Part shown: positions 1 to 23,926 of the stretch, piece after piece | Position numbering within the stretch: the stretch's first letter is position 1 | How the letters are laid out: every line of letters begins with the position of its first letter | From: Alkalinema sp. RU_4_3 | Lineage (GTDB): Bacteria; Cyanobacteriota; Cyanobacteriia; Leptolyngbyales; Leptolyngbyaceae | Direction of reading: 5' to 3' | Assembly (NCBI GenBank): GCA_012031975.1 | Contig: JAAUSA010000059.1 | Location: 1-23,926, forward strand | Length of the DNA stretch: 23,926 nucleotides | Notes under the pieces: generated by a model | The model's database searches: none | The model's input: the letters and a program-made list of their open reading frames with translations, nothing else | What the model was told of the DNA's origin: nothing | Translations under genes and position numbers: made by a program

Positions 1-2225
1 TAACGATACCATCTGGGGTGATTTCGATGGCTTGGGCTTCGAGGAGGGGTGGGGCGGGTGGGGTTTGGGCGGTGGGTTTTTGGGTGGGGCGATGACCTCC
101 GATCGGTCGTTGCTTGCTGCCCAAAGGGCTTAGACCATCGTTTTGGGATGTGGTGACAAGTTCGACTTGGATGGCGTCTTGGTGGAGGGCTTCGCTGGGT
201 ATGGGGGGGAAGCCGCCTCGGCCTGTGATCACGAATCGGCTGGCGCTTTTGCGGATGGCGGAGCAGTCGGGGAGGAATAGGCGGGTGGCGTCGGTGGGGA
301 TTGGGGGAGGGGATGAGGAGGCCTCGGCTGGGATCGATATTCGGGGTGTCTATGGTGGTGCTGCCTGCGGATCCGAAGGTGGAGCTGACGGTGATGTCGC
401 TGAGGGGGGTGAGTTGGGGGCGATATTGGATCCCGAGGAGGTTTTGGGCCATGATTCTGATGTTGCCGCCTCGGCCTGTGAAGGCGTTGGCGCTGATGTT
501 GCTGTTTTCTTTGGGGATGGCGAGGATGAAGTTGCCTTTGAAGGTGATGTTGCCGCCGTCGCCTCCGGCTTGGGCAGTTCCGGCTGTGGTGGAGATGGTG
601 CTGCCTTGGCGGAGGAGGAGGAAGTCCTGGACTTGCAGCGCAATATTGCCACCTTGACTGGATTTCGTTGTGGCTGAGATGTTTGATCGGTTGGTTAGGG
701 TGATCGAGCGCGCCTGTACGGTAATAGTACCTGCATTACCTGACCCTTCACTGGCTGCACCGATCTCACTCTTATCTTGAACCAGCAGCCTACCTGTATT
801 GATCGAGATATTCCCTGCATTGCCAGGGCCTTGCGTGGCAGTAAAAATGAATCCCCCCCTCAAATCTACAATATCAGATGCATTAACCGTGAGATTGCCA
901 CCTTCTCCTGATACGGGCAAGCTCCGTCCCTGACCAGAAACAGACAGCGCCTCAGCGGATAGAGCACCACCATCCCGAATAATGAGTTTTTTTGTATTAA
1001 TAGTCAGATTGCCCGCCTGTCCAGTGCTTCCCGTAAAACTAGATAAGTTGCTAGAGGTTTCCGAGATTGGATCTCGCCCTCCGATTTCAACAGACTCAGA
1101 TGCACTTACGCTCAATTGCCCACCTGTATTGCTTCCTAAGGTTCCAGCAAAGATTTGTGCGCCATCTCGAACAATTAATTTCTGGGTCTCGATAATTAGA
1201 TCACCTGCCTTGCCATCCCCAAAACTCAAGGTCGATAAATTCCCAAAGGCTACGGTTCTAAGCACTTCCAAGGACTCAGAAGCATTCACGATTAAGTTAC
1301 CTCCGGCTTTGTCGCCCTGACTAAACGCCGTAATTTGAGCCCCGCCATTGACAAAAATGGATCTGCCCCAAATTTGGATTGGACCACTTCCCTCTCCGCT
1401 GGTGTTGACTGTCGCCCCATTCGTGAGGGTAACATTGGCTCGATCGATTGCATCAGGAAAACTCAAGTGCAAATTATTGCTCACTAAGCTCAACCCCACG
1501 GTCCCTGCTCCAGAGACTGCACCCAATTCCACCCGTCCCTCTGTCGCATTCACGCCACCACCGTCTAGAGTCACAGATCCCCCTAGTAATAGTAAACTTT
1601 GCCCGTCAGGGACTTGCAGCCCCTGTCCACCCGATGCTAGCGGGGTGCGTGAACGATTGACAATAGCTGCAATCCCCATTTGCTTGAATAGGAAAGCGGA
1701 GGGGTTTACTGTGAGCAGTGCTGGGGGTTCTGGTGTGGACGTACTAAAGAGCCCCTGCGTTCCAAATTGAATTGCAGGGGCTGTGGTCGCAATAAATGAA
1801 CCGTTCACATCTAGCCTTGCATTGGCTCCGAAGAGGATTCCATTGGGATTGAGTAGGAATAGATTGGCATTGCCGCCTGTTACCCCTAAGGTTCCTTCAA
1901 TATTAGAAGGATTGACGCCCGTGACTCGACTGATAATATTGCTAATACCGATCGGGTTTTGAAAGTAGAGACTTTCTCCTGGAGCGATACTGAGGTCGAG
2001 AAAGCTATGAAACAAATTGCTCCCACGAATCGCCCCACCTTCGATCTCAGATCGTCGCGCTCCGTTACTGGTGGCTGAAGTCACAACCGACGGTTCAGCA
2101 CCTAAGGTGCTGTCAGGCTTTACCTGAGCTAGGGCAGGGTGTTCAGCAATAGAAGAGGGACTTGCGATGGCTAAGAGAACTAAGCCGCTTCTCCCCCAGT
2201 CCTTGCTGATCTTTCTTGGGGACAT
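1..2225 (-). CDS. Two-partner-secretion (TpsA) / filamentous hemagglutinin-family exoprotein, 3-prime partial (runs off the window start). It has a signal peptide, an N-terminal TPS haemagglutination-activity domain, then beta-helical repeats. There is an apparent frameshift near 320-345.
   Basis: Hand translation of the minus strand from the ATG at 2225-2223 gives MSPRKISKDWGRSGLVLLAIASPSS...GGAIRGSNLFHSFLDLSIAPGESLYFQNPIGISNIISRVTG...NPSNIEGTL, the classic TPS/FHA N-terminal domain. Downstream repeats such as GNLTINTKKLIIRDGGA, GNAGTITVQARSITLTNRSNISATT and GGNITFKGNFILAIPKENSNISANAF are typical FHA beta-helix units. The C-terminal motif IDTPNIDPSRGL is in one frame, and ...DATRLFLPDCSAIRKSASRFVITGRGGFPPIPSEALHQDAIQVELV continues in the adjacent frame. 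The plus-strand ORFs 114..677, 982..1320 and 1348..1770 are antisense artefacts of this gene. Confidence 0.8.
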   Translation of the reverse strand, partial: MSPRKISKDWGRSGLVLLAIASPSSIAEHPALAQVKPDSTLGAEPSVVTSATSNGARRSEIEGGAIRGSNLFHSFLDLSIAPGESLYFQNPIGISNIISRVTGVNPSNIEGTLGVTGGNANLFLLNPNGILFGANARLDVNGSFIATTAPAIQFGTQGLFSTSTPEPPALLTVNPSAFLFKQMGIAAIVNRSRTPLASGGQGLQVPDGQSLLLLGGSVTLDGGGVNATEGRVELGAVSGAGTVGLSLVSNNLHLSFPDAIDRANVTLTNGATVNTSGEGSGPIQIWGRSIFVNGGAQITAFSQGDKAGGNLIVNASESLEVLRTVAFGNLSTLSFGDGKAGDLIIETQKLIVRDGAQIFAGTLGSNTGGQLSVSASESVEIGGRDPISETSSNLSSFTGSTGQAGNLTINTKKLIIRDGGALSAEALSVSGQGRSLPVSGEGGNLTVNASDIVDLRGGFIFTATQGPGNAGNISINTGRLLVQDKSEIGAASEGSGNAGTITVQARSITLTNRSNISATTKSSQGGNIALQVQDFLLLRQGSTISTTAGTAQAGGDGGNITFKGNFILAIPKENSNISANAFTGRGGNIRIMAQNLLGIQYRPQLTPLSDITVSSTFGSAGSTTIDTPNIDPSRGLLIPSPNPHRRHPPIPPRLLRHPQKRQPIRDHRPRRLPPHTQRSPPPRRHPSRTCHHIPKRWSKPFGQQATTDRRSSPHPKTHRPNPTRPTPPRSPSHRNHPRWYR

Positions 2226-2252
2226 GAACCTATAAAATCGTACGGACGATCA

Positions 2253-2675
2253 TCAGCATACCAGAACACCATTGACAAACTCACAGGATATCTGGCTCTT
2301 TTCACTGGCCGGATCGAGCTTGAGTTGAATATCAAAGCTCTCCTTTGCTTGCTGGAGACCTGAACTTAACTGTGAGGAGATACTGTGTAATTGCGCCGCC
2401 ACATCACGACATAATTGTGCTGCGCTCTCTGCATCCAAACCTAGGGTATCTTTGCTTGTTGCAGCCTGACAGTTGCTACAGGGACATTTCAGCATACCGT
2501 TGATCAAGCAACAACCCCGCGCCGCTATGGCTGTATTAAACATATCCGACCCCAAAGAAACTTCTAAGGTCTCTGATATACCGTTTTTCCGGAGCAATTG
2601 AGCCAACTCAGGTAGAATTTTAGAGAACGCAGCTTCAAACTCACTGCTTAACTGGTTCGCCAGGGCACTATCCAT
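2253..2675 (-). CDS. Hypothetical Cys-rich 140-aa protein (contains CC..LKCPCSNC), encoded immediately upstream of and co-directional with the TpsA-like gene
   Basis: Complete ORF in the six-frame track. Its stop at 2253 lies 28 bp before the exoprotein start, so the two are probably co-transcribed. I recognise no family for it. Confidence 0.45.
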   Translation of the reverse strand: MDSALANQLSSEFEAAFSKILPELAQLLRKNGISETLEVSLGSDMFNTAIAARGCCLINGMLKCPCSNCQAATSKDTLGLDAESAAQLCRDVAAQLHSISSQLSSGLQQAKESFDIQLKLDPASEKSQISCEFVNGVLVC

Positions 2676-2708
2676 ATTTTCCTCGCAGGGTAAATTATAA
2701 TTGAATTA

Positions 2709-2800
2709 CGAGATGCACACCGATTATCAGACATTGCATTATCAGACATTACGATTGTCAGACGTTGCGATTATCAGACATTGCATTATCAGACATTGCA
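2709..2800. repeat. Five tandem, slightly degenerate copies of a roughly 16-bp unit (CGATTATCAGACATTG / CATTATCAGACATTG / CGATTGTCAGACGTTG ...) in the upstream region of the 2253..2675 gene
   Basis: Read directly: cgattatcagacattg cattatcagacatta cgattgtcagacgttg cgattatcagacattg cattatcagacattg. Confidence 0.85.
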
Positions 2801-3480
2801 TAGGTGTATTGGATTAACCTAACACTTATATTTCAGATGATAGATGATCTCGATCGAGAGTTCCCAAAAATCATAAATTATTTTGATTTTCTTCCGATTA
2901 CGCCCCAACTTGCATAACTTGCCCGAGTATGAGTTTGTGTTAGGCTGACTCCAGAAACACATCTGGACTTGCATAGGAGGTTGGGTCGCCATGGCACTTT
3001 CTCAGGGATTGATCCCCGATCGCTTGCGCACCCTACATTGGGTTGTGGTCTGGTGCAGCCCTATGCGAGACCTGCAATTTATGTTGCGTTTGCTGGAATA
3101 TTGGCCCATTCGCTGGCAGTGGTAGGCGAGTGGATCCTATATGCCAAACAGCCGTCCCCCCAAGTCCCCCTCACAAAAGTGTGATCTGAAAGTGTGATCT
3201 GTAAGACAGTGCTCGTGGGGTGGTGGAGCGTGGGTTTTCAATAGATCTGACCAATTAATCTACGCGCATTGGGGGCGATCGTACCCTTCAGGAAATTTGA
3301 TGTGGTGCGAGTTGAGGGGCTAGAAATGTAGCAGCTTGTAGAAGAGCGCGCTTAGGAGGACAGTTATATTACTCCCAAACCGAGAAGAGATCAGTCTCCC
3401 GCATCAGCTTTTCCTGGAGTTCTCGCAGTTGAGTCAGGTCCATAGAAAGCGACAAAATGAAGGGGACAACTATCTTAACC

Positions 3481-3915
3481 CTGTCAACTTTATTAGGCAT
3501 CCGTGTCTTCAATGATACCAATTAAAATGGTTAACAGTAATTCCAAATTAGACGGAATAGCGTAGGTATTGGTATCTTTATAGAGCTTTCGATCGGTGCG
3601 ATCGAAATACCCAAATTTCCAAATATCACCCGTGGTAACCGCACCATAGATTCTTGAAGCAGATGAGTTAGTCCATTGGTCCAGGGCAATTAACTCAGTG
3701 CCAAGCTGGACAAACCCGCGCGAAATATCGGCTTACTTAGCTTCAATCACCAGTAGCTGGTATTCACTGGGAATAAAATAATCTAAATTACCCCGCAGCC
3801 AATTACTCACATTGACAGCATATTCGATTTTGATTTTCTGATTAGTTTGACTACAGACTTCAAACAGGATCGGAGCAATCAGCATTTCTCGGCGGGCAAG
3901 AGTAAACGATCTCAA
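3481..3915 (-). pseudogene. N-terminally truncated and frameshifted copy of the HsdR-N-like PD-(D/E)xK gene family; it is a paralogue of the intact gene at 18732..19337
   Basis: ORF 3733..3915 (MRSF..ARREMLIAPILFEVCSQ...YQLLVIEAK) aligns to ARSELIISPVLVEVRRQ...VVLIEAK of the 18732 gene. Reading on past the stop at 3733 in another frame gives ADISRGFVQLGTELIALDQW...RIYGAVTTGDIWKFGYFDRTDRKLYKDTNTYAIPSNLELLLTIL, which matches the C-terminal half of the intact gene (VIYGCVSSGILWRFLKLEGTVVTIDLTDYAITPVDRILGYL). About 65 N-terminal residues are missing and there is a frame break at roughly 3733. Confidence 0.55.
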
Positions 3916-3957
3916 GATTTGCTGCCTACTAAACCTCCTTCTCCTGAGCGATCGGTT

Positions 3958-5262
3958 TTACCGTTTCATAGGGATCCGCCACCGTCTGCCCCACCCCCAG
4001 ATCGCCGCCAACACTAGCCACCCCATCACATTCACCCGCGCATCAAACAGCGTCACATCAAACAAACTAAACACCGTACAGGCCATAAACGTCAGCACAT
4101 AGATAAACATCGTGAACCGATCGCGCCCCTCAGCCTTACGGAGCCAAACCACCCCCCGATAGACAATCCAGCCAATCAAACTATAGAAAATCAAGGTCGC
4201 TGGTACCCCCATCTCCGCCGACAGCATCAACGGCAAATTATGGGGATGACCAATATAAAACTGCGTCGCATCCTTGTACAACGGCGTAAAATTGCGCAAC
4301 CCCCAACCCGTCAAAGGCCGCTGGCAGACCAGATCCCAGGCAAACTTCCACTGGTTCACTCGCAGCGATGCCGGAGGACGATTGAGAAATAAATCATCAT
4401 TAATTCTGGCCCAAATCATGCGCGGCACGATCGTCCTCAACCCCTCCTGCACAGGCGACGCAGGCCCATAGGCAGAACCCACCACCGCCGCCACCACCAC
4501 TAGCGTAATCCAGGCAATAAACCGCCAGCCAATATAAACCGAATAGGCCACGACCACCGCCAAAGCAATCCCCCAGGCATTCCGGGAGTTGGTTAAAAAC
4601 AAGGCTACGGCATTGAGTAGAACGATCGCCCCTAATCCCACCTTGCGAATCCAACGGTGCTTCTCCCGCCAGGCATCAATCCATAACCCCAACCCGATCG
4701 TAAACGTCATCGTCAAATAGCTCGCCAAAATCGTCGCATAGTAAAAGAGCGACGACATCCGGCCCGCAGGTCTCCCAAACCGCACCAGCGCCCAATCCAG
4801 CAGAATCCCATCGGAATCCCCAAAATTCAGCACCTGCCAATGGAACCGCCAGCGCAAAAACAACTGCCCCAGCCCCATAATCGCCACAGGCACCATCGGC
4901 AACAGCAGCAGCCAAGCCAGCCGTCGCATCTGCTGCTGCGTCCGAATCAACCGCGCCTGCGCCACAAACACCACAAAAAACGGCAGAAAATTAAACAGCC
5001 CCGGCAACGAATAATCCCGCCGCTGGGCAAACAGCGCAATAATCACCATCCAGCTCCCCAGCAGCAGCAACCCCTGATTCACAAAGGTCTGCACCATCAC
5101 ATTCGCCCGCCGCCGCCAGACCATCAGCGAGCAGACCAAGATCGTCACCCCCCCCAGCAGAATATTCAACGGCATCCCCAGCACCGCCACCTGCATCACA
5201 TTCCACAGACGGCGGAGCGCAGGATCGGGATGGGATTGCAGCCGTAGCCAAGAAGATTGCAT
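3958..5262 (-). CDS. O-antigen ligase / O-antigen polymerase family (Wzy_C-type) polytopic membrane protein
   Basis: 434-aa ORF with many predicted TM helices. It carries FLTNSRNAWGIALAV and HPHNLPLMLSAEMG, which resemble the Wzy_C SR..W and HxHN motifs. Confidence 0.65.
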   Translation of the reverse strand: MQSSWLRLQSHPDPALRRLWNVMQVAVLGMPLNILLGGVTILVCSLMVWRRRANVMVQTFVNQGLLLLGSWMVIIALFAQRRDYSLPGLFNFLPFFVVFVAQARLIRTQQQMRRLAWLLLLPMVPVAIMGLGQLFLRWRFHWQVLNFGDSDGILLDWALVRFGRPAGRMSSLFYYATILASYLTMTFTIGLGLWIDAWREKHRWIRKVGLGAIVLLNAVALFLTNSRNAWGIALAVVVAYSVYIGWRFIAWITLVVVAAVVGSAYGPASPVQEGLRTIVPRMIWARINDDLFLNRPPASLRVNQWKFAWDLVCQRPLTGWGLRNFTPLYKDATQFYIGHPHNLPLMLSAEMGVPATLIFYSLIGWIVYRGVVWLRKAEGRDRFTMFIYVLTFMACTVFSLFDVTLFDARVNVMGWLVLAAIWGWGRRWRIPMKR

Positions 5263-5351
5263 GGGATCAAGGGATCTAAGGACTCCAGAGCTGCCATTCT
5301 ACGCCTAAACCACCTCACTTGCTTCCACCATCACCATCTTCCACTGCCGCG

Positions 5352-6164
5352 TCAGCCGAATCTGGGCCAGCACAAACACCACGGGCACCACCCTTGCATA
5401 GTTACTATCAATACTCCGCCAGCCCAGATCCGCAAAAACCAAGCCCACATCGCCGGACCCACCCAAGCGAGCACCGATCGCGTCGCCCCATACCGCGCCG
5501 CCGTCGCCGCCATCCCATGCTGGGCCATCTTCAGCGACACCTGCGATCGCAAATGCGTCCCCAGGGCCAACCCTCCCTGGGCCAAGGTCTGCTTCGCCAC
5601 CTCATGGCGCGCATAGTGCAGGGCAAACTGCCGAGCAATCAACTGCAAAATCAGGGGCCTAACCACAGCATTGACGGCGATCGCACTGCCCCCCTTGAGG
5701 AGCAAACCCATCGGATCCCGCTGCAAGGCCACGGGGAGTTTACGCGTCAAGTCATGGTGGGAGATGCTGCGCTGGACGCGATCGCTCAGGGACTGCTGTT
5801 CCTTGGGAGGAAGTTTCTTCCAGGCGCGCTGGAGCAGATGGAGGAAAATCTCAGACTCGATCTCTTCAGTGCCCATGGCCACTTCGTAGGGGACGCGCAG
5901 GTGGCGGCAGATGCGGAGCAAAATATCGCGGTAGGGCATAGTTTCGCCCCGGCCTTGGAGAACGGTCATCCCATCGGCGGCCAGATAGCGGAAGCGATCT
6001 TCTAGGGCATCGAGCCGATCGTAGTACTTCAGACTTTGGACATCGAGCGGGTCCAACCCATTGAGATAATCCAAGGGATTGAACTTCGGGCGGAACAGAA
6101 TCTCCGTCAGCTCCTGCAATTCCTCATCCGTGGCCAGCTCTAAAGCATCCCGCAGCTCATCCAC
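5352..6164 (-). CDS. Conserved hypothetical protein, YaaW-like (ATDEEL...YRDILL..CRHL pattern) with a hydrophobic C-terminus
   Basis: 270-aa ORF. The N-terminal MDELRDALELATDEELQELTEILF...YRDILLRICRHLRVPY resembles the YaaW/DUF3944 family from memory. This has not been verified. Confidence 0.4.
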   Translation of the reverse strand: MDELRDALELATDEELQELTEILFRPKFNPLDYLNGLDPLDVQSLKYYDRLDALEDRFRYLAADGMTVLQGRGETMPYRDILLRICRHLRVPYEVAMGTEEIESEIFLHLLQRAWKKLPPKEQQSLSDRVQRSISHHDLTRKLPVALQRDPMGLLLKGGSAIAVNAVVRPLILQLIARQFALHYARHEVAKQTLAQGGLALGTHLRSQVSLKMAQHGMAATAARYGATRSVLAWVGPAMWAWFLRIWAGGVLIVTMQGWCPWCLCWPRFG

Positions 6165-6229
6165 AATCCCATTGCCTCACAAATCATGCGCAAATCCGAT
6201 CGTATTCTAGCGAACCTGGGTTCTTCTCG

Positions 6230-7234
6230 ATGGGTGCGAAAACCGATCGCCCCCCATATCGGATAATCAAACCACCACTACCGACCTGTACCATGCTAGA
6301 TGTTGCCATTGTCGGAGCCGGAATCGCTGGCCTGACCGCCGCTCGATCGCTCACCGACCAAGGCCAGCAGGTTGCCCTGATTGAAAAATCACGGGGGCTG
6401 GGCGGTCGTTTGGCTACCCGCAGACTGCCGGGCACCCATGCCGATCACGGTGTTTGCTATTTAAAACCGAAAGGTAAAGTTTTCCAACGATTGATTGAGG
6501 AAGCGATCGCCGCTGGCGTTTTGATCCCCTGGCAACCGAACACCTACGCCTCTCCCCTCGGTATCACGGCCTTTGCCAAATGGTTGGCCCAGGGTTTGAC
6601 CCTCCACACAGGCGAACGGGCGATTGCGCTTTCCCACAATACCCACTGGAGCATCACCACCGACAGCGGCCTCGAAATCTCTGCGAAAAAACTCCTCCTG
6701 GCAATTCCGGCTCCCCAGGCGATCGATCTGCTCAAAACCTGGCCCGATACGTCCACCGAAGTTTTAACCCAACTCCAAAGCGTTACATTTAATCCTTGCA
6801 TCACAGCGATCGCCACCTATGCCCCGCAAGATCCCATTCCTTGGCAGGGCTTACCCATAATCAACGATCCCAATCTCACCTGGATCGCCCTAGAAAGTAG
6901 TAAGCAGATTTCGCCGTCCCACCCAGTTTTGGTGTTTCACAGCACTGCCGCCTTTGCGAAACAGCAGTTTGAAGCTGACGATCTCACGCCCGTCGGACAG
7001 ATGCTCCTCGCCAGCGCTGCCCAAGTGACCAACCTCCCCTGGCTGAGCGATCCCACTCTCCTGCAAATCCACCGCTGGCGCTACGCCTTCCCCACCGCGC
7101 CGCTCAATACCCCATACCTCCAAGCAGGTTCAAACCTCTACCTTTGCGGAGACTGGTGTCTGGGCGATCGCGTGGAAGCGGCCCACCGGTCGGGACTGGC
7201 TGTGGCTGTGGCGATAGACCAATCATCAGTCTAG
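6230..7234 (+). CDS. NAD(P)/FAD-dependent oxidoreductase (renalase/amine-oxidase-like). The true start is probably the ATG at about 6292 (MLDVAIVGAGIAGL).
   Basis: Rossmann dinucleotide-binding motif VAIVGAGIAGLTAARSL...IEKSRGLGGR at the N-terminus; 334-aa ORF. Confidence 0.65.
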   Translation: MGAKTDRPPYRIIKPPLPTCTMLDVAIVGAGIAGLTAARSLTDQGQQVALIEKSRGLGGRLATRRLPGTHADHGVCYLKPKGKVFQRLIEEAIAAGVLIPWQPNTYASPLGITAFAKWLAQGLTLHTGERAIALSHNTHWSITTDSGLEISAKKLLLAIPAPQAIDLLKTWPDTSTEVLTQLQSVTFNPCITAIATYAPQDPIPWQGLPIINDPNLTWIALESSKQISPSHPVLVFHSTAAFAKQQFEADDLTPVGQMLLASAAQVTNLPWLSDPTLLQIHRWRYAFPTAPLNTPYLQAGSNLYLCGDWCLGDRVEAAHRSGLAVAVAIDQSSV

Positions 7235-7605
7235 GTCAACAGTCCGATCTGAACTTGGCCATCAGTAATCCGACTTGGATAGGTCGCGATCGCCACCCCA
7301 GCATCATCTAGACATTCTCCAGTCTGAAGATTAAAGTTCTGCTTATAAATCGGCGAGGCCACCTTGGGGATGCCGTTGCGATCGCCCACAATGCCCCGTG
7401 ACAGAACGTAGGCTTTACTAAAGGGATCGTAATTGTCGATCGCATACAATTCGGAAACCCCTTCTAAACCACCAGCTTGCCAGTGGAAGACAGCCACCTG
7501 CTGCCCCGAAACCATGGCACAGACGCCTGTATTCGGGGGAATGCGATCGAGGCGACAGACGGTCACCCATTCAGTGATGTTTTGTTGGGTCGTGGTTGGA
7601 AGCAT
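7231..7605 (-). CDS. nirD: Nitrite reductase [NAD(P)H] small subunit NirD (Rieske-like)
   Basis: 124 aa. VCRLDRIPPNTGVCAMVSGQQVAVFH and the C-terminal ...TYPSRITDGQVQIG are typical of NirD. It lies directly downstream of the nirB pieces. Confidence 0.85.
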   Translation of the reverse strand: MLPTTTQQNITEWVTVCRLDRIPPNTGVCAMVSGQQVAVFHWQAGGLEGVSELYAIDNYDPFSKAYVLSRGIVGDRNGIPKVASPIYKQNFNLQTGECLDDAGVAIATYPSRITDGQVQIGLLT

Positions 7606-7640
7606 GGTTTGGGCTCGGGTAGGTTGGATGATTGCAGAAA

Positions 7641-9098
7641 TTAGAGATTGCGGATGCCGACAAGGACTTCGCGTTCATGGTCGTAGGGCGGACGGGCTTG
7701 GCCCCGCTCCTCGACGCGCATCAGGCTCGGATCGGGCTCCTCCGAATTGACGAAATGGCTGAATCGTTGGAGTTTTTTCGGGTCCTGCAAGGTGGCTTTC
7801 CACTCGCATTCGTAGGTGGCTACCTGATGATTCATTTCGGCTTCTAATTGGGCGGCGATCCCAAGGGAGTCGTTAATTACCACCTGCTTGAGATAGTCCA
7901 TGCCCCCTTCTAATTTGTTCAGCCAGGTTGCCGTGCGTTCCAAACGGTTTGCGGTACGGATGTAGAACATCAGAAAGCGATCGATATATTTAATCAGCAT
8001 TTCCTCATCCAAATCCGCAGCCAAGAGCTGGGCATGCTGGGGTCGCATACCGCCATTGCCGCAGACGTAAAGGTTCCAGCCGTTTTCCGTGGCGATAATC
8101 CCAAAGTCCTTACTCTGGGCCTCAGCACATTCGCGCGTACAGCCCGACACCGCCGACTTCAACTTGTGAGGTGCTCGCAAACCGCGATAGCGCTGTTCCA
8201 CCCGAATTGCCAAACCCGTTGAATCCTGAACACCAAACCGACACCAAGTGCTGCCAACACAGGATTTCACCGTCCTTAGTGCTTTACCGTAGGCATGGCC
8301 CGATTCAAAACCAGACTCCACTAAACGCTGCCAGATTAAAGGCAACTGGTCTACCCTTGCGCCTAACAAATCGATCCGCTGGGCTCCGGTGATTTTGGTA
8401 TAGAGCCCGAAATCACGGGCTACCTCACCCAGTACAATCAATGCCTCCGGCGTAATCTCGCCCCCTGGAATACGGGGAATCACCGAATAGGTGCCATCCT
8501 TCTGGATATTGGCGAGGAAAGCATCGTTTGTATCCTGGAGGCTAGCGTGATTGAGAATGTAATCATTCCAGACCGAAGAGAGAATCGAGGCCACAGCGGG
8601 TTTACAGATTTCGCAGCCCTGGCCTTGACCATGACGCGAGAGCAGTTCCTCAAAGCTCTGAAGATTCTCCACCCGCACCAGTTGGTAGAGTTCCTGGCGG
8701 CTGAAGGCGAAGTGCTCACAGAGATTGTTTTTAACTTCTAGGCCCGCCTTCTTCATTTCCGCCTTGAGCAAATCCGTCACCAGCGGTACACAGCCACCGC
8801 AGCCTGTTCCGGCGTTTGTGCATTGCTTGACGCTACCGATATCGGTCAGATTGTCGGCTTGAATCCGGCTGCAAATTTCGCCTTTGGTGACATTGTTACA
8901 AGTACAAATCTGGGCGGTGTCCGGCAGACTGTCCACACCCATGGATAAGCCGCCGCCCTGGCGATCGGGCAAAATCAAGTCCTCAGGATTCGGGGGCAAC
9001 ACGATCGCATTCTGCATCAACTGCACCAAGTTACCGTAGCTGGAGGCATCGCCCACCAGAATGCCGCCGAGCAGTTGTTTCCCCGAGGCATCAATCAC
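7641..9098 (-). CDS. nirB: Nitrite reductase [NAD(P)H] large subunit NirB, C-terminal about 485 aa (BFD-like 2Fe-2S and sirohaem/4Fe-4S nitrite/sulfite reductase domains). It is separated from the N-terminal part by a frame break.
   Basis: LLGGILVGDASSYGNLVQL...PDTAQICTCNNVTKGEI...GTGCGGCVPLV...CVGSTWCRFG...SGCTRECAEAQ...VCGNGGMRP matches E. coli NirB residues about 360-847 nearly colinearly. Confidence 0.9.
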   Translation of the reverse strand: MIDASGKQLLGGILVGDASSYGNLVQLMQNAIVLPPNPEDLILPDRQGGGLSMGVDSLPDTAQICTCNNVTKGEICSRIQADNLTDIGSVKQCTNAGTGCGGCVPLVTDLLKAEMKKAGLEVKNNLCEHFAFSRQELYQLVRVENLQSFEELLSRHGQGQGCEICKPAVASILSSVWNDYILNHASLQDTNDAFLANIQKDGTYSVIPRIPGGEITPEALIVLGEVARDFGLYTKITGAQRIDLLGARVDQLPLIWQRLVESGFESGHAYGKALRTVKSCVGSTWCRFGVQDSTGLAIRVEQRYRGLRAPHKLKSAVSGCTRECAEAQSKDFGIIATENGWNLYVCGNGGMRPQHAQLLAADLDEEMLIKYIDRFLMFYIRTANRLERTATWLNKLEGGMDYLKQVVINDSLGIAAQLEAEMNHQVATYECEWKATLQDPKKLQRFSHFVNSEEPDPSLMRVEERGQARPPYDHEREVLVGIRNL

Positions 9099-10177
9099 CA
9101 GTTTTTTATAGGTGCCCTTGAGTGCGTCGCGATCGCCACTTCCCTGGCTCCCTCTGTCTTGGCAAACCCATCCCCAAAGCTGGCTACATCCACACCCATC
9201 AGTTTGAGCTTCGTAGACATGTCGGCGCCGGTGAAGCTGTTGCTCTGGGGCTGACAGATGTTGTCGGCAGCGATCGCGGCCATCGTGTAACCCGGTGCCA
9301 CCAGGCCGTAAATCCGACCATCATGGAGGGCACATTCGCCGATCGCGTAGATATCGGGGTCCGAGGTTTGGCAAAATTCGTTAATGACAATGCCGCCGCG
9401 ATCGCCCACGCTGAGGTCACAGCTCTTGGCCAATTCATCACGGGGCCGTATCCCAGCGGAAAAGACAATCATGTCGGTTTGCAATTCCGTGCCATCGGCA
9501 AACTGCATTTTGTGGACTTTACCGTTTTCGCTGACGATCGCCGTGGTGGATTTACTCGTATGGACCGTGACATCCAATTCCTGAATCTTATCCTTAAGAA
9601 TCAAGCCCCCGGCCCCATCCACCTGCACAGGCATCAGACGGGGCGCAAACTCCACCACATGGGTTTTTAATCCCATATTCTTCAGCGCATTGGCACATTC
9701 AAGACCGAGTAAACCACCACCCACAACCACGCCCACCTTGCACTGCTTTGCGTAGGCCGACATGGCTTCGAGATCTTCAATAGTGCGATAGACAAAGGTG
9801 CCTTCGACATCTTTCCCTGGAATCGGTGGCACGAAAGGGAAGGAACCCGTGGCTAGGACCAGTTTGTCGTAGGCGATCGTCACACCATTATCAGAAGTGA
9901 TGGTTTTTGCGGCGCGATCGATATGATTTGCTTTATCGCCAATATGAATATTAATATTATTTTCCTGATAAAACCCCGGCTGCACCAACGTCAGGTCCGC
10001 CGCCGTTTTGCCGCTGAAAAACCCGCTGAGATTGACGCGATCGTAGGCTACACGCGGTTCCTCGCAAAAGGTCGTCAGGCTCCATTCTTGACCGTCATCC
10101 TTGGCCAGCATCCGCTCCAAGAACTTATGTCCAACCATGCCGTTACCGATCACGACTAAATTCTTCTTTGTGGCCAT
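9095..10177 (-). CDS. nirB: NirB N-terminal about 360 aa (FAD/NAD(P)-binding pyridine nucleotide-disulfide oxidoreductase domain). It ends in an out-of-frame tail THSRAPIKNW before the stop at 9095.
   Basis: MATKKNLVVIGNGMVGHKFLERML...FCEEPRVAYDRVNLS...ATGSFPFVPPIPG...VVGGGLLGLECA...YAIGECA is the NirB N-terminus. Together the two ORFs total about 845 aa, the normal NirB length. Confidence 0.9.
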   Translation of the reverse strand: MATKKNLVVIGNGMVGHKFLERMLAKDDGQEWSLTTFCEEPRVAYDRVNLSGFFSGKTAADLTLVQPGFYQENNINIHIGDKANHIDRAAKTITSDNGVTIAYDKLVLATGSFPFVPPIPGKDVEGTFVYRTIEDLEAMSAYAKQCKVGVVVGGGLLGLECANALKNMGLKTHVVEFAPRLMPVQVDGAGGLILKDKIQELDVTVHTSKSTTAIVSENGKVHKMQFADGTELQTDMIVFSAGIRPRDELAKSCDLSVGDRGGIVINEFCQTSDPDIYAIGECALHDGRIYGLVAPGYTMAAIAADNICQPQSNSFTGADMSTKLKLMGVDVASFGDGFAKTEGAREVAIATHSRAPIKNW

Positions 10178-10246
10178 TAGAACCTGTTTGAAGTAGTGAG
10201 AGTGCTAAAGATTGTACAAGTGTGGGTCCATCCGTCAATCAATTTG

Positions 10247-10260
10247 GTATTCCTCAATAC
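10247..10260. promoter_or_regulatory. Candidate NtcA-binding site (GTA-N8-TAC: GTATTCCTCAATAC) in the divergent nirB / flotillin intergenic region. A TACAAT -10-like hexamer lies on the nirB strand at about 10211-10216.
   Basis: The consensus GTAN8TAC is seen directly. Spacing to the putative -10 box is about 32 nt, longer than the canonical roughly 22 nt, so the call is weak. Confidence 0.3.
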
Positions 10261-10503
10261 AAAATGCCCTAGCCTATGGGCAAAGAGCATCGATCCCATG
10301 GGTGAAGAGAATGGGAGGTGGGCGATCGCCCAGAATATTACGTTTTGCATTTAAATGTAAACTTTCTAAGCGTCATACCCTGGCGATAGGTTCAGCGCGA
10401 CTTCCTTGAAACGTCTGCTGCCGTTCTGCTTGATTTTTACTGTTACACAGATGTTAAGAAAATCGCCGTCTCTAAATCTCGGTGTTAGCTTAAATCTATT
10501 CTA

Positions 10504-12408
10504 TTGCCCTACATGGGTGAGCTTAATACACTAGATATGGAAACCGCTTCATTCTTTTCCATCTTGCCTGCTGCCTCGCTTCAAAAGCAGACCAAGATTG
10601 TCCGACGTTGTAATCAATTTTTGGCAGCTTTAGTCGCTTCTACGGCCCTCTCCCTCGCGCCCCCAGCCAAGGCCCAGCCGCCCATACTACCAGCGGCTCC
10701 GCCCCCAATAGCAGGGGTCAAAACACCGATCGCCATGATTCCCGTTGACCTGGTTGTCGTACCTGTGGCGATCGCTGGTGTGATTCTCCTCGGCCTGACC
10801 TGCGGCGGTCTCGTGGTGATCGGCGAACGCGAAGTTGGGATTGTGGTGAAGAAGGTCTCCTTTGCTGGACGCCGCCTGCCACCGGGACGACTGATCGCCC
10901 TCGAAGGTGAAGCGGGCTACCAGGCCGACACCCTCGCTCCTGGCTGGCATTGGGGCTATTGGCCCTGGCAGTTTGGAGTACGTAAGGAATCTGTGCTGGT
11001 GATTCCCCAGGGCGAAGTGGCCTTGATCGTGGCCAATGATGGCACCTCGATTCCCCTGGAGCGGATTTTGGGGCAGGTGGTGCCCTGCGACAATTTCCAG
11101 GATGCCCGCAAATTCCTAGCAAACGGCGGCGAAAAGGGCCGTCAGCTAGGCTTTCTCACCGCCGGAACCTACCGGATCAACACCGCCCAATTCAAAGTGA
11201 TCACGGCTAGCAACGCTGACCAACATGGCATGCGGCCCGAGCAGCTCAACGTCTACTCCGTCACCTCCGACAAAGTCGGCATCGTCTCCACCCTCGACGG
11301 GATGCCGATCGAATCCGGGGAAATCGCCGGAGCCGTCGTGCCCGACCATGACAATTTCCAAAACGGCCAGAAATTCATCCAGCAAAACGGACGCCGGGGT
11401 TTGCAGCAGCAGATCCTGCTGTCGGGGTCCTGGAACCTCAACCCCTGGTTTGTGCAGGTGGAGCAAGTGCCGATGACCGAAATTCCGATCGGCTACGTCG
11501 GCGTCGTGGTTTCCTTCGTGGGGGATGCGCCGGATGATGTGAGTGGGGCGGGCTTTACCCATGGCAACCTGGTGCTGGTCGGCCACAAGGGCGTTTGGGT
11601 CACGCCGCTTTACCCTGGCAAACATCCAATCAACACCCGCGTCATGAAGGTGGAATTGGTCCCGACCATTAATATTGTGCTGAACTGGGCCAATCGCACC
11701 GAACGTCACCACTACGATGCCAACCTAGCGGCCTTGACCGTGCGCTCCAAGGACGGCTTTGCCTTTGCCCTAGAGGTCTCCCAAATCATCCATGTCGGAG
11801 CCCTCGACGCCCCCAAGGTGATCTCCCGCGTCGGCTCCATGCAAAACCTCGTAGACAACGTCCTCGAACCCAGCATCGGCAACTATTTCCGCAACTCGGC
11901 CCAGGATTACACGGTGCTCGACTTCCTAAATGCGAGAAGCGATCGCCAGTCTGAAGCCGCCGAATACATCAAAACTGCCCTACGGATCTACGACGTCCAG
12001 GCGATCGACACCCTAATCGGCGGCATCCAGCCCCCCGCCGAACTGATGCAGACCCAGACCGAACGGAAGCTCGCCGAGGAAAAGCGCAAAACCTACGAAG
12101 TCCAACAAATGGCCCAAACCCAACGCCAGCAGCTCGTACGAGAAACAGCCCTGGCGGATATTCAGCAGGAACTGGTCCAGTCCGAGCAGAGCGTCAATAT
12201 CGCCGAACTCAAGGCCAATGCCCAGATTAAACAGGCCACCGGGGAAGCAGAATCCACCCGTCTCAAAGCCTCCGGGGATGCCGAAGCGATCCGCGCCACC
12301 GGGAACGCCAAGGCTGAAACCTACCAGGCCGGGGTGAATGCCCTGGGTGGCCAGAGCTATACGGCCATGCAGTTGATGCAGATTATTGGCGATCGCACGT
12401 CCGGCTGA
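10504..12408 (+). CDS. Large flotillin-family / SPFH (band-7) domain protein with a C-terminal E/A/Q-rich coiled coil. The real start is possibly the internal ATG near 10724 (MIPVDLVVVPVAIAGVILLG, a TM helix). The C-terminus appears to continue in another frame.
   Basis: The TM segment followed by GEREVGIVVKKVSFAGRRLPPGRLIALEGEAGYQADTLAPG...CDNFQDARKFLANGGEKGRQLGFLTAGTYRINT is the pattern of the roughly 650-aa cyanobacterial flotillin family. The C-terminal ...AEAIRATGNAKAETYQAGVNALGGQSYTAMQLMQIIGDR is typical of flotillins. Confidence 0.7.
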   Translation: MPYMGELNTLDMETASFFSILPAASLQKQTKIVRRCNQFLAALVASTALSLAPPAKAQPPILPAAPPPIAGVKTPIAMIPVDLVVVPVAIAGVILLGLTCGGLVVIGEREVGIVVKKVSFAGRRLPPGRLIALEGEAGYQADTLAPGWHWGYWPWQFGVRKESVLVIPQGEVALIVANDGTSIPLERILGQVVPCDNFQDARKFLANGGEKGRQLGFLTAGTYRINTAQFKVITASNADQHGMRPEQLNVYSVTSDKVGIVSTLDGMPIESGEIAGAVVPDHDNFQNGQKFIQQNGRRGLQQQILLSGSWNLNPWFVQVEQVPMTEIPIGYVGVVVSFVGDAPDDVSGAGFTHGNLVLVGHKGVWVTPLYPGKHPINTRVMKVELVPTINIVLNWANRTERHHYDANLAALTVRSKDGFAFALEVSQIIHVGALDAPKVISRVGSMQNLVDNVLEPSIGNYFRNSAQDYTVLDFLNARSDRQSEAAEYIKTALRIYDVQAIDTLIGGIQPPAELMQTQTERKLAEEKRKTYEVQQMAQTQRQQLVRETALADIQQELVQSEQSVNIAELKANAQIKQATGEAESTRLKASGDAEAIRATGNAKAETYQAGVNALGGQSYTAMQLMQIIGDRTSG

Positions 12409-12422
12409 TCCCGGATGTCCTC

Positions 12423-12689
12423 GTGGGAGCCAACGGCAATGGCAATGGTCTGGTCGATGGACTGCTGTCGATGATTCTCTGGAACCAAACTGAAGGCAAG
12501 CCACCAATCCTTGGGACCAAACGCCCTGAGGAAACAGAGGCGGAACTCGCCCCGATCAGCCAGGAAATTCTGGACCAGGGCGATCGCCTGACGGCTAGCA
12601 AACTCAACCCCTACAGGCACCGATGCAAGGACCCCCGAGAATTCTGTATAATGCCAGCAATATTGAAGCGCCGATCTAAAGTTTATTGA
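12423..12689 (+). CDS. Probable displaced C-terminal segment of the flotillin gene (GANGNGNGLVDGLLSMIL... tail), reached by a frame change at about 12395-12415
   Basis: Reading the +2 frame across the stop at 12406 gives ...RSHVRLIPDVLVGANGNGNGLVDGLLSMILWNQTEG, which resembles the conserved flotillin C-terminal glycine-rich tail. Confidence 0.45.
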   Translation: MGANGNGNGLVDGLLSMILWNQTEGKPPILGTKRPEETEAELAPISQEILDQGDRLTASKLNPYRHRCKDPREFCIMPAILKRRSKVY

Positions 12690-12723
12690 TGCCCCTGGTC
12701 ACTTCTACTGGATCAACTCAACC

Positions 12724-13368
12724 ATGTTGATAGAATCTCCTCCAAAACCGATCGGTGAAAAGCGCCTCACTTTCCATAACCTGACTTGGCCTGCCTTCAA
12801 GCAGATTCATAGTCTGCTGGCCGCCAATACCCGCGCCCGCTTCACCTATGATCATGGCACGCTTGAAATCACCATGCCCCTGGAAATCCACGAACGATCG
12901 GCCCGCTTAATTGAACGTTTTATCCTAATTCTTGTGATGGAAATGGGCTTGAAACTTAAAACCATGGGTTCTACGACCCTCGATCGCGAAGATCTCCTCA
13001 AAAGCGCTGAGCCCGATAACGGCTACTACATTCAAAATTATGCCCAGGTGGCTGACCATGAAATCGATCTCGATATTGATCCGGCTCCCGATCTAATTGT
13101 TGAAGTAGATATCACCCACACCGATTTGAACAAAGATAGTCTCTATGCTTCCATGGGCGTGATGGAGTTTTGGCGATTTGACGGTAAAAACTGGCGGATT
13201 CTCCAGCTCCAGGATGGTGAATATGTGGAGGGCGATCGATCGCCCACGTTTGCTCTTGTCTCTAAATCCGATCTCTATGAATTCCTGAAAATTGCGTTTC
13301 GCGACGAAATTGCTGCTGAAATGGACTTCCGACAGCTCATTCGTCAGCGATTGCAAGCATTAAATTAG
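12724..13368 (+). CDS. Uma2-family (DUF820) putative restriction-endonuclease-like protein
   Basis: 214 aa. TLEITMPLEIHERSARLIERF...PDLIVEVDITHTD...EFWRFDGKNWRILQL matches the abundant cyanobacterial Uma2 family. Confidence 0.85.
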   Translation: MLIESPPKPIGEKRLTFHNLTWPAFKQIHSLLAANTRARFTYDHGTLEITMPLEIHERSARLIERFILILVMEMGLKLKTMGSTTLDREDLLKSAEPDNGYYIQNYAQVADHEIDLDIDPAPDLIVEVDITHTDLNKDSLYASMGVMEFWRFDGKNWRILQLQDGEYVEGDRSPTFALVSKSDLYEFLKIAFRDEIAAEMDFRQLIRQRLQALN

Positions 13369-13771
13369 TTTGATGCCTAGGCTGTGGGGGGGTGATCGTC
13401 GATCAACTAATCCGCTTTGGGTTTTCGAGGCGGGTTGTGCGATCGCATATTAATCAGGCAATTTTTTCACCCAATCTACACCTTGTAAGATCACGGCGAT
13501 CGAAGGGGGCAAATCACAACTGGATATTGCCGCATTAAATTAAACTGTTCCCCCTGTTGGATTTGCTGGTGAGGTATTAATTACTACACAGTCCATTTTA
13601 TTAATATTTCCTCAATAGCTTCAACTGAGACAGCCTCATCCCGATCGATCGCCTCCAACCCTTCCTTCACACCAACCATAAACTGGACTTTCTAGACAAT
13701 CTCTTGCAGCGAAGCCTCTGCGGGGAGATGTTCAAGGCAATAATAGCTTCCTTGTCACTCATCGCCCCAGC

Positions 13772-14503
13772 CTACTCCATATCAAACAACACCGTCGTCA
13801 TATACCGATCGGCCCACTCCCGCCCAAACGCCTTCTCCAACACCCGACGCGTCTTATCATTCTCCTGCTGCCGATCGCAATAGTAGCGCTGGCCCGCCAG
13901 AATCTCCGATCGCCGCTCAGGCGTCGCCACCGTAGCCACCGCCTGCCGACAATGCAACTCCAAATACTCAACGACGCGATCGACAAACACCGCCCCCTCC
14001 CCATCATCACTCGGATGAATAAACAGGCAAAACGGCGAAAAAATATCCGCCCACCCCGGAAACTGCCGCTCCTGGGAAAACCGCAGCGCATCCATCGACC
14101 CCAACTGCTCCTGGTAATCAGGCGGCAACAGCCCATCCCCCGCCACCGGCGACAAATCCGTGATCGCCATGCTCAGACGCCCCCGCCCCCCCACAATATC
14201 CGCCCCAAACATCGGCAACGCATAATCGCTCCGGGGAAACATCACACAATGCAGAATATCCAACGCCTCCCCCACCTTCGCCAACTCCATATGCAGCTTC
14301 CGGAACTGCGGCGTCTGGAAGCAATGATTCTCAATCACAATCCGCTCCCCCTCCATCTTGCCCTCCACATAGCCCAAATCCGACGGCAAATAGTAGGGCT
14401 CCAGATCCAAATGCTCCCGCCAGACCGCCTCAATCCGATCGGCCAACTGCCGAATCAAAGGGTGCTGCCGTTGGCGAATCGAGTGAGTAGGACTAGAAAT
14501 CAT
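13772..14503 (-). CDS. pcyA: Phycocyanobilin:ferredoxin oxidoreductase
   Basis: HPLIRQLADRIEAVWREHLDLEPYYLPSDLGYVEGKMEGERIVIENHCFQTPQFRKLHMELAKVG..LDILHCVMFP...NDKTRRVLEKAFG.EWADRYMTTVLFD is near-colinear with Synechocystis PcyA as I recall it. Confidence 0.95.
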   Translation of the reverse strand: MISSPTHSIRQRQHPLIRQLADRIEAVWREHLDLEPYYLPSDLGYVEGKMEGERIVIENHCFQTPQFRKLHMELAKVGEALDILHCVMFPRSDYALPMFGADIVGGRGRLSMAITDLSPVAGDGLLPPDYQEQLGSMDALRFSQERQFPGWADIFSPFCLFIHPSDDGEGAVFVDRVVEYLELHCRQAVATVATPERRSEILAGQRYYCDRQQENDKTRRVLEKAFGREWADRYMTTVLFDME

Positions 14504-14822
14504 GGGTTGAAGTCAGACAGAACAAGGGTCAAGGACGATCGAAGGAAAATAGCAACAGCTATAGAATGGCCCAATCATCCCGGCTGAGGACCACTATACT
14601 TATAAGTCTAAGGCGCTATCTATCAAACATTCAAACCATTCTCCAACCTCATAACAGTACATACGACCTGAAGGGTAAATCCTCAAATCCTCCGGATGGC
14701 CCAGTCCCCCCTGAGAATTCAGCTAAAACTCGGATGCTTTCCCCGATAATATCAGGTTGCCTGAATTCGGATCAGCAGGGTATAACCACTGTAAAGAAAA
14801 TATTTATTCTCCGTGACACGCT

Positions 14823-15635
14823 ATGTCTGGTCAAATCTTGGCGGATCGGTATGAGATCGAAAAGCAGCTTGGGAAGCAAGCGGGGCGTTGGACCCTGCTG
14901 GCCCGCGATGTACGCACCCAGGAGCAGGTCGTTGTAAAACTTATCTTTGTCGATGCCCAACTGAGCGCCGACGACAAAAAACTCTTCGATCGCGAAGTCT
15001 CCATCCTCCAGAACCTCTCCCACCCCTGCATCCCCGGCTATCGCGACTACTTCGAGACCGTCATGCCCGACGACACCCGCGCCCTGGCCCTCGTCCAGAC
15101 CTACGTGCCCGGCAAGTCCCTAGAGGAGATCCTCCAGCAGGGCCGCACCTTCACCGAGGAAGAAACCCGGCAGATCGCCAAGGTCCTCCTGAAGATCCTC
15201 GACCACCTGCACAGCCAGATCACCCCCGTCATCCACCGGGACATCAAGCCCAGCAACGTGGTGATCGGCACCGATCGCCGCCCCTACCTGGTGGACTTCG
15301 GCTCCGTCAAAGTCACCCTCAGCCAAGAAACCGCCGCCTACACCATGGTCGGCACCTACGGCTACATGCCCCCTGAACAGTTTGGCGGGCGGGCCTTGAT
15401 CGCCTCGGACCTCTACAGTCTGGGCGCAACGCTGATCTCCCTGCTCACGGGCCGCGAACCCTCACAGATCAGCCGCAAAGGCACCCGCTTTGACTTCGAA
15501 TCCCTCGCCGATCTGAGCCCAACTTTTGCCGACTGGCTCCACTGGATGACCGAGATCAACGTGTCAAAACGTCTCCAGTCCGCCAAGGAAGCCCTCCAGG
15601 TCCTCGAATCCGGCAAGGTGCGGGAAGCCCTCTAG
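14823..15635 (+). CDS. Serine/threonine protein kinase (Hanks-type kinase domain only, 270 aa)
   Basis: Carries VVKLIF (Lys), HRDIKPSNVVIG (catalytic loop), DFG, and GTYGYMPPEQ (APE-like). Confidence 0.9.
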   Translation: MSGQILADRYEIEKQLGKQAGRWTLLARDVRTQEQVVVKLIFVDAQLSADDKKLFDREVSILQNLSHPCIPGYRDYFETVMPDDTRALALVQTYVPGKSLEEILQQGRTFTEEETRQIAKVLLKILDHLHSQITPVIHRDIKPSNVVIGTDRRPYLVDFGSVKVTLSQETAAYTMVGTYGYMPPEQFGGRALIASDLYSLGATLISLLTGREPSQISRKGTRFDFESLADLSPTFADWLHWMTEINVSKRLQSAKEALQVLESGKVREAL

Positions 15636-15710
15636 ACCCTGGGATTGTCCCTCGGCCGCTTCGGATTATGATAGAGGGAGATATTTTGCCCCAGGCACCG
15701 TAGAAACACC

Positions 15711-16919
15711 ATGGATACCAAAGCGTTTAAGCGATCGCTCAACCACTCCGCCCAGTACCATCGTAAGGGCTTTGGCCATGGAGAGGCGGTATCCCAGACG
15801 CTACAGTCCGAGTATCAAAGCCCCCTGATCCAGGAAATCCGCAGCCAAAACTACCGCCTAACGCGCGGCAACGTCACCATCAGTCTGGCCCAGTCCTTCG
15901 GCTTCTGCTGGGGGGTCGAGCGCGCTGTGGCCAGCTGCCTACGAACCCGCACCCACTTCCCAAAGGAGCGCATCTGGATCACCAACGAGATCATCCACAA
16001 CCCTTCTGTGAACCAGCGCCTTAAGGAAATGGAGGTGCAGTTCATCGAAGTCGAAGGCAAGGAGAAGAACTTCTCGGGCGTGGCCAAAGGCGACGTCGTG
16101 ATTCTGCCCGCCTTTGGGGCCAGCGTCCAGGAGATGCAGATCCTCAACGATCGCGGCTGTACCATCGTCGATACCACCTGTCCCTGGGTCTCCAAGGTCT
16201 GGAACACCGTGGAGAAGCACAAGAAGATGGAGTACACCTCGATCATCCACGGCAAGTACAACCATGAAGAAACCGTGGCCACCAGCTCCTTTGCTGGCAC
16301 CTACTTGATCGTGCTGAACCTAGCCCAGGCCGAGGAAGTGGCGGACTACATCCTCAACGGGGGCGACCCGGAAGCCTTCCTCGCCAAGTATAAAAACGCC
16401 TATTCAAACGGATTCGACCCCGATCGCGACCTCCAATGCGTCGGCATCGCCAACCAAACCACCATGCTCAAGGGGGAGACCGAGGCCATCGGCAAGCTGT
16501 TCGAGCGGACCATGATGCGCAAGTATGGCCCAGACCAGGTGAATGAGCATTTCTGGAGCTACAACACGATCTGCGATGCCACCCAGGAGCGCCAGGACGC
16601 GATGTTTGAACTGGTGGGGGAGAAGTTGGATTTGATGGTGGTGATTGGGGGCTATAACTCGTCGAACACCACGCACCTGCAGGAGATTTCGGTGGATCGA
16701 TCGCTCCCTTCCTTCCATATCGACTGTGCCGAGCGCATTGGTCCGGGGAACCGAGTGGAGCATAAGCCCTTGGATCAGGATTTGACGGTGGAGGAGATCT
16801 GGTTGCCGGAGGGGCCGTTGACGATCGGCATTACTTCGGGGGCCTCGACACCCGATAAGGTGGTGGAGGATGTGATTGAGAAGATCTTTGCGATCAAAAA
16901 TGCGGCGGTAGCGGTGTGA
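15711..16919 (+). CDS. ispH: 4-hydroxy-3-methylbut-2-enyl diphosphate reductase (IspH/LytB), the cyanobacterial long form with an N-terminal extension
   Basis: [10 protein letters not shown]...[12 protein letters not shown]...VILPAFGAS...[10 protein letters not shown]...[13 protein letters not shown]...[14 protein letters not shown] are the conserved IspH motifs. Confidence 0.95.
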
Positions 16920-17635
16920 TGCGGTTGGTATTGCTGGTATTGCTGGGCGTGCTTTGGGCGGCTCCGGTTTGGGCAGAGAGTCTGGGGGATCGTCTGGCAT
17001 CCTACCCAGACTGGCATGGCAAGCCCAGCACCCAGCCCTCGAAGGGAGACTTGGCCTATCCGACTTGGATGGAGGGTCCTTGGCTGCTACGGACGACCCA
17101 GGTGGACCAGGTGGCGCCCTTGGCACCGGAGATCGTGACGCCGGGGTTTGAGAGCAATCGGCAGTTTTTGGATCGGGATGTGGATTTTCCGATTCAGTTT
17201 GTGCGACGGGGGGGGATGGTGGTCTCCGATCGCGCCTTCAATGGCATGAGTATCGCTAGGGCCTACCTGGGGGATCAGGCGCTGTCGGTGAAGGTGGACC
17301 CCCAGAACCCTAATCGGCAGTTGACGCTGCTGAAGAACGATCGGCAATTGGAATCGACCATTAGCGATCGGGCCGTAGAGGAGCCGGATGGGGATCATTT
17401 TCTGACGAGCGAAGTGTTTCAGCAGGTGTTTCGGACGCCCACGGGATCGCCCTATTTAAATCAGGTGGAGACGACGACGGCCTATACCCACCAGGCGGGA
17501 CAGCCGGAGATCGTGGCGGATCAGGTGACGGCGATTTATTTGTCTCCGAGCGACCCGAAGTATTTTCAGGCGGGGGATCGACCTGTGGCGATCTATCGCT
17601 ATCGTCTGGCATTTTTACCTAGGACTAGCGAGTAA
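16916..17635 (+). CDS. Hypothetical secreted protein (N-terminal signal peptide [20 protein letters not shown]). It overlaps the ispH stop in an ATGA arrangement (translational coupling).
   Basis: 239-aa ORF. Its start ATG overlaps the ispH TGA at 16916-16919. Confidence 0.5.
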
Positions 17636-17709
17636 ACTGTCTTTACGGAACCGAATATATAAGTAAACTTTGATTTCATCGACTATGCGTTCTATGGAAC
17701 GGTTTGCTA

Positions 17710-17727
17710 ATCTCTATGCATAGAGAT
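17710..17727. promoter_or_regulatory. Perfect 18-bp palindrome ATCTCTATGCATAGAGAT, followed by a T-rich stretch, in an AT-rich intergenic region. It is either an operator-like site or a weak terminator hairpin.
   Basis: Read directly; the reverse complement is identical. Confidence 0.4.
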
Positions 17728-17902
17728 ACAGAATTTTATTTCTATCGGGTTGAAGATTTTCCTTTGGGGTCTGTTTGAATTAATGTTCACTGAAAACTTA
17801 ATATTGTTTAAATGGTTGTTAAATAATTATTTAGAGTGGTCCATCGCATTAACCCCATCGAATTTCCGGACCTTTGTTTTTAGATTTTGGAGCTAATGCA
17901 CC

Positions 17903-18235
17903 ATGGACCGTTTCACAATTAATCCCTACCGCGAAGAGTGGATCGCTGACTGGTGTGAGGCCCATGGCTGGACCGATTGGTTCTGTGAGCAGCGGTCCTA
18001 TTGGGCCTTTCCGCCCCATTCGGTGATGGCTGTGCCGATTCCGACGAAGGTGCTGCGGACGATCAAGATTAAGCATGGCATGAGTGCGGACGAGCAACGC
18101 TGGGCTTTCATGGCCTGGGTGGGGGTAATACTTGGGGTCATCCTGAGTTATGAGATTGCGTCACCTTTGCCGATGCTGCTGGCTTTGGGGTTTGGGGCGA
18201 TCGTGGCGGCGAGAATGGAAGAGGATGAGGTTTAG
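17903..18235 (+). CDS. Hypothetical small membrane protein (Trp-rich N-terminus, two C-terminal TM helices)
   Basis: 110-aa ORF preceded by an AT-rich region; GVILGVILSYEIASPLPMLLALGFGAIVAA is hydrophobic. Confidence 0.4.
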   Translation: MDRFTINPYREEWIADWCEAHGWTDWFCEQRSYWAFPPHSVMAVPIPTKVLRTIKIKHGMSADEQRWAFMAWVGVILGVILSYEIASPLPMLLALGFGAIVAARMEEDEV

Positions 18236-18535
18236 GCTGATGGTGTGAAATCCCCCGATCGGTTCCCCCGATCAGGTGAGGGCGAGGAACAGGGACGATC
18301 GCTAATATATCAACAAGTATAGAGCACATAAGTTCCTAGAACAACTCGGGGTGGGGCATCTCGAAGGGTTCTAGGGATTTTTTATGGTTTGTGATGACTG
18401 GGTTGAGGAATTGTTTTAGCGTTTGTCTGTGGGCTTCTGATAGGTGGTTGTCATGGCCGCCGCCTTTGGATGATAATCAGTTGTTTTTTAGGGCTGCGGG
18501 CTGCGGCATGTAAGTCCAGGTAGGTTTGTTTTCGG

Positions 18536-18585
18536 GATGGTTTTTGAGGCGGTTTTTGAAGCGGTTTTCGAAGCGGTTTTCGAGG
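18536..18585. repeat. Four tandem copies of a roughly 12-bp unit (CGAAGCGGTTTT)
   Basis: ggcggtttttgaagcggttttcgaagcggttttcgaggc, seen directly. Confidence 0.8.
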
Positions 18586-18605
18586 CATTGTGCGATCGAT
18601 CCATA

Positions 18606-18675
18606 GTGTAGAGTAGGAAGTGTAGAGTAGGAAGTGTAGAGTAGGAAGTGTAGAGTAGGAAGTGTAGAGTAGGAT
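18606..18675. repeat. Five tandem copies of the 14-bp unit GTGTAGAGTAGGAA (last copy ...GGAT), located upstream of the HsdR-N-like gene
   Basis: gtgtagagtaggaa x4 + gtgtagagtaggat, seen directly. The minus-strand ORF 18477..18695 is an artefact of this repeat. Confidence 0.9.
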
Positions 18676-18731
18676 GATGTTATCGCTTTACCCATCTTGT
18701 GTTGTTATATTAGCTCATCGACAAATAATTT

Positions 18732-19337
18732 ATGGCTTACAGCGATTTTAAGACGGTTGGCTCGGTTAAGGCGGCCTTTGGACTGACCACGATCGAATCT
18801 GTTCAGTTTCTCCCACAGGTGCCTCCAGTGGCTCCAGGTGAAATTCTGACGGCAGTTTTGGCGGAGAATTTACCGTTGGCGACGGCTAGTGGGAGTGAGA
18901 AGGCGCGATCGGAGTTGATTATCAGTCCTGTTTTGGTGGAGGTGAGGCGGCAGCTCGATCGCAAGATTGGGCTATTTTCTGGGGAGGATTTTACGGTTGA
19001 TCCGGAGGCAAAGCTGAGTGGACGGTGTGATTTTTTGATTAGTCGATCGATCGAACAGCTTGAGATTGAAGCTCCGGTGGTGGTGTTGATTGAGGCAAAG
19101 CAGGCAGATTTGAAGTTGGGGTTGGGGCAATGTATGGCTGAGATGGTTGCGGCTCAGCGGTTTAATCAAGCTAGGGAGAAGCCTCTTCCGGTGATTTATG
19201 GTTGTGTGTCGAGTGGGATTCTCTGGCGGTTTTTGAAGTTGGAGGGGACTGTGGTGACGATCGATCTGACGGATTATGCGATTACGCCTGTCGATCGGAT
19301 TTTGGGTTATTTGACGTGGATGGCGGAGAAGGGTTAA
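18732..19337 (+). CDS. Restriction-endonuclease-like (PD-(D/E)xK) protein that resembles the HsdR N-terminal domain family (HSDR_N-like stand-alone domain)
   Basis: 201 aa. RCDFLISRS...VVVLIEAKQADLKLG (D..EAK nuclease-core-like) and PVIYGCVSSGILWRFLKLEG match the pattern of the small cyanobacterial HsdR-N-like proteins from memory. Its codon usage (T/G-ending) differs from the core genes. Confidence 0.55.
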   Translation: MAYSDFKTVGSVKAAFGLTTIESVQFLPQVPPVAPGEILTAVLAENLPLATASGSEKARSELIISPVLVEVRRQLDRKIGLFSGEDFTVDPEAKLSGRCDFLISRSIEQLEIEAPVVVLIEAKQADLKLGLGQCMAEMVAAQRFNQAREKPLPVIYGCVSSGILWRFLKLEGTVVTIDLTDYAITPVDRILGYLTWMAEKG

Positions 19338-19352
19338 AACGAAATGGTGGGC

Positions 19353-19402
19353 GGTGGGTAATGCCCACCCTACGGTTGGATGGAAGGGTGGGCATTGCCC
19401 AC
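19353..19402. terminator. Two similar hairpins between convergent genes: GGTGGG-TAATG-CCCACC at 19353-19369 and GTGGG-CATTG-CCCAC at 19388-19402. They may be a bidirectional terminator or a small hairpin repeat.
   Basis: Stems read directly. U-tails are weak (aaattttgaa downstream). Confidence 0.35.
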
Positions 19403-19431
19403 ACAATTGCATGGCATTCTCAAATTTTGAA

Positions 19432-21069
19432 TTACTGTCTGATGATAGACCCTAAGCCTGGCGTATTATCTAATATTTGAATAAGATTGTGATGCCACAT
19501 GGCTGAAATTCTATCAGCACGGTCTATATCTGATGAAACTATCTGATTAATCTCAAGGTCTGACATCATTAGTTGTTCCCTTAAGCCAAGCCCAATGATT
19601 GAATTTAACAGTTTTCCTTGTCTGCTGGTATTTGACCCAGGACCTATTTCTACGTGAGCAACGATTGGATCGATGACGCTACTATGAATGCCGTTTCTCA
19701 GAATTTCTACAGTGTTAGTCACGACATCTGCGCCCTTGAAATATAATCCGGCAACAATTTGAGGCGAGATCCAAGAGCCACGACTAATACAGCTCCATAG
19801 TTCTTGTTCGATCGCCGTGGATCTTTCTTGGAGTGTCAGATAAGAAATAAGTGCTGCTATATGATAGCGCCAATTGTCGGTAGCCAAAAGCCTGAGAGTA
19901 TCTTCGGTCCATGACTTTTGCAATGGCAATTTTGATAGCTCAATAACTGATTTATGGGCTTTATCTACGGCCCCGCCAAGATGAAGCAATCTGAAATAGC
20001 TTGTATCTCTGTAAAAGAGATCATAGCAACCGGAAGCGATAGAATTCATAGGGGTGGCAGTTGCTACATTAATATCTTCAAACTGTTTCATCAGGTCCTG
20101 AACATGGGGATTCGATGTGCCGTAACTGACGATCGCAACATCCAAATCAATATTTCGATACAAGCTCAAGGCACGGTAAATGGCTTTCATAATCCAATCG
20201 GTTTCATTGCCAAAGGCCCCACCGCCGAGAAGCGTTAGAAATACTTGGTTGTTGCCCGTTTTCTTGGCGTTGAGGATAGCGGAGCAGATTGTGGCTTCGT
20301 AGGATGCTTCTAAAATTAACTTGGCAAAACTGGCCCATAGCGATCGGGAATAGGCAGTATAGGCCACAGGTAGCGCGGAACAGTAGGCTTGAGAAACAAA
20401 GTGCTGAACATTATCGAGGGTCACTTCTGTATCCCATTGGATGCCAATGCGTAATTGCTGACGCAGTTCATCACGTTCGGTTTCATCAAGGATTTGCAAG
20501 TGACTAGAAATTTCAGCTAGACCATTTGAGGTAGGCAAAACATAGCCATTTTGCATTCTCCACAGATGGCCATCGGTATTGCCTAAAGCAGCACCAAGGT
20601 CGGCGAGACAGTCTACTTGATTGTTGGCAGATTGACCCATTTGGCCGTTGACGGGGGCAAAGTAGTTGCGATAGATGGTGCCTGCTCCAGCAGCGATCGC
20701 ACAAGCAGGTCCTTGGGTCGGGTCATTGTCATAGATGCCGATGCCCTGCTCAGGCGTGACGTTGGGTGAGACCATTTCTAGGAGATTGAATTGGGAGGCC
20801 ACTTGGAAGAGGGCATTGGCGTTGGCCGGATCGGTGTGGAATTTCTGGATGTTGCCCCTGACCTCACGTAGGGATAGCTCACCGGGTTGAGGGCCACTGG
20901 CTTGGACCCGTTTTCTCAATTCGGCTAGGGATGGTGTTTCTAGGTGACCGCAGGTGAACGTTTTTCCATTGACCTGGGATGTCAGTGCGGTGCCGTCGAT
21001 CGCAATGTTCCTATGAACTTGCTGGGGAGACTGTTCTGGAAAACCTGTCAGTGCTTCAAACCAATCCAT
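19432..21069 (-). CDS. Orphan 545-aa protein of unknown function, likely two domains. The N-terminal roughly 330 aa carry Gly-rich loops GPACAIAAGAGTIY and LLGGGAFGNETDW, reminiscent of macro/PARG-like or SLOG-like nucleotide-binding folds. The C-terminal roughly 200 aa are unassigned.
   Basis: Long clean ORF, low GC (about 45%), no HIP1-type codon bias. The motifs were noted by eye only and no confident family assignment is possible. Confidence 0.6.
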   Translation of the reverse strand: MDWFEALTGFPEQSPQQVHRNIAIDGTALTSQVNGKTFTCGHLETPSLAELRKRVQASGPQPGELSLREVRGNIQKFHTDPANANALFQVASQFNLLEMVSPNVTPEQGIGIYDNDPTQGPACAIAAGAGTIYRNYFAPVNGQMGQSANNQVDCLADLGAALGNTDGHLWRMQNGYVLPTSNGLAEISSHLQILDETERDELRQQLRIGIQWDTEVTLDNVQHFVSQAYCSALPVAYTAYSRSLWASFAKLILEASYEATICSAILNAKKTGNNQVFLTLLGGGAFGNETDWIMKAIYRALSLYRNIDLDVAIVSYGTSNPHVQDLMKQFEDINVATATPMNSIASGCYDLFYRDTSYFRLLHLGGAVDKAHKSVIELSKLPLQKSWTEDTLRLLATDNWRYHIAALISYLTLQERSTAIEQELWSCISRGSWISPQIVAGLYFKGADVVTNTVEILRNGIHSSVIDPIVAHVEIGPGSNTSRQGKLLNSIIGLGLREQLMMSDLEINQIVSSDIDRADRISAMWHHNLIQILDNTPGLGSIIRQ

Positions 21070-21197
21070 GGACCCCTCTTGATAATTGGCGATATTCTCA
21101 TGTTAGACGACAGAACCAGATTTATGACATGAACCATTACCTCGGGACTTCTGGCGATAGCTTGCTGCACTATTATCCATCAGAATGATGCAGGAAT

Positions 21198-21230
21198 GCG
21201 ATCGCTCACCTCTAGAAAATGAGCGATCGC
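21198..21230. promoter_or_regulatory. Inverted repeat of two HIP1-containing 11-mers (GCGATCGCTCA-N11-TGAGCGATCGC) in the divergent promoter region between the 545-aa gene and the astacin gene
   Basis: Read directly. Confidence 0.4.
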
Positions 21231-21478
21231 CTGGAAATCACCGAACTATCACAGTCTTACACAAACTGAAAATCACAGGGGATCGAACCGTTTGGCTGTT
21301 TTGAACTACACTAATTAGAACACTACTAACAAAAATAACTGTATCAATGATGTTATCGCTATCTCTGTCATATAGATATCGTTACTAATATCAAAATTTA
21401 GTCAACTATAGCATCGCTATACAAGGTATTATTGCCACTGTCACCGTAAATCAATAGTGATAATTAAGACAAAGATGT

Positions 21479-21526
21479 CGTACGGCTTTTGGGCTGTTTA
21501 AGCGTACGGCTTTTGGGTTGTTTAAG
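21479..21526. repeat. Tandem duplication of a 24-bp unit (CGTACGGCTTTTGGGCTGTTTAAG x2) upstream of the astacin gene
   Basis: Read directly. Confidence 0.8.
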
Positions 21527-21630
21527 TTAGGTTACAAAACCAGATACATTCCACAATTCTCTTACTATGGGGGAATGAACATACTTCTGTTCCTATTCTT
21601 TAAATAAATATTTCAGAGGTTGACTACGCT

Positions 21631-22983
21631 ATGGCATTACAGAATGAACCTAGTGATCAGAACCAATCTGCGTCCGACAAAGCCAATCTTGCTGTTTGGT
21701 TTCGCACATCGGCAGAAGAGCCAAAAGTAGGATTTATTGCGGGAAATACGTTTGACCTAAAGGAAGTCACGTATTCTGCGATCGATGGAGAAGCTATATT
21801 TGAGGGTGACATCTCCTTCGGATCCGTTGAAGAGATGGAAGCGCTGGCAGAAAATGTCCAGCGTGGTGAGTTTGGCGTGGGCCTCACTGGAGGGCAATTT
21901 CGATGGCCGAATGGCCTCATCCCATACGAGATCGATCCAAGTCTTCCGAATCAACAGCGTGTTATCAATGCTATTCAACATTGGATCGCTAATACACCAA
22001 TTCGATTTGTGCAGCGCACAGCGGCTAATGCTGCACAATTTCCCAACTATGTACGCTTTGTCGATCGCAATGCCTGTTTTTCTCAAGTAGGTATGCGTGG
22101 AGGTATGCAGGAAATTTCCCTAGGACTGGGATGCAGCACGGGTTCTGCTATCCATGAAATTGGCCATGCCGTTGGATTATGGCATGAACAAAGTCGAGAG
22201 GATCGCGATCGCTTTGTCCGCATTTTGTGGCCGAATATTGCAACTCAGATGCGCCACAATTTTGACCAGCATATTGCTGATGGGGATGATATTGGTGCCT
22301 ATGACTTTGGCTCAATTATGCATTACCCATCGAGTGCGTTCAGTGTCAATGGACAGCCTACGATTGAAACGATCGGTGGACAAGCCATTGGCCAACGGAC
22401 AGGGTTAAGTGCGGGAGATATTGCTGCAGTTCGGGCAATGTATGGTGTTGGCTGGGAATCGCTTGGCGGTGTGCTGAGTTCTGGTCCTGATGTATGCTCC
22501 TGGGCTTCTGGGCGACTGGATGTGTTTGTCCGAGGCACGGATAACGCCCTTTATCATAAGTGGTTTGATGGGGGTTGGTCTGACTGGGAGTCCCTTGGCG
22601 GTGTGCTGACTTCAGATCCAACCGCTGTATCCTGGAGCAATGGCAGAATTGATGTGTTTGTCCGAGGCACAGATAATGCCCTTTATCATAAGTGGTTTGA
22701 TGGGGGTTGGTCTGACTGGGAGTCCCTCGGTGGTGTACTGAGTTCTGGTCCTGATGTCTGCTCTTGGGCTCCAGGGCGACTGGATGTGTTTGTCCGAGGC
22801 ACAGATGATGCCCTTTACCATAAGTGGTTTGATGGGGGTTGGTCTGACTGGGAGTCCCTTGGTGGTGTGCTGACTTCAGATCCGAGTGCTGTATCCTGGA
22901 GCAATGGCAGAATTGATGTCTTTGTGCGGGGTACAGATAATGCACTGTTCCATAAATGGTTTGATGGGGCCTGGCGACCTTAG
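21631..22983 (+). CDS. Astacin-family (M12A) zinc metalloendopeptidase zymogen without a signal peptide, fused to four tandem 44-aa Trp-rich lectin/beta-propeller-blade-like repeats
   Basis: HEIGHAVGLWHEQSREDRDRF is the astacin HExxHxxGxxHE zinc motif and SIMHY is the Met-turn. The N-terminal FEGDIS matches the astacin pro-peptide aspartate-switch motif. The N-terminus MALQNEPSDQNQSASDK has no hydrophobic signal. The C-terminus has 4 x (WESLGGVL.S.P...SW..GR.DVFVRGTD.AL.HKWFDGGWSD). Confidence 0.85.
   Translation: MALQNEPSDQNQSASDKANLAVWFRTSAEEPKVGFIAGNTFDLKEVTYSAIDGEAIFEGDISFGSVEEMEALAENVQRGEFGVGLTGGQFRWPNGLIPYEIDPSLPNQQRVINAIQHWIANTPIRFVQRTAANAAQFPNYVRFVDRNACFSQVGMRGGMQEISLGLGCSTGSAIHEIGHAVGLWHEQSREDRDRFVRILWPNIATQMRHNFDQHIADGDDIGAYDFGSIMHYPSSAFSVNGQPTIETIGGQAIGQRTGLSAGDIAAVRAMYGVGWESLGGVLSSGPDVCSWASGRLDVFVRGTDNALYHKWFDGGWSDWESLGGVLTSDPTAVSWSNGRIDVFVRGTDNALYHKWFDGGWSDWESLGGVLSSGPDVCSWAPGRLDVFVRGTDDALYHKWFDGGWSDWESLGGVLTSDPSAVSWSNGRIDVFVRGTDNALFHKWFDGAWRP
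22453..22980 (+). repeat. Four tandem 132-bp DNA repeats (copies 1/3 and 2/4 nearly identical, i.e. a duplicated 264-bp pair) encoding the 44-aa blade-like repeats
   Basis: Near-identical DNA seen directly at 22453-22584, 22585-22716, 22717-22848 and 22849-22980. The minus ORF 22358..22945 is an antisense artefact. Confidence 0.9.
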
Positions 22984-22992
22984 AGATCCAAA

Positions 22993-23051
22993 CATCACGA
23001 TCCCTGCCCTTAAATATTTTGGCGGTTAGGGATCGTGAGAAACGTGATGTT
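22993..23051. terminator. Imperfect inverted repeat (AACATCACGATCCCT ... AGGGATCGTGA-gaaac-GTGATGTT) just after the astacin stop codon. It is a possible terminator or regulatory hairpin.
   Basis: Read directly. The loop is large and the U-tail poor. Confidence 0.3.
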
Positions 23052-23089
23052 CTCGGATTGCCACTATTCCTAACTTTGGATCACCAATC

Positions 23090-23449
23090 ATGTCCATGCA
23101 ATGTCTTGTAGAAGGTGAGATTGCATTCGAGAATACAGGTGCATCATTTGTGGGTGCAACAGCCTATATTCGCCTTGAGGCTGCTAATCAAACTGATGCG
23201 GCATCCAGCATTATTGCTGAGCAAGTTATCCCAGATGTCTCCCATGAAGCAGGAGATTCTCAAACGCTAATCATCAGATTGAGTGGCCAGATTCCCAATG
23301 AAAAGACAAGCTGTATTGTCACAGTCCATATTGATGTGGATGGAGATAGGCAAGTGAGTCAAGGTGACTATATCAACATGGAAAGTTACCCAGTCATAAC
23401 CTATGGTCATCCTCAGCAGATCTCAATATCTGTCCGGCAAGTTAGGTGA
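23090..23449 (+). CDS. Hypothetical 119-aa protein encoded immediately downstream of the astacin gene. It may be a cognate partner or inhibitor; this is speculative.
   Basis: Complete ORF with the same strand and low-GC composition as its neighbours; no signal peptide. Confidence 0.45.
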   Translation: MSMQCLVEGEIAFENTGASFVGATAYIRLEAANQTDAASSIIAEQVIPDVSHEAGDSQTLIIRLSGQIPNEKTSCIVTVHIDVDGDRQVSQGDYINMESYPVITYGHPQQISISVRQVR

Positions 23450-23531
23450 AAGATAAACTGGGCCTCGGATGGTGAACAGCTATCTTTGTTCTGCTGGATG
23501 CGGTTATAATGGCTAAAATTATCTGTAAATC

Positions 23532-23697
23532 CTAGAGAAGACTCTTCCGGTGATTTATGGTTGCGTGTCGAGTGGGATTCTCTGGCGGTTTTTGAAGTTG
23601 GAGGGGACTGTGGTGACGATCGATCTGACGGATTATGCGATTACGCCTGTCGATCGAATTTTGGGTTATTTGACGTGGATGGCGGAGAAGGGTTGAG
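23532..23697 (+). pseudogene. Orphan 3-prime fragment (last roughly 55 codons plus stop) of an HsdR-N-like gene. It is about 97% identical to 19172..19337 and forms a roughly 165-bp direct repeat around the 19.34-23.53 kb block.
   Basis: Base-by-base comparison shows 3 substitutions (tgtgtg/tgcgtg, cggatt/cgaatt, taa/tga). Identity begins at ...CTCTTCCGGTGATTTATGG and ends at GGCGGAGAAGGGTT. There is no upstream homology or start codon. Confidence 0.75.
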
Positions 23698-23926
23698 GAC
23701 TTCTGGAAAATTTTCCTACCTCTCCAAAATCTGTTGATAACACTGTTGGCAATTCATGACTCCTTAGGTGAATTCAGTCATTGATGATAGTGTTGTCTGT
23801 TAGAAGCACGGTCTGTTTGTTTACAGGTTTTGAGAGTTTGGATCATATTTGTTTGAGGGGAAAGATAATTCGGGGGGCCCTTTCCCCCCGCAAAAGAGCG
23901 CTTTCTGGGAGGACGTTACCGCCGTC

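Follow-up and report, generated by a model that had tools for sequence, protein, structure and literature searches.

A probable sequencing artefact: the one-base frame break in nirB of the MAG Alkalinema sp. RU_4_3

The deposited nirB gene of Alkalinema sp. RU_4_3 (Leptolyngbyaceae) is divided between two reading frames by the absence of a single base, and we consider it very probable that this break is a consensus error in an assembly of low-coverage Ion Torrent data. The window, i.e., the whole stretch of DNA that was analysed (23,926 nt), is an entire contig of this MAG. Judged from its sequence, the locus is a nirB-nirD operon of the ordinary kind, predicted to encode a siroheme NAD(P)H-dependent nitrite reductase that would convert nitrite to ammonium in the cytoplasm (Table 1). 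Since the data are low-coverage Ion Torrent reads and two more one-base losses occur on the same contig, the interruption of nirB is most likely an artefact.

Table 1. Features of the nirBD locus, with positions in the window.
Feature	Position	Strand	Description	Evidence
nirD, small Rieske-like subunit	7231..7605	-	intact, 124 aa, 35 nt downstream of nirB stop	
nirB C-terminal part	7641..9128	-	-1 frame, residues 349-845 of repaired protein	ORF list, Pfam, NF011565
nirB N-terminal fragment	9095..10177	-	360 aa; FAD/NAD(P)H-binding oxidoreductase part	ORF list, Pfam, NF011565
A_AAA_AAC heptamer	9101..9107	-	in frame in N fragment, one codon before TGA	
Frame-break site	9128..9129	-	one C absent (G on plus strand), from Ala348 codon GC[C]	
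HIP1 octamer GCGATCGC	9129..9136	.	directly adjoins missing base	
Sigma-70-like promoter TTGACG-16-TACAAT	10211..10238	-	34-61 nt upstream of nirB ATG	conserved in relatives
NtcA-like box GTA-N8-TAC	10247..10260	.	83 nt upstream of nirB ATG	GTA and TAC conserved in 5 relatives

The two nirB fragments were placed by a profile search against NF011565 (NirB, 847 positions), in which the N fragment covered positions 3-346 and the C fragment positions 351-840, colinear and without overlap. In the N fragment, residues 1-347 are homologous; 12 residues read out of frame then lead to a TGA stop, and the translation ends in ...GAREVAIATHSRAPIKNW*. The frame of the C-terminal part stays open upstream as far as ...SGDRDALKGTYKKLVIDASG, and the GTG at 9098 opens the longest ORF that has a start codon (9098..7641, minus strand, 485 aa). 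The G at 9128 closes the Ala codon and also opens the Asp codon, so that the gene is short of exactly one base. The original prediction that the two ORFs represent one NirB split by a single base is therefore borne out, both by the colinear matches and by the shared G. In the four closest relatives the junction reads GTGGCGATCGC[C/T]GA[T/C]GCA, with C in three and T in one, while the window has GTGGCGATCGC-GACGCA; at 9128/9129, GGCGATCGCGAC is the deletion form and GGCGATCGCCGAC the form with the base present. The lost base belonged to a CC dinucleotide, and a long homopolymer is not involved. Restoring one C yields a continuous NirB of 845 aa, which aligns without gaps to more than 100 full-length NirB proteins, mostly cyanobacterial among those whose source is named.

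The repaired protein scored 1280.3 bits on NF011565 (cutoff 883) in one stretch covering profile positions 3-840 of 847, and 1126 bits on TIGR02374 (cutoff 578), whereas the separate fragments reached 482 and 783 bits on NF011565, each below the cutoff. The deposited sequence has no uninterrupted NirB frame, one base being absent at 9128/9129. Pfam searches located the N-terminal FAD and NAD(P)H folds (Pyr_redox_2 at 6-287, Pyr_redox at 150-228), and the translation carries the GxGxxG motifs VIGNGMVG and VVGGGLLG. The C-terminal part brings a BFD-like [2Fe-2S] domain, the NIR_SIR ferredoxin-like half domain and the siroheme/[4Fe-4S] domain; in the repaired protein these correspond to Fer2_BFD at 424-472, NIR_SIR_ferr at 559-621 and NIR_SIR at 631-767. 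Two sets of cysteine motifs are present, C-x-C ... C-x2-C (ICTCNN...GTGCGGC) and C-x5-C ... C-x3-C (SCVGSTWC...SGCTREC). Rubredoxin_C, at 321-390, is regained upon repair; since the break bisects this domain, a functional split into two subunits was rejected. A sequence search of the PDB returned no structure of full-length NirB, its matches being only homologues of the N-terminal flavoprotein domain. The downstream nirD is intact, as originally predicted, and its 124-aa product matches Pfam Rieske_2 (8e-39) and TIGR02378 (108.3 bits vs. a cutoff of 74.65); on the E. coli-type equivalog NF007066 it reaches 112.5, short of the cutoff of 135. Three proteins of the window are identical to Alkalinema sp. 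RU_4_3 records, namely NirD (NJM46626.1), PcyA (NJM46628.1) and an O-antigen ligase (NJM46624.1).

The related sequences examined were intact across the break. In the nearest 90% cluster, all 11 full-length members (95-96% aa identity) are gapless at this site, the twelfth member being a 461-aa C-terminal fragment that falls short of it. The 44 closest homologues inspected are likewise gapless, and the best 120 homologues are uninterrupted (837-870 aa) with the exception of one partial sequence of 773 aa. The original prediction had called for a comparison with sister strains; at the DNA level, the four nearest sequences carry the extra base. In Logan, one contig of this strain (SRR11470445) matches the window at 100% identity and ends at 8510, short of the junction; a search for an independent same-strain assembly spanning the break gave none. 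Neither of the two fragments (360 and 485 aa) nor the repaired protein (845 aa) had an exact match, a 144-aa query centred on the junction retrieved only short, distant fragments (≤ 69% identity), and a 576-aa N-terminal query only known relatives (≤ 95%). A scan of genome contigs yielded no relative above 79% identity and informs only on taxonomic spread.

The substitution pattern of nirB was also that of an intact gene. On the window lineage, 52 codon changes are synonymous and 5 nonsynonymous, the figures downstream of the break being 27 and 2; lineage-specific ratios in four intact relatives were 44:2, 21:1, 43:8 and 21:0. Both halves of nirB are under purifying selection, and since the 52:5 ratio follows the pattern of the intact relatives, there is no sign of decay. 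The marks of a decaying pseudogene are absent, in that selection is not relaxed and nirB bears a single lesion. Conservation extends to nirD, the promoter and the NtcA-like box; within the box, GTA and TAC are kept in 5 relatives while the N8 spacer is variable.

The RU_4_3 bin comprises 818 contigs with an N50 of 8259 and a coverage of 3.82 (Waterworth et al., bioRxiv 10.1101/818625, Table S3); its reads came from an IonTorrent Ion P1 chip, and the assembler was SPAdes, run with --iontorrent --only-assembler (Waterworth et al., 10.1101/818625). On the same contig, two further genes have each lost one base. A gene for a 286-aa protein has T5 at 5434-5438, compared with T6 in three relatives, and in an SPFH/Band_7 gene CC is reduced to C at 12396/12397 (window GGCGATCGC-ACG, relatives GGCGATCGCCACG), in the same context as in nirB, where GGCGATCGCC becomes GGCGATCGC. 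In total, the contig carries three frameshifts in ~12.6 kb of assessable coding sequence, all three being homopolymer contractions. Pfam scans of the remaining ORFs revealed no further split domains, and comparison of the 13.5-18.4 kb region with L087 revealed no frameshift. According to Bragg et al. (2013; PMC3623719), Ion Torrent errors in homopolymers of at least two bases are predominantly deletions, 6-mers are called with ~68% accuracy, and high-frequency indel errors, which produce frameshifts in assemblies, arise roughly every 1-2 kb; those with strand asymmetry are mainly C/G deletions in 2-3-mers. One C would have been undercalled from the CC that ends GGCGATCGCC (Ala348, GCC) in the low-coverage reads; the base would be absent from the reads and present in the organism, and the true nirB would then be a continuous ORF of 845 codons.

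The missing base was the terminal C of the extended HIP1 palindrome GGCGATCGCC, and HIP1 itself occurs 22 times in the window compared with 0.47 expected. Two of the three frameshifts of the contig (nirB, 9128/9129; SPFH gene, 12396/12397) lie at the end of this palindrome. The palindromic motif that these two share could also reflect a real mutational hotspot in place of a motif-specific sequencing error, which would speak against an artefact, as does the fact that Ion Torrent is less error-prone at a CC dinucleotide than at a long homopolymer. That single-base losses at GGCGATCGCC ends are real, and HIP1 ends indel hotspots in this cyanobacterium, nevertheless seems to us very improbable. 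If they were, genes like nirB could be switched off, and possibly back on, in a manner resembling phase variation, and low-level rescue of nirB via the nearby A_AAA_AAC heptamer would be possible. Conversely, an error at GGCGATCGCC ends could be motif-specific to Ion Torrent, in which case it would affect every HIP1-rich cyanobacterial genome so sequenced.

The strongest competitor to a sequencing error is a true 1-nt deletion in the sampled Alkalinema population, making nirB a fresh pseudogene that would yield only a truncated 360-aa flavoprotein and leave nirD orphaned. The deletion does stand in the deposited consensus, and loss of nirB does occur in cyanobacteria, nirD having been retained without it in Phormidesmis priestleyi BC1401 and related MAGs (Murakami et al., 2022; PMC8941735). 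However, the window lineage shows neither a second lesion nor a nonsynonymous excess in nirB, and the two additional homopolymer contractions lie in unrelated, conserved genes of the same 24-kb contig; if all were taken at face value, ~15% of the genes on the contig would be fresh pseudogenes. Since, in addition, Ion Torrent data are known for exactly such errors, we regard a real and very recent frameshift as unlikely. The original prediction had offered a recent pseudogene and a sequencing error side by side; the second is strongly favoured by the platform, the two sibling contractions and purifying selection.

Expression from a genuinely shifted gene could also be rescued. A -1 slip on the A_AAA_AAC heptamer, which is correctly framed for it and regains the C-terminal frame, would produce full-length NirB differing in 8 residues (349-356, THSRAPIK for DALKGTYK), while termination-reinitiation at the GTGA overlap of the N-fragment stop with the first GTG of the C-frame ORF (9098..9095) would give two polypeptides. 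Against the slip, a downstream stimulatory structure is absent (86 nt at -24 kcal/mol, z = +0.48, with 130 of 200 shuffles folding as well or better), and the A-run corresponds to conserved Lys-Lys codons and is also found in intact relatives; a split at residue 348 would cut Rubredoxin_C, and nirB is a single ORF in every relative examined. Rescue by either route is accordingly very improbable, and from its sequence the heptamer is judged coincidental. That nirB of this clade is normally expressed through conserved, programmed recoding has a probability close to nil and is refuted by relatives with an intact gene: the presence of the slippery heptamer is all that speaks for it, whereas the 11 full-length cluster members and the best 120 homologues, bar the one partial sequence, are uninterrupted, and the four nearest DNA sequences have the extra base. 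In terms of known programmed -1 frameshifts, the X_XXY_YYZ heptamer is there, but the downstream structure and a two-frame arrangement common to relatives are not, and programmed frameshifting was rejected on these grounds.

With an undercalled base as the preferred explanation, the consequences extend beyond nirB. In the MAGs of this Ion Torrent stromatolite study, and in similar ones, a frameshift is probably present about once every few kb; pseudogene calls in them, including that of nirB, should not be taken as biology, and gene-presence tables derived from them may undercount.

The three frameshifts resemble the Ion Torrent indel errors described previously (PMC3623719) in several respects: the nirB break is a single-base C/G deletion in a 2-mer, a 6-mer has contracted on the same contig, such events occur about once every few kb, and they lead to frameshifts in the assembly. 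The association of two of the three events with the palindrome GGCGATCGCC is not described there. Compared with E. coli-type NirBD (NF011565/PRK14989, TIGR02374, TIGR02378), the repaired NirB has the same domain order, i.e., FAD/NAD(P)H oxidoreductase, Rubredoxin_C, BFD-like [2Fe-2S], NIR_SIR ferredoxin-like half domain and siroheme/[4Fe-4S], and a similar length (845 aa vs. 847 profile positions), with nirD immediately downstream. It differs in that the deposited nirB is short of one base and in that the pair has a cyanobacterial context, stands alone without adjoining nrt or narB, and has the conserved NtcA-like box upstream, which is all that the window adds on the physiological role of nirBD. 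The original prediction had considered a NirBD pair notable in a cyanobacterium, a view that does not hold: genomes with both nirA and nirBD have been published (Murakami et al., 2022; PMC8941735), and nirBD is already documented as a second nitrite reductase of many filamentous cyanobacteria. For the cryoconite MAGs of that study, it has been interpreted as an NADH-using enzyme beside NirA that possibly serves to regenerate NAD+ in the dark or under anoxia (PMC8941735). Cyanobacterial nirBD is annotated in Phormidesmis, Timaviella, Coleofasciculus, Microcoleus, Leptolyngbya and others, and the repaired NirB of the window aligns over its full length, at 70-96% identity, with orthologues from Leptolyngbyales, Phormidesmis, Coleofasciculus, Microcoleus, Chamaesiphon, Dulcicalothrix, Heteroscytonema, Waterburya and others.

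Profile searches, a homology join and alignment bore out the original prediction as written, namely that nirB is split by one base, that the NirB halves are colinear and that nirD is intact. In the ORF list, the N-terminal fragment (10177..9095, minus strand) has 360 aa and ends in ...GAREVAIATHSRAPIKNW at a stop codon, and translation of the -1 frame on that strand showed it to be open well before the junction (...SGDRDALKGTYKKLVIDASGK...), with its stop at 7641. Against NF011565, the NCBIfam NirB profile of 847 positions, the N-terminal fragment matched positions 3-346 and the second frame 351-840; in Pfam, the N-terminal fragment carried Pyr_redox_2, and the second frame carried Fer2_BFD, NIR_SIR_ferr, and NIR_SIR. 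When the halves are joined at the homology boundary, the G at 9128 has to close the Ala348 codon and open the Asp349 codon at once; nirB is therefore short of exactly one base, and its repaired product has 845 aa. This protein aligned with its closest homologues ungapped across the junction, where four of them (P0001, P0003, P0005, and P0009) have the same REVAIADALKGTY. It scored 1280 bits (cutoff, 883) over one continuous stretch of the NirB profile and regained Rubredoxin_C at 321-390, which Pfam found in neither fragment alone.

Comparison with sister nirB genes, proposed alongside the prediction, showed that the four nearest DNA relatives (87-88% nucleotide and 95-96% protein identity) carry the base absent from the window: three read GTGGCGATCGCCGA[T/C]GCA and one GTGGCGATCGCTGACGCA, versus GTGGCGATCGC-GACGCA in the window. 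The base lost is the third of the Ala codon, most likely one C of CC, and forms the end of the extended 10-bp HIP1 palindrome GGCGATCGCC, of which the window has only two intact sites (10321-10330 and 12579-12588). HIP1 occurs in the window in 22 copies versus 0.47 expected, an abundance that fits a cyanobacterial origin.

Readings in which the break is functional were also considered. The heptamer A_AAA_AAC (9107..9101, minus strand) lies in the N-fragment frame one codon ahead of its TGA, where a -1 slip would regain the C-terminal frame, and the first GTG of the C-frame ORF shares bases with this TGA (a GTGA stop/start within 9095-9107). Both the A-run and the overlap stem from conserved Y-K-K-L-V codons. 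Recoding was rejected, as the A-run represents conserved Lys-Lys codons also found in intact relatives and nirB is a single ORF in every relative examined; no structure was found downstream of the heptamer, 86 nt folding no better than shuffled sequence (z = +0.48). A split product was likewise rejected, as division at residue 348 would sever a folded domain. We treat the heptamer and the overlap as coincidences.

The original prediction also held a NirBD pair to be notable in a cyanobacterium; this did not stand, since NirB homologues occur in many cyanobacteria and cyanobacterial nirBD has been published (Murakami et al., 2022; PMC8941735). For the 120 top-ranking homologues of repaired NirB (76-95% identity; 837-870 aa, save one partial of 773 aa), the named sources were Phormidesmis, Timaviella, Leptolyngbya, Phormidium, Coleofasciculus, Microcoleus, Trichocoleus, and Symplocastrum, the sole non-cyanobacterial one being a Candidatus Sericytochromatia MAG. 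A scan of species-representative genomes gave matches of 70-79% identity in Chamaesiphon, Dulcicalothrix PCC 7102, Microseira, Heteroscytonema, Waterburya, Oscillatoria, Cyanosarcina, Leptothoe, and Pseudanabaenaceae, with non-cyanobacterial matches at 58-67%. Some cyanobacterial MAGs contain both nirA and nirBD, some lineages are without nirB yet retain nirD, and the role discussed for cyanobacterial nirBD is NAD+ regeneration under anoxia (Murakami et al., 2022; PMC8941735); nirBD genes were counted across bins by the source study itself (10.1101/818625). The nirBD operon here is otherwise ordinary and of a type already described.

Synteny around nirB-nirD was compared between window positions 3958-10177 and four DNA relatives (L083, L085, L086, and L002). 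After nirB-nirD, the window and its nearest relatives have a convergent FAD amine-oxidase-like gene, a gene for a 286-aa protein, and a Wzy_C O-antigen ligase; two peptidoglycan-binding-domain genes sit after nirD in two of the four relatives, and genes upstream of nirB vary from relative to relative. Neither a nitrate transporter nor a narB gene was found beside nirB-nirD in the window or the nearest relatives. At ~3899, the window is missing ~246 bp of three relatives (L083 10231-10477), an absence that takes the start and first ~72 codons of a conserved 208-aa gene and leaves residues 73-207 (3900..3496); synteny stops near 3370. Elsewhere, the Uma2-family gene and pcyA are flanked by the SPFH gene on one side and a Ser/Thr kinase-ispH-DUF6816 block on the other, and the stretch from pcyA to DUF6816 is intact and syntenic with a further DNA relative, L087. 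Upstream of nirB, a GTA-N8-TAC box lies 83 nt before the ATG and 8 nt upstream of a promoter-like site. Five relatives all keep its GTA and TAC but differ in the N8, and the box matches the NtcA consensus, although its position differs from the canonical -41.5.

Features of the window and their coordinates
Feature	Position	Strand	Remarks
nirD	7605..7231	minus	124 aa, intact
TTGACG-16-TACAAT promoter-like site	10211-10238	minus	upstream of nirB
GTA-N8-TAC box	10247-10260		nirB upstream; NtcA consensus match (sequence match)
Second frameshift	5434-5438, split ~5435	minus	conserved 286-aa hypothetical gene, 6164..5308
Third frameshift	12389-12398 (loss at 12396/12397)	plus	SPFH/Band_7 gene, 10504..12408
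Uma2-family putative endonuclease gene	12724-13368		Pfam
pcyA (phycocyanobilin:ferredoxin oxidoreductase)	13772-14503		

Genes of syntenic relatives were translated and compared with the window, and two further frameshifts were found. Residues 1-244 of the relatives' 286-aa protein match one window frame and residues 244-286 another, and TGGTTTTTTGC in three relatives stands against TGGTTTTTGC in the window, a contraction of T6 to T5 (A5 on the plus strand). The SPFH/Band_7 protein of the window ends in ...IIGDRTSG at a stop, the frame breaking between IIGDR and HVRLIPDV; the relatives run on as ...IIGDRHVRLIPDVLVG...LSMILWNQT, which the window has in another frame, to ~12700. Here the relatives read TTGGCGATCGCCACG versus TTGGCGATCGC-ACG in the window, a context identical to that in nirB, with the terminal C of GGCGATCGCC lost. 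The O-antigen ligase, FAD oxidoreductase, nirD, pcyA, Ser/Thr kinase, ispH/LytB, DUF6816, and a 110-aa ORF, all with close relatives, are intact. Thus ~12.6 kb of assessable coding sequence holds three frameshifts, all single-base homopolymer contractions, and two of the three take the terminal base of GGCGATCGCC (9128/9129 in nirB and 12396/12397 in SPFH/Band_7). Assuming that deletions are spread uniformly over CC/GG dinucleotides, both C/G dinucleotide deletions hit the 11 HIP1-terminal dinucleotides among ~1206 CC/GG with P ~8e-5. A motif-specific Ion Torrent error would account for these losses; a real hotspot is the less likely alternative. The O-antigen ligase, NirD, and PcyA of the window are identical to NJM46624.1, NJM46626.1, and NJM46628.1 (MAG: Alkalinema sp. 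RU_4_3); the gaps in this numbering are consistent with the nirB, 286-aa, and SPFH genes having no protein record and being annotated as pseudogenes.

Between the pseudogene and the sequencing error that the prediction had offered as alternatives, platform, coverage, and the two sibling contractions favor the error, and we consider it very probable that the nirB break is an Ion Torrent consensus error rather than biology. A genuine, recent frameshift is improbable. Taking as lineage-specific each codon at which the window departs from a state common to the four intact relatives, nirB has 52 synonymous versus 5 nonsynonymous changes (27 versus 2 after the break), a ratio that disfavors a pseudogene; the same count for each intact relative gave 44:2, 21:1, 43:8, and 21:0. 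By its codons, nirB is free of decay, and since its upstream region is also conserved, a real frameshift would have to be extremely recent; two more genes of the 24-kb contig would also need fresh lesions of the same type.

RU_4_3 is a bin from a study of South African peritidal stromatolites (RU, Cape Recife Upper, April sampling), listed in Table S3 with 5.25 Mb, 818 contigs, N50 8259, coverage 3.82, and genus Alkalinema (10.1101/818625). Libraries were run on the IonTorrent Ion P1 chip, and SPAdes 3.12 (--iontorrent --only-assembler) was used for assembly; the paper credits --iontorrent with IonHammer homopolymer correction yet states --only-assembler (10.1101/818625). Over 6237-8510, a Logan contig (SRR11470445) matches the window exactly, but it ends before the nirB junction, and sequence searches found no second assembly of the strain spanning it. 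Because the --only-assembler option of SPAdes omits the read-correction stage, IonHammer correction was probably not applied to these reads, contrary to the source text. If the reads were thus left uncorrected, frameshifts may abound in all 183 of the study's bins. The point worth pursuing is methodological, in that ends of HIP1 palindromes seem to gather single-base losses in this Ion Torrent assembly. On this platform, homopolymers of at least 2 bases err mainly by deletion, 6-mers are called with ~68% accuracy, and high-frequency indel errors, at ~1 per 1-2 kb of reference, lead to frameshifts in assemblies; strand-asymmetric indel errors are mostly in 2-3-mers and chiefly deletions of C and G (Bragg et al., 2013; PMC3623719). 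The three lesions of the window, in a bin of low coverage, resemble these errors in type and in order-of-magnitude frequency.

What the first reader, a model, noticed from the sequence alone, without database searches (positions are those of the whole stretch)
19172..23697. Low-GC 4.2-kb block bounded by about 165-bp direct repeats, inserted at the 3-prime end of an HsdR-N-like gene
The intact HsdR-N-like gene ends at 19337. Its last roughly 165 bp recur at 23532-23697 as an orphan fragment with no 5-prime part. Between the two copies lies DNA of clearly lower GC (about 45% against 55-65% in the core), with few HIP1 sites and different codon usage. It encodes three genes with no housekeeping role: a 545-aa orphan, an astacin-lectin fusion and a 119-aa protein. 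This arrangement is what integration into the 3-prime end of a target gene produces, as seen with tRNA-targeting islands, but I see no integrase or transposase. The block may be a decayed or non-autonomous integrative element, or a cargo cassette exchanged by recombination between paralogous HsdR-N-like genes. It is my best candidate for an undescribed accessory module.
Basis: partly seen in the sequence, partly recalled or inferred. Interest (0 to 1): 0.78.

Follow-up and report, generated by a model that had tools for sequence, protein, structure and literature searches.

The report
Duplicated gene end brackets accessory genes
A cyanobacterial nuclease-like gene has had its last 160 bases duplicated 4.4 kb downstream, and the DNA between the copies is a patchwork of accessory genes that most likely arrived by ordinary recombination, not as a new kind of mobile element.

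Summary
The core observation holds. Window 19176-19335 recurs at 23535-23694 (160 nt, 98%). It is the 3' end of an intact 201-aa gene, the second copy has no 5' part, and the DNA between is compositionally deviant (GC3 0.37-0.51 against 0.62-0.82). Two details are wrong. HIP1 density in the block equals that of the rest of the window. The "545-aa orphan" is a fusion of a macro/PARG-like domain from a very large conserved family with a HEAT-like domain that is also found fused to canonical Macro domains.

The block is not one element. In the closest relatives the 201-aa gene and the macro-like gene are already convergent neighbours, 14 nt apart, with no duplication seen. The astacin gene and the 119-aa gene form a separate conserved pair found elsewhere without either of the other genes. 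There is no integrase, transposase, tRNA or terminal inverted repeat.

The orphan copy keeps the TGA stop that all nine relatives have, and it carries three changes from the state most relatives share. I read it as the displaced original gene end. My best reading (about 0.45) is a homology-anchored insertion using the 201-aa gene as anchor. An e14/icd-like integrase scar and a decayed second paralogue remain possible. No empty site could be found. This is an ordinary scar and of modest interest.

The parts
18732..19337 (+). Intact 201-aa gene of a PD-(D/E)xK nuclease-fold family (D101 ... E121-A-K123). It is the target or anchor gene.
   Evidence: The ORF is. It matches the PADLOC PD_DExK profile at E 3e-51. 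There is no Pfam or NCBIfam hit. There are 7679 homologues, mostly 201 aa and nearly all cyanobacterial, with several per genome.
19176..19335 (+). Repeat copy 1: codons 149-201 of the intact gene, followed by a TAA stop.
   Evidence: At the three coding positions where the copies differ it keeps the state found in most relatives, but its stop codon (TAA) differs from the TGA of all nine relatives.
19354..19402 (.). Hairpin with an 18-bp stem between the convergent genes. It may be a bidirectional terminator or a small palindromic insert.
   Evidence: dG is -43 kcal/mol and z is -4.9 for 19335-19435. The arms are seen. It is absent from all related loci.
19432..20076 (-). C-terminal 214 codons of the 545-aa ORF: an all-helical, HEAT-like 'X' domain fused in frame to the macro-like gene. 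GC3 is 0.37.
20077..21069 (-). N-terminal 331 codons of the 545-aa ORF: a macro/PARG-like domain. In the closest relatives this gene is the convergent neighbour of the 201-aa gene.
   Evidence: All 8000 scored candidates match, at 66-79% identity among the 120 listed. An invariant G282-x-G284-x-F286-G287-N288 loop (LGGGAFGN in this protein) is seen. The model has pLDDT 78 and pTM 0.85, and Foldseek's top matches are bacterial PARG, AF1521 and YmdB at E 1e-4 to 1e-3.
21070..21630 (.). AT-rich (38.5% GC) divergent intergenic region with two HIP1 sites and a 24-nt tandem repeat at 21479-21526.
   Evidence: It holds only two short ORFs (40 and 69 aa) that run in from the macro gene's 5' end and were not tested against any family library.
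21631..22983 (+). Astacin (M12A, LegP-like) metalloprotease with four DUF346 repeats at 22449-22974.
   Evidence: Pfam Astacin E 9e-49 and DUF346 x4. NCBIfam LegP scores 300.8 bits against a cut-off of 300. The motifs HEIGHAVGLWHE and SIMHY are in the translation.
23090..23449 (+). 119-aa protein, the conserved partner of the astacin gene.
   Evidence: Its homologues lie next to an astacin homologue in 12 of 19 metagenome loci, in either order. The only family hint is a weak DUF7282 match, E 0.026.
23535..23697 (+). Repeat copy 2: an orphan 3' fragment of the 201-aa gene (codons 149-201) with a TGA stop. I read it as the displaced original gene end.
   Evidence: It has the same TGA stop as all nine relatives. 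It carries three changes from the state most relatives share, one of them non-synonymous (Pro to Thr).
23698..23926 (.). Non-coding flank after the orphan fragment. A terminator-like hairpin on the minus strand at 23871-23890 suggests a convergent gene beyond the window end.
   Evidence: There is no long ORF in any frame. The flank has no match in any fetched locus.

Best explanation
The structure is the scar of a recombination event that used the 201-aa PD-(D/E)xK gene as a stretch of homology. No dedicated integrase was involved.

Inferred sequence of events. DNA arrived from a closely related cyanobacterium, or from a paralogous locus of the same genome. It carried the (end of the) 201-aa gene, its convergent macro-like neighbour (already fused to a HEAT-like domain), and an astacin/partner gene pair. 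It paired with the resident 201-aa gene downstream of the slr1957-family gene. One side was resolved by homologous recombination within the gene. The other side was joined at codon 148/149 of the resident gene. This join could have been an illegitimate (microhomology) join, as in homology-facilitated illegitimate recombination. Alternatively, the incoming piece had circularised and integrated by a single Campbell-type crossover.

Either route leaves an intact gene, then 4.2 kb of new DNA, then the resident gene's own last 160 nt with its native TGA stop and native downstream flank. The orphan fragment is now decaying.

What is shown: the anatomy, the mosaic make-up of the block, the older 201/macro adjacency, the independent astacin/119-aa pair, and the absence of recombinase genes.

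What is inferred: the donor, the direction of the event, and the recombination route.

Consequence (inferred): two 160-nt direct repeats at 98% identity make the block deletable by RecA-type recombination. That would restore a single gene and release a 4.36-kb circle able to re-enter any sufficiently similar copy of the gene.
For: (1) The repeat is exactly the coding 3' end. Similarity starts inside the gene at an arbitrary codon and stops at the stop codon. This is expected if homology is supplied by the gene itself.
(2) The 201-aa and macro-like genes lie tail to tail, 14 nt apart, in L008, L011 and L012. These are the closest relatives of the window's 201-aa protein (95-95.5% amino-acid identity) and among the closest for the macro-like gene (78%; L009's copy, at 79%, has no 201-aa neighbour). 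They sit in at least two different outer contexts. L006/L007 retain the spacer and about 50 nt of the macro gene's end. The left part of the 'insert' is therefore the gene's old neighbour, as expected of a donor locus that shares the anchor gene.
(3) The orphan copy has the TGA stop of all nine relatives, while the intact copy has TAA. All three coding differences between the copies are departures, in the orphan, from the state most relatives share, and one is non-synonymous.
(4) No integrase, transposase, tRNA, Rfam family or inverted repeat was found in or beside the block. The 201-aa and astacin genes have no relatives on viral contigs.
(5) The block is a mosaic. GC3 is 0.51 for the macro part, 0.37 for X, 0.40-0.46 for astacin and 0.37 for the 119-aa gene. 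The astacin/119-aa pair occurs by itself in 12 of 19 loci. In L044 it matches a low-GC cyanobacterial background.
(6) HIP1 density equals that of the host, which points to a cyanobacterial donor.
(7) Against L011/L012, divergence of the 201-aa gene falls from 14.6% (nt 1-444) to 4.3% (nt 445-606). The switch lies between nt 443 and 477, at the repeat's 5' edge (Fisher p 3e-4; fourfold sites 0.54 against 0.88, p 0.002). This suggests the last 160 nt have a recombination history of their own.
(8) The family is multi-copy and decays: several copies per genome and an internally deleted pseudogene in L063/L064.
(9) The mechanism and its orphan-fragment signature are described for T6SS effector-immunity arrays and Rhs loci (PMC5361080).
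Against: No empty site and no donor locus were found, so direction and mechanism are inferred from one instance. The best genome relative of the flanking DUF6816 gene is only 61% identical and shares no synteny.

The two repeat copies differ at only 4 of 162 positions. A donor from a lineage as distant as L011 would give about three times more, so the donor must have been very close, or the copies have since been homogenised by gene conversion.

The microhomology at the right junction (AATC / CTAG) is short and could be chance.

The 5'/3' divergence contrast rests on few sites. Site patterns do not place the window's 3' end inside the L011 clade, so its direction is open.

The same anatomy is produced by integrases that target gene 3' ends (e14 in icd). 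An integrase acting in trans cannot be excluded. Natural competence of the host is unknown.
Confidence: 0.45

Rival explanations
1. Remnant of a site-specific integrative element that targets the 3' end of the 201-aa gene and carries a replacement gene end, as e14 and phage 21 do in E. coli icd. Its integrase would have been lost or would act in trans.
For: The anatomy matches icd - e14 - icdC: an intact gene whose last part lies inside the element, and an orphan C-terminal pseudogene at the far end (PMC13626634). The intact copy has a different stop codon (TAA) from all relatives, as if its end were element-borne. The block is compositionally deviant. A recombination breakpoint in the gene's history coincides with the repeat's 5' edge.
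Against: There is no integrase, excisionase or other phage or plasmid gene in the block, and the few short ORFs in its intergenic regions give no sign of a decayed one. The block is not a unit. The macro-like gene is the gene's neighbour in relatives with no second gene-end copy on those contigs (within 5.6 kb in L011), and the astacin pair travels separately. There are no relatives of the 201-aa or astacin genes on viral contigs. Other truncated family members in the database begin at various positions; the one whose locus I could examine is an internal deletion rather than an att-like fragment.
Confidence: 0.17
2. The fragment is what is left of a second, independent full-length paralogue that once lay downstream of the 119-aa gene in the same orientation. 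Its 5' 444 nt were deleted or overwritten, and gene conversion with the nearby intact copy keeps the two ends alike. The genes between were never 'inserted'.
For: The family is multi-copy within genomes. Its members sit in variable, accessory-rich neighbourhoods. Pseudogenes exist (L063/L064). The macro-like gene is an old neighbour of the intact copy.
Against: The copies are 97.5% identical including synonymous sites, closer than the gene is to any relative in that stretch (at most 95.7%), so recent conversion must be assumed. No trace of the 5' part remains. None of the relatives' contigs shows two copies. The sharp compositional difference of X, astacin and the 119-aa gene still needs an acquisition event.
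Confidence: 0.2
3. Assembly artefact: two paralogous loci were joined through the shared 160 nt.
For: The window ends 229 nt after copy 2. The Logan assembly of the same organism breaks at the repeat (L001 starts at 19306) and just before the tandem repeats upstream of the 201 gene (L043 ends about 150 nt short of them).
Against: A mis-join through a repeat cannot create the junction at 23534/23535, where unique DNA downstream of the 119-aa gene meets the middle of the gene. That junction must exist in reads. L001 independently links the TAA-ended gene end to the block. The copies differ at four positions, so they are distinct loci in the data.
Confidence: 0.03

Closest known systems
Homology-facilitated illegitimate recombination / displacement arrays (V. 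cholerae T6SS effector-immunity modules, Rhs and CDI 'orphan' 3' regions)
   Same: A conserved gene serves as the homologous anchor. New DNA is added downstream of it, and the old 3' part is pushed downstream and left as an orphan. No integrase is involved (PMC5361080).
   Different: In those systems the displaced 3' ends are variable toxin tips, kept with immunity genes under selection. Here the two ends are 98% identical and encode nothing polymorphic. Only one displacement is seen, not an array. The cargo is not a toxin-immunity pair of the anchor gene.
e14 / phage 21 integration into the 3' end of icd (icd - prophage - icdC)
   Same: An intact protein-coding gene, an inserted block, and an orphan C-terminal pseudogene as a direct repeat. 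Excision would recombine the two ends into a chimeric but functional gene (PMC13626634).
   Different: e14 is a coherent prophage that excises site-specifically upon SOS induction and, from general knowledge, encodes its own integrase. Here no recombinase or phage gene is present, and the block is a mosaic whose first gene is the anchor gene's old neighbour.
tRNA/tmRNA-targeting genomic islands
   Same: Direct repeats made of the 3' end of the target gene bracket low-GC accessory DNA.
   Different: The target here is a protein gene, and there is no tRNA in the window. There is no integrase next to the attL-like end. The repeat, at 160 nt, is longer than typical att cores (from general knowledge).
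Campbell-type single-crossover integration of a circular DNA carrying an internal gene fragment
   Same: It predicts exactly this product: the homology is duplicated as direct repeats around the inserted DNA, with one complete and one truncated gene copy.
   Different: It is known mainly from laboratory suicide-vector integrations (from general knowledge). A natural circular intermediate is hypothetical here.

Membership tests
Integrase-mediated integrative element (genomic island / e14-like prophage remnant) | Direct repeats formed by the 3' end of the target gene at both ends | tested here: met
   19176-19335 against 23535-23694, 98% identical. Both copies end at the stop codon.
Integrase-mediated integrative element (genomic island / e14-like prophage remnant) | Tyrosine or serine recombinase gene (or recognisable remnant) inside the element, usually next to one att site | tested here: not met
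   The three block ORFs and the 201-aa gene give no recombinase hit in Pfam, NCBIfam, PADLOC or PHROGs. The only other ORFs in the intergenic stretches 21070-21630, 22984-23089 and 23450-23534 are 40-69 aa and were not tested.
Integrase-mediated integrative element (genomic island / e14-like prophage remnant) | The bounded block behaves as one unit: found as a whole elsewhere, or absent as a whole from an empty site | tested here: not met
   The macro-like gene is next to the 201-aa gene in L008, L011 and L012 without astacin, the 119-aa gene or a second repeat on those contigs. The astacin/119-aa pair occurs alone in L044-L062. No empty site was found.
Integrase-mediated integrative element (genomic island / e14-like prophage remnant) | Excision and circular form | not testable with these tools
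   This needs the reads of SRR11470445 or PCR.
Transposon / insertion sequence | Terminal inverted repeats, a transposase, and a short target-site duplication | tested here: not met
   No inverted-repeat pairs of at least 30 nt in the window. No transposase domain. The duplication is 160 nt, not 2-15 nt.
Homology-anchored insertion (HFIR or Campbell single crossover) | One boundary lies in sequence homologous between donor and recipient (a conserved gene) | tested here: met
   The anchor is the 201-aa gene. Relatives share 82-88% nucleotide identity over the ORF, apart from one outlier at 73.5% (L004), and similarity stops within about 6 nt of the ORF's ends against most of them.
Homology-anchored insertion (HFIR or Campbell single crossover) | The donor arrangement (anchor gene next to the first inserted gene) exists in relatives | tested here: met
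   201 gene -> <- macro-like gene, 14 nt apart, in L008, L011 and L012, with a remnant in L006/L007.
Homology-anchored insertion (HFIR or Campbell single crossover) | The other boundary is an illegitimate junction at a short microhomology | tested here: inconclusive
   The ragged AATC..CTA..GAGAAG similarity at 23523-23534 against 19164-19175 is compatible but too short to separate from chance.
Homology-anchored insertion (HFIR or Campbell single crossover) | A recipient empty site and an identified donor | tested here: inconclusive
   The genome scan found no close relative (at most 61% identity, no synteny). Look-ups of exact proteins found only the same organism.
PD-(D/E)xK nuclease superfamily, HsdR_N-like (the 201-aa protein) | D ... 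(D/E)xK catalytic motif in a family-level profile match | tested here: met
   PADLOC PD_DExK at E 3e-51 over residues 55-200. D101 and E121-A-K123 are in the sequence.
PD-(D/E)xK nuclease superfamily, HsdR_N-like (the 201-aa protein) | Match to Pfam HSDR_N / HSDR_N_2 | tested here: not met
   No Pfam family even at E 10. The only support is the name 'Type I restriction enzyme R protein N-terminal' that UniRef gives to some homologues.
Macrodomain / bacterial PARG-like (residues 1-331 of the 545-aa ORF) | Macro fold with a glycine-rich phosphate-binding loop | tested here: met
   Foldseek top hits are D. radiodurans and T. curvata PARG, AF1521, YmdB and viral macrodomains (E 1e-4 to 1e-2, probability 0.9-1.0, TM about 0.4-0.55). 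An invariant G282-x-G284-x-F286-G287-N288 loop is seen. Part of the model is poor: residues 94-126 have pLDDT below 50.
Macrodomain / bacterial PARG-like (residues 1-331 of the 545-aa ORF) | Sequence-profile membership (Pfam Macro PF01661 or the microbial PARG family) and ADP-ribose hydrolase activity | tested here: not met
   No Pfam, NCBIfam or PDB sequence hit. Activity cannot be tested here.
Astacin (M12A) metalloprotease | HExxHxxGxxHE zinc site and SxMHY Met-turn, with a profile match | tested here: met
   Pfam Astacin at E 9e-49 and NCBIfam LegP at 300.8 bits (cut-off 300). HEIGHAVGLWHE and SIMHY are in the translation.

The most novel reading that the evidence does not exclude
The conserved last 160 nt of the 201-aa PD-(D/E)xK gene family could be a recurrent landing pad. 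Under this reading, integrase-less circles of accessory genes that each carry this gene end are excised and re-inserted by host homologous recombination (or by a recombinase encoded elsewhere) among the many paralogues of filamentous cyanobacteria. That would amount to a gene-family-anchored cassette-exchange system. The evidence does not exclude it. The family is multi-copy. Its members sit beside highly variable accessory genes in every locus examined. Against L011/L012, divergence drops sharply at the repeat's 5' edge, and the 3' end is more conserved in most other comparisons too.
Probability: 0.08. Interest if true: 0.6.

Novelty: new member of a known kind. Interest (0 to 1): 0.27.

Why it matters
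As a mobile-element candidate it matters little. It is one more example of accessory genes added next to a conserved gene, leaving an orphan gene end behind.

It is useful in three smaller ways.

(1) It shows how integrase-free gene gain can mimic an integrative island, so scans that call islands from 'direct repeat plus low GC' should check whether the enclosed genes really travel together.

(2) It points to a very large, highly conserved, unannotated macro/PARG-like family, and to a HEAT-like domain that is repeatedly joined to macrodomains. These are candidates for ADP-ribose signalling or defence functions in cyanobacteria.

(3) It identifies a conserved astacin/small-protein gene pair, which could be a protease with its own inhibitor and can be tested directly.

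Tried and rejected
(1) Empty-site search. A scan of 185,579 species genomes with the neighbouring DUF6816 protein gave 30 loci, the best only 61% identical. None had LytB, slr1957, the 201-aa gene or any block gene nearby. This gave no test.

(2) Exact-protein look-ups. The 201-aa and 119-aa proteins are not on record. The 545-aa and slr1957-family proteins found only short contigs of the same organism.

(3) Further copies of the gene end. I looked in 12 loci around close homologues and found one copy per locus.

(4) Truncated family members in the database. The one whose locus I could read is an internally deleted pseudogene, not an orphan end beside an intact copy.

(5) Phage origin. The 201-aa and astacin genes have no relatives on viral contigs. 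Only the macro-like gene has two distant viral-contig relatives, with no other shared gene.

(6) Plasmid link. The 201-aa family occurs on 20 cyanobacterial plasmids as 'hypothetical protein', which was uninformative.

(7) tRNA, Rfam and terminator/promoter scans. There are no RNA genes, and promoter and terminator counts are at chance level.

(8) DarG-like reading of the macro + X architecture. Rejected: there are no PADLOC hits, and the Macro-X fusion proteins score as MacroD/YmdB-type deacetylases.

(9) Hairpin 19354-19402 as a dispersed repeat. It is not found in any other locus.

(10) Mosaic test of the 201-aa gene. The 5'/3' contrast is real, but site patterns do not fix its direction.

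(11) The afdb50 fold library was unavailable.

Full report
OBSERVATION

The window holds one long two-copy direct repeat: 19176-19335 and 23535-23694, 160 nt, 98% identical, 4359 nt apart. Copy 1 is the end (codons 149-201) of an intact 201-aa ORF at 18732-19337. Copy 2 has no 5' part. A gapped local alignment adds only a ragged AATC..CTA..GAGAAG at its 5' edge. The 300 nt before it resemble the first 444 nt of the gene no better than shuffled sequence does (score 19 against 18.9 +/- 2.3). Both copies run up to a stop codon, TAA at 19335-19337 and TGA at 23695-23697, and are unrelated beyond it.

The block 19338-23534 has 46.4% GC against 53.7% for the rest of the window. Its genes have GC3 of 0.37-0.51 against 0.62-0.82 for the housekeeping genes upstream. 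Its tetranucleotide deviation (0.274) is the highest of any 4.2-kb window.

HIP1 (GCGATCGC) is as frequent in the block (0.95 per kb) as outside it (0.96 per kb). The 545-aa ORF is not an orphan (see below).

An independent Logan assembly of run SRR11470445 reproduces 19306-22575 and the upstream genes. Its contigs break at or near the repeats. A mis-join through the repeat could not create the junction at 23534/23535, so I treat the structure as real.

WHAT THE GENES ARE

The 201-aa protein has no Pfam or NCBIfam match, even at E 10. It matches PADLOC's CRISPR-associated PD_DExK profile at E 3e-51 and carries D101 ... E121-A-K123. It belongs to a family of more than 7600 proteins, almost all 201 aa long and cyanobacterial, with several copies per genome. 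The family also occurs on cyanobacterial plasmids. 'HsdR-N-like' is acceptable only in the broad sense of this nuclease fold.

The 545-aa ORF is a fusion of two parts.
- Residues 1-331 belong to a very large family of proteins of about 330 aa. All 8000 scored candidates matched, at 66-79% identity among the 120 listed, including Desulfobacterales and Candidatus Amarolinea proteins. There is no profile or PDB sequence match. An AlphaFold model (pLDDT 78, pTM 0.85) matches bacterial poly(ADP-ribose) glycohydrolases, AF1521, YmdB and viral macrodomains. A glycine-rich G-x-G-x-FGN loop (LGGGAFGN in this protein) is invariant across the alignment.
- Residues 332-545 are absent from all those relatives, which stop at this point. 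This stretch has 127 homologues of its own, mostly stand-alone proteins of about 200 aa (best 67% identity). Two are fused to canonical Macro domains and one to a Peptidase_M50 domain. Its model (pLDDT 92) is an all-helical repeat that matches only generic HEAT/TOG/AlkC-like structures.

The 450-aa protein is an astacin, with HEIGHAVGLWHE and SIMHY motifs. Pfam gives E 9e-49, and NCBIfam LegP scores 300.8 bits against a cut-off of 300. It carries four DUF346 repeats.

The 119-aa protein has no family. Its homologues lie directly beside an astacin homologue in 12 of 19 metagenome loci, in either order.

IS THE BLOCK ONE ELEMENT? NO

In L008, L011 and L012, metagenome contigs whose 201-aa proteins are the closest to the window's (95-95.5% amino-acid identity), the 201-aa gene and the macro-like gene are convergent neighbours with 14 nt between their stop codons. 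They sit in at least two different outer contexts. No astacin gene, 119-aa gene or second copy of the gene end occurs on these contigs, which in L011 means within 5.6 kb.

L006/L007 still carry the 14-nt spacer and about 50 nt of the macro gene's end after their 201-aa gene, and then switch to a Peptidase_U32 gene. The 201/macro adjacency is therefore ancestral in this clade. The DNA just downstream of the 201-aa gene is repeatedly rearranged. Other members of the family are followed by quite different accessory genes.

In the window, 741 nt (19336-20076; a strong hairpin plus the X domain; GC 43%) stand where relatives have 14 nt and a stop codon.

The astacin/119-aa pair has its nearest relative (79% and 70% amino-acid identity) in L044. 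That is a low-GC cyanobacterial contig where the pair matches the local composition, and it has no 201-aa or macro-like gene nearby.

Nothing in or beside the block resembles an integrase, transposase or phage gene. There are no tRNA or Rfam genes and no inverted repeats. The 201-aa and astacin genes have no relatives on viral contigs.

WHICH COPY IS THE ORIGINAL?

The copies differ at four positions: 19182, 19205, 19298 and 19336. At the three coding positions the intact copy has the state shared by most or all of nine relatives, and the orphan departs from it. One of these changes is non-synonymous (Pro to Thr). This fits an untranslated fragment drifting. At the stop codon the pattern reverses: all nine relatives and the orphan have TGA, while the intact copy has TAA.

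The orphan is followed by non-coding DNA and a terminator-like hairpin of a convergent gene lying beyond the window.

I infer that the orphan and its flank are the resident gene's original end. From the stop codon onward, the DNA after the intact copy is the newcomer.

MECHANISM

The simplest account of all this is insertion anchored by homology in the 201-aa gene. Incoming DNA from a near relative or a paralogous locus carried the gene (or its end) with its macro-X neighbour and the astacin pair. One side recombined homologously within the gene. The other side joined the resident gene at codon 148/149. That join was either illegitimate (homology-facilitated illegitimate recombination) or the result of a single Campbell-type crossover of a circularised fragment. 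Both routes duplicate the homology as direct repeats and need no integrase.

The same logic, with orphaned 3' parts pushed downstream, has been proposed for T6SS effector-immunity arrays and Rhs loci (PMC5361080).

One further hint comes from divergence against L011/L012. The gene is 14.6% divergent over nt 1-444 but 4.3% over nt 445-606. The switch lies between nt 443 and 477, at the repeat's 5' edge (p 3e-4; fourfold sites 0.54 against 0.88, p 0.002). Within the L006/L008/L011 clade the two parts diverge equally. The last 160 nt therefore seem to have their own recombination history. The site patterns do not fix the direction of that exchange.

RIVALS

An e14/icd-type integrase scar gives the same anatomy (PMC13626634) and would explain the foreign stop codon. 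It must assume a lost or trans-acting integrase, and it conflicts with the non-unitary block.

A decayed second paralogue kept similar by gene conversion is possible, since the family is multi-copy and decays (L063/L064). It needs extra assumptions, and it still needs an acquisition event for the low-GC genes.

An assembly artefact is unlikely.

I could not find an empty site or a donor. The nearest genome relative of the flanking gene is only 61% identical and shares no synteny. The mechanism therefore remains an inference from one instance. My confidences are 0.45 for the homology-anchored insertion, 0.17 for the integrase scar, 0.20 for the decayed paralogue and 0.03 for an artefact. The remainder is left to unlisted histories.

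VERDICT

The repeat and the compositional oddity are real. The 'undescribed accessory module' is better described as a recombination scar around a patchwork of accessory genes. It is a new example of a known kind of event, not a new kind of element. Interest is modest. The by-products may be worth more than the scar itself: an unannotated macro/PARG-like family, a macro-associated HEAT-like domain, and an astacin/partner gene pair.

Noticed in passing
window 20077-21069 (-); homologues P0121-P0240: A very large family of proteins of about 330 aa with no Pfam, NCBIfam or PDB sequence match. It stays 66-79% identical across cyanobacteria, Desulfobacterales and Ca. Amarolinea. The predicted fold is macro/PARG-like, with an invariant G-x-G-x-FGN loop. 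Two relatives at 52% identity lie on IMG/VR viral contigs (L065, L066).
   Followed up: partly
window 19432-20076 (-); P0262-P0388: A HEAT-like all-helical domain of about 200 aa with no family assignment. It usually stands alone, but it is fused here to the macro-like domain and elsewhere to canonical Macro domains (P0271, P0277) and to Peptidase_M50 (P0269). The recurrent macro association suggests a functional link.
   Followed up: partly
window 21631-23449; L044-L062: The astacin (LegP-like) gene and a small protein of about 119 aa form a conserved neighbour pair in 12 of 19 metagenome loci, in either order. Neither protein has an obvious signal peptide by eye. The small protein could be a cognate inhibitor or partner. 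L002 and L005 show an analogous Peptidase_C1 + Inhibitor_I42 set downstream of their 201-aa genes.
   Followed up: partly
window 19354-19402: A near-perfect 18-bp-stem hairpin (GTGGGTAATGCCCACCCT ... AGGGTGGGCATTGCCCAC) lies between the convergent 201-aa and 545-aa genes (dG -43 kcal/mol and z -4.9 for 19335-19435). It is absent from all related loci.
   Followed up: yes
window 18732-19337 compared with L011/L012/L006/L008: Divergence of the 201-aa gene from L011/L012 drops from 14.6% (nt 1-444) to 4.3% (nt 445-606), with the switch at the repeat's 5' edge. Within the L006/L008/L011 clade the two parts diverge equally. This looks like a recombination tract, but its direction is unresolved.
   Followed up: partly
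L006 2106-2170, L007; L008, L011, L012: L006/L007 keep the 14-nt spacer and about 50 nt of the macro-like gene's 3' end after their 201-aa gene, followed by a Peptidase_U32 gene. The macro-like gene was replaced there. The L008 gene pair has a different upstream flank from L011/L012.
   Followed up: partly
L063 9900-10261 and L064: A 201-family pseudogene. The start codon and first 8 codons are joined to about codon 101 by an internal deletion, so only an 86-aa C-terminal ORF is called. It lies after a cobW-family (PF02492) gene that follows ureE and ureF.
   Followed up: yes
window 18539-18583 and 18605-18674: Two tandem arrays (12 nt x 3.8 and 14 nt x 5, the second perfect) lie just upstream of the 201-aa gene. 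The Logan contig L043 ends about 150 nt short of them. The first array shares a 14-nt exact match (GGCGGTTTTTGAAG) with the repeated gene end, which is probably chance.
   Followed up: no
window 10504-12408 and 20077-21069; L009: Homologues of the window's Band_7/SPFH gene (78% nucleotide identity) and of the macro-like gene (79% amino-acid identity) also lie within 10 kb of each other on L009 (MAG GCA_965193225.1). There they are in a different relative orientation and without a 201-aa gene.
   Followed up: no
window 1-700 and 2721-2797: The first 700 nt are 60% GC with very strong G-over-C skew (+0.4) and have no family assignment. A 30-nt exact direct repeat (CGATTATCAGACATTGCATTATCAGACATT) occurs at 2721 and 2768.
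   Followed up: no
window 12724-13368: A Uma2-family (PD-(D/E)xK) gene with GC3 of 0.51, also below the core genes. Uma2 genes also sit next to 201-family genes in L004 and L005 and overlap the 201-family match in four of the five Planktothrix plasmid hits.
   Followed up: no

What the first reader, a model, noticed from the sequence alone, without database searches (positions are those of the whole stretch)
19432..21069. 545-aa orphan protein with glycine-rich loops suggesting a nucleotide/ADP-ribose-binding fold
I recognise no family. The N-terminal half contains GIGIYDNDPTQGPACAIAAGAGTIY and, about 140 residues later, VFLTLLGGGAFGNETDWIMKAIY. The second motif resembles the PGGxGTxEE loop of LOG/SLOG proteins and also the xTGxYGxP loop of macro domains. 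The first resembles their glycine-rich phosphate-binding loop. The C-terminal roughly 200 aa (...RLLATDNWRYHIAALISYL...IGLGLREQLMMSDLEINQ) are a separate unassigned domain. Sensor-effector proteins built from SLOG- or macro-like domains are common in conflict systems. The gene is convergent with a PD-(D/E)xK-type gene and sits on the atypical island.
Basis: inference. Interest (0 to 1): 0.7.

Follow-up and report, generated by a model that had tools for sequence, protein, structure and literature searches.

The report
Unannotated PARG-like macrodomain fused to orphan
The 545-aa ORF is two neighbouring genes joined by a small in-frame deletion: a member of a very large, strongly conserved but unnamed family with the ADP-ribose-binding macrodomain fold (closest to bacterial PARG, but without PARG's catalytic motif), and a rare helical protein of unknown function.

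The parts
19432..21069 (-). Complete 545-aa ORF (stop codon included): chimera of N module, linker and C module
   Evidence: ORF listing and translation. Alignment to the separate proteins P0003 and P0121.
20077..21069 (-). N module, aa 1-331: macrodomain-fold protein of a large unannotated family, PARG-like
20773..20808 (-). Family motif I, FQVASQFNLLEM (aa 88-99). It sits at the end of a core beta-strand and the start of loop 1, where the catalytic loop of macrodomains lies. Q89, Q93, N95, L97 and E98 are invariant.
   Evidence: Invariant columns in the diverse alignment A5. QVASQFN occurs in 239 of 270 members. Strand 87-90 is followed by a low-pLDDT loop at 93-126.
20662..20745 (-). G120 and R134 are invariant; G109, Y113, D116, T118, Q119, P121, C123, N135 and Y136 are nearly invariant.
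   Evidence: (TQGP in 262 of 270 members).
20206..20238 (-). Loop 2, LTLLGGGAFGN (aa 278-288): diphosphate / distal-ribose loop carrying the G[AV][FY] patch.
   Evidence: GGG[AV][FY] occurs in 240 of 270 members. The motif definition is from Rack et al. 2020. The strand 275-279 / loop / helix 290-303 geometry is in the model.
20050..20076 (-). 27-nt linker encoding DINVATATP (aa 332-340), derived from the former 5' leader of the C gene. The 59 bp that hold the stop codon and two hairpins in L003 are absent here.
   Evidence: DNA alignment and raw sequences. Translation.
19432..20049 (-). C module, aa 341-545 plus stop. It still begins with the ancestral ATG of a separate ~205-aa gene. It belongs to a small unassigned family with motifs NWRxHL, GSWVSPQ, GPG and DxD..IAxxW, and is predicted all-helical (low confidence).
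   Evidence: Standalone homologues P0121 and P0122. 18 homologues found by profile search. Alignment A7. No PDB or Pfam match. AF2 pLDDT 37. GC 0.414 against 0.501 for the N module.
19354..19402 (.). 18-nt inverted repeat (94% complementary, 13-nt loop) in the 94-bp spacer between the convergent genes. Possibly a bidirectional terminator or a repeat element; not part of the protein.
   Evidence: The simple terminator scan found nothing, because there is no T-run.
18732..19337 (+). Convergent 201-aa PD-(D/E)xK gene (context). It is syntenic with the N gene in L003 and L127 at 95-96% amino-acid identity.
   Evidence: PADLOC PD_DExK 3.1e-51. BLASTP.

Best explanation
The ORF encodes a chimeric protein. 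It arose when a 59-bp deletion removed the stop codon and intergenic hairpins between two adjacent genes (shown). The N module (aa 1-331) is a macrodomain-fold protein from a very large, very strongly conserved family that the searched libraries do not name. Its nearest structural relatives are microbial-type PARGs (shown). By analogy with all characterised macrodomains, it should hold an ADP-ribose moiety. The GGGAFGN loop would clamp the diphosphate and distal ribose (inferred from the conserved G[AV][FY] patch). The long invariant loop 1 (FQVASQFNLLEM ... TQGPxCA ... RNY) would supply a family-specific catalytic centre in place of PARG's GGG..QEE. The invariant E98 and near-invariant D116 and Q119 are candidate catalytic residues (inferred). 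The most likely activity is hydrolysis of an ADP-ribosyl linkage, or processing of a phosphorylated ADP-ribose derivative. The second option fits the recurrent fusion of the family to DSP-PTPase phosphatases of the PTP-SAK, PTP-NADK and Tc-R-P types, and to a canonical Macro domain (inferred). The substrate is unknown. The C module (aa 341-545) is an unrelated small helical protein of unknown function. It lies between the macro gene and the PD-(D/E)xK gene only in this lineage, so its fusion is most likely a recent local accident, not a designed sensor-effector architecture.
Against: No sequence-level link to any macro, PARG or TIGR02452 model: Pfam, NCBIfam, PDB phmmer/hmmsearch and hhalign are all negative. 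The assignment therefore rests on a predicted structure. The two key loops (93-126, 282-287) are exactly the low-confidence parts of that model. I had no coordinates and could not superpose residues, so the catalytic residues are guesses. The PARG and MacroD catalytic motifs are absent, which is also compatible with a non-catalytic binder. Gene context gives no substrate clue. The fusion is seen only once and cannot be checked against reads.
Confidence: 0.6

Rival explanations
1. The N module is a non-catalytic ADP-ribose or nucleotide-signal sensor ('reader'), and the fused C module is its effector. This would make a one-polypeptide sensor-effector of a conflict system, acting together with the convergent PD-(D/E)xK nuclease.
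Against: The family is overwhelmingly standalone (~330 aa) with no conserved partner in 77 loci. The C module has no recognisable effector fold or motif. C-family genes elsewhere are never next to N-family genes. The fusion is unique, and L127 has N and PD without C. There is no PADLOC hit. The dense set of invariant polar residues suits an enzyme better than a reader.
Confidence: 0.15
2. The 545-aa frame is not a functional fusion. Either it is an assembly or sequencing artefact, or the deletion is a recent, neutral or damaging lesion, and the cell effectively has a tail-extended macro protein with or without an internally initiated C protein.
For: The fusion was found nowhere else among 5.8 billion proteins; every top hit is 328-347 aa. 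Relatives have separate genes. The internal ATG of the C gene is preserved.
Against: The linker is exactly 27 nt and in frame. Both modules keep all family-invariant residues and have no internal stops. The Shine-Dalgarno-like GAGGGAG seen in L003 is lost in the window, so independent initiation is less likely. A clean 59-bp difference is not a typical homopolymer error.
Confidence: 0.15
3. The N module is a bona fide poly(ADP-ribose) glycohydrolase: a divergent member of the microbial PARG / DUF2263 / TIGR02452 family with the same mechanism.
For: Microbial PARGs are the best structural matches in three searches. The G[AV][FY] loop is present.
Against: GGGx6-8QEE occurs in 0 of 270 members. 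There is no match to PF10021, PF05028 or TIGR02452 even at E <= 1. Identity to DrPARG is 7-11%. Bodo saltans virus carries both this family and annotated microbial PARGs as distinct proteins.
Confidence: 0.07
4. The N module is a LOG/SLOG-type Rossmannoid nucleotide-binding or nucleotide-processing domain.
Confidence: 0.02

Closest known systems
Microbial-type PARG (DUF2263 / PF10021 / TIGR02452; e.g. D. radiodurans DRB0099, T. curvata PARG, S. coelicolor SCO0909)
   Different: Sequence identity is 7-12%, and there is no HMM-level match. The catalytic GGGx6-8QEE loop is absent in all 270 members checked. It is replaced by a roughly 35-residue invariant loop, FQVASQFNLLEM...TQGPxCA. This protein is about 80 residues longer. 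Bacterial PARGs hydrolyse PAR and ADP-ribose on RNA 2'-OH and 5'-phosphate (PMC11833690). No activity is known for this family.
MacroD-type macrodomains (PF01661; MacroD1/2, YmdB, Af1521, viral nsP3/nsp3 macro)
   Different: The Nx6GG[VLI]D motif occurs in 1 of 270 members. There is no Pfam match, and hhalign finds nothing. This protein is about twice the size.
Giant-virus and protist 'uncharacterized proteins' (Yasminevirus A0A5K0UBT0, Bodo saltans virus A0A2H4UVR4 / A0A2H4UUF0, Perkinsus olseni KAF4737033.1) and the enterobacterial plasmid protein WP_118860659.1
   Same: These are true members of the same family: 33-34% identity with TMq 0.78-0.83, 47% identity for Perkinsus, and about 46% for the plasmid copies.
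   Different: None has a name or a tested function. Several carry extra domains (RING, EF-hand, FYVE). None carries the window's C module.
Macro-containing Thoeris ThsA and the DarG antitoxin (macro domains in conflict systems)
   Different: Those proteins always have a cognate partner gene (ThsB or DarT). This family has no conserved partner and no PADLOC match.

Membership tests
Macrodomain superfamily (Pfam clan CL0223) | Three-layer alpha/beta/alpha macro fold | tested here: met
Macrodomain superfamily (Pfam clan CL0223) | Loop 2 (diphosphate-binding) with the hydrophobic patch G[A,V][F,Y] | tested here: met
   GGGAF at aa 282-286. GGG[AV][FY] occurs in 240 of 270 family members. The motif is as defined in PMC7050489.
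Macrodomain superfamily (Pfam clan CL0223) | Significant match to a clan HMM (PF01661, PF10021, PF05028, PF14519, PF10154 ...) | tested here: not met
   No Pfam family at E <= 1. Profiles A3 and A5 against PDB sequences found nothing. hhalign against a canonical Macro gave probability 0.1%.
Macrodomain superfamily (Pfam clan CL0223) | Binding of ADP-ribose or a derivative | not testable with these tools
   Needs ITC, DSF or a co-crystal. The binding loops are the low-pLDDT parts of the model.
PARG (canonical PF05028 and microbial DUF2263 / TIGR02452) | Catalytic loop signature GGGx{6,8}QEE | tested here: not met
   Regular expression matched 0 of 270 family members and not the window protein. 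The relaxed form GGx5-10QE[ED] also matched 0 of 270.
PARG (canonical PF05028 and microbial DUF2263 / TIGR02452) | Match to the PF10021, PF05028 or TIGR02452 models | tested here: not met
   No Pfam or NCBIfam hit at E <= 1.
PARG (canonical PF05028 and microbial DUF2263 / TIGR02452) | Hydrolysis of poly(ADP-ribose) | not testable with these tools
   Biochemical assay required.
MacroD-type hydrolases | Catalytic loop Nx6GG[VLI]D | tested here: not met
   Found in 1 of 270 members; absent from the window protein.
LOG / SLOG | Rossmannoid LOG fold with the PGGxGTxxE motif | tested here: not met
Known anti-phage defence systems (PADLOC-DB v2) | Match to a defence-protein HMM and a conserved multigene neighbourhood | tested here: not met
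   No PADLOC hit for the ORF; only the neighbouring PD_DExK gene matches. There is no conserved neighbour in 77 loci.
The unnamed N-module family itself (~330-aa FQVASQFN / GGGAFGN proteins) | Full-length similarity plus all family-invariant residues | tested here: met
   67-79% identity to 120 listed members over aa 1-331. All 14 invariant and 44 near-invariant columns of A5 are listed by the residue present in the window protein.

The most novel reading that the evidence does not exclude
The N-module family is a previously unclassified class of macrodomain enzyme with its own catalytic loop (QVASQFNLLE / TQGP in place of GGG..QEE). It would erase or process an ADP-ribose-derived modification or signal not handled by PARG, MacroD, TARG1 or NADAR enzymes. 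One candidate is a phosphorylated ADP-ribose conjugate that is finished off by the frequently fused DSP-PTPase. The family has spread by horizontal transfer to many bacterial phyla, protists, giant viruses and conjugative Klebsiella and E. coli plasmids.
Probability: 0.35. Interest if true: 0.7.

Novelty: new variant of a known kind. Interest (0 to 1): 0.55.

Why it matters
ADP-ribosylation 'erasers' are central to DNA and RNA repair, toxin-antitoxin systems, phage defence and counter-defence, and virus-host conflict. Their known classes are few. This family has at least 4033 clusters at 50% identity and 57-69% identity between distant bacterial phyla. It has members in protists, giant viruses and 341 mostly conjugative plasmids, 323 of them from Klebsiella, Escherichia or Shigella. 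It has the macro/PARG fold but none of the known catalytic signatures, and no name in Pfam, NCBIfam, PADLOC, PHROGs or RefSeq. If it is catalytic, it defines a new active-site solution on the macro scaffold and probably a new substrate. That is directly testable with a cheap recombinant protein. The window itself adds a natural example of gene fusion by a small deletion, seen alongside its unfused (L003) and insert-free (L127) states.

Tried and rejected
- Sequence-family searches of the full ORF against Pfam, NCBIfam, PADLOC, PHROGs and PDB sequences found nothing.
- Profile searches with the close (A3) and diverse (A5) family alignments against PDB sequences gave only chance hits. One was E 0.44 to a Cas DxTHG protein across the GGGxF loop, which I judged to be chance.
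- A 59-aa fragment around loop 2 searched against PDB sequences returned spurious ankyrin/DARPin hits.
- hhalign of A5 against a canonical Macro protein found nothing.
- The afdb50 fold library was unavailable.
- The C-module AF2 model from 3 sequences had pLDDT 37, so I did not use it for a fold search.
- The C-module profile against PDB and Pfam gave nothing significant.
- A metagenome-contig scan for more C-module loci found none.
- Neighbourhood clustering of 77 genome loci found no conserved partner. The best was an enoyl-CoA hydratase at position -1 in 5 loci.
- A GNAT acetyltransferase sits upstream of the N gene in L001 and L003. An HMM search showed this is lineage-local: 2 of 838 neighbour proteins, none adjacent.
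- The literature trail for the 'Swiss Army Knife' DSP-PTPase and for any description of this family produced nothing relevant. The link between those phosphatases and NAD/ADP-ribose systems rests on the Pfam family names (tool output) and on my recollection of comparative-genomics papers from the Aravind group, which I could not verify here.
- The phage collection (INPHARED) has no homologue.
- The simple promoter and terminator scans were uninformative.

Full report
OBSERVATION. The ORF is real: 19432..21069 on the minus strand, ATG start, 545 aa. Both quoted motifs are present. GIGIYDNDPTQGPACAIAAGAGTIY lies at aa 109-133 and VFLTLLGGGAFGNETDWIMKAIY at aa 276-298. The gene is convergent with a 201-aa gene at 18732..19337 (+). 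That gene matches the PADLOC model PD_DExK ('CAS-associated') at 3e-51. The last 6 kb of the window has lower GC (0.469) than the 4-17.6 kb stretch (0.555). The rest of the window carries ordinary cyanobacterial genes: bilin reductase, LytB, nitrite reductase subunits, a Ser/Thr kinase and a Wzy-type ligase. No tRNA gene is present.

NOT AN ORPHAN, AND NOT ONE PROTEIN. The full ORF has no hit in Pfam, NCBIfam, PADLOC, PHROGs or PDB sequences. A homology search nevertheless hit the 8000-candidate ceiling. All 120 listed hits are 328-347 aa, 66-79% identical to the query, and cover only aa 1-~333.

The C-terminal 213 aa searched alone found two proteins, both standalone (205 and 203 aa). In the closest relative, the JGI metagenome contig L003, the gene order is: GNAT, then a 336-aa gene, a 68-bp spacer, a 205-aa gene, and then the convergent 201-aa PD-(D/E)xK gene. 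This is syntenic with the window, but with two genes where the window has one.

Base-level comparison shows what happened. L003 has 86 nt between the last shared codon (GAA) and the ATG of the second gene. These 86 nt include the stop codon, two hairpins and a GAGGGAG Shine-Dalgarno-like site. The window has 27 nt there, encoding DINVATATP in frame, and keeps the second gene's ATG as Met341. So the 545-aa ORF is N module (aa 1-331; 20077..21069), a 9-aa linker, and C module (aa 341-545; 19432..20049).

A third state exists in L127/L128. There the N gene is followed 15 bp later by the same PD-(D/E)xK gene (96% amino-acid identity), with no C gene at all. The C module also has a much lower GC (0.414) than the N module (0.501) or the PD gene (0.513). 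The C gene is therefore a lineage-specific insert between N and PD, later welded to N by a deletion.

THE N MODULE: SIZE AND SPREAD OF THE FAMILY.
- An exhaustive HMMER scan of 1.84 billion representatives found 4033 clusters at E <= 1e-3 and 1016 at E <= 1e-30.
The best 80 come from Cyanobacteriota, Chloroflexota, Planctomycetota, Acidobacteriota, Desulfobacterota, Gammaproteobacteria, Binatia, Bacteroidia, Synergistales, Riflebacteria and others. They are 57-69% identical to the query, which is remarkable conservation across phyla.
- Members also occur in protists: Perkinsus olseni, an MMETSP transcript and EukProt Artemidia.
- They occur in giant viruses: GVMAG contigs, and Yasminevirus, Bodo saltans virus and Klosneuvirus.
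- They occur on 341 plasmids: 260 Klebsiella, 58 Escherichia, 290 predicted conjugative, about 46% identity.
- There is no match in 50,697 phage records.
- Wherever a source gives a name, it is 'hypothetical' or 'uncharacterized'.

THE N MODULE: MOTIFS. Rack et al. 2020 define PARGs by the catalytic loop GGGx{6,8}QEE and the diphosphate-loop patch G[A,V][F,Y] (PMC7050489).
- Across 270 family sequences the catalytic signature is absent (0 of 270). The MacroD signature Nx6GG[VLI]D occurs in 1 of 270.
- GGG[AV][FY] is present in 240 of 270. In the window it is GGGAF at aa 282-286.
- PGGxGTxxE (LOG) occurs in 0 of 270.
- Over 70 divergent representatives (39-56% identical to the query), the invariant residues are G41, Q89, Q93, N95, L97, E98, G120, R134, N174, G175, Q227, L253, T279 and G282.
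- The near-invariant residues include D116, T118, Q119, P121, C123, N135, Y136, S231, P234, Y257, E258, F286, N288 and W292. The window copy has all of them.
- These residues concentrate in loop 1 (after strand 87-90) and loop 2 (after strand 275-279). Those are the positions of the catalytic and diphosphate loops in macrodomains. They are also the low-pLDDT segments of the model (93-126, 282-287), as expected for ligand-ordered loops.

THE N MODULE: CONTEXT AND FUSIONS. ORF calling and clustering on 77 genome loci found no conserved neighbour. The best is an enoyl-CoA hydratase at position -1 in 5 loci. The GNAT upstream in L001 and L003 is lineage-local. Plasmid copies sit in accessory regions. 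One lies near an SRAP peptidase and, a few kb away, a TIR + macro pair. Another lies near J-domain, Hha, HEPN and SIR2 genes. No partner is fixed. Among 56 representatives longer than 360 aa, the recurrent partner is a DSP-PTPase of the Pfam families PTP-SAK, Tc-R-P and PTP-NADK (8 of 56). The same fusion occurs in four Planctomycetota loci. Other partners are EF-hands (4 of 56) and single cases of canonical Macro, SnoaL, FYVE and DUF6508. Tandem triplications also exist.

MECHANISM (INFERRED). The N module most likely binds an ADP-ribose moiety in a macro-type cleft. GGGAFGN would grip the diphosphate and distal ribose. The invariant loop 1 would provide a new catalytic arrangement, with E98, D116 and Q119 as candidates. 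The strong cross-phylum conservation and the dense invariant polar residues favour an enzyme acting on a chemically fixed substrate. The phosphatase and Macro fusions point to ADP-ribosyl or phospho-ADP-ribose chemistry. The nearest characterised enzymes, bacterial PARGs, remove ADP-ribose from PAR and from RNA 2'-OH and 5'-phosphate (PMC11833690). I could not superpose coordinates, so residue roles are hypotheses. A binding-only role is not excluded.

THE C MODULE. A profile search raised the family to 18 relatives. All are ~200-aa standalone proteins without Pfam domains. The named source is a Spirulina MAG. Conserved motifs are NWRxHL, LWxxxxxGSWVSPQ, HxxxGPG and DxDxxxIAxxW. The invariant residues are W60, R61, S92, W93, S95, P96, Q97 and W185 in C-module numbering. 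Neighbours vary: Sua5/YrdC plus a 260-273-aa unknown plus a GyrI-like gene; Uma2 plus XisH/XisI; an HTH gene; and others. None is an N-family gene. There is no PDB or Pfam match. The AF2 model is unusable (pLDDT 37) and suggests only an all-helical protein. Its function is unknown. Its fusion to the macro module looks like a local accident and not a designed architecture, although a functional chimera cannot be excluded.

COMPARISON AND NOVELTY. Functionally and structurally the N module works like a macro/PARG-type ADP-ribose-binding domain. It is not a member of PARG, DUF2263, MacroD or LOG by their defining motifs or models; each was tested and not met. It belongs to a distinct, very large family that the searched libraries (Pfam 2025, NCBIfam 20.0, PADLOC 2.0, PHROGs 4) do not model, and that I could not find described in the paper library. 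I could not query InterPro, CDD, AFDB or HHpred, so an existing name elsewhere is possible. I rate it 'new variant of a known kind': a macrodomain with a different catalytic loop. Interest is moderate (0.55). The fold assignment is conventional. The family's size, conservation, presence on conjugative Klebsiella and E. coli plasmids and lack of any annotation make it a worthwhile and easily testable target.

Partly supported. The sensor-effector / conflict-system reading has no support beyond loose proximity to a PD-(D/E)xK gene.

Noticed in passing
window 23535-23696 (+), with 23069-23450: There is a second, truncated copy of the PD-(D/E)xK gene: its last 54 codons, 96% amino-acid identity to L003. 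It lies just downstream of the DUF7282-like ORF, which reproduces the L003 order DUF7282 then PD. The intact PD copy with the N-C gene is displaced by about 4 kb, with the astacin gene in between. The locus has been duplicated or rearranged.
   Followed up: partly
window 18732-19337 (+) versus L003:4738-5343 and L127:6017-6622: The PD-(D/E)xK protein is 95-96% identical between genomes in which the adjacent macro gene is only 77-78% identical and the C gene 70%. This discordant conservation may reflect a multi-copy or gene-converted element. The gene matches a CRISPR-associated PADLOC model, but no cas genes are in the window.
   Followed up: partly
window 19354-19402: An 18-nt inverted repeat (GTGGGTAATGCCCACCCT / AGGGTGGGCATTGCCCAC) lies in the spacer between the convergent genes, and each arm is itself nearly palindromic. 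It may be a terminator or a cyanobacterial repeat element. L003 and L127 lack this insert at the same place.
   Followed up: partly
L003:3987-4045: The spacer that separates the two genes in L003 consists of two short GC-rich hairpins (GCCCGC..GCGGGC and AGTCC..GGACT). P0001 ends with a similar ...SARN tail. A small palindromic element seems to define the normal 3' end of the macro gene in this lineage.
   Followed up: no
window 21631-22983 (+): A 450-aa astacin-family metalloprotease with four DUF346 repeats. It scores 300.8 bits against the NCBIfam 'LegP' equivalog (Legionella Dot/Icm effector), just above the cutoff of 300, which is unexpected in a cyanobacterial window.
   Followed up: no
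L095 (Klebsiella plasmid NZ_CP102886.1) 1742-7057: The plasmid homologue of the N module lies between an SRAP peptidase gene and an IS903B element. A TIR-domain gene plus a macro-domain gene (a Thoeris-like pair) lie about 2 kb further on. On another plasmid (L096), HEPN and SIR2 genes are within 6 kb.
   Followed up: partly
BFVD hits, (Bodo saltans virus): One giant virus encodes at least three paralogues of this family, one fused to a RING finger, as well as separately annotated microbial-type PARGs. The two families therefore coexist and are not redundant.
   Followed up: no
P0132 (1229 aa), P0136 (1107 aa, Burkholderiales bacterium 8X VWX63375.1): These bacterial proteins contain three tandem copies of the N-module domain.
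   Followed up: no
window 12724-13368 (+), L123, L129: Uma2-family PD-(D/E)xK genes recur near both the N-family and the C-family genes in cyanobacteria, together with XisH/XisI, ParE and HEPN/MNT genes. These loci are rich in small selfish or TA-like genes.
   Followed up: no
window 21070-21630: A 560-bp stretch with no ORF of 80 aa or more lies upstream of the macro gene, where L001 and L003 carry a GNAT acetyltransferase gene. The GNAT is missing from the window, and the synteny breaks exactly at the macro start codon.
   Followed up: partly
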